Assembly: GCA_963666285.1 (NCBI GenBank) | Contig: OY762711.1 | DNA from: Sedimentisphaerales bacterium | GTDB lineage: Bacteria; Planctomycetota; Phycisphaerae; Sedimentisphaerales; SM23-30 | DNA length: 64,000 nt | Strand: one strand, 5' to 3' | Part shown: positions 1 through 64,000 of the stretch, piece by piece | Layout: each line of letters begins with the position of its first letter | Position numbering within the stretch: the first letter of the stretch is position 1 | The notes under the pieces: generated by a model | Databases searched by the model: none | What the model saw: the letters and a program-made list of their open reading frames with translations, nothing else | Told to the model about the DNA's origin: nothing | Translations under genes and position numbers: made by a program

Positions 1-296
1 AGATCACCATCTTCCAGACCGGTCGGCCCAAGCTTACGCCTTTTCAGGGCGTTTTTGGCCAGATTTGCCACACAAGTTGCCAGGTACGACCTAAAATTGC
101 CGTTAATCCTAATCTTGTCAGGCGATTTCACAAACGAGACAAAGAAATCATGCAAAACATCCTCTGCGGCATGAGTGTCATTAAGCAAACCGGTGGCCAC
201 GGTCAGCAGATAACGCTCATACTTATCGTAAATCCTTTCGAGAGCCGCACTTGAACCTCGCTTGAACTTCCATAAGAGCAGTTTGTCTTCTATCAC
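1..296 (-). CDS. ECF RNA polymerase sigma factor (5' part; runs off the window start)
   Basis: Not in the ORF track. Manual translation from GTG at 296 (GAGG upstream): MIEDKLLLWKFKRGSSAALERIYDKYERYLLTVATGLLNDTHAAEDVLHDFF...NFRSYLATCVANLAKN, a sigma70 region-2 pattern. Confidence 0.85.
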   Translation of the reverse strand, partial: MIEDKLLLWKFKRGSSAALERIYDKYERYLLTVATGLLNDTHAAEDVLHDFFVSFVKSPDKIRINGNFRSYLATCVANLAKNALKRRKLGPTGLEDGD

Positions 297-387
297 TATT
301 ACCTCGTCAATACATAATGAATATGATCACATTCAATATATACACAATTTAGCAGCACAAATCAGTCTAATTATTTTGAAAACTAAT

Positions 388-421
388 AAAAAAAGCTCAC
401 AATCCGAAAATCGCAAGCTTT
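388..421 (-). terminator. Rho-independent terminator after the 1458-aa gene
   Basis: Minus strand AAAAGCUUGCGAUU-UUCG-GAUUGUGAGC-UUUUUUU. Confidence 0.8.
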
Positions 422-447
422 ATTAGTATGCTTAGTTGTTCCAACGG

Positions 448-3400
448 CTACTGAACACTTTCTTTTTCCGGAGCATCCTTATTCTTTTCGTATAGCTCCT
501 CTACATATTGACCATCAAATACTTCATCGCCAAACTGAGGTGTTTCGTCAATGAAAAAGACACTTCGTTCATGAAAGTCAAGTTCCTTATCACCGGACAT
601 TTTGCTGCCATGTTTGACTTTTAGCGGATACCATAAGCCATTTACCTGCTGGTATTTTTCTATCTGAGAAACCTGCGTGCTGCCACCACCCCATTCGATA
701 ACCTCTTTGTGACAGAGATAATCTTTTTCTGGATTAAGATAAAACCAGAAGATGTCATCGTTTTCCTGGCCTATAATTTTTTGAGTATACTTAACGCAAA
801 CAAAACCATGCTCTTTTGAATACACATCTTTAACAATCTCTGCTCTATAATCAATATCGGGCCATGAATGGTTTTCCAGAATACCATAGTAAGGGATATC
901 ATAATAAACTTCTGGAACCTTCCAATAGTGATTCTGACCATTATGCCTGGCAAAATACCATTTTGATTTGCCATCGAATATTTCAATACTTTCTAAAGAG
1001 TCAAGCTTTCTTAACATCGAAACATATAAGTTGAAATTATCAATATTATTTGCATTGCGGCTTTTATAATGCTCATGCCGGTATCTTCCACCATCAATAT
1101 AATAAACACTGGAACAACCGGAGAAATTGATTACACAAGCAACCTTAGCTAAACCTTTAGATTTATATTCTTTATATACAGGTAAAAACTCAACAAATTT
1201 CTCATCCAGCCTATCAACTACTTTGGCATCTTTCGGCACACCAACATCATAAATGCTTTCCGGGCCGGGATCAGGATAATCATAAGCTACCTCGACTCTT
1301 TCCACACCGATATATTTTGCTGTTTTTGGGTCTGGACCAGCATAACTATGAGACCAGCATATATAACCGCGAAGCAAATCCTGCTCGGCATCCAGATACA
1401 TTATCTGGCAACATCCGCCATCGCCAATATTAAGTTTTTCATCACTGGAGACATATTTCAATATCCTCACATCCTGACCACGATATGTACCTCTACTAAC
1501 TTCAGGTTTTGTCTTATGATATTCGATCTGGTTGCGAAATTTTTCAAGCTCTTCGTAAGGACGATTGAAAGCCTGGTCCATCTGCTCTTTATCATCAAAA
1601 TCAACGTCAATGCCACTCGGTACCAGCAATGTCTGCTCTATTTCATTGCGTTTTTTATAATACCACAATACTTCTTTTGTCTTATAATCTCGATATGTCA
1701 CATCGCCGTTATAGTCATGAATAGTTACTTTCTCTTCCGGACATATCCACCATTGACTGATATTTGAGCCGTTATCCATATATTGATACAGCCACGGATA
1801 TTGTTTCATCGCTGCTATCATATCATCAAAGATAAATCCAAAAAGCCTGAACTCCTTATCAGCCTGACTAATGACCTCTTCCGCCAGCAGCTCCTTTATC
1901 TTTTTGTAGACATTCTTGCGAGTAGCCGGGCCGCGGTAGTTTCCGCTACGATCAACCAGGTACCAGCAGTTCATATCGCCGCCGCGTTGGTCTAACAGGC
2001 TTTCGTAGCTGTCCTTGCTCTCATATGCTACCGGGAAAGGAATATTTTTATTCTCCAGTATTGATTTCCACTCGGCAGCCTCGGTTTCAGACATACCGTA
2101 TTTCCTACTGTTGCTATGGGTAGCTATTACTTCCAGGCCATCATCATGATATTGATTATACATACTTATAGTCTGCCCCAGCCATTGATTAAAACCTGTG
2201 GTGTTGCCATCTGCATTCATGCCAAGTTCCAGCAGAACAACTTTGCCGCGATAATCTTCCAGCTTAACCGGGCCGTTAATCCACCACTGGCTGAAGTTAA
2301 ACTCCGGCAGCGGTTTGCCGACAAAATTAAATCCCAGCGGCTGAAGCTTTATCATCACTTCATCTTTACCAACGATATCTACATCCAGGCAGCCATGCCC
2401 GCAATATCTGTCAGAAATGTATACTTCAGTATCAAACTCGTCAGACTTTTTACATGGAATATATTGACCCCAGCTGGAATAATACTTTTTACCGATTGAG
2501 CCGACTGTCAGACAGTTCTGCCAGCCATACCCATAAGCATTCAACACTCGCAGCCCAATAGCAAAACCGGTTGGCATTTTTTCAGACTCAAACTTACCTT
2601 TGCTGTTGGTGCTATGAATTCTGCTATAGCCCAAATAACTGACTTCGACATTCACTCCCCATAAAGGATTGCCATTTTCATCAACAACCCTGCCTTTTAT
2701 AGTACGATCAAATTTTGTATCCGGCCCAAACCCTTCCTTGTATTCAACTTTGATAGTACCGGTATCAAAATCACCACCTGAATTGTGACTTTTTATCTTA
2801 ACATGTTTATATTTAACAACAGGGCCACTAACTGATAGACTGAAATTTCGTCCTTGCGGCAAATGCGGAATAATAAAGCTACCATCAGGTTTAACAACCA
2901 GCTCAGTCAATCGCCAATTACTCATAAGACCGTCGGCATCGTCCATGTATGCATATAATGTAATTTCTGCTTTTTCACTAATTGCACCATCAACATAATC
3001 CAGTTTGCCTACAAAATTATAGGTTGGCTTCAAGACTATATCGAAATGCTTGCCGTTATCAGCTTTCCGTAAACTGACATCTGCTCCCATACTATAATCA
3101 TTGTTATAGAGAACAATATGCTTGACTTCATCATCACTAGAAAATGGATTATAAGATACACTATCTGTAAACTCTCCGGCAGCATCTGTCTTATTCGGAG
3201 CAGCCCCTCTTTCTCTTTTTATGCTATAGTACAATCCCTCTACCGGATTGCCGACCTTGTCAATCAATCTGCCCGTTATCTTGAAACCTTTTGCATTGGC
3301 AGTATCAACAGATGGATACTCTTTTGCATGTTTTTCCAACTGCTTGATATCTTTATTAACTTTTGAAAGCTCTATCTCTCTAACTGCTATTTCCGGCATA

Positions 3401-4824
3401 GTGTCAGGATATTCGATCTTAGCTTTCATCGATTGAATACCTTCGGCTCTACCATCAGAGATAGAAAGATCAAGATTGATTAACCTCGCTGAACTCTTAT
3501 CAATCGTAAGCGTTATGCCGCCAGTCAAATTCTGACTTTCTATTGGCGAATGATATGAAGCTATCTTATCATTTTCATCCTTTATATCCCAGCCCCGAAT
3601 ATCAGTTTCAAGTCCTGGAACCATATTACCAAACATCTTCATTATCCAGGCAAGCATATCACCATCACACCGCATTACACTCATTAACTCATCCGGTATA
3701 TTAGTCTCCTGAAATTTAACCCCTGCTCTAAACATTTTTTGCTCTTTTGTAGAAAGATTGAAGAGCATTATTGTTCCGTCAGATGCTTCAACTGTAATTA
3801 TCTGATTATTAACATCCAGCCAGTATTCAACTTGTACATTTTCTAATTCACTACCATAACCACCCTGCATATCAGCAACCATCTTGATAATCTTTGTGCC
3901 GTTAAGCTTGTTTATTACCTCTGCCAGCAGCGTACCGGTTTGGTTCTGGGTTTGCTTATTATCATCCTTCTGACCTTCGCTTTCCTTGTCCAGTTCATTA
4001 AGCTGCTCTTCAACAATTTCCATTTCTGCCTGTTTTTCGCAAAATTCCGGAAATACTGCCGGATATTCAAATTCCATATATATTTTTTGTTCGCTTTTCC
4101 CGGCATATTTCAATACAGCTTCAAACGAATTTAATCTCTCACTTTCTTTATCTGCAAATAATTTTAATTCCCCGTTAATACTTCCGGTATCTAGTTGGTG
4201 AATAAAGATCACTTGTTTGTCATCGTCAGATCTCTTATCCCAGTTTTCTATGCTTACATCAAGATTCGGAATTTCCTTACCCAGTATCCGCAGCATCCAG
4301 CCCAGCATATCACCATCAAATTGATATATCTTCAGATATTCATCTGTCATTGGCAATGACTGAATTTTTTCATTATTTTTATAGAGTGAGACAACCTTAT
4401 TATTAATATCTATCAAAGCCGCGGTATCGTCACTCTGCTGGGCAATGATCACCTGCCTGGACACATCCAGCCAGAATTGGGCATTTATCACTTCGCCGTT
4501 TTCCTTATTCTGACTGGCATTGATCTTGATTATTCTTGCGTTATTGAATTTCTGTAATACATCGGCCAGCACAATACCGCTGTCACTGCTTGGCATTATC
4601 ATCAGCACTATAATCAGAATTGCAGCGGCGGTGGCCGGCGGCAGCCATTTTAGAATTGGTTTATTCATTATCAGTCTCCTGAATCGGTTGGTACCTGCAG
4701 CTTTGGGTTGCGGGCATTGCCGCACTCGTGCCATAACAGAATCTGTAAAGTCATTACGCACATTAACGCCCTTACCGAGAGCTTCAAGTTTTTGTTCCAA
4801 GTTATTATTCTTGTTTTCAGACAT
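448..4824 (-). CDS. Large membrane-anchored anti-sigma-like protein with duplicated periplasmic domains, carboxypeptidase-regulatory-like domains and a TlpA/redoxin-like domain
   Basis: Coupled to the upstream ECF sigma. N-terminal 'FTDSVMARV' followed by a TM helix; internal repeat LADVLQKFNN / LAEVINKLNG; 'ITGRLIDKVGNPV' and 'IKGRVVDENGNPL'; 'VKLEDYRGKVVLL..GLEVIATH..IPFPVA'. Confidence 0.7.
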   Translation of the reverse strand: MSENKNNNLEQKLEALGKGVNVRNDFTDSVMARVRQCPQPKAAGTNRFRRLIMNKPILKWLPPATAAAILIIVLMIMPSSDSGIVLADVLQKFNNARIIKINASQNKENGEVINAQFWLDVSRQVIIAQQSDDTAALIDINNKVVSLYKNNEKIQSLPMTDEYLKIYQFDGDMLGWMLRILGKEIPNLDVSIENWDKRSDDDKQVIFIHQLDTGSINGELKLFADKESERLNSFEAVLKYAGKSEQKIYMEFEYPAVFPEFCEKQAEMEIVEEQLNELDKESEGQKDDNKQTQNQTGTLLAEVINKLNGTKIIKMVADMQGGYGSELENVQVEYWLDVNNQIITVEASDGTIMLFNLSTKEQKMFRAGVKFQETNIPDELMSVMRCDGDMLAWIMKMFGNMVPGLETDIRGWDIKDENDKIASYHSPIESQNLTGGITLTIDKSSARLINLDLSISDGRAEGIQSMKAKIEYPDTMPEIAVREIELSKVNKDIKQLEKHAKEYPSVDTANAKGFKITGRLIDKVGNPVEGLYYSIKRERGAAPNKTDAAGEFTDSVSYNPFSSDDEVKHIVLYNNDYSMGADVSLRKADNGKHFDIVLKPTYNFVGKLDYVDGAISEKAEITLYAYMDDADGLMSNWRLTELVVKPDGSFIIPHLPQGRNFSLSVSGPVVKYKHVKIKSHNSGGDFDTGTIKVEYKEGFGPDTKFDRTIKGRVVDENGNPLWGVNVEVSYLGYSRIHSTNSKGKFESEKMPTGFAIGLRVLNAYGYGWQNCLTVGSIGKKYYSSWGQYIPCKKSDEFDTEVYISDRYCGHGCLDVDIVGKDEVMIKLQPLGFNFVGKPLPEFNFSQWWINGPVKLEDYRGKVVLLELGMNADGNTTGFNQWLGQTISMYNQYHDDGLEVIATHSNSRKYGMSETEAAEWKSILENKNIPFPVAYESKDSYESLLDQRGGDMNCWYLVDRSGNYRGPATRKNVYKKIKELLAEEVISQADKEFRLFGFIFDDMIAAMKQYPWLYQYMDNGSNISQWWICPEEKVTIHDYNGDVTYRDYKTKEVLWYYKKRNEIEQTLLVPSGIDVDFDDKEQMDQAFNRPYEELEKFRNQIEYHKTKPEVSRGTYRGQDVRILKYVSSDEKLNIGDGGCCQIMYLDAEQDLLRGYICWSHSYAGPDPKTAKYIGVERVEVAYDYPDPGPESIYDVGVPKDAKVVDRLDEKFVEFLPVYKEYKSKGLAKVACVINFSGCSSVYYIDGGRYRHEHYKSRNANNIDNFNLYVSMLRKLDSLESIEIFDGKSKWYFARHNGQNHYWKVPEVYYDIPYYGILENHSWPDIDYRAEIVKDVYSKEHGFVCVKYTQKIIGQENDDIFWFYLNPEKDYLCHKEVIEWGGGSTQVSQIEKYQQVNGLWYPLKVKHGSKMSGDKELDFHERSVFFIDETPQFGDEVFDGQYVEELYEKNKDAPEKESVQ

Positions 4825-5348
4825 TACTTTAGCCCCCTTTCCATCTGCTGGCGCAGCCGGGCATGGGCCCGAGAGAGCTGCTTGGTTACTGTTCCGATCG
4901 ATCGACTGGTTATCGCGGCCAGTTCACGTACCGTGTGGCCGCCGAAATATTTCAAAGTTACTACCTGCTTTTCATGGTCAGGCAGTTTAAGTACATTCTC
5001 CAATAGTTCACTGTGGTCTGGTTTTGATTCTACTGATGCTTCAATACCAAAGAAATCATCTACCGATATACTTTCGGCCCGTTTGACATGCCGTCTAAGC
5101 TCGTCAAGTGCACCATTTCGGCATATCTGCATCAGCCAGGAGCCAAACATCTTGCCATTTTTCAAACTGCCCAGTTTCTCATAGGCCTTGACAAAGGCAT
5201 CCTGGGCAATATCCTCTGCCAGATGCTCGTCGCGAAGTATCCGCGCAGCTACCCCTACCGCCGGCTTCTGCCAGCGATCGACCAGTTCCGCATATGATTC
5301 AACCGAACCATTTAGAACTTCAGCTACAATTTCTGCATCTGACCGCAT
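4824..5348 (-). CDS. ECF RNA polymerase sigma-70 factor
   Basis: AEDIAQDAFVKAY..FGSWLMQICRN (region 2); LPDHEKQVVTLKY..SIGTVTKQLSRA (region 4). Confidence 0.93.
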   Translation of the reverse strand: MRSDAEIVAEVLNGSVESYAELVDRWQKPAVGVAARILRDEHLAEDIAQDAFVKAYEKLGSLKNGKMFGSWLMQICRNGALDELRRHVKRAESISVDDFFGIEASVESKPDHSELLENVLKLPDHEKQVVTLKYFGGHTVRELAAITSRSIGTVTKQLSRAHARLRQQMERGLK

Positions 5349-5564
5349 TTATCCTCAATAAACCAGTATGTTTTAACAGTTACAATATAATTGACACAAA
5401 ATATTCCCAAAATGCGACAATAAAATAAAAAAAACTCAGCGTTCACAGGTACGATATTTGTTTCAAAACCTATGCTTGCAGAGCTTTAAAAAAAGTGCGA
5501 TAGTGACACTTTAAATTATTACTTATATCTTGTTACTTATTACTGCAACCGTGTAAACATTTAC

Positions 5565-5607
5565 AAAAAAAAAGAGCCCGCAGTCCTTTTACAAAAACCG
5601 CAAGCTC
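5565..5607 (-). terminator. Rho-independent terminator after the symporter
   Basis: GAGCUUGCGGUUUUU-GUAA-AAGGACUGCGGGCUC followed by a U9 tract on the minus strand. Confidence 0.8.
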
Positions 5608-5741
5608 ATTATTATCTTAAAAATGACGCAATACGACAAATTATTAATAATTTAAAATTGGTTGCCACACTGCGGCATTCCTTGCCTGATACCAATACAC
5701 AATATCTCTCAAACAGACCTTCGGGGCAGTTTGGATAATTT

Positions 5742-7679
5742 CTATTTACCAAAACACCTTTCTAGTTGTTCGCTGTCAGGCTTTTTGGTTATCATACTGA
5801 CAACAATCAACACTATAATAGCAATCGGAAATGCCACCAGCACGGGGTCAACTACCGGCCAGTTTGGACTGTCTGCCAAAAGACTATTGGCACCGTTAGG
5901 AACTTCATCGCTCCTGGTAAGTATCTTAACCAATTTAATAGGTCCGGCCTCAGCCTCTTTAATAAACACCAGCCAAAATGCACTAGTTAAGAAACCAACC
6001 ACCATGGAAGCAATTGCACCAGGCTTTGTCACCCATTTACAGAACAGGCCAAAAATGTATGCCGGGCCGAATGTTGCCAGGCACAAGCCAAAGAAGATAG
6101 CTGTAGCACGAGCAATAAAATATCCGCCACGTGCGTACTGGCTCAATATCATAGCTGCAATAATACCAACAACAATACCTATTCTTGATAAAATAATGCT
6201 CTTTTCATGCTGGCCGCTTATCTGCTCGTACACATCACGTCCCAGGCTTGATCCTACTGCATGGAACTGACTCGACAATGTACTCATCGCCGCCGAAAGC
6301 AGCGTCAGTAAAAACAGCAGACCAAACCAGTCAGGCATCGCTTTCTGGATAAATAACGGGATTATACTGTCAGGATAGAATGCCCAAACACCGGGTGCCA
6401 TTTGAGTAACTGCCCGGGTAAATGCCGTTGCATTAGGTTTGATTTCCGACATGCCGTCACCAAGGTCTTTGACCTCTGCCTTAGGCATTATAGCTTCGGC
6501 TTTTCCTACACCTTTTAGAACAACGTATTCATCAGGCTTGCCATCTCCAATGGTATCAATATGCAGCAGTTCACAAGGCACGGTTTTATTGCCATCAACA
6601 GTTTTTTTCGCAATAATATCTACCGTTGTTGTGTCAATTATTTTACCTGTGATAATTTCATTTTCATAAAAATATACATTGCTAAGGCTGCCAACTGTGA
6701 ATGCTGTACCGGTACAGAACATAATAAATATACCGCCAATCAAAACAGCCCGGTTTAGCTCTCTTTTACTTTGTACCGTCATAAATCTAACGGCCAGCTG
6801 CGGCTGGGCCAACACCCCCAAACCAACGCCCAAAGTAATGGTAGAAACTACAATCCACCATAAATCATAAGCATGAGCGTTTTTAGTTCCATCTGCCGCT
6901 TCCTTAACTCCCCAGCCAAACTCCGGCATACTAGTCCAGCCTTTATGACCGATTGTCTTAAAGCCGGCAAATACCTGATCTTTCATACCAGATAATCTTT
7001 CATGACTGTCAGTAACACCTCCAAGCACAACGTAAGTACTGATTAGCAAAATTGCAATACTTACCAACATAATAGTACCTTGAAGAGCATCGGTATACAT
7101 AACACCCTTGAGACCGCCAACTACCACATACACAGCAATAAGAATGCTAAAAGTCATTAAGGCATATTCATACGGGACACCAAAATGCTGTTGTATAAAT
7201 GCACACGCACCTATCATTACGGCCGCGGCATAAAGCGGGATAAATATCGCGATTACCAGCCCGGCAAAAACCTGGATAAACTTGCTTTCATAACGCCTTC
7301 CCAGCAGTTCCGGAAATGTATGAGCATCGAGACGATGGCCGATCTTGCGAGTTGGACCGCCCAGGAAGACAAACGCGATAAAAATACCTACAAAGATATT
7401 ACAGAACACCAGCCATAATACCGACATCCCGAACATGCCGGCGACACCGCCAAAACCAACTATAGCACTGGTGCTGATAAAAGTTGCACCATAACTCATC
7501 GCCATAACATATGGATGTGTTTTGCGGCCGGCGACAAGATAGTCAGCTGCATTCCTAGTACGGCGAAAACCCAGCCAGCCGAGAAACATGATAATCAATA
7601 AATAGGTTACAACGACAAATATCTCTAAACCGCCTGTTTGTGCTAATAACATATCAGATACTCCATAAACATATGACAT
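5742..7679 (-). CDS. Sodium:solute symporter (SSS family)
   Basis: DYLVAGR, GGLKGVMYTDALQG, QPQLAVRF and SAAMSTLSSQ motifs; many TM helices; soluble insertion in mid-protein. Confidence 0.93.
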   Translation of the reverse strand: MSYVYGVSDMLLAQTGGLEIFVVVTYLLIIMFLGWLGFRRTRNAADYLVAGRKTHPYVMAMSYGATFISTSAIVGFGGVAGMFGMSVLWLVFCNIFVGIFIAFVFLGGPTRKIGHRLDAHTFPELLGRRYESKFIQVFAGLVIAIFIPLYAAAVMIGACAFIQQHFGVPYEYALMTFSILIAVYVVVGGLKGVMYTDALQGTIMLVSIAILLISTYVVLGGVTDSHERLSGMKDQVFAGFKTIGHKGWTSMPEFGWGVKEAADGTKNAHAYDLWWIVVSTITLGVGLGVLAQPQLAVRFMTVQSKRELNRAVLIGGIFIMFCTGTAFTVGSLSNVYFYENEIITGKIIDTTTVDIIAKKTVDGNKTVPCELLHIDTIGDGKPDEYVVLKGVGKAEAIMPKAEVKDLGDGMSEIKPNATAFTRAVTQMAPGVWAFYPDSIIPLFIQKAMPDWFGLLFLLTLLSAAMSTLSSQFHAVGSSLGRDVYEQISGQHEKSIILSRIGIVVGIIAAMILSQYARGGYFIARATAIFFGLCLATFGPAYIFGLFCKWVTKPGAIASMVVGFLTSAFWLVFIKEAEAGPIKLVKILTRSDEVPNGANSLLADSPNWPVVDPVLVAFPIAIIVLIVVSMITKKPDSEQLERCFGK

Positions 7680-7917
7680 CGACTTAACAAACTCAAAATA
7701 ACTTCATCATTCTGCCTGTCATCGCAAACAAATATATTGAGGAACCAACAATCTTCAATTAATATGAATAGCTACAAACAAAGATCAAAACGAATAAAGA
7801 TATTTAGCATATTTTACAGCAAAAAAAGCGTATTTCCAATAAATTAATATAGATAGGTTAAATAACCTGAAACTTGCATATAAAAATTTTCACTATAAAA
7901 TATAACCTGATTTAGCC

Positions 7918-8715
7918 ATGTTTGATATGCATTGCCATTTACATGAACCTGTTTTTGACGCTGACCGTGAGCTGGTAATAGCCCGGGCCGTTGAAAATGG
8001 AATTACCGGGTTTGTTACTAATGCCGGTAGTATCAACGATCTGTCAGCAGTTCAGGAATTAGCCGCATCTGATGATCGGATAATACCCTGTTTTGGTATT
8101 CATCCATGGTTTACAACGAACCTGCCAAAAAACTGGTTGGAAATTGTACAAAACTTCCTTTCAAAAACACCTTCAGGAGTTGGAGAAATCGGTCTGGATC
8201 TGTGGAGAAAAAATATTGGCCCCTTAGAAGAACAAACCACCGTCTTTCGTGAACAGCTGGCAATAGCTCGCGAGCTGAACCGACCGGCAATGATCCATTG
8301 CCTGAAAGCATACGATCAGATTCTGGAAATCTTCCGTTCAGACGGCGGCCCTCAAGCCGGCTTCCTTCTGCATGCTTACAGCGGACCATGGACTATGATT
8401 GAACCGCTGGTAAAAATGGGCGCATATTTCAGTTTTTCCCATGCAACTCTGGCACCTGACCGACGAAAAGCTCATAAAACAATAAGTTCGATCCCTGATG
8501 AGAGATTTCTGATTGAATCAGACAGTCCGGATCTGGTCGGCCCTGAACCGTTCCGACCGTTCAGTGTACGCATGGAATCTGGCAGATTCCGCCAGGAACC
8601 GGCAAACATAGCTGCCGCACTAACCGGGTTTGCCGATTTCAGAGGCATCACACCAGAACAACTCAGAAAGCAAATTGAAACTAACACGCAAATTTTCCTG
8701 CAAACAGTATTATAA
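7918..8715 (+). CDS. TatD family hydrolase
   Basis: DMHCH, GIHPW, VGEIGLD, IHC, LHAYSG and ESDSP motifs. Confidence 0.93.
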   Translation: MFDMHCHLHEPVFDADRELVIARAVENGITGFVTNAGSINDLSAVQELAASDDRIIPCFGIHPWFTTNLPKNWLEIVQNFLSKTPSGVGEIGLDLWRKNIGPLEEQTTVFREQLAIARELNRPAMIHCLKAYDQILEIFRSDGGPQAGFLLHAYSGPWTMIEPLVKMGAYFSFSHATLAPDRRKAHKTISSIPDERFLIESDSPDLVGPEPFRPFSVRMESGRFRQEPANIAAALTGFADFRGITPEQLRKQIETNTQIFLQTVL

Positions 8716-8870
8716 TACTATATTTTTTAGAGACTACCTATTAATATGTTATCTGTTAACTGTCAGGCAGAAAACACATATGGTCGCAGTTTATCAGCTT
8801 ACCTCTTGTCAGCTGTTACTATTCTATATATAATAACAAGTTATAAACACTAAAGTTATAAACTTGTAAC

Positions 8871-10676
8871 ATGAATCAAAAAGCTGAAAAGAAGAAAAAA
8901 TGGTATCGGTTTAAGATATCAATCTCTTTGGCCTCCAAATGCCTGGTAGGTTTTTCGCTGGCTATTATAGTTGTTATCTCAGTAGGTTTATACTTTCCTT
9001 ATGTATGGATGGACAAGCTGGTCGAAGAGGGAAAAATCGACCTGGCAAGATCTGAGGTTGATGATGTTTTACAGAGACATTGCCAAAGCATCGGCGAATT
9101 GAACCTGCCTCCGCTATCCAAGGCCGAATCTACATCCCGCCCGTTAACCCACTGGATAAATCTCAAAGAAAACCGGGAAGAAAAACTTAATAATGATATT
9201 TTTCTTAGACGCGGAGTCGGCTATTTTGAGGAAAAAACCAATCAGACAGAATTTTTCAGACTAAACCGTGAACAGGAAGCGATTATTCCGGAAGAATTCC
9301 GGACTGAACCAGATGATACAGATAAACCGGAAGGGTTTTTGTCAAATTTTGTGCCGGAATCGAATCCGGGCCGATATCTGCGAGGGTTGCGTACTGAAAA
9401 TTACTGCCTAGACTGTCACGGCAGCCAGGTTATTGAATCTGAACTGGCTAAAATACGGCAAAGCTCTGACCCAAACGAAATTGCACGGCTTGAAGCTGAA
9501 CAGCCTCCGGCATTTTCTCTGGGCGAACTGGTAGGTGTAATCAGCGTTATCCTGCCGCCCGGCCGCAGCAGCGAGATACTACTGGGTAACCGTACAATTA
9601 TTATCCTGGCCGGACTATTCTCCGGCTTGTCGGCAATCCTGGCGTTCTATATTATCACCCAGCGAATTATCCTTCAGCCAGTCCGTTCTCTACGCGAAGC
9701 GGCCGAACAGCTTCAGGTCCCGGAATATGATTCGGATGAGATAATACACTTAAAAGGTGATGAGCAGGATGATGATAGCGAACTTGATACATGGATGAAG
9801 GCGATCGAGCTGACCGGTCAGATCAATACCGGCGATGAATACGAACAGCTGGCGGTTGCATTTAACCATATGATTACTCGTCTGAAAACAGCGCACGAAG
9901 AATTGCGTAAGAACTATATGGCTCTGGATAATCGACTGGGTGAAATGGAAGCCAGAAATATCGCGCTGTACGAATCGAATAAACTCAAAAGTGAATTCCT
10001 GGCAAATGTTTCACATGAGCTTCGCACACCGCTTAACGCTATTATCGGATTCGCGGAAATCCTGCACGAGCAGGCCCTGGCCAGGGAAGATGCCCGCGGT
10101 CAGCGTTACAGTTCAAATGTTATGCAGTCAGGAAAACTGCTGCTGAGAATTATCAATGACCTGCTGGAACTTGCGAGAATTGAAGCCGGACGAGTTGAGA
10201 TAAATAACGAACGATTCAGGTTCGAAGAAGTTGTAAACGATCTGATAGATATGATTCGCCCGCAGGCAGAAACTAAAAAGCTGGAGATCGTAACGAATAT
10301 CAGCCCGAAAATCGGTATGATAGAGACAGATGCCGGTAAGACTCAACAGATAATATTTAACCTGATAAGTAACGCGGTTAAATTTACTCCGCCTGAAGGA
10401 ACAATCAGTATTGACGCAGACCTGGCAGAAGATGGGCCGCTATTGGGAATTGAGATATTCGTAACTGATACCGGGCCGGGCATTGCACCAACTGACCGAC
10501 AGGTAATCTTCGAGAAATTCCGACAGCTGGACGGCTCTGTTACCCGCAGTTTCGGCGGGGTCGGCCTCGGACTGGCAATTGTTAAAGAACTGCTGGATAT
10601 CCTGGGTGGTGATGTTGCGGTTGTCGACCACAACCAACCGGGCGCCAGGTTCAGGGTATTCCTGCCGGTGAAATAA
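8871..10676 (+). CDS. Sensor histidine kinase with periplasmic CxxCH (Tll0287/DUF3365-like) domain and HAMP
   Basis: Two TM segments; CLDCH; HAMP 'GDEYEQLAVAFNHM'; H-box FLANVSHELRTPLN; NLISNAVKFT, DTGPGI, GGVGLGL. Confidence 0.9.
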   Translation: MNQKAEKKKKWYRFKISISLASKCLVGFSLAIIVVISVGLYFPYVWMDKLVEEGKIDLARSEVDDVLQRHCQSIGELNLPPLSKAESTSRPLTHWINLKENREEKLNNDIFLRRGVGYFEEKTNQTEFFRLNREQEAIIPEEFRTEPDDTDKPEGFLSNFVPESNPGRYLRGLRTENYCLDCHGSQVIESELAKIRQSSDPNEIARLEAEQPPAFSLGELVGVISVILPPGRSSEILLGNRTIIILAGLFSGLSAILAFYIITQRIILQPVRSLREAAEQLQVPEYDSDEIIHLKGDEQDDDSELDTWMKAIELTGQINTGDEYEQLAVAFNHMITRLKTAHEELRKNYMALDNRLGEMEARNIALYESNKLKSEFLANVSHELRTPLNAIIGFAEILHEQALAREDARGQRYSSNVMQSGKLLLRIINDLLELARIEAGRVEINNERFRFEEVVNDLIDMIRPQAETKKLEIVTNISPKIGMIETDAGKTQQIIFNLISNAVKFTPPEGTISIDADLAEDGPLLGIEIFVTDTGPGIAPTDRQVIFEKFRQLDGSVTRSFGGVGLGLAIVKELLDILGGDVAVVDHNQPGARFRVFLPVK

Positions 10677-10707
10677 AAAAAGCGTCCCACGAGCGAGACA
10701 CTTTTTA
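10675..10707. terminator. Probable bidirectional terminator between convergent genes
   Basis: A-tract, hairpin AGCGTCCCA-CGAG-CGAGACACT (pairs fully on the minus strand with GU), then a T-tract. Confidence 0.65.
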
Positions 10708-10752
10708 TACGCTTATCAATTAACAGGCAAATATATGTTACAGCTTCTGTAA

Positions 10753-12078
10753 TCACTTCTGCAAAAACAGCCATATCCATCCATGAGTTTCATATTCTTT
10801 CGGCAGCTTCTCGTTGAGTTCTAGCATCTGTTCGCTTACTTTTGTTAGCTCTTCTTGAATATCTTTAATTTTATCCTGGTCTTTTTCTCTGTTTGGTCCA
10901 TGGATTTTATCGATAAGCTCTCTGTAGGATTCCCGGACCACTTTCAGTTCTGCCCTGACCTTTTCATACTCAGCTTGTTCCTGCTCAGTAGGTTCCGGGA
11001 GATCGGGTTTCAATCTTGAATAGTCACCGGCGAGAATATCAAGCTTGCCGTCACAATTCCAATCTACTGCACACAACTTTGTACGTGTACCGATAGTCGG
11101 TTCTTTCGGGATATCCCTGCCATACTGTGATTTTGACGAAGGTACAACTTCAACAGGAGCTGCCAGTTCATATTCTTGTGCCGTACCCTTATTCTCATAA
11201 AATGATATACTGCCGTCATCGGCACCAACAAGCAAGTCCGGATCGCCATCGCCATCAATATCTGCGGCACATACACCGGCCCGACTCTTTGCACCAAGCA
11301 GTTTACCGCCGGCTGTCAGCTGTACTTCCTTGCCAAAAGCATATTTGTCAGCAGTACCTTCATTGGGAACAAGATAAATGTTTCCGCTTATATTGCCAAC
11401 GATAAGGTCAAAGTCGCCATCAGCATCCCAATCGACAGCGTTTACTGCAGTGGCAGTACCGGAAATTGCTACAGGTTTTTCCGGGGTGCTCTTTATCGTC
11501 TTGCCATGATATTTAACAATAGTACCATCGTCGGTAGTCTCAAAGTCGGCATTTCCTTTTATTAGAATACCTTCATCGCCACGATCTACAATACCTCCAC
11601 CGGGGTTAATAAATTCATCGCTCTTGTTTTTCAGCATGACAGACGGCTTAAAGGATTTATCTTTTGTTCCTTCAAACAGAAATATCTCGCCGGGCCATGA
11701 ACCGGACAAAACATCAGGATTTCCATCGTTATTGAGGTCCACAACATGTGGTCCGAATCCTATGCATCAGCCGTAAGGGACGGTGCCGTCATTGTCGCCT
11801 GCCTTAAATTTGACACCTTCGACAAGTTTCGGCTCTTTATTGCTGCCGGCATTATGATGTACCCAAAGCGTTCCTCCGGAAAACTCCCCAACCAGTAAAT
11901 CGCGAACACCGTCGCCATCAAAATCACACACAAACGGTGCCGCATGACCTATATTGCCGGTATCGACAGGCTTGCCACCCGCTTCAATTTGGACAGGTTC
12001 GGCAAATTCAATCGCATTGCTAATACCTGAAAACACTAACAGACACGATAAACTTAGCGACATTCTTTTTTGTCCCAT
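10753..12078 (-). CDS. Secreted FG-GAP/VCBS-repeat protein with in-frame TGA (candidate selenocysteine at codon 104, G-U-C motif), 441 aa
   Basis: ORFs 11767..12165 and 10753..11742 are in the same frame. Junction reads GTVPYG-TGA-CIGFGPHVVDLNNDGNPD. ATG at 12078 with an AGGAGAG RBS and signal peptide; DxDGDG..DL repeats on both sides of the TGA. Confidence 0.75.
11736..11754 (-). promoter_or_regulatory. Candidate bacterial SECIS hairpin
   Basis: Starts 12 nt after the UGA: GG-A-CCACA-UGU-UGUGG-A-CC. The apical loop with GU lies about 20 nt from the UGA. Confidence 0.6.
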
Positions 12079-12127
12079 AGATACTCTCCTATAATATTCC
12101 AACTCACTCAGAATAGATGATGTCTGA

Positions 12128-12517
12128 CTATTTCGCCACTTCAACGAATGCCATACGCAAGTCATGGAGACTCATAGACAACATCTTATTTTCATCATCA
12201 GTCAGGTTGCCCTTGGTCTTTTCTTCGAGCATGCTTAGTATATCAATATAATGCTTGGCGGTATCAAGGTCCTTATCTGCTTTCCCTGTTTCCGGGTTAG
12301 CAAAAAGCCCCATACACATCATCGCCTGCATGGCATATGAATTCACCAGCAGCCCAAAATCAACCGGCGGTAAAGGCGGCCTACCCTGGCCGGAAGCTGC
12401 ATCTGCCGAACCGGCTGCATCTTTTGACTCTGCATCCTTACCGGCAAGTTTTTCCTTTTCCTTCCTGGCCTGAGCTTTCCAGTCATCATCGACGATTATC
12501 TTTTTTTCTTCTGACAT
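12128..12517 (-). CDS. DUF1844 domain-containing protein
   Basis: KIIVDDDWK..; AKHYIDILSMLEEKTKGNLTDDE..LHDLRMAFV is the DUF1844 pattern. Confidence 0.85.
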   Translation of the reverse strand: MSEEKKIIVDDDWKAQARKEKEKLAGKDAESKDAAGSADAASGQGRPPLPPVDFGLLVNSYAMQAMMCMGLFANPETGKADKDLDTAKHYIDILSMLEEKTKGNLTDDENKMLSMSLHDLRMAFVEVAK

Positions 12518-12847
12518 ATTTATCTCTCCTGTATTTCGTACCTGATTTATAACTTTTTATAAGTGTATACAAGAATATACATATATCAACCTAAAACTTA
12601 ACACATATATCACCTGCAAACTTACTACTACACAGAGTAGTAATATTGGTCACGATTGAAGTATAACTCCAATTAACAAAACAATCTCACTCTTAAGACA
12701 AACGTCTTACAAACAACAACTTACAACTACTAAACACATTATTAAACCTAAACAGGTAGCAAAAAAACCATATAAGTATATCACTTGAGTTTAATTTTTT
12801 TAACATTAATCTTTACATAACCTGGCTGGAAGTTAAAATCAGAGCTT

Positions 12848-13447
12848 ATGAAGTCATATTTCAATTTATCTATTGTTCCGAATATGATTTTGAGGCTCTG
12901 GCAGTATTATGGTTCGCTTTCTATCTTACAGCAGTGCTCTTTGTTTATCTTTGCAGGCATAGTCATTGGCATGGCACTTTTCATAGCGCGAATTTCAAAT
13001 GCTGCATCATATATATCAGACACACCGGAAACATGTATGAACTGCCATGTTATGACAGATGCATACGCGACCTGGCGACGCAGCAGTCACAGCAGAGTTG
13101 CTGTCTGCAATGACTGCCATGTCCCTCACGATAACACTGCGGCCAAATATGCGTTTAAGGCTATGGACGGAATGAGACATTCATATGTATTTACACTTCG
13201 GAACGAACCTCAGGTTTTAACGCTTTCCGATGGGGCCAAACCGGTAGTCCAGGCAAACTGTATCCGCTGTCACGACCAACAGCTGGAAATGATCAGATTA
13301 GCTGCTGAGTCAGAACGCGCTTGCTGGTTCTGCCATAGCAATATACACAGCTCAGTTCAAAGTTTATCAGCTTCCCCAGAAGTACTTCGGCCCAAGCTGC
13401 CTGATGCCGGGCTGGACTGGATGAAGAAAGGAAAAATAAATGAGTAA
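12848..13447 (+). CDS. nrfH: Cytochrome c nitrite reductase small subunit (tetraheme quinol dehydrogenase)
   Basis: N-terminal TM; CMNCH, CNDCH, CIRCH, CWFCH; overlaps the nrfA start. Confidence 0.95.
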   Translation: MKSYFNLSIVPNMILRLWQYYGSLSILQQCSLFIFAGIVIGMALFIARISNAASYISDTPETCMNCHVMTDAYATWRRSSHSRVAVCNDCHVPHDNTAAKYAFKAMDGMRHSYVFTLRNEPQVLTLSDGAKPVVQANCIRCHDQQLEMIRLAAESERACWFCHSNIHSSVQSLSASPEVLRPKLPDAGLDWMKKGKINE

Positions 13448-14840
13448 AAACAAAAATAATAATATCAACCCGCAAGTTAAACTCCCGATCTGGGCAGGCC
13501 TGCTGATAATGTGCCTTTGCGCCGCAATTGTGTTTCTTATCGCCATCCTGACAATGAGTATCACAGAACGCAGATGGGAAGCTCAAAGACCGGCTATGGT
13601 TCTCAAACCAATTGAAGGCTGGCAGCCGGACAATGCAGTATGGGGCCAGAACTATCCACGTGAATACGAATCCTACCTGAAAATGAAAGATGATACAACC
13701 CAAACCAAATATGGCGGAGCGTTCCCGCGTGACTACCTGGAAGACGATCCGAGACAGGTATTGCTCTTTGCCGGTTACGGTTTCAGTAAAGATTACCTGC
13801 AGGCCCGTGGCCATATTTATGCTGTTGATGACGTCAAAAAGACCAAACGTATTACAAAACCTTTCAATGCCGGAACATGCTTTACCTGTAAGAGCCCGGA
13901 CGTACCAAGATTAATGGACAAAATGGGAGTTGCGGAATTTTATGCGGCCAATTTCCACGACCTGTCAGACGAAATTAAACACCCGATCGGATGCCAGGAT
14001 TGCCATGACCCAGAAACAATGAACCTTGCTATATCTCGTCCGGCATTAAAAGAAGCTTTTGCCAATATGGGCCGGGATATAAACGAGGCAACACACCAGG
14101 AAATGCGGTCACTGGTATGCGCCCAATGCCATGTCGAATATTATTTCAAAAAAGATCCCAAAAATTACCTTACCTTCCCTTGGCACAAAGGTACAACTGT
14201 TGAAGATATGATCAAGTATTATGATGAGGTTGGCCATATAGATTACGTAAATGCAATTTCAAAAACACCGATAGTTAAAGCCCAGCATCCAGACTATGAA
14301 ATATATCTCACAGGGGTACATGCCTATAATAACGTTGCCTGCGCAGACTGCCATATGCCGTATCGAACTGAAGGCGGAATGAAGTTCACTGACCATCATG
14401 TACAAAGCCCTCTGTTAAACATATCTAACAGCTGTGCGGTATGCCATCGCTGGAGCGAAGAAGAAATTCTTAAACGGGTTGAAAGTATCCAGGACAAAGT
14501 TCAAAATGCAATGATCATGGCAGAAGAAGCAATAGTAAAAGCTCACTTTGAAATTGCCGTCGGCATAAAAGCCGGTGCCGATGATGAAGAACTGGCCGAG
14601 GCCCGCAAACTGGTACGACATGCCCAATTCCGCTGGGATTATGTTTCAGCAAATAATGGCATGGGATTTCATGCTCCACAGGAATGTACCCGAATACTGG
14701 GCGAAGCTGCCAATGAAGCCCAGGAAGCCAGACTGATTATTACCAGACTGCTGGCAACCAAAGGAATAACCGAAAAGCAGACTTACCCAGATTATAATTC
14801 CAAGGCAAAAGCAACAGCAATTATCAAACAATACCAATAA
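13440..14840 (+). CDS. nrfA: Ammonia-forming cytochrome c nitrite reductase catalytic subunit
   Basis: CFTCK (CxxCK) plus four CxxCH motifs; KAQHPDYE diagnostic motif. Confidence 0.97.
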   Translation: MSKNKNNNINPQVKLPIWAGLLIMCLCAAIVFLIAILTMSITERRWEAQRPAMVLKPIEGWQPDNAVWGQNYPREYESYLKMKDDTTQTKYGGAFPRDYLEDDPRQVLLFAGYGFSKDYLQARGHIYAVDDVKKTKRITKPFNAGTCFTCKSPDVPRLMDKMGVAEFYAANFHDLSDEIKHPIGCQDCHDPETMNLAISRPALKEAFANMGRDINEATHQEMRSLVCAQCHVEYYFKKDPKNYLTFPWHKGTTVEDMIKYYDEVGHIDYVNAISKTPIVKAQHPDYEIYLTGVHAYNNVACADCHMPYRTEGGMKFTDHHVQSPLLNISNSCAVCHRWSEEEILKRVESIQDKVQNAMIMAEEAIVKAHFEIAVGIKAGADDEELAEARKLVRHAQFRWDYVSANNGMGFHAPQECTRILGEAANEAQEARLIITRLLATKGITEKQTYPDYNSKAKATAIIKQYQ

Positions 14841-14856
14841 ATAATTAGCAGATCCC

Positions 14857-14892
14857 AAAAAGAATGACCCGGCCAGAAAACTGACCGGGCCA
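14857..14892 (-). terminator. Hairpin terminator between nrfA and the convergent gene
   Basis: Minus strand UGGCCCGGUCAG-UUUU-CUGGCCGGGUCA-UUCUUUUU. Confidence 0.6.
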
Positions 14893-14999
14893 ATTCCAAA
14901 AGGCAGTGTCAATTATTATTAAGGGTACTTCTAGGAATTGCTTTTGTTGCGAAAGATCCAACTTTCGCTAAAAATTAATTTTTAGAGGTGCCATTAATA

Positions 15000-17297
15000 T
15001 TAAAACTCAGACATAGGTTCAGCTTTTCCTTCAGCATCATCTATACCAACTGCAGGTTTCGTTTCCAGTCCGGCTTTTGTCCTTAGCTCATTATCTGCTT
15101 TGATCTTATCCTTAAAACCATCCGGCCAAAGAGTTTCAACATGCCCATCAGAAAACAGGGTAATTACGAACCCTTGCTTACCTTTCATATGATCAGGACA
15201 ATAAGCCAAAATCATCTGCGAATCGCAGCCATCCTTCAAATCACCACCGCGGTATACATAACCATTTATATGCTGCGGACATTCAGGACAACCGTCTTTT
15301 AGATAGCCTTCCAGATCGTCCAGGCTTTCTGGGTATTTATTATTGTCAAGCTGATAAGTAATTATTGCTGTGCCGATTATTTTCAGATTCGATAAACACA
15401 CTGCTTTTTGTGCATTTTCCTGGGCCTTATGCATCGCAGGAGAAACAACAGCACCGACAACACCCACATATGCCGAGCCGATAGCGGCAATAGCAACCCC
15501 ATCGGTTTCGATATGCGACATCACTCCGGTTTCGCCAACTGGATAAGACCAGGAAACAGATGGCGGCAAATCATCAAACAGGGTCTGAACCTGCGGCAGC
15601 ATAGGCGGCAGCACAATATCTTTCTGGGATGCGACCATCGTCAGCATAGGCCAGTAAGTATTCATTGTCGTACACATAGCCTTCAGAAAATCTTCAGAAT
15701 CTGTATATTCGAGATAATAAAGTTCAGCAGGAGCTTCAGCAACAGCTGCCTTGTATTTCTCATCCGACAAAATCGACATTGAAAGATCTTCGGCATTCCA
15801 AAGCTCAACTGTCTTTGCCGCAGACTGAGCCGAAGTAGATATTATAATATGTGTTTCGTCAAGGGTTACAATATTGGGCTGCAAACCAAACATAGCAAGC
15901 TGAGGAACAAGAATAGACCGAAACGCCTTACCATCCTGCTCGGTTATATTATAATTCAGTGAAACCGGAGAGCCTTCCAATTGTTCTTTAGCAAACCCGA
16001 CCAGACCATCAATTGTCTGACCAAACAAATCGGCATCCTTTACAGTCATAAGACATGAAACACTGCCGCCCATCAAACCGGTAGTCTGGTTTGTATTGAA
16101 GCTCGTCAATACTTCACCTGTTATATTATGCAACAGTCCATCGCCAAGATTTACACCTATCTCTTCCTGAAATCCATTTAAACCTTTTTCAATTTCTGCT
16201 ATGGCATTTTCATCTACCGCGGCAATCATGTCGCGATACATATAAAACAATTTCTCAAAATTGTAATTAAACATACTAAACCCAGTCGAGTCAGCAGGAA
16301 CAACCTTTATAAGTTTTTTATCTATTGGCCTGCTAAAATCAGCAAACACTGAACTGCCAAGCTGATCGCCAAACACATCAAGCACAACCTGCTTGCCCTT
16401 GAAACCAATCCTGTAATAAAGAGTGCCAAGTTCCTTAAGGTTCATCTTTTCAAACATTCCCTTTACGGCTTGAGCTTCTTTGTCTCCACTGGCATCCATC
16501 ATCTGCTCGATCATATTAAAATAATTCTTATAATTCAATGCTGCAATAATTCCATCACCATCATACTCTGGTCCGGCGAAAGCCATAACAGGTTTTGAAC
16601 GTGCCTTGATATTTGCAGCCAGTTTCTGTAGATATGCATCTTCCTGACCATCAACCGTAAGGATAAAAATAACATGATCGCCAATATTTGCAAGACACAT
16701 TACCGGCTCGACATCTTCATCATCATCTTCGTCATCGTCCGCATCTTCATCATCATCTTTTTCAGAAAATTTTATTACCTTACCAACAGCTTGAACCTTT
16801 TCAGTTTCAACTTCAAGGTCATCTGCCATATCATGTTTTTCAAATGAACTGATTATAGTATCCTTAATAACCTCAACCTTAGCCTGACCGCCGGTAGAAA
16901 CTACATAGAGACACCCTTCGATCTGTTCATTGCGAGGATCGAATTTATCAATAACAACTCCGGCAAGAACCGGGTCCTTAAAGATACGAGTCTGCTCGGC
17001 AATTCCTTTAACAAATTCGATCTTTTCCATAACATCGCTATCCAGATCAATTTGAGGAAAAACAGCAGTCTTTACCTGCTCGACAAAAGTTTTAACCGAA
17101 GGATCATTAGCCAGATCATTAAGAACGGTTTGTTCAAAATCATCTGACAGCTTGTCACTACCGCTGCCGGCGATATAAAAAATAGAGTCATCCAGAGCTA
17201 GACCCGCCAACTGATGAGCGGCAGATGAGGCATCAGCCGAATTAGAAAATAACACCCCAAAAACAATAACCAATAAAGACAGTAATTTAGCTTTCAT
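15000..17297 (-). CDS. Secreted hypothetical protein (DUF3352-like body) with C-terminal pilin-like/H-X9-DG module
   Basis: Signal peptide; acidic linker; C-terminal SPAMHKAQENAQKAVCLSNLKIIGTAIITY and ITLFSDGHVE. Confidence 0.6.
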   Translation of the reverse strand: MKAKLLSLLVIVFGVLFSNSADASSAAHQLAGLALDDSIFYIAGSGSDKLSDDFEQTVLNDLANDPSVKTFVEQVKTAVFPQIDLDSDVMEKIEFVKGIAEQTRIFKDPVLAGVVIDKFDPRNEQIEGCLYVVSTGGQAKVEVIKDTIISSFEKHDMADDLEVETEKVQAVGKVIKFSEKDDDEDADDDEDDDEDVEPVMCLANIGDHVIFILTVDGQEDAYLQKLAANIKARSKPVMAFAGPEYDGDGIIAALNYKNYFNMIEQMMDASGDKEAQAVKGMFEKMNLKELGTLYYRIGFKGKQVVLDVFGDQLGSSVFADFSRPIDKKLIKVVPADSTGFSMFNYNFEKLFYMYRDMIAAVDENAIAEIEKGLNGFQEEIGVNLGDGLLHNITGEVLTSFNTNQTTGLMGGSVSCLMTVKDADLFGQTIDGLVGFAKEQLEGSPVSLNYNITEQDGKAFRSILVPQLAMFGLQPNIVTLDETHIIISTSAQSAAKTVELWNAEDLSMSILSDEKYKAAVAEAPAELYYLEYTDSEDFLKAMCTTMNTYWPMLTMVASQKDIVLPPMLPQVQTLFDDLPPSVSWSYPVGETGVMSHIETDGVAIAAIGSAYVGVVGAVVSPAMHKAQENAQKAVCLSNLKIIGTAIITYQLDNNKYPESLDDLEGYLKDGCPECPQHINGYVYRGGDLKDGCDSQMILAYCPDHMKGKQGFVITLFSDGHVETLWPDGFKDKIKADNELRTKAGLETKPAVGIDDAEGKAEPMSEF

Positions 17298-17756
17298 AAC
17301 ATAACCTCTTTCAAATCATTGATTTACTTAACGTCACAAAAAAAATAACCTCTTGATATTAATATTTAACACTTAAATGACAAAAAAGTTACAAAAATCA
17401 TTTTCAAGCCATAAATGCCTGCATCTTGACGATACTATATCAACAAATATGGGGAAATTATAAGTCTCTATTCTTAAAAGAGGATTCAAAAGTACATCTT
17501 GCATAAAACACAAAATATAAAGCGTCCTAAAGTAAGGTTTTACAATGAGATAAAACACTTTTGAGATTTTGCTATATATATAAAAGCGGAGTATCATTGT
17601 GGCAAATTAAGCAAAAAAACAGCCAGGAAAAGAAGATAGTAGACACATACAGCTAGTTGATATCACAGGGAGAAAAAACTGTTTCGAGAGTAAAAATAAA
17701 GGCTGCAAAATGCAAATTCTGCAGCCTCTGAAATTATAGCAACACCGTTTTTATGA

Positions 17757-20165
17757 TTATTGACACATCTCAACATATATATGGGTACAATTAAGCCATT
17801 CTTCACAGATAAGAGTAAAATCGAGTAAATTGACCATACAATCATTATTCAGATCACCTGCCATTACAGGAGAACAACCGTAATCATATATAAGTTCTAT
17901 GCCGGGATTATTGGCTTTTATCGCTGGAATATGAACCTGATATGCTTCCAATGAAAGCTGTTCGATATCATGAATATCCAATTTCTGTAAGGTATTTATT
18001 TCGGGATCAGCTAATCGAGAAATATCACCTATTGGATTACTATACAGATATATGTAGCGTATCTTTTCCCAATTTGAAAGGTCGGGAATATCACCTATGT
18101 CATTATTAGCTAAATGAACATATTCCAAAGTACTGATATTCTTAATCCCATCAATATCATCAATATCATTAGTATACAAATAAACAGTCTTTAAACTAAT
18201 GGCCGTCTCAAGGCCGACAAGACTGGTTATCCCTAAACTATTAGCCCTTAGATAAGTTAATTTTAACATATCTGTTTCCGTAATCGGAGGATAAATACCT
18301 TGCTTGGCCAACTCATCCTCAACGGCTTTCTGCAGATTGGCATCTTCAAAATATACTACATCCTGAATAAACTCGTAAGCCCCCATATCAACGACTCCAT
18401 TGGGCTCAAAGTCCGGGCCGGGATAAACTCCGGTATCAAGAGTAAACGGGTCGTCCATACAGCGAGGATAGCCATCAAGGTCTAGTTGCAATTCTAACGG
18501 AACGGCAGAGCCGTCGCCGGCATCAATACAAGGTGAGTTTGGTGAGAGCCTAAAATTGTCATCAAGATTACCGGGCATCCAATCTGGACCTGCAGGATCA
18601 ACAAGCATAGGATCATTTCCAATATTTCCTTCTCCGCCTAAATCTCCGGTCAAACCCTGTATACAGCAATAGTTAACATTTACATTTGTATTGGTGCCAC
18701 CAATCTGAGCTGTCTCATCCTGCAAGCTAAAATTCGTATCAACATTTTCCCAGAATATACAATTTGTTACCTTAGGGTAGCAATAGTATCCGGCATTTGC
18801 TATCCCTCCGCCATATTCCTTTGCCAAATTCCACCAGAATGTACAATTGATAAATTCAGCAGTGTTTGGAAATCTTGAATCATAATACGTATTAAATATT
18901 GCTCCACCACTATATGACTGACTGCTATTATAACTAAATATACAATTATAAAATTTAGCCGCTCTACTATAATTATATACAGCCCCACCATATCCGACTT
19001 CTGTTCTATTATTATAGAATTCACAACCAAAAAATTCTGAATAGCTAAAACTATTTAACACTGCTCCACCACTATTATACGCTTCATTATCCAGAAATAT
19101 TGAATCTAGAACCCTAATATCACAACTGTCGTTGAATATAGCACCACCATCTGCCGTAGTATAATTTGAATAAAATTGGCAGTTGCTTGCAACAGGAAAG
19201 CTGCCATTACTTATCACTCCAGAATGATAATTATATATAGCACCTCCATTATTAGACTTATTCATTTCGAATAAACAATTTTCAAAAGCCGGACTACTAT
19301 CCTCATTTATAAATACGGCACCACCTTTCGAACTTTCATTACTAATAAAATCACAATCAAATATTTTAAGACTACTATATAATGTATACAAAGCTCCGCC
19401 ATCATTAGCATTATTAGAAATAAAGTAACAATCTTCAATTTTCCAGTTAATACTATTAGATTGACAATATATACCACCGCCACGCTTCGAATAATTATTA
19501 CTAAATTGGCACTCAGTAACAACCGGCTTACATCCAACATCCTTATTATATATACCTCCACCATATTCTTTTGAAGCATTTCCTGTAAATATACAATTAG
19601 TTACCGTTGGACTGCTATTTGTAGTATTATACCACCCCCCACCTCTATCATAATCGGCTGTTCCATCGGCCTGGCCTCCGTAAACTGTAATACCATCAAG
19701 TGCTGTTAGCGGACCACAAAATTGTCCAACAAGAACGTGATAGCTATTATCTGCCCTGGTTGTATCTGCAATCAAATTGACAGCTTCAACTCCAGGTTCG
19801 TCATCACCAAGCAAATCACCGCTTAACAATGTAACATTATTACTAATATCCCTTTCACCGCCACCAGCAGGATATCCACCATAAATTATAACTCCATTCT
19901 TGAATACAAAAGACGCTTCACGATCACCTGGCGTATAACCATCACCTTTATCCGGACAATAAGTACCGGCAGCGACACGAATTTCATCATAAGCAACGGC
20001 CTCGGCAACAGCATCCTGCAAATAAATATAAGCATCCTCCCATGAGGTGCCATTATCAGCACCAACTGAGGCAGCGTCTACATATATAATCTTTGCATCT
20101 AAACCCTGAGAAAAAAACACTAATAGTAATCCAACAATCATTCTCAACAATAATATCTTCTTCAT
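17757..20165 (-). CDS. Secreted right-handed beta-helix protein with LRR and dockerin-like C-terminus
   Basis: Likely start MKKILLL at 20165. IYVD..GTSWEDAY; repeated 'N.F..N.A..GGA'; SPCIDAG..VDMGAYE; internalin-like LRRs; GDLNNDCMVNLLDF. Confidence 0.8.
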   Translation of the reverse strand: MKKILLLRMIVGLLLVFFSQGLDAKIIYVDAASVGADNGTSWEDAYIYLQDAVAEAVAYDEIRVAAGTYCPDKGDGYTPGDREASFVFKNGVIIYGGYPAGGGERDISNNVTLLSGDLLGDDEPGVEAVNLIADTTRADNSYHVLVGQFCGPLTALDGITVYGGQADGTADYDRGGGWYNTTNSSPTVTNCIFTGNASKEYGGGIYNKDVGCKPVVTECQFSNNYSKRGGGIYCQSNSINWKIEDCYFISNNANDGGALYTLYSSLKIFDCDFISNESSKGGAVFINEDSSPAFENCLFEMNKSNNGGAIYNYHSGVISNGSFPVASNCQFYSNYTTADGGAIFNDSCDIRVLDSIFLDNEAYNSGGAVLNSFSYSEFFGCEFYNNRTEVGYGGAVYNYSRAAKFYNCIFSYNSSQSYSGGAIFNTYYDSRFPNTAEFINCTFWWNLAKEYGGGIANAGYYCYPKVTNCIFWENVDTNFSLQDETAQIGGTNTNVNVNYCCIQGLTGDLGGEGNIGNDPMLVDPAGPDWMPGNLDDNFRLSPNSPCIDAGDGSAVPLELQLDLDGYPRCMDDPFTLDTGVYPGPDFEPNGVVDMGAYEFIQDVVYFEDANLQKAVEDELAKQGIYPPITETDMLKLTYLRANSLGITSLVGLETAISLKTVYLYTNDIDDIDGIKNISTLEYVHLANNDIGDIPDLSNWEKIRYIYLYSNPIGDISRLADPEINTLQKLDIHDIEQLSLEAYQVHIPAIKANNPGIELIYDYGCSPVMAGDLNNDCMVNLLDFTLICEEWLNCTHIYVEMCQ

Positions 20166-20742
20166 TTTATAGCTCCAAGAGTAATAAAAGCAGTTAAACA
20201 ATAAATTAAGACAACAAGCCAAAAGTATTACAACCGCAAACCAGTTAACCAAAAAAGTTAACATACAAAAACATTACTTAAACACTAGGAACTATAAACC
20301 ATGTATTTCAAATTAAATAAACCGATAAATTTCAATAGTGCTAAAATAAAAAATCTTAAATAACAAAACATTCCACAATAAAGATAAATGATATAACAAA
20401 GTAAACATTAACAGTAATTTATAAAACACATAACTTTTGATGGTTTAATATATACACTGTATTTTTATTAAAATAACTTTATTATATTTAGTATTATTTA
20501 CCCTAAACTAGGTAAAAACAATTAGTTAAACCTTCCCTAAATATAGAGTACAAATATAAAAACCATCAAGAAAACTCATAAATAAAAAGGGGATATCGCC
20601 TATAATAAAAAGGCAAGATACAAACAGTTTCATAATTGAATACCCTTATAATTTATTATCAATTAATTGACAATAAATCACATACGGTATATATTGGAAC
20701 CTGTACAGAAACAATAACTTAACAATAATAATTGACACTTTT

Positions 20743-21936
20743 ATGAAATACAGACGATTTGGCAAGACTGAACTATCGATGCCTGTGGTATCGTGCGGCG
20801 GTATGCGTTACCAGTTTGACTGGAAAGATAAGCCGCTGGAAGAAATTCCAAATGAGAACCAGGAAAACCTGGAAGCGACTATACGCCGTTCGGTCGAGCT
20901 GGGCATAAACCATATAGAAACCGCACGCGGATACGGCAGTTCGGAACGACAGCTCGGACTTATATTACCGGAATTCCCGCGAGACGAGATCATCGTTCAG
21001 ACCAAGATAGGACCTAACGAAAAAACTGAGGAATTTATCAAAGGTTTTGAAGAATCGCTGGAAAGGTTGAAACTGGACAATGTCGACCTTCTATCGATAC
21101 ATGGAATCAATCACGCTCCTACCCTGGACTGGTCTGTTCGCAAAGGCGGATGCCTGGAGGCGGCAAGGAAGTTTCAAGACCAGGGACTGGCAAAGCATAT
21201 AGGCTTTTCCACACATGGGCCTACCGATATAATTGTCAAAGCGATAGAAACTGATGTTTTTGGCGGGTTCGATTATGTTAACCTACACTGGTACTATATC
21301 AATCAACTAAACTGGCCCGCAATCGAAGCTGCTGCCAAAAGAGATATGGGCGTTTTTATCATAAGCCCAACCGACAAAGGCGGCATGCTGCATAAACCGT
21401 CTGAAAAAATAATGCAGTTGACAGAACCGCTGCACCCGATAGTATTTAATGACCTGTTTTGCCTGATGCAGGAAAAGATCCATACCATTAGTATTGGCGC
21501 GAGCTGTCCGGACGACTTTAACCTCCATATTGAAGCTGTCGAACTATTGGATAATGCCGCTAATCTGGTAGCACCAATAGTTGAGAAGCTGGAAAATGCG
21601 AAACTGGAGGCTGTCGGAGAAAAACTGGCCAACCCTTTTGACCTGGACATACCGGACTGGGATAAATGCCCTGACGGAATAAATGCCAGGGTTATTGTTT
21701 GGCTGTGGATGCTGCTAAAAACATTTGACTTGATAGATTATGGCAAAAGCCGCTTTAATCTAATGGGTAATGCCGAACACTGGTTTCCGGGCGAAAAGCC
21801 GGAGAATTTTGATAACGACGGCTGGCATGAAATTGCTGACCAAAGCGGGCTGGGCGATCAATTATTGGATATACTGCGAGAAGCAAAAGAGACCATGGGC
21901 GGCGAGGAAGTAAAAAGGCTAAGTAAAAGCGAATAA
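20743..21936 (+). CDS. Aldo/keto reductase family protein
   Basis: MKYRRFGKTEL, GINHIETARGYG.SE, IVQTK, HIGFSTHG. Confidence 0.92.
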   Translation: MKYRRFGKTELSMPVVSCGGMRYQFDWKDKPLEEIPNENQENLEATIRRSVELGINHIETARGYGSSERQLGLILPEFPRDEIIVQTKIGPNEKTEEFIKGFEESLERLKLDNVDLLSIHGINHAPTLDWSVRKGGCLEAARKFQDQGLAKHIGFSTHGPTDIIVKAIETDVFGGFDYVNLHWYYINQLNWPAIEAAAKRDMGVFIISPTDKGGMLHKPSEKIMQLTEPLHPIVFNDLFCLMQEKIHTISIGASCPDDFNLHIEAVELLDNAANLVAPIVEKLENAKLEAVGEKLANPFDLDIPDWDKCPDGINARVIVWLWMLLKTFDLIDYGKSRFNLMGNAEHWFPGEKPENFDNDGWHEIADQSGLGDQLLDILREAKETMGGEEVKRLSKSE

Positions 21937-21975
21937 ATCTCTCGATCAAAATGAATTTATGAGGTTACCAATTTA

Positions 21976-22194
21976 GTTTACTTTCGCAGTTTTTAAGTTG
22001 CAACAACAATGTACCTTTGGTAATTCGCCTAAAATGGCCTTCCTGCAACACTTATGTTTTAAACAAAGCGTGAGACGATAGCGAATTATTCCTGATGTCA
22101 ACGTACATCGGGACACCTTAATTTTTCACTTCACTATTCGTTTTTCACTTAATTTTGTGTATAATGTTGAACAGTCATAAGTGCGATACCGCAC
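21976..22194. repeat. Dispersed intergenic repeat, copy A
   Basis: Aligns with 41511-41702; carries an extra 28-bp hairpin also found at 63733-63760. Confidence 0.85.
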
Positions 22195-22214
22195 ATTTAT
22201 AAAGGAATAAGAAT

Positions 22215-22751
22215 ATGCAGACGAAGACAGGAATAAAAGATTTAATGGCACTGGATGTATGTTTCAGGACTATTGCGGCTCTACTGGCAATGGCAATTGC
22301 TGGGGCACTACTGGCAGCATTGTGCAAAGATATAACTATGCCGTATTTGTTTGGTGTTAAAGTACATGTATTCCAATATTTCATTCTGCTGGCAGCGTTT
22401 GGTTTCGGTCCGCTCGGCGGAGCTGCTGTCGGTGCTGCAAGCTGCTGGATTACTGCAATGGCACTGGGCAACCCATATATAATTGTTGGCAACGCCCTGC
22501 TTGGTTTTGTTGCGGGTTTTATGTATCGCAAAACCAATCACATCGCTATATCGGTTGTGATCGCATTCATATGCCAGGTACTATGGATACTGCTCAGCGA
22601 TATATTCTTCATGCATATGCCGATAGCAAGAGTCGGAATTATCATATTGAGTCTGTTCATTTTCGATATCCTTTGGTCTGTATGCGCCGGATTGACATAT
22701 CATGCGATTAGGAAACACTTTAAAGTAAATAAATCAATTCAAAGCGACTGA
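22215..22751 (+). CDS. ECF transporter S component-like membrane protein
   Basis: About five to six TM helices; 'LLAAFGFGPLGGAAVGA' S-component signature. Confidence 0.75.
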   Translation: MQTKTGIKDLMALDVCFRTIAALLAMAIAGALLAALCKDITMPYLFGVKVHVFQYFILLAAFGFGPLGGAAVGAASCWITAMALGNPYIIVGNALLGFVAGFMYRKTNHIAISVVIAFICQVLWILLSDIFFMHMPIARVGIIILSLFIFDILWSVCAGLTYHAIRKHFKVNKSIQSD

Positions 22752-22946
22752 TTTTCACTTTGTTTAACTCTAACACATTGTAATAGAATTCGTTATATTA
22801 GAGCACTTTAATTAACCTGCCGCTTTGCGGCAATCCTTGCCTAATACCTGGTACCAAATACCTTTCAAACTCTACACCTGTCAGTTTGAGTAACTAAATT
22901 TAATTTTCGTTTTGGCGACAGCCTGTTCAAACCTGTAAATCTGCAA

Positions 22947-23351
22947 ATGAATAATTCATTAGAAGTGTATAATTCAGACGGTATAATCGTTTTCGAGCGG
23001 GACGGCAAATGGCTGCACCCGCTATTTGCATTAATGGACTACCTGTCGGAACCGGAAAATGAAATGGATATCACAAATTGCACCTTGCATGATAAGATAA
23101 TAGGTGCCGCAGCAGCAGTGCTGATAATAAAGATGGGCTTCAGAAAATGTCATGGCCTGCTCATGTCAGAAAAAGCTGCTGCATTATTCAAACAGCATGA
23201 AATCGAGTATAACTATGATAAGATGGTCGAGGGGATATTGTGCAAAACAGAGAAGATGATAGAACCGAATGACAGCATAAACACAGCCGTAGAGAGATTA
23301 ATTGAGTTACGCAAAGAAAACAGACAAAAAATGAATAAAAACAGCCAGTGA
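22947..23351 (+). CDS. DUF1893 (TM1506-like) protein
   Basis: GKWLHPL..LHDKIIGAAAA..MSEKA..LCKTE pattern. Confidence 0.8.
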   Translation: MNNSLEVYNSDGIIVFERDGKWLHPLFALMDYLSEPENEMDITNCTLHDKIIGAAAAVLIIKMGFRKCHGLLMSEKAAALFKQHEIEYNYDKMVEGILCKTEKMIEPNDSINTAVERLIELRKENRQKMNKNSQ

Positions 23352-24151
23352 AGAGTTACAAAGCAACACAAAAATATGGACCAATAAAAAGACAAATGAG
23401 GCAATTATAGGACAATTGATGCAAATATTGAAACATGCTAAAACTGGGTTAAAAAACATTTTTTTAAGTATTTTGCTGAAATTAAACTTTCCCGCACAAT
23501 TCCATAAAGCATAACACCTTCCAAATAAACAACTTACATATATTGCAACATTAAAAACACCTGCTATTTGATTCAGATATGAATTGTTAAAAATTATTTT
23601 TTTATTTGGCATTATGGCACTAAAGTTTATATAATAAATAAAGTCAAAAAAGTAGTTCTGGCTTTTTTATAGTATTTGAATTTATGAGCAACATAAGCAG
23701 GAGAAAAGACCATTTCTATTAGTTCGATTTTGTTATTATAAAACTTTGCGATTCTCTTGAAATATGTTAATTTAGCGTGTTTTTTTTACGATAATGAAAT
23801 AGCAGAAAAAACAGTAAAACTGAAAAAGGTATTATTTTGTTGCATTGAAAAAAGTTTTTTGATATATTTTTACCTATCTAGTGGATTCTAATTGCATAAT
23901 TGCATTTATTTCAATGTGGCCAAACAATAATTATCGGCGTTCAGTGCGCATTTTAGACGTAGTCAGTTTGCGCGCATGTTTCGATATAGTCTGGTCGTAT
24001 TGGGGTATTTTGTACTATTCGTACAGCCTAAAATTAAGATAAATAAACATAAGAAAAGTGAATGCTTGTAAGCATTGACCATAATCGTATTGTAACAGCT
24101 GCTGTGTAGCAGCATAATATTTCACTTAATTTCTTATGGAGGATTGACAAC

Positions 24152-26509
24152 ATGAAGAAATTGTATTTGTTATTGTTGGTATTAGGTATTGGATCTCAGG
24201 TTGCATTAGCTGAGACAGTAATCGACCGAACAAATTTTGGGGTCATCGACTATAGTACTTCTATTAACGCAGTGGAAGCACCCCCAGCGTTATTTGATGG
24301 CTATAAAGAAACTAAATGGCTGTCAGAAGGCGGCGATCCACTTTCATGGATGACTTATGAATTCCAAAGCGGTAGATCTTACGCTATCAATTCTTATGCC
24401 ATGACCTCGGCTAACGATGCGTCTAATCGTGACCCTAAGAGCTGGATACTTTCAGGTTCTAACGACGGCGGAACAACATGGACTGAAGTTGATCACAGAA
24501 CTGATGAAGTATGGACAGCACGGTTTGAACGTCGTGTTTTCAAGTTCACAAATACTGTGCCTTACAAGATGTACAAGCTTCAGATAACTGCCAACTATGG
24601 TGAGCATTTCACCCAGTTTTCAGAACTGGAATTAATCCAGGATGGTATTTCACGTACAGCATATAGTAATGTAACATGGAGTAGCCAATGGAATTGGGAC
24701 GAAGGCGGTCTAAGAGCATTCGATAATATGCAGACAGATGGCAATCACACCAAATGGATGGCAGCAGACGGACAAACAACCGGTTGGCTGCAGTATGAAT
24801 TTTTAGGTGGTCGTGCATATGCACTTAATGGCTATACAATTACATCAGCAAATGACTGGCCAAGTCGTGACCCTCGCGACTGGACATTCCAGGGTTCATT
24901 TGACGGCGTAACCTGGGAAATTCTAGATACTCAGGCAGGTCAGTACTGGCAGGATGGCGCTGAAGATTATCGCTATACTCCAAAGACATATACTTTTGAC
25001 AACAATATTGCATATCCTTATTACAAGCTCGATATCACACTGAACAATGGTGCCGGTAATACAGTGGCACTAGCAGAAGTGGAACTATTGGAACGTACCT
25101 TAGATGGTTCAGCTACATATGTTTCTCCGGCAGAAGCAGCAGTAGAAGTTGAAACTGATTCTCTTCTTGAATGGGTAGCTGGTACTGATTCCGCTATCAT
25201 CGGTCAGTATGTACACATGGGTACATCTCCAGATGCTATGGTAGCATTAAATGCTGATTCAATGCTTGCTGCCAATGCAACATCATTTGACCCTGAACTA
25301 ATAACAGATTCAACATACTACTGGCAGATCGAAGGCGCTCTTTCAAGTAATAGTGAAGCCGGCGATCCTAACAATATCTGGAGTCGCGTATGGAGATTCA
25401 CAACAAAAACTTCTGTTGTTACATTCAATCCTGATTATCCTGAAGATGCTTTCTCGTTCCCTGGTGAAGAAGCATCATTTGAAGTTAAAGCTGCTGACCC
25501 TCTGGGCGGAGAAATTGCATACCAGTGGTTTATCGATGGTGACGGCAACCCAGACACAAACAGCGAATCTCCTCTTGTAAACGGTGCAGACTATGAAGGC
25601 GTTAATACAGCTACTCTTATCGTGAAGAACGGTACTCCTGGTTATTACAGATGCGGAGCTACTAATACATCTGGTAAGACAACTTATTCTGACTATGCTC
25701 GTCTATATGTCAAAGAGAAACTGGCACACTGGACTCTGGACTCTGCTGATTTTGACGGTACTGTCTATGTAGATTCTACTGGTAACGGCAATAACGCTAC
25801 ACCTGATGGTCCTCCAGTATTTACTGACGGTGTTGTTGATGACGACCTGGATGCAAGTAATGCAGTTACTGAAGGCGCTATCACTGTACTGGATCCAAAC
25901 AGTACTGCAAGCGTTGGCACATTCAATCCTGGCGAAGATACCGGCAGATTCTCAGTTTCTGCTTGGGTTAAGAGACAGGAAAATGCTGAAAATGTTGGTA
26001 TCAATATGATCGTTGCTAAACGTGACGGATGGACTGCTAGTGAAGAAAGCCTATGGCAGTTCATGGCTATTGAAAGCGATCATTCATTTAGAATGCAGTC
26101 TTATGGATTGTCAACTGTAAATACTGCTTCAAATGTATTCGTTGATGACGAATGGGTACACGTTGTAGTAACCTTCAACGGCACTCATGCAAGAATCTAT
26201 GTTGACGGTGCACAAGAAGCTGTAGGCACTTTCCAGCTGGCAGCAGGAACAGATGCAACCTTCCGTATCGGTCGCAACGACAGCTTGACTGAAAGATTCG
26301 AAGGTCCTATCGACGATGTACAGGTATTTAACTTTGATCTGTCTGCTGAAGAAGTAGTTGATCTATACTTCGCTGAAACTGGTACACCAAAATGTATCTA
26401 TGGCAACCCTGCAGCTGATATCAATGGCGACTGTGATGTTAATATCCTTGACATTGCAGACTTGGCCGGCAATTGGCTGGATCATGGTTACTACCCAGAT
26501 CGTCCATAA
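24152..26509 (+). CDS. Secreted multidomain protein: two discoidin/F5-8C-like domains, Ig-like, LamG, dockerin-like
   Basis: GGAGG RBS and signal peptide; duplicated 'SAND..RDP..W...GS.DG..W'; LamG 'FSVSAWVK..WVHVVVTF..LYVDG-like..IDDVQVFN'; ADINGDCDVNILD. Confidence 0.85.
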   Translation: MKKLYLLLLVLGIGSQVALAETVIDRTNFGVIDYSTSINAVEAPPALFDGYKETKWLSEGGDPLSWMTYEFQSGRSYAINSYAMTSANDASNRDPKSWILSGSNDGGTTWTEVDHRTDEVWTARFERRVFKFTNTVPYKMYKLQITANYGEHFTQFSELELIQDGISRTAYSNVTWSSQWNWDEGGLRAFDNMQTDGNHTKWMAADGQTTGWLQYEFLGGRAYALNGYTITSANDWPSRDPRDWTFQGSFDGVTWEILDTQAGQYWQDGAEDYRYTPKTYTFDNNIAYPYYKLDITLNNGAGNTVALAEVELLERTLDGSATYVSPAEAAVEVETDSLLEWVAGTDSAIIGQYVHMGTSPDAMVALNADSMLAANATSFDPELITDSTYYWQIEGALSSNSEAGDPNNIWSRVWRFTTKTSVVTFNPDYPEDAFSFPGEEASFEVKAADPLGGEIAYQWFIDGDGNPDTNSESPLVNGADYEGVNTATLIVKNGTPGYYRCGATNTSGKTTYSDYARLYVKEKLAHWTLDSADFDGTVYVDSTGNGNNATPDGPPVFTDGVVDDDLDASNAVTEGAITVLDPNSTASVGTFNPGEDTGRFSVSAWVKRQENAENVGINMIVAKRDGWTASEESLWQFMAIESDHSFRMQSYGLSTVNTASNVFVDDEWVHVVVTFNGTHARIYVDGAQEAVGTFQLAAGTDATFRIGRNDSLTERFEGPIDDVQVFNFDLSAEEVVDLYFAETGTPKCIYGNPAADINGDCDVNILDIADLAGNWLDHGYYPDRP

Positions 26510-26562
26510 TGAAATGAACATACATCGGTCATAATACTTGACTGATAATTGTTTAACAAATC

Positions 26563-26604
26563 AAAGCGGATTGTGCTGCCTCGCAGTGCAGTCCGCTTTT
26601 TTTT
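26563..26604 (+). terminator. Rho-independent terminator
   Basis: AAAGCGGAUUGUGCUGC-CUC-GCAGUGCAGUCCGC-U8. Confidence 0.8.
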
Positions 26605-26782
26605 ATTACCTGAACCGGCTAATACTAAGCTTATAATTATTCCCAAAAAATATGATGCCGGTTGCCCTGACCGCAAGCATAAGTAGAAAACAAAAACTTA
26701 TATAAGTTCTATTCTGTCAATAAAAAAAGAAGCAGAAAATCAATCCTGCTTCCTTCTTGAATTTTAACAAACTGAATAGAAG

Positions 26783-28645
26783 CTATTCAACCGTAACACT
26801 CTTTGCCAGGTTACGAGGTTTATCAACATCCTGACCGCGGATAACTGCGGCATGATAAGCCAGCAGCTGAAGCGGTATAACGGTCAGCAGCGGCTGTAAT
26901 TCATCCAGGGTATGCGGTACATAAAATACATGCTCGGCATAATTCTGTATCTCGGTATCACCTTCGGTAGCGACAGCGATAATACGACCGCCCCGGGCAC
27001 GAACTTCTTCCATATTGCCGACAACCTTGTCATACTGGCTGCACTTCGGAACTACAAAGACAACCGGCATTTCGTCGGTTATTAGTGCAATCGGGCCATG
27101 TTTCATTTCAGCTGCCGGCATACCTTCGGCATGGATATATGAAATTTCCTTTAGCTTGAGAGCTCCTTCAAGAGCAACCGGGAACTGATAACCCCTTCCA
27201 AGGAAGAGCCAGTTTTCCTGATCGCAGTATTTTTCAACTGTATCACGGATATAATCGCTCTGTTTGAGAACTGTTTCTATCTGGTCTGGAATCTGGTTCA
27301 ATGCTTTCAAATATTTCTGCAGGGCCTGATGTGACATATGACGGCGACGGGCTATAAACAATGCAAGCAATGTAAGCACCGTTACCTGGCCGGTAAAGGC
27401 CTTGGTAGATGCAACGCCGATTTCCGGACCAACATGCAGGTAAACTCCGCAATCCGTTTCACGGGCTATGGTACTTCCAACCGCATTAACAACACCAACA
27501 GTAAGAGCTCCTCGATTTTTTGCCTCTCTCAAAGCGGCAAGAGTATCGATAGTTTCACCTGACTGACTGATAACCACTTGAACGGTATTCTGATCGATTA
27601 TCGGGTTGCGATATCTGAATTCAGAGGCATAATCAATTTCGGTTGGCAGCTGTGCCAACTCTTCCAAAATGTATTCTGCCACCATACCGGCATGTAGCGC
27701 GGTACCACAGGCGGTTATATTCATTTTGCGTGCCAGAACAAGTTCGCGGGCATGGTCGCCCACACCGCCAAGCTTGATAGAACCGTCATTCAGGTCGATA
27801 CGACCGCTAAGACATGCTCTAAGCTTTTCCGGCTGTTCAAATATTTCCTTTTCCATGTAGTGCTTATAGCCGGCAAGTTCGATCTCATCAAGCGAGTATT
27901 CGATCTGCTCGACCTTAGCAACTACCGGGATATTATCAATCGTAGTAGTACGATAGCCATCACGGGTAACAATAGCCATCTCATTATCGCCAAGATAAAT
28001 AGCCTGAGATGTGTGGTTAATTATAGCTGACGCATCGGAAGATACGATATATTCGCCATCACCTACGCCAAGAACAAGCGGGCTGCCTTTGCGAGCGGCA
28101 AGAATCATATCGGGTACTTCGTTGCAGATTATTGTCAAACCATAAGTACCGACAAGCTCGGCAAGTGCCAGACGTGTGGCAACTTCGAGTCTCTTGGCCT
28201 TGGACATACCGGCATCAAACTTATCTTCCTGATGATAAAAATGGCTGATAAGATTGGCAATAACTTCAGAATCTGTATCGCTATGGAACTCGGCACCCTT
28301 GGAAATCAGCCACTTTTTGAGTGTGGCAAAGTTTTCAATGATACCGTTATGCACTATTGCTATTTTGCCGGTATGATCCTTATGAGGATGCGCATTTTTC
28401 TCGATTGGAGGGCCATGGGTAGCCCAACGTGTATGGGCTATGCCGATTGTACCTTTTACGTGGCCTTTATCGAGTTTTTCGGCTAGATCGGCTATACGGC
28501 CCACGCTGCGAACGAGGTTCATCGCACCTTCATCGCAAATTGCAACACCAGAGGAATCGTAACCCCTGTATTCTAAACGCTTTAGACCTTCAACCAGAAT
28601 GTCCTCTGCCTGTTTATCCCCCAGGTAAGCAACTATTCCACACAT
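26783..28645 (-). CDS. glmS: Glutamine--fructose-6-phosphate transaminase
   Basis: MCGI..LEYRGYDS; HTRWATHG; SQSGET; C-terminal PRNLAKSVTVE. Confidence 0.99.
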   Translation of the reverse strand: MCGIVAYLGDKQAEDILVEGLKRLEYRGYDSSGVAICDEGAMNLVRSVGRIADLAEKLDKGHVKGTIGIAHTRWATHGPPIEKNAHPHKDHTGKIAIVHNGIIENFATLKKWLISKGAEFHSDTDSEVIANLISHFYHQEDKFDAGMSKAKRLEVATRLALAELVGTYGLTIICNEVPDMILAARKGSPLVLGVGDGEYIVSSDASAIINHTSQAIYLGDNEMAIVTRDGYRTTTIDNIPVVAKVEQIEYSLDEIELAGYKHYMEKEIFEQPEKLRACLSGRIDLNDGSIKLGGVGDHARELVLARKMNITACGTALHAGMVAEYILEELAQLPTEIDYASEFRYRNPIIDQNTVQVVISQSGETIDTLAALREAKNRGALTVGVVNAVGSTIARETDCGVYLHVGPEIGVASTKAFTGQVTVLTLLALFIARRRHMSHQALQKYLKALNQIPDQIETVLKQSDYIRDTVEKYCDQENWLFLGRGYQFPVALEGALKLKEISYIHAEGMPAAEMKHGPIALITDEMPVVFVVPKCSQYDKVVGNMEEVRARGGRIIAVATEGDTEIQNYAEHVFYVPHTLDELQPLLTVIPLQLLAYHAAVIRGQDVDKPRNLAKSVTVE

Positions 28646-28872
28646 AATGTATCTCCAATTATATCAATAATTTATAACTTCTTACACTATATAAATATAT
28701 CGTAAGATAATGCCTGAATCTTTAGCGACATCTGCACAATTATAGGCTAATAATATTCAATTTACATTACATTTATAGCTTTTAATGGTTAACGTTCATA
28801 AAACTCGTATCTACAGTGCTATAGCTAAGCTTTGTTCTTGCTGGTTAAAGTCCGGTCAGCTATAATACCCGA

Positions 28873-29943
28873 ATGGCAAAAAAAGACGCAATTACATACC
28901 AGGAATCCGGCGTAAGTATCGAAGCTAACGACGAAATGGTTGATTTGATCAGCCAGAATGTTAAAAGAACACACGGTCCACGTGTTATGCACCTGCATAA
29001 TGCCTTTGCAGGTCTTTTCAGACTGGATTACGACCAGGATTTATTCAAAAAGAACTATAAGAACCCCGTTCTGGTGGCATGTACAGACGGTGTGGGTACT
29101 AAGATCAAGATAGCGGCAATGATGAAAAGGTATGATACTGTTGGTATCGATCTTGTTGCTATGAGTGTAAACGATATGATCGTTCAAGGTGCTGAACCGC
29201 TGTTTTTCCTCGACTATGCCGCTGTACACACTCTCAAACCGGCTCAGATTAACGAGTTCGTCAAGGGTATCAGTGATGGTTGTGTGATGAGCGACTGTGC
29301 ACTGATTGGCGGCGAAACCGCGGAGATGCCCGGAGTATACCGCAAAGGTGAATTTGACCTGGCTGGTTTTGCTGTTGGCGTTGTTGAAAAAGACAGGCTG
29401 ATTGCGGCTAATTATATTGAGCCGGGCGATTCTATTATAGGGCTGGCATCAAGCGGAATCCATTCCAACGGCTATTCGCTGGTACGTAAGATATGTTTCA
29501 ACAGGGAAAAACTTAGCTGTGATGACTATATCGATCAGCTGGGTGAACCACTTGGCGAAGCATTACTGAGACCTACCAAAATATATGCCAAGAGCATTGT
29601 TGCTCTGCTGAAAAAATATCGGGTCAAAAAGATAGTTAAAGCTATGGCACATATAACCGGCGGCGGACTGGTTGGCAACCTGCCGAGAGTACTGGGCGAT
29701 GAATTTGATGCGGTTCTGGACAGCAGTAAATGGGAAGTTCCAGCAATATTCAAATTTCTTCAGGAAAAAGGGCCGGTACCTCAGGAAGAAATGTACCGGG
29801 TGTTCAATATGGGAATCGGCTATGTACTGATAGTACGCCCGAAATTCAGCCGGTCAATAATGACACACCTGAAAACGCTGGGCGAGACTCCTTTCTTTAT
29901 CGGCAAGGTAAAACGAGGTACTGGAAAGGTAACTATCAACTAA
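28873..29943 (+). CDS. purM: Phosphoribosylformylglycinamidine cyclo-ligase
   Basis: TDGVGTK, GAEPLFFLDY, GGETAEMPG, SSGIHSNGYSL, FNMGIG. Confidence 0.98.
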   Translation: MAKKDAITYQESGVSIEANDEMVDLISQNVKRTHGPRVMHLHNAFAGLFRLDYDQDLFKKNYKNPVLVACTDGVGTKIKIAAMMKRYDTVGIDLVAMSVNDMIVQGAEPLFFLDYAAVHTLKPAQINEFVKGISDGCVMSDCALIGGETAEMPGVYRKGEFDLAGFAVGVVEKDRLIAANYIEPGDSIIGLASSGIHSNGYSLVRKICFNREKLSCDDYIDQLGEPLGEALLRPTKIYAKSIVALLKKYRVKKIVKAMAHITGGGLVGNLPRVLGDEFDAVLDSSKWEVPAIFKFLQEKGPVPQEEMYRVFNMGIGYVLIVRPKFSRSIMTHLKTLGETPFFIGKVKRGTGKVTIN

Positions 29944-29990
29944 GTTTTTTAGCCGAAACAAAAAATAAACCAACAAAGCCTGTAGTCAGA

Positions 29991-32435
29991 TTAATCGATG
30001 ATTACAGGCTTTTCTGTTTGTGGCTGGTACAGATAAGGACAAAGAGAACTCAGGGCTTGCCGTTTATCAGCTGTAGGTCGGCGGGCTGAGAGAATGGCCG
30101 CATTCGGTGAAACGGCATCTACAAAATCCTGCAAAATATCTGACAGTTCGCCATGGTGCGGCAGCAAAAGATAATCAGCGGCAAGATCAACCTGCCCGTC
30201 AAGCAGCTGCCGCATAACTTCAGGAGTAATATCACCGCAAAGCAGGATGGTTTTTTCTTCAGATATAATTTTTACAACTAATGAACTCTCGTTTGCACTT
30301 TCATGTTCGCCATCAGGCGGCCATAGAACATTAACTTTTATATTCCCGCCTGTCAACCTATCATCGACAGCCAGATATGTCACAGGTATCGATTCGCGAT
30401 CTACCAGCTCCATAAACCGGTAATCACTTGCGGTGAAATGTCTACCGAAGCCGAGCGGTACAAACAGTCTGTCAATTTTGATGCGGGCGGCAACATCCGG
30501 TAAAGCACTGTAATGGTCCATATCTGAATGGGAGATAATCGCGGCATCAATAGAATTACAGCCGAGCCGGCGAAGATAAGGCACAACGGAATATTCACCA
30601 AGATCGAAATTATCGTAACTGCCGCAATCGTATAAAATAGTACCACCGTTAGGTAACTCTATAATAGTGACACAACCATGACCGGCAGGAAGAAAGTGAA
30701 GCTTTAATGTATCTGACGAAAAACGAAACGGGGCAAGCAGCATAAATGCAATCACACAGATTATCGTTATGCAGGCAGTCCGACGCAGCAATGAGTATTT
30801 TTTATAAAATGCAAACAGCAGGTTAAAAGATATACTCAGCAAATATATTATCAACAGCAATATCGGAACCGGTGCAACATTCTCGCTGGTACCGTCAATA
30901 GAGGCAAGACTTTGAGCAAGCGACAGCAGCAGCTCTCCCGGTAAGTCAAGGATCGGTTCAAGAAAAATAGCAAACGCAGGTAATACCAGGCTGACAAGTA
31001 ACCGAACAAGACCGGCCAGCATTGTCATTGATACTGGCAGAGCCATAATAACAGAGTTTAGCGGGGCCAGCCAGGCTACGCGGTTGAAATGCCAGGCAAT
31101 AATCGGTAATGATACCAGCCAGGCAACAATGCTGACTATTGAAAGCGAAATTACTGTTCGTCTCAACATGGATATTTGCCGTTGAAGCCAGGGACGATCG
31201 TCCAGCAGCGGCAAATCGTAATAATCGACAAGCCGGATCTTTTCAGGATTACGAAATATGTCGGTAAAGACCGAAGGAGTAATAATCACCAATGCCAGCG
31301 TAATGGAATATGATAATTGAAAACCTGCATCAAAAATATCAAGCGGTCGAAATATGAGGATAAGAAATGCACTGAGAGCGAGCAGGTTAACAGGCGAACT
31401 TTTGCGGCGGGAAATATAGCCCAGGCAAAAGAAAATAGATATTAGACCGGCACGAAGGACCGGACCGCGAGCTGGGACAATCAAAATAAAAACAAGAGTA
31501 ACAACAGCCGGTATCATTCCCTGCCAGAATCGATTGATACGAAACGGACGGACGATAAGCCAGATAAGACCGGTAAGCATACCTACATGCAAACCGGAAA
31601 GACTGAGAAAATGCATTGTGCCGCCGGCTATAAAAGCTTCTTTCGTCTCAGGTGAGATACCGGCCCTGTCACCCAGTAGCAACGCGGCAAACATATTGCC
31701 CGGACCGGTGCTAACTGGATTCTCTTCTGCTACCCCAAGCCGATTACGCAGTTCGGTACGAACCCGGGTCAGGCAACTGCCATAAGACATCGTTGGATTA
31801 ATGTTATGGTTTATCTTTACCAGTTCATTATGGTCAACCGAACAGGCTGCAAGAACACGAGTTTTGCGAGTATAAAATGGAGACCTGGTTTCCGCTGACT
31901 GACGACGATATATCCTGCCGGAAAGCTCTATCGAATGCGATGCTGACAGTTCTAACATTGGCTCGGAAAGGTACACCCGCACAATACCGGTAACAGGTTG
32001 CCAGGAATTACCGATTAGAATATCCGAACAGAGCAAATCAAAGCTCATCCCATTCTGTCTCATTAAATCAAACTCGCTGAGAGCGCCGGTACTGGCTTTG
32101 ATTTCAGGCTCACTAATCACCTCGCCTTTTATAGTAGCCAGGGTTAAGTTATCGTTCTGACAAAAACAAATGATATGGTCGCAACTGTAGTAATAATAAC
32201 TTTGAAGAAACCGAAAACTGCCAAAGCAGAAAAAACAAAGGAGAATAAATGCGTATGTTATCCGGCGAAATTTTCTACCCAGGATATGAAAGAATATACT
32301 AACTGCAATACAAAATGCAAATATAGCCAGATAAGCCTTGATGGAAAAGAAAATATTACCGGCAACAATTCCCAGGCCATAGCACAATACAGGCATGAAA
32401 AGGGGTACATGCGGGGAATATTTCTGGTTCACCAT
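29991..32435 (-). CDS. comEC: ComEC/Rec2 competence protein
   Basis: ALLLGD..HFLSLSGLHVG; GFQLSY; C-terminal MBL domain SHSDMDH..PHHG. Confidence 0.92.
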   Translation of the reverse strand: MVNQKYSPHVPLFMPVLCYGLGIVAGNIFFSIKAYLAIFAFCIAVSIFFHILGRKFRRITYAFILLCFFCFGSFRFLQSYYYYSCDHIICFCQNDNLTLATIKGEVISEPEIKASTGALSEFDLMRQNGMSFDLLCSDILIGNSWQPVTGIVRVYLSEPMLELSASHSIELSGRIYRRQSAETRSPFYTRKTRVLAACSVDHNELVKINHNINPTMSYGSCLTRVRTELRNRLGVAEENPVSTGPGNMFAALLLGDRAGISPETKEAFIAGGTMHFLSLSGLHVGMLTGLIWLIVRPFRINRFWQGMIPAVVTLVFILIVPARGPVLRAGLISIFFCLGYISRRKSSPVNLLALSAFLILIFRPLDIFDAGFQLSYSITLALVIITPSVFTDIFRNPEKIRLVDYYDLPLLDDRPWLQRQISMLRRTVISLSIVSIVAWLVSLPIIAWHFNRVAWLAPLNSVIMALPVSMTMLAGLVRLLVSLVLPAFAIFLEPILDLPGELLLSLAQSLASIDGTSENVAPVPILLLIIYLLSISFNLLFAFYKKYSLLRRTACITIICVIAFMLLAPFRFSSDTLKLHFLPAGHGCVTIIELPNGGTILYDCGSYDNFDLGEYSVVPYLRRLGCNSIDAAIISHSDMDHYSALPDVAARIKIDRLFVPLGFGRHFTASDYRFMELVDRESIPVTYLAVDDRLTGGNIKVNVLWPPDGEHESANESSLVVKIISEEKTILLCGDITPEVMRQLLDGQVDLAADYLLLPHHGELSDILQDFVDAVSPNAAILSARRPTADKRQALSSLCPYLYQPQTEKPVIID

Positions 32436-32727
32436 ATAAATACCACATTAAGTTCTGACAATACTCAATTACTAACAACACACATGTAATTATATGAAGA
32501 TTTTCCATAATTGAAAAGCATATATACCCATAACAGTTGAAAATGCTCGTTCGAACATGGTATAAATGATTACATTATCATTACTTACCTTACAGGTGAT
32601 CGAACAAAATTATACACCATATGTATTGAATAAAAATCAACATATGACGCTGACAAACTTATCCAAAACCATTTAGAATACTTTAAGATTTTGCTCGCTG
32701 CACAAAATGAATTTTTAGAGGTGGCCT

Positions 32728-33849
32728 TTATTCATAGCTTTGCCAGCGTTTGGCCCAGTCAACAAAGCGATCCTGTTCAATAGCTTTGCGGGTTTCGGCC
32801 ATTAGCCACTGAAAGAATGCCAGGTTATGTAGCGAGATAAGAATCGGACCGGTCATCTCCGGTTTCTTTCGGTCGCAGACAAGCAAATGCCTGAGATAGC
32901 CGCGCGAAAAATTACGGCAGGTATAGCAGTTGCAGTTTTCATCAAGCGGTCCGTTATCGAGCTTGTACTGCTCGTTACGCAGCCGTATATTTCCGTGGCT
33001 GGTAAAGGCAAAACCATGACGACCGTTGCGAGTGGGGATAACGCAATCGAACATATCGACCCCGGAAGCAATAGCCGCGATCATATCTTTGGGAGTGCCA
33101 ACCCCCATAAGATAACGGGGCTTTTCAAACGGCAGCTTCGGCACGATAAAATCGCAGGTCTCGATCATTTCTTCATGGCTTTCGCCGACACTCAGCCCGC
33201 CTACGGCATAACCGGGAAAATCTAGCTTGATTAGTTCTTCAGCACACCACTGACGCATTGCCTTATCGGTCCCGCCCTGCACTATGCCAAAGAGCCATTG
33301 ATCTTTCGGACGCTGATGGGCTTCCTGGCACATCTCGGCCCAGCGGAGAGTGCGAATGACCGCCTCTTTCATACGCTCAGGTGTACAAGGAAGTTTTACG
33401 CACTCATCAAATGCCATAATAATATCAGCGCCGAGCTTATTCTGAACGTGAGTGGCAATAATCGGATCAAGCCTGATTTTTGCTCCATCAATATGCGAAC
33501 GAAATTCTACTTCATCATCACTGATTCGATTAATATCTGCGAGCGAAAATACCTGGAAACCGCCGCTATCGGTGAGCATAGGACCATGCCAGCCGGTAAA
33601 AGTCTGCAATCCTCCGAGAGCCTCGACAACATCTGCCCCCGGTCGAAGAAGCAGATGGTAAGTATTGCCGAGAACTATCTGGGCGCCGATCTCGTGAATC
33701 CTGTCTGGCAGAATACCCTTAATCGCGCCGCGGGTACCAACCGGCATAAAAACTGGTGTGTCTATTACGCCATGCGGAGTTGTTATACGCCCGCGCCTGG
33801 CCTTATGGTCGTTACTGCTATGTAAAATTTCAAAATTAAATTCAGTCAT
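32728..33849 (-). CDS. tgt: tRNA-guanine transglycosylase
   Basis: TPVFMPVGT, NTYHL, LTDSGGFQVFSL, DMFDCVIPTRNGR, Zn motif CNCYTC..H. Confidence 0.98.
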   Translation of the reverse strand: MTEFNFEILHSSNDHKARRGRITTPHGVIDTPVFMPVGTRGAIKGILPDRIHEIGAQIVLGNTYHLLLRPGADVVEALGGLQTFTGWHGPMLTDSGGFQVFSLADINRISDDEVEFRSHIDGAKIRLDPIIATHVQNKLGADIIMAFDECVKLPCTPERMKEAVIRTLRWAEMCQEAHQRPKDQWLFGIVQGGTDKAMRQWCAEELIKLDFPGYAVGGLSVGESHEEMIETCDFIVPKLPFEKPRYLMGVGTPKDMIAAIASGVDMFDCVIPTRNGRHGFAFTSHGNIRLRNEQYKLDNGPLDENCNCYTCRNFSRGYLRHLLVCDRKKPEMTGPILISLHNLAFFQWLMAETRKAIEQDRFVDWAKRWQSYE

Positions 33850-33937
33850 TGTATAAACGATTATTACCGATAGCCACTCGGCTAATATAAAAAGTATCGT
33901 CCGGCCGGAATGCTCCTGACCGATTAAAACATTCTCA

Positions 33938-36052
33938 TTAGAGCCACGGATCTATAATTATGCCGCGGTTATTACGGGCTTCATAGTATGCCTGTTCCGG
34001 ACCGCGATGGGGATCACTTTTAATAACAATCTTAACATTATGCTCCTCTTCCAGCAATGACAGAACCGATCTCCTGTTATTGAGCAGGTAACAGGCAACT
34101 TCAGGTGCAACCTTCACGTCAAGCTCGGCCAGTTTAGGATCTTCAACAGCATAATTGATCTTTCGCATAACCTCAATCGAAACACTTTCCGGTGATTTCA
34201 AATGACCGGTACCTTTACACAGCGGACAGCTCATATAGGTACGATTCTTTAGCGAGGCTTTCATACGCTGGCGGGTAATTGCCATAAGACCAAACTGGTT
34301 AATACGCAATATCCTGGTACTGGCCCTGTCTTTTGTGAACAAATCCTTAACTTCTTTCTCGAGAGCACGTTTGTTCTTATTAGTCGCCATATCGATAAAA
34401 TCTATAACAACAACGCCGCCAAGGTCACGTAGCTTCAGCTGTCGGCAAATCTCTTCGGCTGCTTCCATATTGGTCTTGAAAGCAGTATCTTCAGCATTCT
34501 GGTTCTCACGGTATTTACCGCTGTTAACATCAATCGTAACCATAGCTTCGGTACTCTCGATAACAATTGATCCGCCATGCAGCAGAGGCACAGTTTTACT
34601 CTGTAGTTTTTGAATTTCCCGTTCCAGCTTATATTTGCTAAACAGCGGCTCGTGATCGGAATAATATTTCACCTTGTTACGGGTACGCGGCATGGCAATA
34701 GTAAAGAATTCCTTTATCTTTTTACAGGTATCTTCATCATCGCAAATAATACCGTCAACGCCGGTGGAAAATACATCACGTATAGTCCTGATTACCAGGT
34801 CGGATTCCTTGTACAGTTCAATCGGCCCGGACTTGATTTTTATTGTTCGGCTCATCTGTTTCCATAAACGAAGCAGATAATTGAAATCTTTTTTCAGTTC
34901 CCTCTTGTTACTATTAAGGCTCGCTGTTCGCAGGATCAGACCGACATCTTCAGGAGCGCTCAGTTCACTGCTCAGCTCTTTCATCTTCTGACGGTCTTCC
35001 TGGGTCAGCTTGCGCGAAACACCGCTATGCTTCATACCTGGCATAAGAACAACATATCGACCGGGTATCGAAATATATGAGCTTAGGGTAGGACCTTTGG
35101 TGCCTATACCGGATTTGATAACCTGAACTACAATCTCCTGCCCTTTCTTAAGGCTCTCCTGGATAAGCGGCCTGGTTTTTCTCGGATGCTTTTTGCCAAC
35201 CTTTTCTCCCTGGTCACTGCCGTTTTTGAAATATGACGCCTGAACATCTGAAATATGAAGGAAACCATTCTGACCGATACCGAAGTCAACGAAACACGCC
35301 TGGATACTCGGTTCGATATTTACAATTTTACCCTTATAGATATTTCCAACTAGGCTTTCGCTATCCAGTCGTTCGACATAAAGTTCCTCGAGCTTGTTAT
35401 TACTGATAACAGCAATTCTGCACTCCTGCCCGGAAGTAATATTAATTACCATATCCCGGCGGTCTTTTTTAGTCTTTGCAATACCATTTTGATTAGAAGA
35501 AACATTAGAAGTTTTCTTTTGACCGGAATCCCTGTCTCTTTTATCTTCTTTTTTATCTTCCTCCCTGCTGTCATCCTCTATTTTTACTGGATTATCTTTC
35601 GACTCTTTATCCTTTTTCGATTTCGAACGACGACGTCGCCTGGATTTACTGCTATGCTCCTTCTTTTCTTCAACCTCTGCACTATCAGAAGTATTTGTTT
35701 CCGAGCTGGAAGTATCTTTAGACTCTTTCTCTTCTGTGTTCTGCTCTTTTACGTCTGCCTGCTTTTCCGGCTCATCTGTTTTTTCTGATTCTTCTACAGT
35801 TTCAGGTTTTGTCGCTGTTTTCTTTTTCGTCGGACGCCTGCGCCTGGTTCCACGTCTCTTCGCCGTTTTAGTATTTTCTGCATCACCGGTCTTTTCCGAA
35901 TCAGATTCATTAGGACCTGTCTCGGCTTTCTGACGGCTAATTTCTACACTCTCATTTTTTTCTGCAGAATCAGAAGCCTCTGAATCTGGTTCAGGTTTCG
36001 GTTTTTCCTTATGGCCGAGAACCCGTTTAATTGTCTTCTTAATATTTTCCAT
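33938..36052 (-). CDS. Rne/Rng family ribonuclease with N-terminal charged disordered extension
   Basis: VGNIYKGK, ACFVDFG, IDVNSG, LRDLGG..IDFIDM, CPLCKGTG. Confidence 0.95.
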   Translation of the reverse strand: MENIKKTIKRVLGHKEKPKPEPDSEASDSAEKNESVEISRQKAETGPNESDSEKTGDAENTKTAKRRGTRRRRPTKKKTATKPETVEESEKTDEPEKQADVKEQNTEEKESKDTSSSETNTSDSAEVEEKKEHSSKSRRRRRSKSKKDKESKDNPVKIEDDSREEDKKEDKRDRDSGQKKTSNVSSNQNGIAKTKKDRRDMVINITSGQECRIAVISNNKLEELYVERLDSESLVGNIYKGKIVNIEPSIQACFVDFGIGQNGFLHISDVQASYFKNGSDQGEKVGKKHPRKTRPLIQESLKKGQEIVVQVIKSGIGTKGPTLSSYISIPGRYVVLMPGMKHSGVSRKLTQEDRQKMKELSSELSAPEDVGLILRTASLNSNKRELKKDFNYLLRLWKQMSRTIKIKSGPIELYKESDLVIRTIRDVFSTGVDGIICDDEDTCKKIKEFFTIAMPRTRNKVKYYSDHEPLFSKYKLEREIQKLQSKTVPLLHGGSIVIESTEAMVTIDVNSGKYRENQNAEDTAFKTNMEAAEEICRQLKLRDLGGVVVIDFIDMATNKNKRALEKEVKDLFTKDRASTRILRINQFGLMAITRQRMKASLKNRTYMSCPLCKGTGHLKSPESVSIEVMRKINYAVEDPKLAELDVKVAPEVACYLLNNRRSVLSLLEEEHNVKIVIKSDPHRGPEQAYYEARNNRGIIIDPWL

Positions 36053-36126
36053 TCTTAATCCTCATGACTTCGCATACAGCGAAATTGTTTCCTTTTTGAT
36101 CCTTTTTCATTATTCTAATGCAATAA

Positions 36127-36840
36127 CTAACTTGATAACTTAGAGTCAAGCGTAAATAGATCATTGAATATTTTTCCGTTATAAACAGTCTTTGTCCGCC
36201 TGATAATTTTTACATCATCAATAAAATCCAGACCAACAGCTTCGACAACCTCCTTAAGTTTTGCAGTTGCGCCTGGGCTGATTTTCACCACAAGCTTTAT
36301 TAAACTGTTTTCTAAATTTATCTCTTTTATGTTTTCCTTGATATTGACACTGCGTGCTTTATGACGGCCCCTGGCCTGACGCTGAACAAAATATTCCTGC
36401 TCCGCATTCAACCTCTCAATACTGCCTGTTAAAACAGTTAAATCTACATGACTGTGAGGCTCGATCTCATAATAGACTTCTTCCGGAAGCGGGGTGTCTT
36501 TGCCCGGAACATATCCGGCATTAAGAAGGACAAGCCCGTCTGGCAGCTGGCCGGCCAATCTTGCAGCTGCCTCTTCCGGTTCTAGCCGGTCAGAAACATA
36601 AACCACCATGATTTCACATTCGCTGGCAACCCCGACACTGCGCGGAAGCGGCAGTGACATCTTAATATGGGGGTTAAATCCCTTGGAATAACATACTGAG
36701 ATTGAAGCGCGTATCATCGCACGCTGCCAGATAGTATGGGTTTCTTTATGCGAAAAAAATCTCGCATCACCCTGGACAGAAAACAATATATATAACCTAT
36801 ACTGCTCCTGCACATTTGCATTTACAATGTTTTCAGACAT
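36127..36840 (-). CDS. TIGR03936/DUF2344 radical SAM-associated protein
   Basis: RFFSH..WQRA..YSKGFNPH..P.SVGVASECE. Confidence 0.85.
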   Translation of the reverse strand: MSENIVNANVQEQYRLYILFSVQGDARFFSHKETHTIWQRAMIRASISVCYSKGFNPHIKMSLPLPRSVGVASECEIMVVYVSDRLEPEEAAARLAGQLPDGLVLLNAGYVPGKDTPLPEEVYYEIEPHSHVDLTVLTGSIERLNAEQEYFVQRQARGRHKARSVNIKENIKEINLENSLIKLVVKISPGATAKLKEVVEAVGLDFIDDVKIIRRTKTVYNGKIFNDLFTLDSKLSS

Positions 36841-37043
36841 TACTTGTCTAGCCGACAGGTTTAATCAACTTTTTGCGGTTATGCTCTTAACACTTACCGG
36901 AAATAGTTAATAACTCGGCCGTATTCCGTTAAATAATATTCCATTTTCATGCAGATATCAAACAGGCAAAAATGCATGCCGATCTGCTCAAACTTATCCA
37001 TTAATTGGACAGCAATTCATCATCCTGAACTCAGGCAGAAATG

Positions 37044-38789
37044 CTAATCCAGATTTTCGTTCTGTATTTTTCTAAATTCATCCCTCAGGTAATTCACTGT
37101 CTGGCTGTCGGTATCAAAACCAAGCGCCTTGCGAGCCAGTCTCCTGCAATATTCAATAGAAACAGAACGAATAATTTTTTTCACTTCCGGTATCATAGGC
37201 GGTGCCAGGCTAAGCGCACGGAATCCCATACCGATAAGCAGCGGGGTTACTTCCGGCTCTGAGGCCATCTCACCACAGATACTAATATCTATTTTCGCCC
37301 TTTTGGCACTCTTGGCTACTCGGCTCAAAAGCTGAAGCACCGCTGGATGCATCGGGCTGTATAAAGTCGCAACTCTTTCGTTTACACGGTCAACTGCCAG
37401 GGTATATTGTATTAGATCGTTGGTACCTATGCTAAAGAAGTCAACCTCTTTTGCCAGGTCATCAGCTATCAAAGCCGAAGCTGGGGTTTCGATCATAATA
37501 CCAACCGGCATATTCTCATCATAAGGAATTCCCTGCTCTTCTAGGTCTTCCTTTACATCGGCAACAACCCATTTGGCCTGACGCAGCTCCATCATAGATG
37601 TTATCAAAGGAAACATCATCTTCAGCTTGCCGTGAACTGAAGCTCGCATGATTGCACGAATCTGTGCTCTAAACATTGGTATATGCTGCAGGCAATACCT
37701 GATAGACCGCAGGCCAAGAAACGGATTTCGCTCTGGTTCGCCGCTGCGTGCCTGGGTAAACTTATCCGCACCCAGGTCTACCGTCCTGATTGTAATCGGG
37801 TAATCGTTACCTATCAGGTTGATTGCTTCCATGTAAGCATTGTAATGATCTTCCTCGGTCGGCTCTTCCGAGACATCCAAATACAGAAATTCGGTACGAT
37901 AAAGACCGACACCTTCGCCGCCGCGCTGGATTACTATTTTCGCTTCTGACGGAAACTCGATATTGCCCATCAGCTCGATTGGCTCAAAATCTGTTGTTAC
38001 CGCCGGCAGCTCGGCTAGCTCGTTCAACCGCAGCTCATAGTTATGAAAATCGGTTGCATAAGATCGATATTCATTGATGGTATCTTCGTCAGGATCAACG
38101 ATAACAGTACCCCTGTTACCATCAACAATCACCATCTCGCCCTGACCGACATTGCGAGAAACATCGCCGAGTGCTACAACCGCTGGAATACCAAGACTCC
38201 TGGCTACGATAGCGGTATGAGATGTTCTGCCGCCGGCATCAGTTGCCAGACCTTTGATATATGTCTTATCAAAACTGGCGGTCTGCGTAGGGGTCAGATC
38301 GCGGGCAATAACAACCACAGGGCTGGTGAGATGTTTGAGGTCTTCCCTTTTATCGCCGATTAGATGACGCACAACCCTTTTTTCAATATCAAAGATATCG
38401 TTTGCTCGTTCTGATATATACCTGTCTGGGGCATGATTGAAATGGCCGGCAATATCACGCATTACCACACTTACGGCATATTCCGCTGAATATCGCTTCT
38501 CGTTTATGATATCGGTAATATTTTTTCGCAGAGTTCTGTCACGCAGAAAATGCAAATGCACGGCGAAAATATCCTTGATATGACTATCAACTACATTGGC
38601 CTGACTGGCCTGAAGGGTATTTACTTCCTGAGTGGCATCCAGGAACGCCTTCCGCAGCCGCTTTACCTCATTTTGAACATCCCGTTTAGGAACGATTCTC
38701 TTAGGTATGCGGTAATCTTCGGCATCAATCGCTACCGCACGGTAGATCGCGACACCTTGTGATACGCCTATTCCCTTGTATATATCCAC
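37044..38789 (-). CDS. ptsI: PTS enzyme I
   Basis: GGRTSHTAIVARS, GLYRTEFLY, NPFLGLR, SIGTNDLIQY, CGEMA; no GAF domain. Confidence 0.97.
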   Translation of the reverse strand: MDIYKGIGVSQGVAIYRAVAIDAEDYRIPKRIVPKRDVQNEVKRLRKAFLDATQEVNTLQASQANVVDSHIKDIFAVHLHFLRDRTLRKNITDIINEKRYSAEYAVSVVMRDIAGHFNHAPDRYISERANDIFDIEKRVVRHLIGDKREDLKHLTSPVVVIARDLTPTQTASFDKTYIKGLATDAGGRTSHTAIVARSLGIPAVVALGDVSRNVGQGEMVIVDGNRGTVIVDPDEDTINEYRSYATDFHNYELRLNELAELPAVTTDFEPIELMGNIEFPSEAKIVIQRGGEGVGLYRTEFLYLDVSEEPTEEDHYNAYMEAINLIGNDYPITIRTVDLGADKFTQARSGEPERNPFLGLRSIRYCLQHIPMFRAQIRAIMRASVHGKLKMMFPLITSMMELRQAKWVVADVKEDLEEQGIPYDENMPVGIMIETPASALIADDLAKEVDFFSIGTNDLIQYTLAVDRVNERVATLYSPMHPAVLQLLSRVAKSAKRAKIDISICGEMASEPEVTPLLIGMGFRALSLAPPMIPEVKKIIRSVSIEYCRRLARKALGFDTDSQTVNYLRDEFRKIQNENLD

Positions 38790-38905
38790 TATTTTTCCTG
38801 CGGATTCGCTTGATTATGTTATTTTGCTGAAGGCAATGTATCGGCTAAACGCCAAACATATTTTATCATATATCCACTGCCAGGTCACATATAAAAATGG
38901 ACCCG

Positions 38906-39202
38906 CTATTTTATAAATTCGTTAGGAGTACGGCCTTCAACTATACTTACCAACGCAGTCAATGCTTCCTGGGCATCTGGTCCCTCGGTAATAATCTTTA
39001 ACCTGGTACCTTTTCCTGCTGCAAGCATCGTTAGCTGCATTATGCTTTTGCCATTAACGGTATTACCATTAATTTCAATTAGCACTTCCGATTCGTAATG
39101 CCCGGCACATTCTACAAATTGCATGGCCGGACGCATGTGCAGACCTTCATCAATCTGCACTTCACATTCCTGCTCGGCTCTATTGGACGAATCTGAGCTC
39201 AT
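38906..39202 (-). CDS. ptsH: HPr phosphocarrier protein
   Basis: GLHMRPA (His15) and NGKSIMQL (Ser46). Confidence 0.95.
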   Translation of the reverse strand: MSSDSSNRAEQECEVQIDEGLHMRPAMQFVECAGHYESEVLIEINGNTVNGKSIMQLTMLAAGKGTRLKIITEGPDAQEALTALVSIVEGRTPNEFIK

Positions 39203-39310
39203 CTAATCCTTTTTCTTAATCTTGACATTATTATAGAATTTTATTCAAACACCTTACAGCAGGTTCCTATATATAAAAAACTTACCGCAAATCTGCTTAA
39301 TCAACCCTGT

Positions 39311-39796
39311 TTAACTGAAGTCATCAGTTCCGGGTGACTCTTCTGCTTCTTTCAACAGGTCAACGATTTCTTCTTTTGTTTCTGCCTGCCTTAAGAATTT
39401 ACGGAACATATCACGCTGCAGGTGCGAGAAAACTTTTTCCATAGCTTCCAGATGCTTGTCAGGATCGTTAGGAGGACTTAAAAGCAGCAAAACTGAATAA
39501 ACTGGGGCTTTATCCAATGAATTAAAATTCACACCTTCAACACTACGGCCAATAGTACCGGTAATGGTCTCTATACTTGGATGCTTGACATGCGGTACCG
39601 CAATACCTTTACCAATTCCGGTACTGCCCTGACGTTCTCTCTCGCACAGCTTCTCGATTATGTCTTCTTTGTCTTCAGCTTTAATTTTGCCTGAAGCCAC
39701 CAAAGCTTCAACCAGCTCGCGAATTACATCGTCACGTTCGGTACTTTCTAAGTTCGGAACAAATGCGTCCGGAACCATAAAGTCAGTCATTTTCAT
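39311..39796 (-). CDS. PTS IIA (Fru/Ntr-type) component
   Basis: RERQGSTGIGKGIAVPH motif. Confidence 0.92.
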   Translation of the reverse strand: MKMTDFMVPDAFVPNLESTERDDVIRELVEALVASGKIKAEDKEDIIEKLCERERQGSTGIGKGIAVPHVKHPSIETITGTIGRSVEGVNFNSLDKAPVYSVLLLLSPPNDPDKHLEAMEKVFSHLQRDMFRKFLRQAETKEEIVDLLKEAEESPGTDDFS

Positions 39797-40002
39797 ATTT
39801 TATCTCTCCAGAGAATACTAACTAATGAAAATTACATTAGGCTTATATACGTTGGAGTCTTACTGTAACTCCATCTATAATCTTGAATATCTGACACTGC
39901 CGTTTATTTGGCAATGACATAAATTACTATAACTATTGAATTTATCAAATTTACTAGCAATTACAAAGACAATAATTATGTTCTTAGTAATATAATGGTA
40001 AA

Positions 40003-40362
40003 TTATTCTTCAATTACTTCGGCTGAGGCTTCACCGGCACTGGTTTTGCCCTTATGATGCTTGGTTTGTTCTTTATATTTCAACAGCTGACGCTCGGCAC
40101 GGTCTACTACACCGTCAATACAAGCATAAGCATCTTCATCTGTATGGTGAACAACAAATGGTTTTGCTCCGTCACCGGTATGTACGATTACTTCTACAAG
40201 GTAATTATTGCCCTTCGATGACGATTTGCCATCTATATCAAGTATCACTTCTATCTCGGTTATCCGGCCATGGAACTTGCTCAATCTAGATATTTTCTTA
40301 TCTGCGTAATCTTTTAATGAATCTGTCAGTTCAACATGACGGGATGTAATTTTAGTTATCAT
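40003..40362 (-). CDS. hpf: Ribosome hibernation promoting factor (RaiA/HPF)
   Basis: ITSRHVELTDSLKDYA..DAYACID..ERQL.KYK. Confidence 0.9.
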   Translation of the reverse strand: MITKITSRHVELTDSLKDYADKKISRLSKFHGRITEIEVILDIDGKSSSKGNNYLVEVIVHTGDGAKPFVVHHTDEDAYACIDGVVDRAERQLLKYKEQTKHHKGKTSAGEASAEVIEE

Positions 40363-41209
40363 TCGGTATCTCCTTGATAAGATTCCCTGTGTTTTCTTCT
40401 AGTTCTTTCTTTACATTCTCTGTAGCTGCTTCCGATGCAAACTTTTCTGGATTTATCACCCCACCGCTTATAGTGAACCGAAGCGCTTCCTCTATCGTTA
40501 TCGGCAGATCTATCAACTCACTTTGCTCTACATGAATAACATATCCGGTGAACGGTGTTGGTGAACTGGGGATAAAAACTGCTACAGAAGCCGTTTCTTT
40601 CTGGGGGGCCATTGTTTTCATTAGCCCGGCACCTGTTACTAAACCTATTGACCACACGCCTTTACGAGGATATTGAACAAGAACTACTCTGTTAAATTCT
40701 AGCTTTTTCTCCCCTAAAAAGTATTCGGTAATCTGTTTGACATATGGATAGACCTGCTTAAAGCCAGGCACCTGGTTTACCATAATTTCAAAGTATTTCC
40801 AGAGTCTGTGTCCGATAAAACTCGCTAACAATCTGCCTACGACATAAACTATTATTATCGCTAGAAAAAAGCCCACCAGGGACCCATAACCTTGGGTCCA
40901 GGTTCGACGCAATTTCCACAAACGCATCTGATCTCGCTGCTTGCGGTCATTTACGTTTACACTGTCTAACTCATTTTCCTTCTGATACTTAGATAATTCT
41001 TCGCCTGTCAGCTCAGGATACTTTGTGTCAATCAACACAAATAGCCTGACCGCTCCTTCAGTAATATGCACTCCAATATTTTCCTGTACAAATTGGTAGC
41101 ACTCTATCAGAAGAATTATTGTCAAAACCGTGGGAAGCAAAGTAGCCAGACCTCGAAAAAAGAATAGCCTAAAGTCTGTCCAGAAATGTCTTTCAGGTTT
41201 GTTGCTCAT
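40352..41209 (-). CDS. DUF502 domain-containing membrane protein
   Basis: VVLVQYPRKG..VFIPSSPTPFTGY..EEALRFTISGG. Confidence 0.9.
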   Translation of the reverse strand: MSNKPERHFWTDFRLFFFRGLATLLPTVLTIILLIECYQFVQENIGVHITEGAVRLFVLIDTKYPELTGEELSKYQKENELDSVNVNDRKQRDQMRLWKLRRTWTQGYGSLVGFFLAIIIVYVVGRLLASFIGHRLWKYFEIMVNQVPGFKQVYPYVKQITEYFLGEKKLEFNRVVLVQYPRKGVWSIGLVTGAGLMKTMAPQKETASVAVFIPSSPTPFTGYVIHVEQSELIDLPITIEEALRFTISGGVINPEKFASEAATENVKKELEENTGNLIKEIPNDN

Positions 41210-41510
41210 ATTAACTTTTGATCTAAATCTCTCTAAAATAACTACTTATAATTGAATCAGCAAAAAATGTCTTTACAAATTTTCATAAAAACCTTCATAA
41301 ACCAGAAGTTATACTAATTCTGATCGTTATTTTTCTGCTTGATTAGAGCCCCGCTAGTTTACCTGTAATTGGGTATATAGTCAAATACTAATTAATATAG
41401 ATAAAAGCGATAGCCTGGTTTATATACCCTAAATAAAAGGGCCTACCAAAACATTATTATAGTAATCTTAAAATTAATGTCTCCTTTGATTAAGTTTTTA
41501 TATATAATTT

Positions 41511-41702
41511 GTTTACTTTTGCACTTTTCAAGTTGCAATAAACGCTAACAGGGCCTTCCTGCAACGCTTATGTTTTAAACAAAACGTGAGACGATAGTCG
41601 AACACCTTAATTTTTCATTTTTCACTATTCGTTTTTCACTTAATTGGCCCTGTTTCAGCCTTTGCGTGTAAACTTGAACAGTCAAAAGTACGATACCGTA
41701 CT
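41511..41702. repeat. Dispersed intergenic repeat, copy B, with long imperfect terminal inverted repeats
   Basis: TACTTTTG/CAAAAGTA, TTCAAGTT/AACTTGAA and AACAGGGCC/GGCCCTGTT nested pairs; aligns with 21976-22194. Confidence 0.85.
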
Positions 41703-41764
41703 AATTACGCAATCTAATATATTATATGTTCGATAATAACAATAATTTAGAAACTTAATCAAAA

Positions 41765-42385
41765 ATGACAGACAAAATAGAAGCGATAATATTCGATCTT
41801 GGCAGAGTTTTAGTTGATCTGGACTTGAAAAAAGGAATCTTCGGCCTTTTTGATCATTCAGATGATGATAGCTCTGAGATCATAGCAAAGATTATGGCCA
41901 ATCCAGCCGTTAAACTTCACAATACGGGTAAGATATCATCGGAAGAATTCTATCAGCGAATATGCCGGGATATGGAACTTGAGATGGATTTTGAAGAGTT
42001 CAGTACAAGATGGTGTGATATTTTTTCACCAGTACCTGAAATGGGTACATTAATAGAAAAACTGAGTAAAAAATATCAAATTGGTTTGCTCAGTGATACC
42101 GACCCGCTTCACTGGAATTATGTCAAGAATCGGTACGAATACCTGAAGTTATTCCCCAACCCGGCATTAAGCTATAAATTAGGTATTACCAAACCTGAAA
42201 AAGAAATTTATATTAAAGCCTGTGAACTGACCGGTAGCCAACCCGAAAACACGCTTTACATAGATGACCTGAAAGTAAATGTGGAAGGTGCAATCAGTGT
42301 AGGCATGAAAGCCTTTGTTCATACCGGACCTCAAGATACGATTAATGCCATCAATAATATACTTGGCAATGGTCTGGATGGATAA
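41765..42385 (+). CDS. HAD family phosphatase
   Basis: IIFDLGRVL, LSDT, KP..IY, YIDD. Confidence 0.92.
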   Translation: MTDKIEAIIFDLGRVLVDLDLKKGIFGLFDHSDDDSSEIIAKIMANPAVKLHNTGKISSEEFYQRICRDMELEMDFEEFSTRWCDIFSPVPEMGTLIEKLSKKYQIGLLSDTDPLHWNYVKNRYEYLKLFPNPALSYKLGITKPEKEIYIKACELTGSQPENTLYIDDLKVNVEGAISVGMKAFVHTGPQDTINAINNILGNGLDG

Positions 42386-42544
42386 TGTAAAACACTTGGT
42401 TGGGGCTTCACCTTATATGTAGGCCAATCTTTATTGTAAGCTAAAAGAGATTATTTGATTATGAACATCTTCACAGCTTATTTTTTCTGTCGACACCTTC
42501 CGGTACAACAAGAATGAAAAAATCTTTTAAGACGGAGCTGATAA

Positions 42545-43531
42545 ATGGGCATAGCAACTTCAGGCAATTCCAGACGCTGGAAAAAATACAGGGATATATT
42601 TCTACGCTCGATGGTGCCGGCACATATCAAGAGGCGATTTCGCAATCTTTCTACCGATCAGCTGAATTCACTAATACATATTTTATCTGAGTATCAACTG
42701 GCACCAGAAAAGACTGATGCAAGTACGATTGATTCTGCCGGTGATCAGTTATTAACTCGTCTTAACTATTGTCGCTTATCTATGATCCCGCTAGTCGATC
42801 ATGTAAAAAATTTAGATGGCTTGAAGGTCCTGGAAATTGGCTGCGGTACAGGAAGCTTCTCTGTTGCCCTTGCCGAACAGGGAGCAGAGGTATATGGCCT
42901 GGATATCGACCCGTCTTATGTTAAGATCGCACAAAAAAGATGTGAACTATACGGACTTAAAGCTGATTTGCGATCTGGAAATGCAACTGAGATAAAAGAG
43001 ATTTTTTCTGACGTAAAATTTGACCACATAATCTTCTATGCCTCGCTGGAACACATGACCACAACAGAAAGAATTTTGTCTATCAAGTACGCCTGGGAGA
43101 TGCTCGAAACCGGAGGACTTTTATCTGTTGCTGAAACTCCCAATAGATTATGGCTGACTGATTCACATACTTCTTTTCTGCCTTTTTTCCACTGGCTGCC
43201 TGACGATCTCGCCCTGCTCTACGCAAAACACAGTCCCAGGAAAGAAATTAACAACATACCTGATGAATTCAACCTGGATAATTGCACTAACCTTACTCGC
43301 AAAGGACGCGGAATAAGCTATCACGAATTTCATCTCGCAATTGGCAGCCTGGATAAACTTAACATAGTGAATAGCCTGCAGGAATACATGCAGCAGAAAA
43401 GCTTGATATATCGCTTCATAAGGAAATTTTCTTTACAATATCGGTTTGGACGAATGCTGATGATGTACGGCCCCGGAATCCACCTTGGATTTTACGAGCG
43501 TAATCTTTATTTCGTAATGCAAAAAAAATAA
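42545..43531 (+). CDS. Class I SAM-dependent methyltransferase
   Basis: VLEIGCGTG, GLDID, LEHM..L.TGG..ETPNR. Confidence 0.9.
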   Translation: MGIATSGNSRRWKKYRDIFLRSMVPAHIKRRFRNLSTDQLNSLIHILSEYQLAPEKTDASTIDSAGDQLLTRLNYCRLSMIPLVDHVKNLDGLKVLEIGCGTGSFSVALAEQGAEVYGLDIDPSYVKIAQKRCELYGLKADLRSGNATEIKEIFSDVKFDHIIFYASLEHMTTTERILSIKYAWEMLETGGLLSVAETPNRLWLTDSHTSFLPFFHWLPDDLALLYAKHSPRKEINNIPDEFNLDNCTNLTRKGRGISYHEFHLAIGSLDKLNIVNSLQEYMQQKSLIYRFIRKFSLQYRFGRMLMMYGPGIHLGFYERNLYFVMQKK

Positions 43532-43747
43532 TATTGGCGAATCCGTAAATTAATGCATCAGAAATAACTTCGCTTAGCTTGACTTCTCTAGCGAACAATC
43601 TGGCATACTCCTGAATTTGAATACCGCCAATTCGAGAATTTCACACCAGCGTTTTTGATAATTCCCTGAAAGGAACTTTGCGCGTAATGTTGAACTGGCA
43701 AAAGCTCAACTTGCATAAAATGCAAAGCTCACACCGATCCTCTTCTA

Positions 43748-46192
43748 TCATGCCTTATAAGAAACTGTAAGCCTGTTGGTTACCATAACCAGCTCCGGCA
43801 TGATAATATTAACTTTTTCGATATCATTTACTATGGCCGCTCTTTCCAATGAAAGAACAAGCTCTCGCAATTTTTTGAAACCGGCGCCGCCGGCAGAGTC
43901 ACGGAAATCAAAGGCCAGACGGGCAACATCTGCCATACTTCCTATATTTACCGCCTCTTTGATGTTTTTTACATATTCCGGAACCATCTCGATAAAACAA
44001 TCAACTATTTCAACCATTTCCGGATCGCCTGCCAGTGTAGAAACTTCAGGTTCAACATCAGTTGCCATCATATCCAGATCCGATGGTGTTATGCTAAAGA
44101 AATTATCCGCATCTATTTTACGGGCCGCTTCTATTTGTTCTCCTGTTATGGAAGAATATTCAATTGTGACTGAATCTAGTTCAGATTTCATTATCGGTTT
44201 ATACAATCTTCTTTTGCAGCCTATCATTTTACAGAGCTCTTCTGTATGTTCCTCATTATTCGTACTCATAGCTATTACCGGAATCTCTTTTGCTCGCTCT
44301 TCAACTAGTTTCAGTACGGTTTGGTCATACAGTTCCGGCAGCGTCACATCCAGTAGGATAAAATCATAACGATTGTTCAAAATTTTATCTAATGCTTCGC
44401 CGCCATTGTCAGTATATTCATAGCTGATATCCATATGGTCGAGATATCCATTGATAATATTCAGCTGGTGCTTGTCCTTTTCGACTACCAGCACTCCGCG
44501 AGATTCCTGCTGGCTGATCTGGCTGTCCTTTGTTTTTTGCTGAATCTTCTTATCTACCGGAATAGATACTGAAAATCTGGAACCCGCGCCAACTGTACTT
44601 TCCAGCTCGATTCTTCCGCCTAGTAAATCGACATACCTTTTTGCGACTGTTAAACCAAGACCCAAACCGTCATATTCCCTGGTACGGCTCATGTCTGCCT
44701 GGCTGAACGAATCAAAAATATTTTCTCTGACTGATTCATGAATGCCGATACCGGTATCAACTATTTCAAAATTAATAAACTGACATTCATTTGTTTTTCT
44801 CGCTGACAAAATTAATTCAACTCGGCCACGCTCGGTGTACTTTATCGCATTCTCTATAATATTGAATATCGCCTGCTTTAATTTCGGCAGATCGCTCCTG
44901 ATCTCATGCGGGCAATCTGCAGCACGGCTGATACGAAATTCCAAACCCTTTTCTTCCGCGGCATCTTTATACAGTACAATCACGTAATCTATAATATCAT
45001 CAACAGTAAACCATGATTTATTAATGGTGATAATATTTTTCTCGAGACGTGAAAACTCCAACACGTTATTAAGAACTTTTATCAGATCCTTTGTACAGCC
45101 GTAGATTGTATCTACATGTTCCTTCTGTTCGTCTGTCAGAGGTTCATCCAATAGCAACTGGGAAAAACCCAGTATGCCGTTTAACGGGGTGCGAAGCTCA
45201 TGACTCACATTTGCAAGAAAATCACTTTTAGCTTTGCTGGCGTCAAAAGCGTCCTGGGCGATCTGATTAGTATGAGAAACCACTTCTTCAAGATGCCTGT
45301 TTATCTCCATCATCTGTTTGTGGTCTGCTTTCGCTTTCTCCTGGGCACTCTTAATCATTTTTTCCATTTCATGACGCTCTGTCAGGTCGTCTATTGTAAG
45401 AACTACATGCCTCGCTCCATCAAGCATTACAGGTTTGATACTTACCCTCGCCCACATCTTGGTATCATATTTTTCATTACTGAACGACAACTCCATTTCT
45501 CGATGAAGTATACCTTTATTACTGGCAAATGCTTCTTCAACACTTTTCACCAAAGGACAGAATTTCCTATGTGACTCATCACCGCACGAACCTTCACATC
45601 TGACACTATGATAGCAATGGATAAACTCCCCGACTTTCAGGCCGGGCTTGAACTTGCCTATAACGCCTGACATATAAATAGCATATGTATTGGCCATCTT
45701 TACATACAGGTTCTCATCAACCAGCAGCATACCGACATGCTGACTTTGTGCCAGTGCCCGCATATAACGGTTTGTTACATTATTTTCATTGTCAAAACGC
45801 TGAAGATCATTGTAAAAACTAACGAGGTAGGGAACCAGTTCCTTACTTATCCTGTCCCGACAGACATATGCTGTTGCCCCTTGGCGAAGAGCCTCTATCC
45901 GATCGCATTCTCTCTGCTTTTCACATACCAGAACTAACGACGAATTACAACCCTGTTCGCGAGCTCGCCGGATAAGAATCATACCATTCTCATTGAAAAC
46001 GTTTTCATCTATCAGAAAGATTTGATATGTATTATGCACTATATCGTTAATGACTTGCTGGTATTCGCTACCAATATCAACGGTATTGACATATTCAACT
46101 GACGATAACAATTCCTTAAATTGTTCTGCCAGCTTAGAGTCTTCACTTACCACCATTATTTTTAAACTTTGCATTTCCATCAACCACCCCAA
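43748..46192 (-). CDS. Cytoplasmic hybrid histidine kinase (REC-PAS-HisKA-HATPase-REC-Hpt-like)
   Basis: FLANVSHELRTPLNG, NIIENAIKYT, DTGIGI, GLGLGL, YDFILLDVTLP; C-terminal Hpt-like helix bundle. Confidence 0.9.
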   Translation of the reverse strand: MGWLMEMQSLKIMVVSEDSKLAEQFKELLSSVEYVNTVDIGSEYQQVINDIVHNTYQIFLIDENVFNENGMILIRRAREQGCNSSLVLVCEKQRECDRIEALRQGATAYVCRDRISKELVPYLVSFYNDLQRFDNENNVTNRYMRALAQSQHVGMLLVDENLYVKMANTYAIYMSGVIGKFKPGLKVGEFIHCYHSVRCEGSCGDESHRKFCPLVKSVEEAFASNKGILHREMELSFSNEKYDTKMWARVSIKPVMLDGARHVVLTIDDLTERHEMEKMIKSAQEKAKADHKQMMEINRHLEEVVSHTNQIAQDAFDASKAKSDFLANVSHELRTPLNGILGFSQLLLDEPLTDEQKEHVDTIYGCTKDLIKVLNNVLEFSRLEKNIITINKSWFTVDDIIDYVIVLYKDAAEEKGLEFRISRAADCPHEIRSDLPKLKQAIFNIIENAIKYTERGRVELILSARKTNECQFINFEIVDTGIGIHESVRENIFDSFSQADMSRTREYDGLGLGLTVAKRYVDLLGGRIELESTVGAGSRFSVSIPVDKKIQQKTKDSQISQQESRGVLVVEKDKHQLNIINGYLDHMDISYEYTDNGGEALDKILNNRYDFILLDVTLPELYDQTVLKLVEERAKEIPVIAMSTNNEEHTEELCKMIGCKRRLYKPIMKSELDSVTIEYSSITGEQIEAARKIDADNFFSITPSDLDMMATDVEPEVSTLAGDPEMVEIVDCFIEMVPEYVKNIKEAVNIGSMADVARLAFDFRDSAGGAGFKKLRELVLSLERAAIVNDIEKVNIIMPELVMVTNRLTVSYKA

Positions 46193-46234
46193 GGGAAAAT
46201 GTAATTGTTCTACTTTTAATCCGCACTATAAATT

Positions 46235-47500
46235 TTATACTTTTTTATCGCGGGCACTATCCATTGCCGATACCAAAGCTTCTTTATCGACTGGCGTACA
46301 AATATAATCTGCCGCTCCCCGGACCAGCGCTTCACGACCGTACAATGGATTTTCCGCTATCGCTATTACGGTATTGGAATAGTACAATTCCAGAACCTTC
46401 ATAAATTCAAGCGGGTTTTCCGGATCGTAACTGGCAAATACCACTTCAAATTCTTCGATTCCATAACATTCACTAACGGCACTATTCTTACAATATACCA
46501 TGCCGTAACCGCATCCGGATAATGTTTCTTTGATTGTGTTCTGACTTAAATTATCGCCGCCAACCAGCAGCGCCTGGTGTTTATCAACCCTGTCATGACA
46601 TTTCAGCCTGTGCCCGATAATTGCAGATTCAACTGCATCTTCCAGGTAATCTTCGATCGCTTCCGGGGTAATACATTCATCTATCCCGGCACGGCTAAGC
46701 ATACGGCGGTCATCTTCATTATCTACAACGGCAATAGAGGCTAGCGATTCTGCCCGATAGCGAAACTGCCTGGTAAAATCTTTGTCATAGCGAAGCTTGG
46801 TGCCATTACACAAAATTGTTAACTGGGCATTAGTCTTGGCCGCACTTGTCAATGCCTGGTGAACGCTAAACATCTTTTTTACATTAAAACCATCACGACG
46901 TAGCTGTTTGTATATCTTATCATCTACATCGGATGTATTGTCGCTTACCAGTAATATCAACACCTGTTCACGGTTTTTTATGCTCCTGCGTATCTCACGT
47001 ATTTTATTGTCCTTGATGATTATTTTATTGGCATCCTGGTAGCCGATTGATTTACAGCCTACCTCGGTAATTTCATTTTTTTTAGGGCCCGTTACATCTT
47101 CCTTGATACGAACTACCTCTACAACCACTTCTTTATTTTTTCCGACCGGGGTTGCAAAATGAACCTTTATCAAACGGGATGGGATAAAATGTCCTTCAAC
47201 CTGCAAACAAAGGCCGCTCCTCGACACATCTTTGAGAGATGCCGTATATTCAACTCGTTCTCCTGACTTTACATCGGTCAGGCGGATAATCTCAGCCTCT
47301 GCATCATAGGGGATACGCTGCTCGTTTCGCTTGTTCTCCGGCTTGACGCCGCCTAGCTCAAGACTGACCAGCTGGACCAGCGACCCGGCATCGTCAACCA
47401 GCTGACGGATCTCACCTAACTCATCCTGGTCACAGGACTCCAATATCTTTCTTATCTCTTCCAGTTTTGAAAATGGCATTATGTTTTCTCCGTTTTCCAA
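46235..47500 (-). CDS. PilZ-domain protein with two receiver-like domains
   Basis: NKRNEQR (RxxxR) and DVSRSG (DxSxxG); C-terminal GAADYICTP. Confidence 0.75.
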   Translation of the reverse strand: MENGENIMPFSKLEEIRKILESCDQDELGEIRQLVDDAGSLVQLVSLELGGVKPENKRNEQRIPYDAEAEIIRLTDVKSGERVEYTASLKDVSRSGLCLQVEGHFIPSRLIKVHFATPVGKNKEVVVEVVRIKEDVTGPKKNEITEVGCKSIGYQDANKIIIKDNKIREIRRSIKNREQVLILLVSDNTSDVDDKIYKQLRRDGFNVKKMFSVHQALTSAAKTNAQLTILCNGTKLRYDKDFTRQFRYRAESLASIAVVDNEDDRRMLSRAGIDECITPEAIEDYLEDAVESAIIGHRLKCHDRVDKHQALLVGGDNLSQNTIKETLSGCGYGMVYCKNSAVSECYGIEEFEVVFASYDPENPLEFMKVLELYYSNTVIAIAENPLYGREALVRGAADYICTPVDKEALVSAMDSARDKKV

Positions 47501-47854
47501 CTATAAGTACAATGCTATGAAATTAGTTTCGGAATCTTACACTGACCACTGAATGAGATTATCCGACAATTAAGCTATTTTTAAATGTAGCCGTCCACGA
47601 TAACTTTCACAATCGATACAAACTATACAGAGTCCCATAAAATCACCTGCTTCAATACTAATCCGGCAATAATCACTTATAATTGCAGACTTCCCTGGCA
47701 TACAGTTTCTAACAGGCCAAATATGAAAGTCCAAAAAACTTACTACATGCCATAGTATAATTGTTTCCTCATAAATTCCCCCGATATTATTCCTACATAA
47801 CTAACTACAATATATATATTTAAATAATTATGGTTCGGTTTTAATATCAAAACC

Positions 47855-47906
47855 TACGAAACTTTTCGTGAATTAATTTGACTCTACGAACTTGTTCGTA
47901 TATATT
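47855..47906 (+). promoter_or_regulatory. Sigma70 promoter with two BlaI-type operator palindromes
   Basis: TACGAA-N4-TTCGTG (47855-47870) and TACGAA-N4-TTCGTA (47885-47900); TTGACT(47878)-N17-TATATT(47901). Confidence 0.75.
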
Positions 47907-47988
47907 TCATAATAGATCATTTGTCCAATAATAATGGCAATTGGCAGGACTGCACGCCAAACACAAATTTGAATTGAAAGGCAGCAAA

Positions 47989-48375
47989 ATGGTAAAGCAA
48001 AAGAATTATCAGCCTACCGACAGGGAACTACAGATACTCAGAATTCTATGGGATAACGGTCCGGCAACTGTCCGGGAAGTCAACCGCCAGATGAACGAAA
48101 TCGAAAAGACCGGATATACCACTACCCTCAAACTTATGCAGATAATGGTAGAAAAAGAACTGCTGGATCGCGATGACAGCCAGTTTAAACATATCTACAG
48201 CCCGGCGATCAGTGAAGAAAATACCCAAACTCAGGTAGTCGGCAACCTGGTAGACAAACTGTTCAGCGGTTCGGCTGAAAAACTTGTCATGCGGGCACTT
48301 TCTGCCAAAGAAGTTTCGCCCAAAGAATTGGCTAATATCAAAAAACTCATTAATGAAATAGAAGAAGGGAAATGA
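47989..48375 (+). CDS. BlaI/MecI/CopY family repressor
   Basis: PTDRELQILRILW..ATVREV..YTTTLKLMQIMVEK..KLFSGSA; likely ATG at 47989. Confidence 0.95.
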   Translation: MVKQKNYQPTDRELQILRILWDNGPATVREVNRQMNEIEKTGYTTTLKLMQIMVEKELLDRDDSQFKHIYSPAISEENTQTQVVGNLVDKLFSGSAEKLVMRALSAKEVSPKELANIKKLINEIEEGK

Positions 48376-51300
48376 TCATGGAATTATTACATAGCTTAAT
48401 TGAAGCTGAACTGACCCAAAGAATCGGATGGACTCTTATTCATTTTTTGTGGCAGGCGGCACTAATCGGCATCATCACAACTATCATTCTCAGCATCGCC
48501 AAAAAGAACTCTCCGGCAGCAAGATACCGAATTGCCTTTTCTTCGCTCTACATTATGGTACTGATTTCTCTTATTACTTTCAAATCGATTTCTATCGAAA
48601 TACCCGGCATTGATAACACAAACACTGCCGATATTGTACCGCTGGTAATTGCTGATGTACCGATAAATAATATTCCGGACAATGAAATTGTTCATCAAAC
48701 GCCCACACCGATCCAAATTACTACCGATAATAACACTAAAGAGTTTAAATTTGAAGCTCTAACACCCTATATCGCTCTTGCCTGGCTCGGCGGCATATCA
48801 ATTCTTAGCATCCTGCATATCGGCGGATGGTTCCAGCTCCAGAAATTACGTTGGCAAACCGTTAAACCCGTTGCAGAGTCTGTTAAATCGCAAATGAATG
48901 CATACGCAAAAACTCTAGGCATATCCAGGGCCGTTAACATCCTGGAATCGTCACTGGTACAGGTGCCAACTGTCATTGGACATTTCAAACCGATTATTCT
49001 GCTGCCCGCCAGTGTTATCTCCGGCATAAGCTCCGATCAGATCGCTTCACTGCTCGCCCATGAGCTGGCACATATCAAAAGAAACGACTATCTGGAAAAT
49101 ATCGTACAGACTGGTTTTGAAATTCTAGGCTTTTTCCATCCGGCCGTATGGTGGCTGTCTAAAAAAATACGTACCGAACGGGAAAACTGCTGCGACGACC
49201 TGGCTATCGAACTTTCCGGCAGCAGAATCGAATACGCCAAAGCTTTGACTGCTATGGAAGAATTACGCAGCAAACAATACAAACTCGCTGTCGCTGCTAC
49301 TGACGGTAACCTCTACTGCCGCATCCGAAGGCTGCTTATTGAAGACAAAAATAACGAAAGAATAACCTCCGGCATATATTCTGCCATGGCCACATTACTG
49401 ATTATGGGCATTATCCTCCCCTGCGCTTTCGCACTGGCGACAGCAACAGACGAAAAACCGGATGTTATGCCGGTCATTGTCGACGGTGCCCAATCTTATT
49501 ATGTGAACAAAAATGTGTCTGAGTTTACCGGACCAGAAGATCTTTCCACACCCGAAACCGCTTATGTCGCTATCTGTAAAGTACACACTGCTGACGATCC
49601 TAAAGAATGGAAACGACTAAGCGAAGAAAGAATTGCCAAGGCAATTGACACATCACGCAAACCCAACCCAAATCCAAACTGGGCAAACGTCTGCCTCCAC
49701 GCTAAAATCAGGGAAGTGCATATAAAAGATGATATGGCTTTGGTTGTTGCTGAATTACTGCAGGATTATTCCGACAAGCCTATCCGCAACCCTATCGACC
49801 TTCGCAGTTTTTCTTTCCAAAATGGTAAATGGCTCAATTCAGGTAACGGCAGAGTCAATACTATAGAGCAGGCGCGAGACGACTTCAAGCTGTCCTGCAA
49901 ACTAAAGGAAGAAGAGGCCAAACCGGTCTTCCAGCCTGAACCTGCCGAACAAATACAGGCTTACGAAGTACAAAAAAATGTATCTGAATATACCGGACCC
50001 GAAGATTTCTCCTCTCCTGAAACCGCTTACGTTGCCATAAATAGAGTTATGGCCACCGACAACACATCCGACTGGAAGCGGGTAAGCGTTCAAAAACTCG
50101 CAAAGGTTTTCTCGCCTTCCAGAAAAGCTAACCCGAATGCCAACTGGGCCAATGTAGTTTCCAACGCAAAAATTCACGGCGTTATTATAAACGGCAGCAA
50201 TGCCGTAGTAATTGCTGAATTCCTGCAGGAGTTCTCTGATAAAAAGATCTACCAGCCTATCGATGCCCGCTACCTCGAACTCGAAAACGGTAAATGGCTC
50301 AATACCGGCCAGGACAGGTTCAATTCTATCATAGAAGCGAAAGTTAAATTCAAAAATTTCATCGATAAGAATAAGCCAGACAACAAGCCCGGCCTGAATA
50401 TATTTATCGACCAGATCGATATCGACAATGACACACCCGCAGACATTATCAAAATTCTGGGCGAACCGGAAAAATATATGTGGGACAATCAAACGTTCAC
50501 CAAGGACAACCTGCCCGCTCGGTATGTAATGATTTACCCTATCCATCTAAACGTGTTCGTTACCAATAACTATATTGTAGAACTGCGAGTTGAAGGCCCC
50601 GGCGATTATATCTATGGCAACGCCCTGAAGTTCGGCTCTTCACTCGATGAAGTTATCAAAACGCTCGGCGATCCCGACGAAACTGTTACCGGGAAAGCCA
50701 ACAAATTCAAAAGCAATACGCTCTATAAAAATATCGACGGTCAGGATGGATACTGCTATTATGCCCGCGAAGATAAAAATATCAGGGTATGGCTCCGCAG
50801 CAACCTGGTAATGGCGATATATCTCACCAGGAGCGACTACAGCGACGGCGGCAGCGGCAGGAAAACATACTCCGCCGAAAATCTGCCGCCCAACAGTTTC
50901 ATCAACGAAGAAGGACACCTGGTCGATAAGGTTAACTACCCGTTTGAAACCGACCCCGCTGTTATCGGCAAATGGACCAGCGTTGATTTCGTCGACAACA
51001 TCGACCAGTTCAAACCAAAACGCAAACACTGGGGCGGCGAACTGTTTTTACAGAGTATTACATTCACTGATACCGGTGATGCAATATATAAACTGGACAA
51101 TAAGCAAAACACAAATATAGTTGTACATAAATGGACCAAAGGGCTGCTGCTCGGCACAAACACTGCCAGTAAATATACTGTCAAGGAAATCAACGGCGAG
51201 ACATACATGTTCTACGAATGGAAAAGCGGCGACTATACCATTCGTCATATGCACCCCTGCTATTATGTCCTCAAGAAGGATAAAAATAGTGGTATAGCTC

Positions 51301-53225
51301 CTGACACAATCGGTGGCAATAGCCGTGGTATAAGCATCACAGCACAAAATGAGGACAGCTCAAAACCAAAAATTTCAACGGAAATAAGGTTAATATATTC
51401 TCCAGAAAAGATCCCTCTATTACCTGTAAATGCAATGGGATCGTTTACTCTCTCCGAGAAAGAAGCAGAAGAACTAATAAAATACACGAAAAATAATGCT
51501 AGCTGCAGATCAGTAACAGCCCCTAGTATTACAACTATTGATGGAGAGCAAGCAAACCTGAATTTTTCCAAGGAAATTGTTTATGTTTTAGACGGTCAAA
51601 CAATTGCCGAAAAACAAACTGTCGATGAAGGTGTAAACATTGATATTGTCAGCAGCATCGAAGATAATAATTACTTAAATTCTAAGATTGAATATAACCA
51701 TACTTTTCTGGCTAACGAAAATACTGGCGATGTAGCAAGATCAACAATGTCAACAAACCAAAGTATCAAAATAGGACAGACTATTGTCATTGCCAGTATA
51801 ACTTTCAAAGATGGATATATTACAACATTAATCAAACCAGAAATTGCAAAACCTGTCGAGCCGGCGAGTGGAAGCGGTAATATGCCAGGTGGCATGGGCG
51901 GAGGAATGATGGGAGACATGGCTCCTCCTTCCGGAATAGTTGGTGGTATGGTTGAAGGTTTTCAACCTGGCTATAACCACACTATCACCGGACCATCAGT
52001 AAAAACTGAAGTTAGAATTGCCACACTGCCAAACAACTCTGACCTGCTAAAAGAAATAATGCAAAATCCAATTATAGATGATGCCAGGGCAAATGAGATT
52101 ATCAGTCTCACCAAAAAAGATGCAAGAAGCAGACTTCTTACGATGCCATACTGTAGTACACCTGACAACGTTCGGTCCAATTTTTCGTTTGGAGAAACAA
52201 AACTATTTATCACAAATCATATTGCACTTGACAAAAAGTTCGTTAGAGCAGATATAGAATATGAAAATATAGAAACAGGACCAGATGGAATAGCATCTTC
52301 AAACTCAAGTGCAACATCTTTAGTTATCCCTTCTGGCAAGACCTGTATAGTATCAGGCTATAATACTGCTGACTATGCAACACTACTTCTCATTAAAGTC
52401 ACTATCAATGAAGCAGAAGAAACTGCGAAGAAGGAAGCTGATAACCTGGAAGTGGTAAAGATAGAGTTCGTTCCCAATGTAGAAATGGAACAACTGGCAC
52501 AAGGTAAAAATGTACTCTGCTTAAATGTTAAAAACAAAAGCGACAAAGACCGGCTTTTCGCCGTCCATATATACACCCGCTCGCCCGATATGGGACCAGA
52601 CGGCATCGGCTGGGGAACAGTATTTTTTGAAACAATACCCGCCAAACAGACAAAACTGGTCAAAGCTCCATTCAAAATTCAAGGACCCATAACAGACAAT
52701 ACTTATGTCAGGCTCAAATACTACAACCCGGCGTCAGAAGAACAATACGACTATGAAAAACCGTTCCACGAGGAAAAACTTAATGCCGCTAAGATCAATG
52801 CTGTATTTGCAAAAGATAGAACTCCGGGTACTTTATCAAAAACCGAACCTGTTTCAAAAGAACTCACCGAATCCCTTCTAAACTTCCAGGACCTCATCCG
52901 GAACAAAGCCTATGACAAAGCATGGGATATGCTCACAGACGATTACCAGGTTTCCGAATACCAGCACAAAGGGTTAGATCGGTTCCGCAAACACATGGAA
53001 CCGGTTCAACCGTTAGATGATGGGTTCTCATGGAAGAAAGAAACTTTTCTGAATATGAAACCTGCTGCCATGAAAGCTCGCGGCCAGGCTGCCTTCCAAA
53101 ATAAAGCTTATGTATATGCCGAAACTGAAAACGAAAAATGGACTATCGTCTTCCTGCGTGACGAAAACGGTCAATGGAAAATCGACGATATAACCGGCTA
53201 CACTCCGAACGTTGTTAATATGTAG
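48372..53225 (+). CDS. BlaR1-type M56 metallopeptidase sensor with a very large mosaic extracytoplasmic region
   Basis: HFLWQ, AHELAHIKRND, FFHPAVWW, ERENCCD; tandem repeat domains; secretin-like APSITTIDGEQA. Confidence 0.92.
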   Translation: MIMELLHSLIEAELTQRIGWTLIHFLWQAALIGIITTIILSIAKKNSPAARYRIAFSSLYIMVLISLITFKSISIEIPGIDNTNTADIVPLVIADVPINNIPDNEIVHQTPTPIQITTDNNTKEFKFEALTPYIALAWLGGISILSILHIGGWFQLQKLRWQTVKPVAESVKSQMNAYAKTLGISRAVNILESSLVQVPTVIGHFKPIILLPASVISGISSDQIASLLAHELAHIKRNDYLENIVQTGFEILGFFHPAVWWLSKKIRTERENCCDDLAIELSGSRIEYAKALTAMEELRSKQYKLAVAATDGNLYCRIRRLLIEDKNNERITSGIYSAMATLLIMGIILPCAFALATATDEKPDVMPVIVDGAQSYYVNKNVSEFTGPEDLSTPETAYVAICKVHTADDPKEWKRLSEERIAKAIDTSRKPNPNPNWANVCLHAKIREVHIKDDMALVVAELLQDYSDKPIRNPIDLRSFSFQNGKWLNSGNGRVNTIEQARDDFKLSCKLKEEEAKPVFQPEPAEQIQAYEVQKNVSEYTGPEDFSSPETAYVAINRVMATDNTSDWKRVSVQKLAKVFSPSRKANPNANWANVVSNAKIHGVIINGSNAVVIAEFLQEFSDKKIYQPIDARYLELENGKWLNTGQDRFNSIIEAKVKFKNFIDKNKPDNKPGLNIFIDQIDIDNDTPADIIKILGEPEKYMWDNQTFTKDNLPARYVMIYPIHLNVFVTNNYIVELRVEGPGDYIYGNALKFGSSLDEVIKTLGDPDETVTGKANKFKSNTLYKNIDGQDGYCYYAREDKNIRVWLRSNLVMAIYLTRSDYSDGGSGRKTYSAENLPPNSFINEEGHLVDKVNYPFETDPAVIGKWTSVDFVDNIDQFKPKRKHWGGELFLQSITFTDTGDAIYKLDNKQNTNIVVHKWTKGLLLGTNTASKYTVKEINGETYMFYEWKSGDYTIRHMHPCYYVLKKDKNSGIAPDTIGGNSRGISITAQNEDSSKPKISTEIRLIYSPEKIPLLPVNAMGSFTLSEKEAEELIKYTKNNASCRSVTAPSITTIDGEQANLNFSKEIVYVLDGQTIAEKQTVDEGVNIDIVSSIEDNNYLNSKIEYNHTFLANENTGDVARSTMSTNQSIKIGQTIVIASITFKDGYITTLIKPEIAKPVEPASGSGNMPGGMGGGMMGDMAPPSGIVGGMVEGFQPGYNHTITGPSVKTEVRIATLPNNSDLLKEIMQNPIIDDARANEIISLTKKDARSRLLTMPYCSTPDNVRSNFSFGETKLFITNHIALDKKFVRADIEYENIETGPDGIASSNSSATSLVIPSGKTCIVSGYNTADYATLLLIKVTINEAEETAKKEADNLEVVKIEFVPNVEMEQLAQGKNVLCLNVKNKSDKDRLFAVHIYTRSPDMGPDGIGWGTVFFETIPAKQTKLVKAPFKIQGPITDNTYVRLKYYNPASEEQYDYEKPFHEEKLNAAKINAVFAKDRTPGTLSKTEPVSKELTESLLNFQDLIRNKAYDKAWDMLTDDYQVSEYQHKGLDRFRKHMEPVQPLDDGFSWKKETFLNMKPAAMKARGQAAFQNKAYVYAETENEKWTIVFLRDENGQWKIDDITGYTPNVVNM

Positions 53226-53247
53226 AAACAACAATAACCTCCTCTTG

Positions 53248-53283
53248 AAGCAGCTTTGATTTTTTTTCAAAGCTGCTTTTTTC
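53248..53283 (+). terminator. Rho-independent terminator
   Basis: AAGCAGCUUUGA-U7-UCAAAGCUGCUU followed by a U-tract. Confidence 0.75.
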
Positions 53284-53333
53284 ATCCCTTTTACCTCTTA
53301 CTTCTTACCTCTTCCCTCTCTCTTCTCGCTTCT

Positions 53334-54608
53334 TTAAACCACCGCCCCCTCAATCACTTCCAAGGTCTTTTCTATATCAGCTTCACTATGTGCATCGCCA
53401 ATAAAAAACGCCTCAAACTGACTCGGCGGCATAAGAACTCCGCCACTCAGCGTACCGCGATAATATTCGCCAAATTTCTCTGTATCACATGTCGCAGCAT
53501 CTTCATAACTTACAACCGGCTCGTCGGTAAAATATAAACATGCCATCGAACCTACTCGCTGATACTGGTAACTCAATCCTTTCCTATCCAGAATATCTCG
53601 CACTCCCGCCTCCAGCATCGCTCCCATACGCTCCAGATTATTATAAAACTTCAGCATATCCCACTCTATAACCTTCAGAGTCGCCAACCCCGCCGCTACC
53701 GATACCGGGTTACCGCTCAATGTACCTGCCTGGTATACCGGACCCGCCGGTGCCATCATCTCCATTATCTCACGCTTACCGCCAAAAGCGCCCACTGGCA
53801 TACCGCCGCCAATTACCTTACCCAGGGTCGTCAAATCACCCTCCACGCCGTACAACTCCTGCGCACCACCAGGCGCCAACCGAAACCCCGTCATTACCTC
53901 ATCCATTATCAGCAGTATCCCGTTCGCCTCGGTCACCGCCCGCAGCTTCTGCAAAAATCCGTCCACCGGCGGTATCACGCCAGCGTTACCTATTACCGGC
54001 TCAATTATCACCGCCGCTACCTGGTCCGGGTTATTCGCGATCAACTCCTCCACCGAACCGATATCATTAAACTTTGCGATTAGCGTATCTTTTGCCGCTC
54101 CCTCTGTCACACCCGGCGAGTTTGGCACACCCAAAGTCATCGCACCAGAACCGGCCGCCACCAAAAAACTATCTGCATGGCCATGATAACACCCGGCAAA
54201 CTTTATTACCTTATCTCGTTTCGTATAACCCCTCGCCAATCGCAACGCACTCATCGTCGCTTCTGTTCCACTACTCACCAGCCGCAGCATCTCGATACCA
54301 GGAAAGAAATGCATAATCTTCTCTGCCAGACGAATCTCGTTCTCAGTCGCTGTACCGAAACTCAAACCGTAAGTCGCAGCCTCTATCACCGCAGCTATTA
54401 CATCCTCATGCGTATGACCCAGTATAGCTGGGCCCCACGAACCGATATAATCTATATACTCACTACCGTCACTATCCCATATCTTCGAGCCCTTCGCCAA
54501 AACACTAAACACAGGTTCTGCTCCAACACTCTTAAACGCTCGAACCGGACTGTTTACACCGCCCGGCATAACTTTCAACGCTTCTCTATATAACTCACTA
54601 TTACTCAT
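53334..54608 (-). CDS. hemL: Glutamate-1-semialdehyde 2,1-aminomutase
   Basis: MPGGVNSPVRAF, SGTEATMSA, GCYHGH, DEVMTGFR, LGKVIGGG; ATG at 54608 with a GAGGAG RBS. Confidence 0.98.
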   Translation of the reverse strand: MSNSELYREALKVMPGGVNSPVRAFKSVGAEPVFSVLAKGSKIWDSDGSEYIDYIGSWGPAILGHTHEDVIAAVIEAATYGLSFGTATENEIRLAEKIMHFFPGIEMLRLVSSGTEATMSALRLARGYTKRDKVIKFAGCYHGHADSFLVAAGSGAMTLGVPNSPGVTEGAAKDTLIAKFNDIGSVEELIANNPDQVAAVIIEPVIGNAGVIPPVDGFLQKLRAVTEANGILLIMDEVMTGFRLAPGGAQELYGVEGDLTTLGKVIGGGMPVGAFGGKREIMEMMAPAGPVYQAGTLSGNPVSVAAGLATLKVIEWDMLKFYNNLERMGAMLEAGVRDILDRKGLSYQYQRVGSMACLYFTDEPVVSYEDAATCDTEKFGEYYRGTLSGGVLMPPSQFEAFFIGDAHSEADIEKTLEVIEGAVV

Positions 54609-54681
54609 ATTATACTCCTCTATGTTATTTCTTCTAACAGGCACATTTCGACAACCTGTACCTATGTGCTATTCCTGTCAT

Positions 54682-56595
54682 TTAATCCGATAGCTGATCA
54701 CCCGAAACCGGGTTCTCACCTAAATATATCGTCGCGCCTAAATTTACTTTCTCGTTTGCCTTCAGGTCTAGATCAAATCCTATAAATTTAATATCTCTAT
54801 TTTCTGCATCCCAACTATTCTTCGGTTCTGCTGAATATATTTTTAGCAGAACCGGTATTGGCTCTTTACAGTCTTCGCGATAATAAATATACTTGCCGAC
54901 CAGCTTAACCTTCTTATCGCCCTGACTTAAAACTGCTTCATTTTCTGCAACTAAATCTATCTCTGCTTTGGTTGCCATCTGCCAACGAACTGTCACAGGC
55001 TCTTCTCCAACTTCAATTGTATCTCCAATACTTACCTTCGTACCATCAAAATATATACCGCCATTCCTGACAACACTTTTAATTTCACCTGAATATAGAT
55101 CGCTCATGTCAATAAATGCTGACCTAACATTTTTTTTATCAGAAAATAGCAATATCTCACCAAACCCCTTAACATTCTGATACTTACCATTTACCGTCAG
55201 CGTATTATGCGAGGTATTATTATAACGAAATATCTTCCACCTGTCGCTGCCCTGGCTGCTATTCCATAAACTCATTCCAAGCTGCTCGATCTTATTATAA
55301 TTCTCCGGCCCCAGATCCCACGCCCAACGCTCGCCCAAAGCATCCAGCACAAACGAACCGACATCCATATGACCATGATTGCTGCTCGGCGTCCCGCCTT
55401 TTATACCCAGGTACACCGCGTCATCATCCCAACCGCTGCGAAATATCGCAATCGGGTTCCTGCCCTTGGCAACATAAGCCAATTTCTTCGGTTCCCCCCT
55501 CTTATCTGTCTTCCAAAGCAAAGTCAACACACTCGTCCTCTCCTTCACCAGCTCCGTCGGCTTATCATTAATATACTTATCCCACAGCTTATCCTGCCAC
55601 CATGCAACCGAAGCGTCTCCCGTCTTCCTCGCAAACCAGTACACCGTCGGATTAAAGCCGCCCCTGCTCCCGCAATCGGCATAATTCCAATACAGACCGG
55701 TCGGACCCGTTGCAAACAGATAATAATCGGCACTCTTCAAAAAACTATCATTATCACCCAAACCAAAATCAGCGCCCAAAACTGAATCCAGCGCCGCCAG
55801 CATAATCACATTAAATGTTGTGCCATAACTCCAATACCCCGGTCCCTCAGGATACGCTCCGTCCGGCTCATACTCCGCCATCGCCTTCTGAACCTTATTC
55901 ACCGCTCGATGCACAATATACTCAGACAGCTCCTTCTCATCTTCCATCACCGCCAGCGCCCCGCACACCATGCCGCCATGACATACCTGGTTCCAGTTAT
56001 TCTCTGTATTCACCCACCATTGAGACTTACCGTTCCTATCCAAAGATGCCTTCAGACCCTTCTCTACTATCGCACTTTCTATCTTAGCACGCATCGCTTC
56101 ATCCATATCATTATAAAGCCAGTCATAACCAATCGCCAGCGCCGTTGTCATCTCTCCAACATCCAAAAAATGGCTCGGGTTCCAATCACTAAATTCGCTC
56201 ACCGCCAGCATCTCCGCCACACATCTGTCTTTATACTTTTCTTCTCCCGTTACCCGATACGCCCAACTCAACAGCATCACTCGCCCCAATACCTCACGCG
56301 ACACACCCAGCAGCCGTTTACCCGTCAGCTTACGCTCGCTCACTCCCTTCGTCAAATAAGAATCTGCTCTATCAAGCAATGCCTTATTATATTTCGCTAA
56401 ACCACTGTCCTGACCTATCCGCTGTTTCAGTTCCGCCAGCTGATCATTATCAACAAACAACCTCGGATGGCTCTTGCCCGCCTTCGCCATAGCATCTGCT
56501 ACTGTATCTTTAGATATATCATATGCCTTGCCTTCCGTTATTGACACAAAACTGGCGATAACCAATAAACATACTGCTAATAATCTGATTCTCAT
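54682..56595 (-). CDS. Heparinase II/III family (polysaccharide lyase-like) protein
   Basis: Signal peptide; HPRLF, NNWNQVC, YPEGPGYW, NHGHMDVGSF, HNTLTVNG. Confidence 0.88.
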   Translation of the reverse strand: MRIRLLAVCLLVIASFVSITEGKAYDISKDTVADAMAKAGKSHPRLFVDNDQLAELKQRIGQDSGLAKYNKALLDRADSYLTKGVSERKLTGKRLLGVSREVLGRVMLLSWAYRVTGEEKYKDRCVAEMLAVSEFSDWNPSHFLDVGEMTTALAIGYDWLYNDMDEAMRAKIESAIVEKGLKASLDRNGKSQWWVNTENNWNQVCHGGMVCGALAVMEDEKELSEYIVHRAVNKVQKAMAEYEPDGAYPEGPGYWSYGTTFNVIMLAALDSVLGADFGLGDNDSFLKSADYYLFATGPTGLYWNYADCGSRGGFNPTVYWFARKTGDASVAWWQDKLWDKYINDKPTELVKERTSVLTLLWKTDKRGEPKKLAYVAKGRNPIAIFRSGWDDDAVYLGIKGGTPSSNHGHMDVGSFVLDALGERWAWDLGPENYNKIEQLGMSLWNSSQGSDRWKIFRYNNTSHNTLTVNGKYQNVKGFGEILLFSDKKNVRSAFIDMSDLYSGEIKSVVRNGGIYFDGTKVSIGDTIEVGEEPVTVRWQMATKAEIDLVAENEAVLSQGDKKVKLVGKYIYYREDCKEPIPVLLKIYSAEPKNSWDAENRDIKFIGFDLDLKANEKVNLGATIYLGENPVSGDQLSD

Positions 56596-56749
56596 ATTAA
56601 AACCTCACTAAATTTCAACTAATTGCCAAAAAACAATACGACTATTTTACCAACCATTTAAACATTTGTCCAACCTCTATCCGCCAGCCACAAAAACAAT
56701 TCCACCATTACCATTTTACGCCTCATCATTTCTCCCCTCTACCCTTTTA

Positions 56750-56978
56750 CCTCTTACCTCTCACTTCTCTCTTCTCTCTTATTTTGCGTCAGCTTTAAAA
56801 CAATTCGTAAGCCGCCAGGCGAACATCATAATTTTTCATTTTTCACTATTCATTTTTCATTTCCCCTCTTACCTCTCACTTCTCTCTTCTCTCTTATTTT
56901 GCGTCAGCTTTAAAACAAGTCGTGAGCCGCCAGGCGAACACATTAACTCTTCGCTCTTCGTTCTTCACTCTTCACTCA
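56750..56978. repeat. 76-bp direct duplication embedded in pyrimidine heptamer repeats
   Basis: 56750-56825 and 56865-56940 are near-identical and end in GCCGCCAGGCGAACA; flanked by TTTTCAT/TCTTCAC-type 7-mers. Confidence 0.85.
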
Positions 56979-58406
56979 TCAATATTTCCTCCCCAAAGCT
57001 TCATAACTATTGCCAAACCGGTTCACAAAAAAATACCGCAACGCATCTATCAAATGGTCATGCTCGCCATCTTTCTCTGGCATTTCACTTAACCCGCCGT
57101 CTACCTTTTTATACCTCAACATCTGCAGCGCCTTTATCAGCCGCTTACACTTCGGATCTATCAGCAGCCGAACTATCCCATCACCACTCAGTATATAACT
57201 TCTTATCAGCTCTATCCCCTCCAATACCCTGCTCGACCGACTCTCACAACATATTCCAAAACTTACCAGTTCATCCACCACCGAACTGCCCGTTACATCA
57301 TTACGCTGCCGACCAGCCGGGTCACAATAATTTCCTGTTACCGGCCACCGCCATTTCCGCTTAATCATCTGAGCATGTTCCGCTATCGTCTTCCTTACCA
57401 TTACATGCTCGTCCAGCACCTGTACTAAACCGCCTTTCACCTGGATAAGCAAACATACCAGCGGGTTACTATAGCCAAAATCAAAACTGCGGTACAACTC
57501 AGCTCCCGCGTCATAACTCATCCGGTAAACATGTCGATTAATATCAAAGTCGTCAAATACCTGGTCACTTGCCCCTGGACGCAAACACATCATCTCACTC
57601 TGCCACCCGCGACTGCTGCCGCGACGCTTCTGAGAAATCGCGTCATCTATACCAAAGTACCCTTCACAATCCTTCGCCCTACCCCGACAATCCTCCGACA
57701 AATAACATTGAGAACATTCCCTGTCCACACACTTCTCCAATATCTCCATCAGGCACCATCGGAATAACTTGTAGCCTCCCTCTCCCGCACCTTCCACCAG
57801 TTCCGACATCAAACCATAAGGCATATGCATCGTACTCATTGCTTCCAGACGACCGGCCAGGCTTCCCTTACTCTGCGTCACATACTGAGCCGCCTGCCAG
57901 ACACTCCTGTCAAATAGCTCAACCTCATCACAACGTAAACGCTGAACATGTTGACCCCGAACACTGCTCTGCGACTGGGTCAATACCTGAACCGTCGATT
58001 GATTAGAAAACTTACACCCGTTCATCGTTAACTTATCTTTAAGAAATTCTGTATAGTTCATATCCAGCATTTCACGAAAGTAACTATACATCTGCTGAGA
58101 CTGCTGCATAGAACCGCCTAAAATCCTTATATCACAATTAGGATTGAATACACAATCTAGTAAACTTGCTATTGCCCCTAACTTCGTTTTCCCTCCTCCC
58201 CTGTTTGCCCATACTAACACATCGCCCCTTTGGGCGTCTCCTTCCAAAAACACATAACTCAAATAATCCAGCGGACTGTCATGACAGTCACATATTTTCT
58301 TTCCTGGCACACGCACCCCGCAAAATAAATCGCAATACATCGCCAGCTCATCACGATTTTGCGGCCTGTAACACTTGATTTGTTTTTCCGACCCACTCAA
58401 TTGCAT
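56979..58406 (-). CDS. Phage-type terminase large subunit
   Basis: Walker A ANRGGGKT, RGQH..RCDE Walker B, MST coupling motif, nuclease FDFGYSNP..CDPAG..HDHLIDALRY. ATG at 58406 has a GAGGAG RBS (track uses GTG 58415). Confidence 0.88.
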   Translation of the reverse strand: MQLSGSEKQIKCYRPQNRDELAMYCDLFCGVRVPGKKICDCHDSPLDYLSYVFLEGDAQRGDVLVWANRGGGKTKLGAIASLLDCVFNPNCDIRILGGSMQQSQQMYSYFREMLDMNYTEFLKDKLTMNGCKFSNQSTVQVLTQSQSSVRGQHVQRLRCDEVELFDRSVWQAAQYVTQSKGSLAGRLEAMSTMHMPYGLMSELVEGAGEGGYKLFRWCLMEILEKCVDRECSQCYLSEDCRGRAKDCEGYFGIDDAISQKRRGSSRGWQSEMMCLRPGASDQVFDDFDINRHVYRMSYDAGAELYRSFDFGYSNPLVCLLIQVKGGLVQVLDEHVMVRKTIAEHAQMIKRKWRWPVTGNYCDPAGRQRNDVTGSSVVDELVSFGICCESRSSRVLEGIELIRSYILSGDGIVRLLIDPKCKRLIKALQMLRYKKVDGGLSEMPEKDGEHDHLIDALRYFFVNRFGNSYEALGRKY

Positions 58407-58441
58407 TTGTTCCACTCCTCATTCACATGTATAATTAATAT

Positions 58442-58573
58442 ATGACTAATTCAAGTCCTTTGTCTATCTTTGTTAACTGGTGTGCTTCAATGCCGGTCTG
58501 GGTATACCTTCTGGCAATGCTTACCATTATCATAATTGTCGTTTTCCCGACCGTTTGGCGAAAAGACAACTGA
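58442..58573 (+). CDS. Putative 43-aa single-TM peptide
   Basis: MTNSSPLSIFVNWCASMPVWVYLLAMLTIIIIVVFPTVWRKDN; TTGTTC-N17-TATAAT ends 6 nt before the ATG. Confidence 0.45.
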   Translation: MTNSSPLSIFVNWCASMPVWVYLLAMLTIIIIVVFPTVWRKDN

Positions 58574-58744
58574 TTCTTTTCGTTCTTACACCAATTCCAT
58601 AACTATCTATATTCTCATTACTAATACAACAATAACCGATTTCATATCTGTTATTACTCTTCAACAATAAGCTCTATAATAAATACAGGTTTTTCCACTA
58701 GAACAAATTGGTTTTTATCTACCTCAGTAAATACCTTTACTGTA

Positions 58745-59167
58745 TTACTGCTCTTTCACTTTCTGCTCAACATTACTACCCGCTAATTTATACAGCATTT
58801 CACGTGCTTCTTCTTCTGATAATTCACAACCCGGCTGTTGTGTTTCTCCTTCACTCAACTTGATTTTTTTCAATACATCCTGGCATCGGTTTAAAATATC
58901 TACCGCTGCTTTCATCGCAACTTCATCCTTACCGTCAACCAATAGCAATCCAAGTTTGCGAACTGCTTTTACACCATACCCCGCCAACTCTATCTCTGAT
59001 TGCTTAACACACTTTTTGAATAATACTTCCAGATATCTGACAAATTCTTCATTTTCATACAGTTTTACCAGCCTTTCATAGCTCATATTATGAAATCTGC
59101 ACGCTTGACGCTCTTCCAAACCCTCAAATAGCTTGCCCGCTACGTTCATCTCCTGACGTGTCAACAT
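58745..59167 (-). CDS. HTH-containing protein, possible terminase small subunit-like
   Basis: N-terminal HTH-like segment, AVRKL..LL..E..MKAAVDIL pattern; upstream of the large terminase; AGGAG RBS. Confidence 0.5.
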   Translation of the reverse strand: MLTRQEMNVAGKLFEGLEERQACRFHNMSYERLVKLYENEEFVRYLEVLFKKCVKQSEIELAGYGVKAVRKLGLLLVDGKDEVAMKAAVDILNRCQDVLKKIKLSEGETQQPGCELSEEEAREMLYKLAGSNVEQKVKEQ

Positions 59168-59243
59168 AACTCGTTCTCCTTACAAATTAAATTTTCTTTA
59201 CTCTCAACCGTTACCAATCTCCTGAACGCTCCCAAACCTACTC

Positions 59244-59768
59244 CTATCTCTTACCTCTTCCTTCTCGCTTCTCGCTTCTCGCTCCTAACTTCTTCTCTCT
59301 CTCTCTCTTCCACAAATAATAATTCTCTTCCTCTCCAACCTTTGCCATCCCTGCCCTCTCCAGAAAACCGCTCCACCTCCCCATCTTCGCAACCGTATCG
59401 ATAAACCGAACACCCACCATAGGCATCGTCACTCTCACCAGTTTTGTCCCCAAACCCGCACCGCGATACGACGGAGCTATCACAATCCGCGACAATCGCC
59501 GACACTCTCTGTTCAAAACCGTCATCTTCAAACCTTTGTCAAAATGTAAATAATAGTCTGACAAAACCTCATCTCTCATCCGGCAATTTGCTTTCGGATA
59601 CGTATAAACAACTATACCAACCTTTCGCCTTACTTCGCCATAAATATGCAAAAACAAATATACCTTGTCTACAAAATACAATCGCTTATCCGTTCGATAA
59701 TGATACCGCCTGAACAACTCCCAGTCCCTTACCGAACCGCGGACTATCTCATATTCGCCCAACATCAC
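59244..59768 (-). CDS. GNAT family acetyltransferase (Mom-like HY motif)
   Basis: FRRYHYR and LSRIVIAPSYRGAGLGTKLV (acetyl-CoA motif A); overlaps the ATPase stop. Confidence 0.75.
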   Translation of the reverse strand: MMLGEYEIVRGSVRDWELFRRYHYRTDKRLYFVDKVYLFLHIYGEVRRKVGIVVYTYPKANCRMRDEVLSDYYLHFDKGLKMTVLNRECRRLSRIVIAPSYRGAGLGTKLVRVTMPMVGVRFIDTVAKMGRWSGFLERAGMAKVGEEENYYLWKREREKKLGARSEKREGRGKR

Positions 59769-60364
59769 TCAACCTCCAAATACTCCGCCAGCCTGTCATT
59801 CACTCCCGCCAGTACAAAACCAAAACCATATTCCTTCGCCGCCCGGCATATATTAGCACACAAGACCGAACCCGATACTTCATCCAGACTGCTGCAAAAC
59901 TCATCTGCCATTATCAGCTCCGGCCTAATACTCATCGCCAATGCCAGCCGAAACCGAAACTGCTCGCCTACACTCAACATATCATAACTCGCCATCATAA
60001 GGTACACTTCCGACAAACCCACCTTACACAGCCACCCCATAGCCTCGTCCAGCGAAACATCCTTCATACTGTCAACCAGCGAACTCTCTCTATCAAACTC
60101 CAAATCTTCTACGTCACAAACCTTATAGCCATCATCTCGCAGCCGCACCTTCAACTCTCGCATTATCGAGCTCTTTCCCCATCCGCTTCGACCGCAAATG
60201 TATGTAACCTTACCGAGACCGACCTTCACCTTGAATCTCTTTACTACCTCCCGCCTGGTGACCAGCCCGCCAACCCCAAACATCTCCGCTAACTTACTTC
60301 CTCTCACTCCCGCACCTGCCCTCAATTCATAATCAATATCTATCTCATAACTAACCATAACCAT
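59765..60364 (-). CDS. Soluble ABC-type ATPase (COG2401-like N-half)
   Basis: GRSGWGKS, LSVGEQFRFRLA, IMADEFCSSLD; no permease nearby. Confidence 0.85.
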   Translation of the reverse strand: MVMVSYEIDIDYELRAGAGVRGSKLAEMFGVGGLVTRREVVKRFKVKVGLGKVTYICGRSGWGKSSIMRELKVRLRDDGYKVCDVEDLEFDRESSLVDSMKDVSLDEAMGWLCKVGLSEVYLMMASYDMLSVGEQFRFRLALAMSIRPELIMADEFCSSLDEVSGSVLCANICRAAKEYGFGFVLAGVNDRLAEYLEVE

Positions 60365-60488
60365 CTCCTATCCCCATACCAGCGTCAGTCTGTATATGTT
60401 TTATAGCCCGCGATTTCAGCCGTGGGTCAACAGACTTCACAATAATCCATTAACTACTCTCGCCGCCAGACAATCAACTTCCAACTTC

Positions 60489-60893
60489 TCACTGGAAACT
60501 CCTGGCTTCAGCCAAAAGTTTTCTAACCTTATATTCACTCACTCCATATTTACTCGCCAGCTGACGATAACCCGTACCATCAACCAGCTTATCATACAGC
60601 AGCATACCGCCCAGCCCCTTACTCTTCCTCAATCTCAAGACAAACTTAAACGATCGCTTACCCGTCAGCAGTCTCTTCAATCTCGAATAACGCATCGAGA
60701 CCGTTCGACTGCTTGCTCCCGTCAACTCTGCTATTCGATTAAAACTCATCCCGTAACTCAACACCATCTCCAGCAGCAGCCGGTCTTGCCTTCGCAAGAT
60801 CTCCGACCGACGCTGCAGATCCTCAATTTCGGCTCGTGTACCCAATCGGCAATCTTCAAATACCAACTCATCTTCAAACTTCAACCTGCCCAT
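60489..60893 (-). CDS. Double helix-turn-helix (sigma region-4-like) protein
   Basis: GMSFNRIAELTGASSRTVSMR and GTGYRQLASKYGVSEYKVRK; likely ATG at 60893 with a GGAG RBS. Confidence 0.65.
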   Translation of the reverse strand: MGRLKFEDELVFEDCRLGTRAEIEDLQRRSEILRRQDRLLLEMVLSYGMSFNRIAELTGASSRTVSMRYSRLKRLLTGKRSFKFVLRLRKSKGLGGMLLYDKLVDGTGYRQLASKYGVSEYKVRKLLAEARSFQ

Positions 60894-61087
60894 ATCATCA
60901 CACTCCAATCTTGTGCACTCGCTTCAAATCACCGCCAAAAACTCTAACAGTTTTGCCTAACACACTTAAAAACCGTCTTCACGCTCAAAACTCACTCTTA
61001 CATTAAATTATCATCCTGTAATCCTGTCATCCTTCCTAACTCTTGGTTTTTCTAACTTACATCTTTTGTTAATTATCTATATAACAT

Positions 61088-61186
61088 ATTCTACGCCCCA
61101 TAACACGGTTCGTCAAATAAAAATCATATTTTTTTTCAAACATAATCTATAAGTTTGTTGACTATCAAACATTTACGTGCTATATT
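61088..61186. promoter_or_regulatory. Back-to-back divergent sigma70 promoters
   Basis: Minus strand TTGACG(61116)-N17-TAGAAT(61093); plus strand TTGACT(61158)-N17-TATATT(61181) with extended TG. Confidence 0.6.
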
Positions 61187-61328
61187 TTTTATAATGATAC
61201 ATGGAAATAATATTTTTAACCCGTACAAACCAACTTGTGCGACAGCTTTAAAATATCTTCCCGATGAACATCGGGAAACCTCCTTTACACTTTTTATTTT
61301 ACTCTTTACATTTTAAAGGAACAAGACT

Positions 61329-62102
61329 ATGTCCCTAGGCAAAGTACTTAGACAGCAGCGCGAAAAACTTGGCATTACCCTCGACGAACTCGCCAGGCTT
61401 ACCGACTTCAGTAAACCATATCTGTCAACCGTAGAAACCGGCAAGGTCAAAAACCCGCCCAGCGACGATCTGCTCGTCAGGCTCGAACAGCATCTAAAAT
61501 TCGAAAAAGGGTACCTGCTCCACATGGCACATATGGAACGCGTTCCGGCAGATATCAAACACACTATCGAACACAACGAAGCTGAAAACAACCGCCTTAA
61601 GAGCATCATCAAGGACCTCATAAAGTCAGACTCCGCCAAACCAAGCTCAAAAAATAAAAAGATTCTTGCCAATATTACTTCAAAAGGTACCGAGCTCAAA
61701 CAGCCGCGAAACCTGATACCTATCATCAATAAAGTTTCCGCAGGCTACCCAGCTGACTATTCCGATCTCGACTACCCGCCAGGCGGCGCCGACGATTACG
61801 TACGATGCCCGGACCTCAACGACCCAAACGCATTCGCCGTCCGAGTCATCGGCGACTCCATGGAACCTAAATTCCACGAAGGTGATATCATTGTCTTCTC
61901 GCCCGCACGCAAAGTCGAATCAGGCGACGACTGCTTCGTACGTATCAATGATCCTTACGAGGCTACCTTCAAACGAGTTTACTTCGAAGACAACGAAACT
62001 CTGCGACTCCAGCCGAGAAACCAGAAATATTCACCAATCTTCATGCCCGTCACCAAGATCAGCGGACTGTGGAAAGCCGTCATGCGCTACGAACAATTGT
62101 AA
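61329..62102 (+). CDS. XRE-HTH plus peptidase S24 repressor (LexA/CI-like)
   Basis: LRQQREKLGITLDELA..YLSTVETG; VSAG cleavage site; RVIGDSMEP; ATFKR. Confidence 0.92.
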   Translation: MSLGKVLRQQREKLGITLDELARLTDFSKPYLSTVETGKVKNPPSDDLLVRLEQHLKFEKGYLLHMAHMERVPADIKHTIEHNEAENNRLKSIIKDLIKSDSAKPSSKNKKILANITSKGTELKQPRNLIPIINKVSAGYPADYSDLDYPPGGADDYVRCPDLNDPNAFAVRVIGDSMEPKFHEGDIIVFSPARKVESGDDCFVRINDPYEATFKRVYFEDNETLRLQPRNQKYSPIFMPVTKISGLWKAVMRYEQL

Positions 62103-62258
62103 GTAACACATGCACCTCCGCTTGTGAATAAATTAAGCTCGCTGGTACTCTCGTGGAAACACCCCCTGATCAGCTTCGAAAACTAACCAGTTACAAGGTA
62201 GTAAGTTTAAAAATAACCTCTAATAACATAAATATTACACAAGATTGAGAAAACCAAT

Positions 62259-62711
62259 ATGAAAAAGTTCCCACTCGGCTGCTTCTTTACATTTATAATT
62301 GTCGCATTATTATTCTCTATCCTGTTCCCTGCATTACAGAAAGCGAGTGAAGGTGGTCTCGGACCAATGTATCGCTACATCTATACAGAAGATCTTCAAA
62401 AGGAATTCGATAAAAATGGAAAACTTCCAGATGTTATTAAGTTCGATGATAACGAAATATTGAACTATTACCCTGAAAACTGGGACAAAGCTGATAAGAT
62501 ACTCGTATTCTATAAGGTATATCTAAATTTTGGACACGTGAAATATGTTATCGGCATGGGCAACGGCGACTACATTGTAACAGATGAAGATATCGCTATT
62601 AAAAAAATATTAGACAACTTCGACCTGACATACAAAAACACTGAAGAAGATGAAAATACCTCTGACACCAAAAATGAAAAACAACACGGCGGACCAATAC
62701 GATTAAAATAA
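62259..62711 (+). CDS. Hypothetical membrane-anchored protein (pilin-like N-terminal helix)
   Basis: IIVALLFSILFPALQKA hydrophobic segment. Confidence 0.55.
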   Translation: MKKFPLGCFFTFIIVALLFSILFPALQKASEGGLGPMYRYIYTEDLQKEFDKNGKLPDVIKFDDNEILNYYPENWDKADKILVFYKVYLNFGHVKYVIGMGNGDYIVTDEDIAIKKILDNFDLTYKNTEEDENTSDTKNEKQHGGPIRLK

Positions 62712-62882
62712 TATTTCCGTGTCAGTCCATTATATTTTGGTAGCCCACGGTTTCAACCTATGCCCAGCAGAACCTGTGGCTTCAAAAAATCGAAGCTTTA
62801 TGCATAAACAAAATGAACGAAACAGAACTATTCATATCCATAGCTGATACAAAATCAATATGGAAACTGCAAACCAAATATG

Positions 62883-62935
62883 GTTGAAATTTTTCCAACT
62901 TTTTAGTTGAAATTTTTCCAACCGTGTGTTATATT
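62883..62935 (+). promoter_or_regulatory. Promoter overlapped by two identical 17-bp operator-like boxes
   Basis: GTTGAAATTTTTCCAAC at 62883 and 62906; TTGAAA(62907)-N17-TATATT(62930) with extended TG. Confidence 0.65.
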
Positions 62936-62971
62936 TTAATAGTAATAATACTATTACAGGAGTGTCTGGTA

Positions 62972-63283
62972 ATGGATTGCGAAAAGGTAAGAAATATTAT
63001 AAATACTGCCATATTGGACAGTTCCAGGGCATTAAGTGTGTTTAATAGCAAATTTTGCGACAATCCTAAAAAATACGAACATGAAGACGCAACCCTCGCA
63101 TCAGGCATGTGGACTCTGATCAGTCGCCTAATGGAATACAGAAAGCTGTGTTATAAGCAGGAAGTTTTCTCTTTGTGCGCTAATAACTGTGTTATCGAAG
63201 ATAACCTCGAAGCGATCGAGAAAGATTTAACCAAACTGATAAACTTACACAAAAGACTGTCTTATTGCATCCTGTTGAGATAA
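62972..63283 (+). CDS. Hypothetical protein
   Basis: ATG at 62972 after CAGGAG; 103 aa; downstream of the promoter. Confidence 0.55.
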   Translation: MDCEKVRNIINTAILDSSRALSVFNSKFCDNPKKYEHEDATLASGMWTLISRLMEYRKLCYKQEVFSLCANNCVIEDNLEAIEKDLTKLINLHKRLSYCILLR

Positions 63284-63297
63284 AGGAAATTGTAATT

Positions 63298-63639
63298 ATG
63301 ATAACCCGTCAGCAAGCTAACTTGATGAAAGAAATTTCAAATGCTGTTGTTAATCTTATAACTAATAACGATATTCGACAGAAAACTATTTCTGAAATAA
63401 TCGGCAAAGACAAAGGCACCGTCTCTAAAATTTTCAAAGGCGAGTTCAACTTCTCGCTCGAAGACCTGCAGGAAATATCACTCCGCACCGAACTGCCGGT
63501 CCTGCCCATTGTGCTTTCATACTTCTGCGAAAAGGGCGACCTTATATCCAAAGACCAGAAAAATATTGAAGTCCTGAAAAACGTCGAACAATCTTTGACC
63601 TCGTCCCTGGAACAACTAAAAAAATTAAAGAAAAAATAA
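63298..63639 (+). CDS. XRE-family HTH regulator
   Basis: IRQKTISEIIGKDKGTVSKIFKGEFNFSLEDL..I; ATG at 63298 after AAGGA. Confidence 0.75.
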   Translation: MITRQQANLMKEISNAVVNLITNNDIRQKTISEIIGKDKGTVSKIFKGEFNFSLEDLQEISLRTELPVLPIVLSYFCEKGDLISKDQKNIEVLKNVEQSLTSSLEQLKKLKKK

Positions 63640-63661
63640 TTATCTTCATGGTAACATATTC

Positions 63662-63696
63662 AAAAAAAAGCACCAGCCATCACAGCCAGTGCTTTT
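63662..63696 (-). terminator. Terminator after the GH2 gene
   Basis: Minus strand AAAAGCACUGGCUG-UGA-UGGCUGGUGC-U-tract. Confidence 0.65.
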
Positions 63697-63809
63697 GTAT
63701 TCAGTAATTGATCAAGCCGTCACGCCAGCGAATTATTCCTGATGTCAACGTACATCAGGACACCTCAAACTCTTCACCCGCTTGCGACATGCGAAGCATA
63801 CTTAGTTCT

Positions 63810-64000
63810 TCACTCTTCACTCTTTTCTTTATACCATTCCTGCAATGTATAAAACGCCTGCTTCTTTATCCCGCGTTCGCTTATCAAACCTTTTCGGTTA
63901 TAATAATCCTGGATATACGGCAGCGGCCTACGCGGCGACATAAAATCCCGCAGGATCCACGGCGACACTCCTCGCAAAAACGATATATTCTTCAGCATCG
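63810..64000 (-). CDS. Glycoside hydrolase family 2 (beta-glucuronidase-like), C-terminal part
   Basis: GVSPWILRDFMSPRR..NRKGLISERG.KKQAF motif. Confidence 0.85.
   Translation of the reverse strand, partial: MLKNISFLRGVSPWILRDFMSPRRPLPYIQDYYNRKGLISERGIKKQAFYTLQEWYKEKSEE

Follow-up and report, generated by a model that had tools for sequence, protein, structure and literature searches.

A gene divided by an in-frame UGA codon

A single gene at this locus is called in two pieces. Within the 64,000-nt stretch of DNA that we analysed (the window), Table-11 ORF calling places one frame at 11767..12165 and another at 10753..11742, the second starting with GTG at 11742. Read with TGA as selenocysteine (Sec, U), the minus strand holds one frame of 441 residues (12078..10753) that starts with ATG at 12078 and ends at a TGA at 10755-10753. 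Its sole internal stop is a TGA at codon 104 (window 11769-11767), where the sequence reads GTVPYG-U-CIGFGPHVVDLNNDG. The initial annotation had proposed that the two called ORFs are one frame broken only by this TGA, which we confirm, adding the minus strand that it did not give. The open frame, a match to FG-GAP_3 and full-length homologues all support the 441-residue reading, with UGA104 as selenocysteine, as the complete gene (10753..12078).

Signals for translation and export precede the propeller-coding region. A ribosome-binding site, AGGAG (12086..12090, minus), stands 7 nt ahead of the ATG, and residues 1-21 (12016..12078, minus) form a probable cleavable signal peptide, judged by eye from its basic start, hydrophobic core and S-N-A end and from similar leaders in homologues. 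The downstream piece had been described as having neither a ribosome-binding site nor a signal peptide; it indeed has no export signal, but weak AGGA and GGA stretches lie 15 and 9 nt before its GTG. Beyond the 3' end, a terminator-like hairpin with a 13-pair stem and T runs (10677..10706, minus), recognised by consensus match only, precedes a convergent histidine kinase gene. Contigs from two sequencing runs (X1 and X2) match the stretch without differences; they may be the source of the same DNA and are not independent support. The match from a third run (X3) stops two bases beyond codon 104 and does not bridge the UGA.

Other genes lie on both sides. A DUF1844 gene (12128-12517, minus), also on the minus strand, stops 50 nt short of the selenoprotein start, and the two may be co-transcribed; no such pairing was seen again in the neighbour scan of homologues. 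Two multiheme cytochrome c genes (12848-14840, plus) resemble what we take, from their motifs, to be an NrfH/NrfA nitrite reductase pair. At 448-5348 (minus), an ECF sigma-like gene is followed by a gene for a 1458-residue protein with carboxypeptidase-regulatory-like and AhpC/TSA domains.

A SECIS hairpin maintained as RNA

A hairpin with the properties of a bacterial SECIS element (bSECIS) follows the UGA. The initial annotation had pointed to a SECIS-like structure 12 nt after the codon, and the hairpin GG-A-CCACA-UGU-UGUGG-A-CC (11736..11754, minus) starts at exactly that spacing, with a fold of -7.7 kcal/mol. It fits the published bSECIS consensus model (PMC13188914, section 5), with a 3-nt loop, a 5-bp upper stem, G at loop position 2 followed by U, and 20 nt between UGA and loop. 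The conserved core, CCACA-UGU-UGUGG, occupies 11751..11739 (minus), with the loop G at 11745 (+22). Taken alone, the hairpin is no more stable than shuffles (z from -0.42 to +0.84 in four folding windows and -1.71 for the 23-nt piece), and the bSECIS pattern is unspecific across the genome, matching 1729 TGA sites in loose form and 60 in tight form. Because single-sequence stability and pattern matches are uninformative, the hairpin counts only through its conservation. A lower stem, AGGAUU/AAUCCU, had also been suggested; it forms in minimum-energy folds, but in a set of 30 homologues the right arm is variable, and the stem therefore lacks comparative support.

Conservation, by contrast with stability, singles out the upper helix. 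Codon 113 has G as its third base in 28/28 codon-aligned genes; none of the other columns among 88 four-fold ones is as constant, the runner-up standing at 0.89. This base pairs with the C of the hairpin's Pro codon at 83/83 UGA sites and at 0/5 Cys sites, all five of which have C there. All four core pairs are preserved at 76 of 83 distinct UGA sites versus none of five Cys sites, and a G falls within the first two loop positions at 82/83 UGA sites. At 15/83 UGA sites the inner A-U pair becomes G-C by compensatory change. The GTG called as the start of the downstream piece (11740..11742, minus) is part of the 3' arm of this stem, and the swap makes it GCG, turning Val into Ala, so GTG is not kept as a start codon. 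Over 30 sequences, pairing in the named helix stands at 90%, with three compensated pairs, and in slid controls at 25-48%. Its covariation score is attained by 9/500 shuffles, which take no account of kinship. Folds, pair counts and synonymous-site constraint thus point the same way: as judged from comparison of sequences, the hairpin is under selection as RNA. Two loci with no pattern match were left out of the 83/5 count; by eye, one (L081) has Cys and the other (L188) Gly at the site.

Homologues mostly keep UGA or cysteine at codon 104

UGA prevails at this column in every DNA sample. The initial annotation had predicted TGA or Cys in homologues, and the distinct DNA sites at column 104 (11767..11769, minus) comprise 83 TGA and five Cys codons, the TGA column being shared by proteins as little as about 30% identical. 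A search of the class found matches at E 1e-20 in 8 of 300 other genomes, whose nine genes all carry TGA. The named genome collection yielded 41 loci, including 21 strong ones that span the column, with TGA in 21/21; the remaining 20 were dropped for failing to span it (L039-L041) or as weak generic repeat matches (L042-L058). Among metagenomes, the best-scoring 24 segments of 79 loci include 19 that show the motif, 17 with TGA and two with TGC; two of the 24 come from loci of the named collection.

A profile search extended the census to the phylum. The profile covers the first two blades and was built from 29 UGA and two Cys rows, so that its counts may under-find Cys forms. It matched 14/300 class genomes, 13 with TGA and one with Cys, and 89/400 phylum genomes with 114 matches, 111 containing one TGA and three none; the position of TGA at the column is confirmed for the fetched loci. 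TAA or TAG in relatives had been named as evidence against recoding, and neither occurs inside the 114 phylum matches. One genome of this sample (G404; L175, L189) has eleven family matches, all with TGA and at least two in tandem. In another homologue (L040) the first blade is seemingly joined straight to the last, as if by repeat deletion or misassembly.

Intact proteins mostly replace selenocysteine with cysteine. The best 150 hits in a protein library include 21 intact homologues whose alignment covers the column: 10 have Cys-Cys, six Cys followed by another residue, and five have Trp, Gly, Gly, Ala or Pro, these five all on long branches of the tree. The concern that homologues might have Trp, Arg or Gly at the site applies, then, to part of this minority, while 16/21 have Cys. 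The second position of the pair, Cys105 (11764..11766, minus), is Cys in 81/83 UGA forms and Ala in two, and 6/16 Cys forms have lost it. To judge from these alignments, the protein can do without the second residue of the pair but hardly without the first. Sec and Cys labels on a 105-row tree require 10 changes by parsimony and at least three by well-supported branches, repeated exchange of the kind expected of a selenoprotein family.

UGA forms occur with selenocysteine machinery

The genome encodes the means to decode UGA as selenocysteine. The assembly (6.35 Mb, 97% complete), which its nearest named relatives place in Planctomycetota and probably in Phycisphaerae, contains SelA (E 3.9e-141) and a tRNA-Sec that scores 76 bits against a cut-off of 47 and is its only tRNA with a TCA anticodon. 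These lie in one 10-kb cluster with two ORFs that we identify as selB and selD by motifs in their translations. The machinery that the initial annotation had proposed looking for is therefore present, as SelA, tRNA-Sec and selB- and selD-like ORFs. Elsewhere TGA serves as a normal stop and terminates 449 of the 2572 genome frames of at least 300 codons. The selD-like ORF (L004:11147-12778) follows an ABC transporter. Its product has Cys where Sec is usual, begins with an additional Cys-rich segment and ends in a CxxC extension that is CMD/AhpD-like by eye.

SelA accompanies the TGA form across both samples, whose genomes are kin, so that any co-occurrence test across them is inflated. SelA is present in 109/300 class genomes and in 13/13 of those with the TGA form, some of which belong to families otherwise poor in SelA (3/43, 1/10 and 1/12). 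The phylum sample shows SelA in 296/400 genomes and in 85/86 with the TGA form. The lone TGA-form genome in which SelA was not found (G359) is 90% complete, lies in 410 contigs and has borderline tRNA-Sec scores. Three of four non-TGA genomes show no SelA, and the fourth (G596, Cys-Cys) has it. The four sampled genomes of the window's own family show neither the gene nor SelA. On this comparative evidence, selenocysteine is almost certainly inserted at codon 104.

A predicted five-bladed propeller

The read-through protein is predicted to fold as an exported FG-GAP propeller, as the initial annotation had claimed, the leader being judged by eye. FG-GAP_3 matches it with 85.9 bits against a cut-off of 26.9 (E 2.8e-24) in five stretches, and an AlphaFold2 model from 28 rows is confident (pLDDT 92.7, pTM 0.88). 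Five DxDxDG loops lie near residues 52, 114, 216, 273 and 339. The model, invariant Asp/Gly columns and matches to five-bladed folds place five FG-GAP blades at 11023..12015 (minus), so that we predict a five-bladed propeller, not an integrin-like seven-bladed one. A strand insert at about residues 160-205 is specific to the subfamily. A two-helix hairpin (residues 365-423; 10810..10986, minus), absent from some homologues, is inserted in the last blade. The C-terminal HGWIWLF strand (10756..10791, minus), kept in short and long homologues and modelled as strands, probably closes the propeller.

Structural searches return propellers of other families. The best fold matches are five-bladed GH43/GH62 propellers, led by 7zei (Z 18.6, rmsd 4.0, 250 aligned, 8% identity) and 3k1u (Z 18.5, rmsd 3.6, 249 aligned). 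The Foldseek matches, to larger propellers, are only partial, and TM-scores to FG-GAP/VCBS propellers such as integrin alpha and CRTAC1 are about 0.3-0.36. A sequence search of solved structures ranks CRTAC1 (E 3.5e-8) and integrin alpha chains highest.

The Sec-Cys pair may face a pocket. U104 and C105 sit on a blade-linking loop ahead of the first strand of blade 2. In propellers generally, such a loop belongs to the side away from the calcium loops, which is also where the pockets of propeller enzymes are found. By this topology the pair would sit across from the DxDxDG loops, close to the conserved His45, Gln/Glu65-Phe66 and Ser127. Conserved residues outside the repeat pattern concentrate in blades 1 and 2 in 44 non-redundant UGA forms, which have His45 in 32 and Tyr there in 11, Gln65 in 37 (Glu in the window's protein), Phe66 in 39 and Cys105 in 42. 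Pro101, Gly103, Gly107 and Ser127 are also kept, and Cys-x-Gly-x-x-Pro is conserved after the UGA.

A possible redox role in the envelope

Fused domains point to thiol-redox chemistry. DsbD_N is fused to the propeller in eight homologues, 4/6 proteins and 4/5 family members scanned, all picked for their long tails. The fusions fall in three separate parts of the 105-row tree and keep a Cys pair wherever the sequence was inspected. They are a minority, found at 2/88 sites (with short flanks) and in 3/21 library proteins, and the protein encoded in the window is not itself fused to a redox domain; a stand-alone DsbD is encoded elsewhere in its genome. One fusion (L194:2181-4049, minus, in genome G665) joins DsbD_N and AhpC/TSA to the propeller and has a second in-frame UGA in a T-P-G-U motif, making its product, to judge by these codons, a probable double selenoprotein. 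Another locus (L199) gave no motif hit in the fusion check and was left out. Among 71 scanned of 98 extracted neighbours, no family recurred beyond close-relative pairs and no redox cluster appeared. A complex prediction for the propeller and DsbD_N parts of a Cys-form protein (P0123) scored 0.01, which speaks neither for nor against binding.

We propose that the protein is an envelope redox enzyme. SelB with Sec-tRNA would bind the hairpin, whose loop begins 21 nt past the UGA, and insert selenocysteine at codon 104. The exported chain would then fold as a five-bladed FG-GAP propeller, probably stabilised by calcium. Sec104 would be the nucleophile attacking an oxidised substrate in the envelope, whether disulfide, peroxide or oxidised sulfur. 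Cys105 would resolve the intermediate as a selenenylsulfide, and a DsbD-type relay would re-reduce the pair. The stricter conservation of the first pair position than of the second is as expected for attacking and resolving residues. An envelope redox role is our best guess because eight homologues are fused to DsbD_N, one of them also to a peroxiredoxin-type domain, and we put the probability of the whole explanation, this role of the Sec-Cys propeller included, at roughly 55%.

Alternative explanations

Two alternatives accept the selenoprotein and assign it another function. The pair might bind a soft metal or metalloid (Cu, Hg, As or Zn) for envelope uptake, buffering or detoxification. 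Such chemistry has parallels in the vicinal C-U pairs of the metal-related SaoL, HgcA, MbdU and SaoC (PMC13188914 Table 1), and His45 offers a possible third ligand in 32/44 UGA forms. We consider this reading unlikely, though it stands best among the alternatives: the second Cys is missing from both UGA and Cys forms in the numbers given above, Tyr replaces the histidine in 11/44, the fused domains are of thiol-redox type, and the scanned neighbours include no metal-resistance neighbourhood.

Less likely again is a hydrolase or transferase acting on a pocket-bound sugar or small molecule, with Sec104 as nucleophile and His45 as base. The closest folds are the five-bladed GH43/GH62 enzymes (Z about 18, rmsd 3.1-4.0, about 250 aligned), and the gathering of conserved non-repeat residues in blades 1-2 would suit an active site of this kind; a common fold shows no function, however, and identity to these enzymes is 6-14%. 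A weak likeness to an esterase FusH model (E 3e-5, far under the cut-off) spans generic repeats only. The redox-domain fusions, which the envelope redox reading takes as its main lead, would be left unexplained.

Readings without recoding have, together, a very small share of the probability. The UGA could be a true stop, with the second piece re-initiating at the GTG 27 nt downstream and the fixed G reflecting start-codon constraint. Ten of the best 150 library proteins do begin just behind the UGA, which we read as a mark of split annotation, and the weak AGGA/GGA stretches precede the GTG. Re-initiation is nevertheless highly improbable. The GTG is GCG in 15/83 UGA forms, where the partner base has changed to hold the pair; the codons that would be skipped encode the conserved Cys-x-Gly-x-x-Pro as well as the strand that opens blade 2; the second piece lacks an export signal; and UGA forms track SelA, while intact Cys forms exist. 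Least credible of all is a pseudogene, a sequencing error or a variant code reading UGA as Trp or Gly: Trp in one intact homologue and Gly in two do occur at this column, but 83 distinct sites share TGA there, in proteins down to about 30% identity, TGA ends 449/2572 long frames, and the only TCA-anticodon tRNA is tRNA-Sec.

Relation to known selenoproteins and propellers

The decoding is standard and the host protein is not. Like bacterial selenoproteins that use SelB and bSECIS elements, this one combines an in-frame UGA and a hairpin with selABCD in the genome and with Cys homologues in genomes without SelA. It matches none of the 119 catalogued selenoprotein families by name or domain (PMC13188914 Table 1), a table with no FG-GAP, VCBS or propeller entry, and this bears out the earlier claim that the fold is not among the classic families. 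Whereas Cys homologues nearly always outnumber Sec forms in general (PMC13188914), UGA forms far outnumber Cys forms of the propeller family in the phylum sample.

Databases and literature yielded no earlier description. NCBIfam (June 2026) has no model reaching cut-off for the window's protein or for five homologues. FG-GAP, VCBS or propeller selenoprotein terms do not occur in the main text and four supplements of PMC12013277, nor in the main text and the one supplement consulted of PMC13326102. The sections consulted of PMC4807772 discuss planctomycete selenoproteins without FG-GAP. A full-text search for selenoprotein with FG-GAP or VCBS, covering literature other than subscription papers and bioRxiv supplements, found no description. 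As far as these searches reach, and as judged from sequence, the selenoprotein family appears uncatalogued, with standard decoding, a new scaffold and a function that we infer.

The scaffold resembles two groups of propellers. It shares DxDxDG repeats with FG-GAP/VCBS proteins (PF13517, PF01839; integrin alpha, CRTAC1, ITFG2, PVL), none of which, to our knowledge, carries Sec. Integrin alpha and CRTAC1-type propellers have seven repeats, unlike the window's protein with its five repeats, helical hairpin and C-terminal closing strand. The five-bladed fold is that of GH43, GH62 and GH32 glycoside hydrolases; at 6-14% identity to GH43/GH62, the window's protein has no glycoside hydrolase Pfam match.

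The Sec-Cys pair likewise has parallels. Vicinal Sec/Cys pairs can close into a selenenylsulfide or serve as ligands for a soft metal, and mammalian thioredoxin reductase has a C-terminal Cys-Sec pair. Catalogued bacterial selenoproteins are mostly thioredoxin-fold proteins or metalloenzyme subunits. Adjacent Sec and Cys also occur in SaoL, SaoC, HgcA, MbdU, KCU-star and CopZ-family GxUC proteins (PMC13188914 Table 1). Most of these listed pairs are C-U, unlike the window's, which is U-C, internal on a propeller loop and in an exported protein.

Distribution and significance

The family is common in its phylum. At least a fifth of the sampled genomes (89/400) contain it, mostly in the Sec form, and it has stayed hidden because gene callers cut it at UGA. 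The odds seem to us evenly balanced that it represents an uncatalogued selenoenzyme scaffold in the full sense, an exported five-bladed FG-GAP propeller with a Sec-Cys active site that draws electrons from a DsbD-type relay. If so, it would rank with the most common selenoproteins in Planctomycetota and would belong to an exported selenoproteome that has gone unrecognised in the phylum. The novelty would lie in the protein family and its envelope reaction, and so widespread an exported family would extend selenium chemistry to a new fold. Its presence may be part of the reason that 296/400 sampled phylum genomes retain SelA. The 83 UGA and five Cys sites also offer a compact, naturally varied set of SECIS elements for the study of SelB recognition.

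Further candidate selenoproteins

The same genome contains a second candidate selenoprotein family. Seven genes have an in-frame TGA in the motif [FY]-G-U-[GS]-[GD]-x-[CS]-x-x-[SA]-W-R, at G000:C1 +1429006, +5361320, -4460979, -4441377, -4259769, -498566 and -4457575 (loci L004:7253-7828 minus, L184, L185 and L186). None of three tested matched NCBIfam and neither of two tested matched Pfam. Each gene has a 7-8 bp hairpin with a 3-nt loop starting 21 nt past the UGA. Most encode signal or lipoprotein leaders, and one lies directly upstream of selA.

A third candidate lies at G000:C1:4495735-4497018, plus strand (L183:236-1519). It encodes a signal-peptide protein with the motif Y-M-U-N-C and no Pfam or NCBIfam match. 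Its 8-bp hairpin has a CA-UGU-UG loop identical to the SECIS loop of the propeller gene.

Follow-up and report, generated by a model that had tools for sequence, protein, structure and literature searches.

As defined by Kogay et al. (PMC9662315), gene transfer agents (GTAs) are characterised by proteins derived from caudoviricetes, by full endogenisation, often over several loci, and by vertical inheritance; the same text adds incomplete self-packaging, a cargo of mostly random host DNA and its delivery to other cells, and asks for experiments. PBSX, as described in PMC4243946, is conserved, non-infectious and damage-inducible, has an Xre repressor and a sigma-like factor (Xpf), and packages random host DNA, as 13-kb fragments, after mitomycin C. 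Established GTA lineages of independent origin are few, none of them in Planctomycetota in the papers found, and the literature search returned no description of the system presented below.

Here, I describe a cassette of six phage-derived genes, located in a window (the whole stretch of DNA analysed, 64 kb long) of genome G000, and a head locus located elsewhere in the same genome (Table 1). The comparison covers 61 order-level genomes, 40 of them high-quality, and a class sample of 151 genomes. That a packaging-plus-head system was domesticated as a linked unit can be stated with high confidence; the whole statement, namely an early-domesticated, host-inherited, inducible DNA-packaging system with a GTA-like role, is held with moderate confidence.

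Table 1. Features of the packaging cassette and of the head locus. Positions refer to the window unless marked otherwise.
Feature	Position	Strand	Length	Matches and remarks
Large terminase (TerL)	56979..58415	-	478 aa	phrog_2 E 1e-25; PF17289 over cut-off
Small terminase-like protein (TerS-like)	58745..59167	-	140 aa	before TerL; homologue matches to phrog_2538
GNAT acetyltransferase	59244..59768	-	174 aa	phrog_886 E 5e-14; Pfam GNAT below cut-off, E 0.001-0.005
Soluble ABC-type ATPase	59765..60364	-	199 aa	PF00005 (ABC_tran) E 2e-8; phrog_11143 E 6e-17
Double-HTH regulator	60489..60908	-	139 aa	Sigma70_r4_2 E 5e-7; Q-like phrog_79 E 4e-6
Palindrome TGTTA-N10-TAACA, candidate operator of CI-like repressor	61067..61086	.		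conserved upstream of HTH gene
Putative sigma-70-like promoter TTGACG-17-TAGAAT	61088..61116	-		faces leftward unit; consensus scan, 10/12 matches
CI-like XRE-S24 repressor	61329..62102	+	257 aa	PF00717 E 1.6e-21; HTH_3; phrog_4 E 1e-35
Three small ORFs	between XRE-S24 repressor and GH2		150, 119, 124 aa	124-aa ORF with XRE HTH
Head locus: SPP1-like portal, scaffold, SU10-type capsid, adaptor-like gene	G000:C1:64914-70510			outside window

The six ORFs that the original prediction had placed at 56979..62102 are all found there and open, and TerL and the XRE-S24 repressor, predicted to be intact and free of frameshifts, are open ORFs with their catalytic motifs present. Direct flanking by host genes had also been claimed: host genes do flank the cassette, but on the right side the GH2 gene is not the immediate neighbour, three small ORFs lying between. 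Genome-wide portal and capsid searches placed 0 matches inside the window, in keeping with the claim that it holds neither, and the 64-kb window contains no tRNA. The CI-like repressor abuts the packaging unit and is divergent from the HTH regulator, which is followed by the ABC-ATPase, the GNAT, the TerS-like gene and TerL. Class-wide, the recurring order is CI / HTH-ABC-GNAT-[ParB]-TerS-TerL, the ParB-like gene being missing from G000, and no replication or integrase genes adjoin the cassette in the loci examined.

TerL is made of an ATPase and an RNase H-like nuclease joined by an invariant four-cysteine linker; as the prediction of intact catalytic motifs had it, the protein has Walker A/B, the coupling motif and the nuclease aspartates, all invariant in 19/19 aligned homologues. 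Among solved structures, TerL comes closest to the nuclease regions of the 5oe8 and 2wbn terminases, and it shows no significant similarity to the eight other terminases of G000. The preceding gene, previously labelled a small HTH, is better regarded as small-terminase-like: phrog_2538 (TerS) is matched by 12 of the 22 aligned homologues (best E 3.5e-9) and not by the window's own protein. An N-terminal helical domain appears to be kept, whereas the RcGTA TerS has no specific DNA-binding domain (PMC7947584); packaging may thus be non-random.

The ABC-ATPase gene has no permease partner nearby; among 41 homologues, Walker A is found in 40, the signature in 41 and Walker B in 39. The GNAT, encoded by 46/61 relatives (37/40 high-quality), has a conserved His-Tyr pair and, in the window, is devoid of an internal stretch of ~85 aa present in most homologues, the GNAT of G017 being shortened likewise. 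A profile search against solved structures gave generic GNAT matches only (best E 0.0045); a likeness to Mom of phage Mu, which modifies adenine in DNA, is tentative, and a literature search for a link between ABC, Mom and terminase found no paper.

Judging by its residues, the repressor is of the RecA-cleavable S24 type (lambda CI/LexA): the Ala138-Gly139 cleavage site is present, together with the Ser177 and Lys215 dyad. Among 44 homologues, the autocleavage motifs are kept in 40 (Ala-Gly), 44 (Ser motif) and 40 (Thr-Phe/Leu-Lys). The gene occurs in 52/61 relatives (37/40 high-quality), as a single copy in all but one, and canonical LexA is a separate gene. The palindrome upstream of the HTH gene is exact in 10/30 loci and has at most one mismatch in 20/30 (shuffles: 0.06 and 1.0), and similar -35/-10 boxes, judged by eye, precede or overlap it in many homologous loci. 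A matrix built without the window site ranks that site joint top in the genome, a specificity to be read against the 18 genomic sites that score at least 15 bits, and gives low scores at lexA, recA, umuD and portal; the possibility of a LexA box was rejected on account of the first three. The double-HTH regulator, both sigma-70 region 4-like and Q/Mor-like, opens the leftward unit in class-wide loci and is a candidate late activator, and the cassette may be SOS-inducible.

The portal and capsid that the original prediction expected elsewhere in the genome were located in a head operon ~629 kb from the cassette (counted across contig ends), with host genes flanking both loci. The head families are an SPP1-like portal (PF05133) and an SU10-type capsid (PF17236), plus a scaffold. 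The adaptor-like gene is tentatively so named after its position and a weak match of its fold to the Mu neck subunit 5ydn (Z 6.9, rmsd 3.9, 102 residues), which ties with unrelated helical bundles; Foldseek at E 0.001 returned no match for it. Cassette and head together comprise ten genes in G000, all of them open and with catalytic motifs. The distance between cassette and head ranges from 3 kb to 982 kb in 12 other long contigs; in G131 and G068, portal and capsid come directly after TerL or within 1.3 kb, which argues for ancestral adjacency of the two halves, while these are 10.6 kb apart in G042, and in G029 the GNAT comes after the head operon. A young IS of 1,427 bp, present in six copies at 99.9-100% identity, sits in G000 between the scaffold and capsid genes, 40 bp before the capsid start; it is intergenic and co-directional, and the ribosome-binding site is left. 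The G000 contigs from sequencing runs break at the IS.

In some lineages the head half also carries baseplate, fibre and lysis-like genes, and a baseplate-hub fold was found in tailed lineages. Lineages f2, f4 and f7 count as tailed, and f6, f8 and the genus of G000 as head-only. Among the representative downstream ORFs scanned, several of which have no family match, neither tail tube nor tape measure nor contractile sheath was recognised. No orthologue-level match to the baseplate hub was obtained in G000, its genus, families f6 and f8 and three closed genomes, so that tail injection would be impossible in those lineages; the absence of tail genes from the lineage of G000 is a concern for DNA delivery. 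Holin-like and lipoprotein genes are missing from G000, and no endolysin was identified there.

The terminase, whose conservation the original prediction proposed to examine, is not patchy within the order: TerL is present in 52/61 relatives and in 39/40 high-quality genomes, nearly always once. Portal and capsid are each found in 35/40 high-quality genomes, and all three together in 33/40. At class level (n=151, related genomes not being independent), TerL is found in 95 genomes, capsid in 90, both in 86 and neither in 52; four families are without both, and most sampled families of Phycisphaerae have kept the system. Damaged copies consist of a TerL stop codon in G043 and G047 and a split capsid gene in G020. 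Ordinary HK97 portals (PF04860) occur in 6/61 genomes, in G000 inside prophages only; the HK97-type heads of G000 were discarded as TerL partners, for their four clusters are each in a prophage with its own terminase and are not conserved. A scan of viral contigs gave no match with the single protein and, with the alignment, split terminases that match the ATPase half at 38-39%, plus weak nuclease matches; no head genes were recognised near those split terminases.

In a 37-genome comparison with RpoB, the TerL tree recovers 19 of 34 splits, the portal tree 20 and the capsid tree 17, where 0.2 would be expected at random; strongly supported conflicts amount to 0/14, 0/17 and 1/12, respectively, i.e. 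1/43 supported splits in total. The terminase hence tracks RpoB and not prophages, as vertical descent would have it. The dN/dS values, the other check proposed for the terminase, point to purifying selection on TerL (0.07-0.16) and are similar for portal (0.10-0.17) and capsid (0.05-0.14); in one genome pair, eight further genes give 0.08-0.16, including the double-HTH regulator (0.13), the ABC-ATPase (0.16), the GNAT (0.10) and the TerS-like gene (0.10). Synonymous divergence is similar to that of RpoB, and the TerL-portal distance correlation (0.84) is the highest of all pairs tested. Conservation, trees, dN/dS and the second head locus thus bear out the prediction of a packaging system that has been maintained and whose structural genes lie at another locus, rather than a decayed prophage.

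On the favoured reading, a phage-derived system was domesticated early in the class Phycisphaerae and has since been passed on as part of the chromosome, with its head half drifting away from the regulatory and packaging half to another locus. In a conjectural working model, the CI-like repressor would bind TGTTA-N10-TAACA and keep the leftward unit off; upon DNA damage, RecA-stimulated self-cleavage of the repressor would free the unit, and the double-HTH protein would switch on the distant head operon. TerS and TerL would then cut DNA and package it into heads in headful fashion, while the target of modification by the ABC/GNAT pair might be the cargo or part of the motor. The proposed cargo is host chromosomal DNA, since the scattered loci are unable to excise or replicate; in most closed genomes the loci are hundreds of kb apart, which makes co-packaging of the whole gene set implausible, although the halves are adjacent in G131. 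The likeliest role of the particles would be that of a gene transfer agent. In a far more specific version, an independently domesticated GTA lineage would go back as far as much of Phycisphaerae and be tailless and head-only in this and several other lineages, with a CI-type repressor, still cleavable, as its switch and a cargo chemically marked by ABC/GNAT and taken up without a tail (e.g. through membrane vesicles); this version is speculative and, taken in full, unlikely.

The same domesticated, DNA-filled heads might bring a benefit other than gene transfer, be it PBSX-like undelivered DNA, decoys, DNA storage and release, or interference with phage assembly. Baseplate genes have been lost repeatedly from a system whose head and motor are still under selection, no tube was found, and the layout resembles that of PBSX; nonetheless no sheath was recognised in the ORFs scanned, although PBSX killing needs a contractile tail, and a pure decoy would leave the intact ATPase-nuclease motor unexplained. 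I regard such a benefit as improbable, albeit deserving of serious thought. Even less probable is a cassette that works without this head, by cutting the chromosome (abortive infection, DNA release) or by loading host DNA into the heads of resident or infecting phages, the head operon being kept for a separate reason. In its favour are TerL without detectable capsid in 9/151 class and 5/40 high-quality order genomes (capsid absence being judged by protein queries), the closed genome G067, which retains the complete cassette but yields neither portal nor capsid matches, the joining of ABC-GNAT-TerL to a different head type in G065 and at one G166 locus, and the presence in G000 of three phage-like contigs besides its four prophage head clusters. 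It sits poorly, however, with the joint occurrence or joint absence of TerL and capsid in 86 and 52 genomes (kin, hence not independent), with the ancestral adjacency to the portal and the 0.84 correlation, and with most relatives having no HK97 portal to borrow.

It is also rather doubtful that the system, though real in the class, is already crippled in G000, which would be compatible at class level with the gene-transfer reading: the IS before the capsid, the shortened GNAT and the missing ParB-like, holin-like and lipoprotein genes speak for it, while the ten open genes with their motifs, the same GNAT shortening in G017 and an intergenic, co-directional IS that spares the ribosome-binding site speak against it. 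As to the remains of an ordinary prophage of recent integration, a sister clade of TerL does include a true prophage, bearing integrase and RecT, in G166, and the deep branches of that tree are weakly supported (46-60); yet TerL is found, nearly always as a single copy, in 39/40 high-quality genomes, the trees are congruent with RpoB, dN/dS is at most 0.17, synonymous divergence is RpoB-like, the halves stand at different distances in different hosts, and none of the 50,697 phage records holds a close relative. Barring mis-binning that mimics the host tree, conservation and trees refute this extremely improbable reading. To return to the favoured interpretation, many Phycisphaerae carry intact copies of both halves by descent, so that production of DNA-filled particles by the cells themselves is probable, and the genes point to a candidate new gene transfer agent outside the RcGTA family.

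If true, abundant sediment and marine bacteria would have one more major route by which to exchange genes or repair DNA. The repeated reduction to head and motor raises the question of tail-free delivery, and repressor, candidate operator and candidate activator offer a direct handle for induction that is not available from the head locus by itself. As a caution, phage-like particles and terminase matches from Phycisphaerae need not be viruses.

Compared with the features that define GTAs, TerL, TerS, portal, scaffold and capsid match caudoviricete families, the halves in G000 are spread over distant loci flanked by host genes, and the 37-genome trees co-diversify with RpoB. The features of a temperate prophage do not apply, there being no contiguous virion genome, no patchy distribution and no tree incongruent with the host. 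The closest replicative relative found, the G166 prophage (contig C54), shares a sister-clade TerL, a ParB-domain gene before the terminase and a CI-like repressor. It differs in that an integrase, RecT, an exonuclease and methyltransferases separate its repressor from its terminase, in having another portal and capsid (phrog_145, PF20036) and in being sporadic rather than inherited. PBSX, a bacteriocin in its action, forms one block that includes lysis genes and a contractile tail; the succession of repressor, sigma-like factor, terminase, portal and capsid resembles that of PBSX, whereas, compared by description, the Phycisphaerae genes are split, no sheath or tube is recognised and many lineages are head-only. 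VSH-1 is mitomycin-inducible. BaGTA and BhGTA/VSH-1, compared by description, presumably differ in gene families and hosts; they share independent domestication and split loci, as stated in PMC9662315, where GTAs of the RcGTA type likewise have phage-derived head and terminase genes at several loci and vertical inheritance. The Caulobacter GTA (PMC9632790) shares an HTH-S24 repressor (RogA) over activator genes (GafYZ), RogA being without the catalytic residues that the Phycisphaerae repressor keeps; the RcGTA terminase is related to headful packagers (PMC7947584), a likeness shared by the TerL of the window. Unlike RcGTA, the Phycisphaerae system has an SPP1-like portal and an SU10-type capsid, with a scaffold, HK97-type families not being conserved; no tail tube is recognised, ABC, GNAT and ParB genes lie inside the unit, and the host class is different. 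On this gene content it would fall outside Rhodogtaviriformidae, the RcGTA family, which is characterised by an HK97-type portal and capsid cluster.

The six open reading frames that the original prediction assigned to the cassette are all there, open and where it had placed them, and family scans bear out the large terminase (TerL), the ABC ATPase, the GNAT, the XRE-S24 repressor and the double HTH, the last being sigma-70-region-4/Q-like. The gene read as a small HTH exists too, at 140 aa, yet its homologues point to a small terminase (TerS): 12/22 of those aligned fall in a small-terminase family, the window's own protein having no family match in these scans. TerL is intact, as had been claimed, its catalytic motifs (Walker A at residue 72, Walker B at 160, coupling motif at 194) and nuclease aspartates (312, 365, 453 and 457) being invariant in 19/19 aligned sequences, and so are four cysteines between the ATPase and nuclease domains (residues 229-243), probably a metal-binding linker. 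The solved relatives of TerL are solely terminase nuclease regions (5oe8 and 2wbn), from terminases which we take to be headful packagers. On the left the cassette is flanked directly by host genes, one heparinase-like and one encoding a class III aminotransferase; on the right, where the prediction also had a host gene directly adjacent, three small ORFs, not found in the homologous loci clustered, precede GH2. For the ABC/GNAT pair, searches with the GNAT gave only generic GNAT similarity.

The best named matches (58-61% identity) carry the label Sedimentisphaerales or Phycisphaerae. Among 61 genomes of the order, the one under study (G000) included, TerL occurs in 52, two of them with contig-end fragments, and in 39 of the 40 of high quality (at least 90% complete, at most 5% contaminated), nearly always in one place per genome; the terminase is thus not patchy within the order. 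Within the genus its identity to the window copy is 59-62%, and for the other families it drops to 43-51%. The repressor is found in 52/61 genomes (37/40 high-quality) and the GNAT in 46/61 (37/40). TerL extends to 95/151 genomes of the class. A 301-genome sample of the phylum included 272 from outside the class, of which 3 match TerL over its full length and a further 8 in part (split counted from tallies). The order CI / HTH-ABC-GNAT-[ParB]-TerS-TerL is repeated in most of 20 class-level loci, and in many Sedimentisphaerales it is interrupted by host genes.

Structural genes had been expected elsewhere in the genome, and those of the head are there. In two relatives (G131 and G068) TerL precedes genes for an SPP1-like portal and a major capsid protein, whose G000 homologues (45-58% identity) lie in a head locus (Table). 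The portal occurs in 48/61 order genomes, one match being an 88-codon fragment, and the capsid in 49/61, each in 35/40 high-quality ones; TerL, portal and capsid are all present in 33/40. The capsid is found in 90/151 class genomes, 86 having it together with TerL, 9 TerL alone, 4 the capsid alone and 52 neither. In 13 long contigs motor and head are separated by anything between 3 kb and 982 kb, the distance in G000 being 629 kb, measured across contig ends; the GNAT of G029 comes after its head operon, and HTH-ABC-GNAT of G057 lies 2 kb from the portal.

Coordinates of features in the window and on contig C1 of G000
Feature	Position	Description
1,617-aa protein	window 48372-53225	N-terminus M56/BlaR1-like (by eye); several repeated domains
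Tandem duplication	window 56745-56974	115 bp, 85% identical, 3' of TerL
Short G-poor repeats	window 59248-59283	run into 3' end of GNAT gene
Palindrome TGTTA-N10-TAACA	window 61067-61086	immediately after sigma-70-like promoter
Three small AT-rich ORFs	window 62259-63639	150, 119, 124 aa; 124-aa one with XRE HTH
Head locus	C1:64914-70510	portal (PF05133), scaffold (PF06810, below cut-off), IS, capsid (PF17236), 210-aa adaptor-like gene; host genes either side
Insertion sequence (IS)	C1:67161-68587 (L263:9161-10587)	1,427 bp, between scaffold and capsid, 40 bp before capsid start
Prophage head-tail cluster	C1, about 965-995 kb	near-twin of the next, opposite orientation
Prophage head-tail cluster	C1, about 2114-2142 kb	
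Prophage head-tail cluster	C1, about 2156-2184 kb	
Prophage head-tail cluster	C1, about 5279-5299 kb	Mu-like; distant homologues of the domesticated system's hub and lipoprotein genes

Trees were built for the 37 genomes with TerL, portal, capsid and RpoB all at 70% coverage or more, from 45-51 per gene. TerL shares 19/34 splits with the RpoB tree, the portal 20/34 and the capsid 17/34, against 0.15-0.19 expected with shuffled labels, and among splits with support of at least 0.95 conflicts number 0/14, 0/17 and 1/12, respectively; the terminase is congruent with its hosts in this comparison. Nor does it evolve neutrally: in the unsaturated pairs among ten tested, pairwise dN/dS is 0.07-0.16 for TerL, 0.10-0.17 for the portal, 0.05-0.14 for the capsid and 0.02-0.06 for RpoB, synonymous divergence being similar. 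In the pair G037/G042, HTH, ABC, GNAT, TerS, scaffold, adaptor and two downstream genes give 0.08-0.16, and host rpiB 0.075. Motor, head and regulators form a linked, inherited and selected set, with no replication genes adjacent.

A tree of the ATPase half (51 sequences, including 17 of 50 from the order, the split TerL of G139 omitted) unites the host-inherited copies (bootstrap 92), save that of G098 and those of two genomes of other classes; deep branches are weak. The TerL of G065 and two copies of G166 form a separate clade (99), and at L255 in G065 and L257 in G166 ABC-GNAT-TerL, in L257 also with the repressor, is joined to another head type, with a phrog_145 portal, Gp13-like capsid and glycosyltransferase-like genes, possibly a head-module swap or a second domestication. 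One G166 copy lies within a prophage carrying integrase, RecT and methyltransferases, plausibly the kind of ancestor involved.

Among 50,697 phage records, none covers 80% of TerL and the best capsid match is 32%. The closest viral relatives (contigs L073, L077-L079, L081 and L087) have the terminase in two genes, of which the one for the nuclease lies several genes upstream of the one for the ATPase, and no head genes were recognised in the stretches fetched. The four HK97-type head clusters of G000 were rejected as partners of TerL, each lying inside a prophage with its own terminase and the portal family occurring in only 6/61 order genomes; the window TerL has no significant similarity to eight other terminases of G000 (best E 0.05). 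Three contigs of about 65 kb (C2, C3 and C4) carry separate terminases of 618-625 aa and are mutually 68-75% similar over 10-28 kb; they are apparently related phages of one family, either extrachromosomal or co-assembled.

Ala138-Gly139, Ser177 and Lys215 are present in the repressor; among 44 homologues the Ala-Gly site is kept in 40 and the serine motif in all, and LexA, UmuD and RecA are separate genes in G000. A palindrome, TGTTA-N10-TAACA, picked from dyad counts on these same loci, some of them close kin, occurs 5' of the HTH gene exactly in 10/30 and with one mismatch in 20/30 (shuffles 0.06 and 1.0), in 0/30 portal upstream regions, and in 7/30 repressor upstream regions, all from the family in which repressor and HTH genes diverge. 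Under a matrix made without the window site, that site shares the top rank among the 18 genomic sites that reach 15 bits, and lexA, recA and umuD get low scores. In loci whose repressor gene has been relocated, the palindrome remains at the HTH gene, as expected of a candidate operator for a trans-acting repressor. In 8/30 portal upstream regions (L295-L324; shuffles 0.02) an A/T tract is followed 14-26 bases on by CAAG-N1-3-(G/C)TT(A/G), a pattern chosen after viewing and with 10 matches on C1, which is a candidate site for the HTH activator.

Beyond the adaptor, eight further conserved genes each occur in 5 to 10 of 23 head loci, and a small membrane protein or lipoprotein in 14-15; the former has only a weak holin match (E 0.006). 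A 608-aa gene has a predicted fold like baseplate hubs (Mu, T4 gp27, VgrG; E about 1e-7, in a low-confidence model, pLDDT 54). It has strong matches in 25/61 order genomes and fragments in two, with no orthologue-level match in the genus of G000, families f6 and f8, or the closed genomes G031, G037 and G042, so that head-only versions are common and under selection. The scan of representative downstream ORFs recognised neither a tube, sheath or tape measure nor an endolysin, and G000 has none of the tail/lysis-region genes outside a Mu-like prophage. That no delivery apparatus was found in its lineage counts against a GTA.

As a mechanism, cleavage of the repressor would free the HTH protein to turn on the head operon, heads would be filled with host DNA in headful mode, and ABC/GNAT may carry out a modification, for which Mom offers a model. 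Against it count a TerL with no detectable head in G067 and others, broken copies (G043 and G047, whose TerL has an in-frame stop, and G020 and G055), and, in G000, the IS, a shortened GNAT and the missing ParB-like gene. G067 (L243; closed, 99% complete) has the whole CI-HTH-ABC-GNAT-ParB-TerS-TerL cassette and no portal or capsid match with G000 queries; the IS has six other copies at 99.9-100% identity and one at 89%, one being inside a prophage. Judged from its genes, the Phycisphaerae system is a real, ancient and domesticated DNA-packaging particle system whose motor and switch lie in the window, and a GTA-like role is somewhat favoured.

No published description of it was found in full-text literature, subscription journals being mostly outside its scope. 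In the available parts of the papers, Esterman et al. mention a planctomycete solely for an unrelated prophage (PMC7947584), and Zheng et al. ascribe the hexagonal particles that Poriferisphaera releases without lysis to a 21.9-kb extrachromosomal phage (PMC10945688), here a lead only. Three of the six GTA features that Kogay et al. list (PMC9662315) are seen in the Phycisphaerae system on sequence evidence; the system falls outside the RcGTA family, because the portal and capsid families differ. Its switch resembles PBSX Xre/Xpf (PMC4243946) and Caulobacter RogA, although RogA is without the catalytic residues (PMC9632790) that the Phycisphaerae repressor has.
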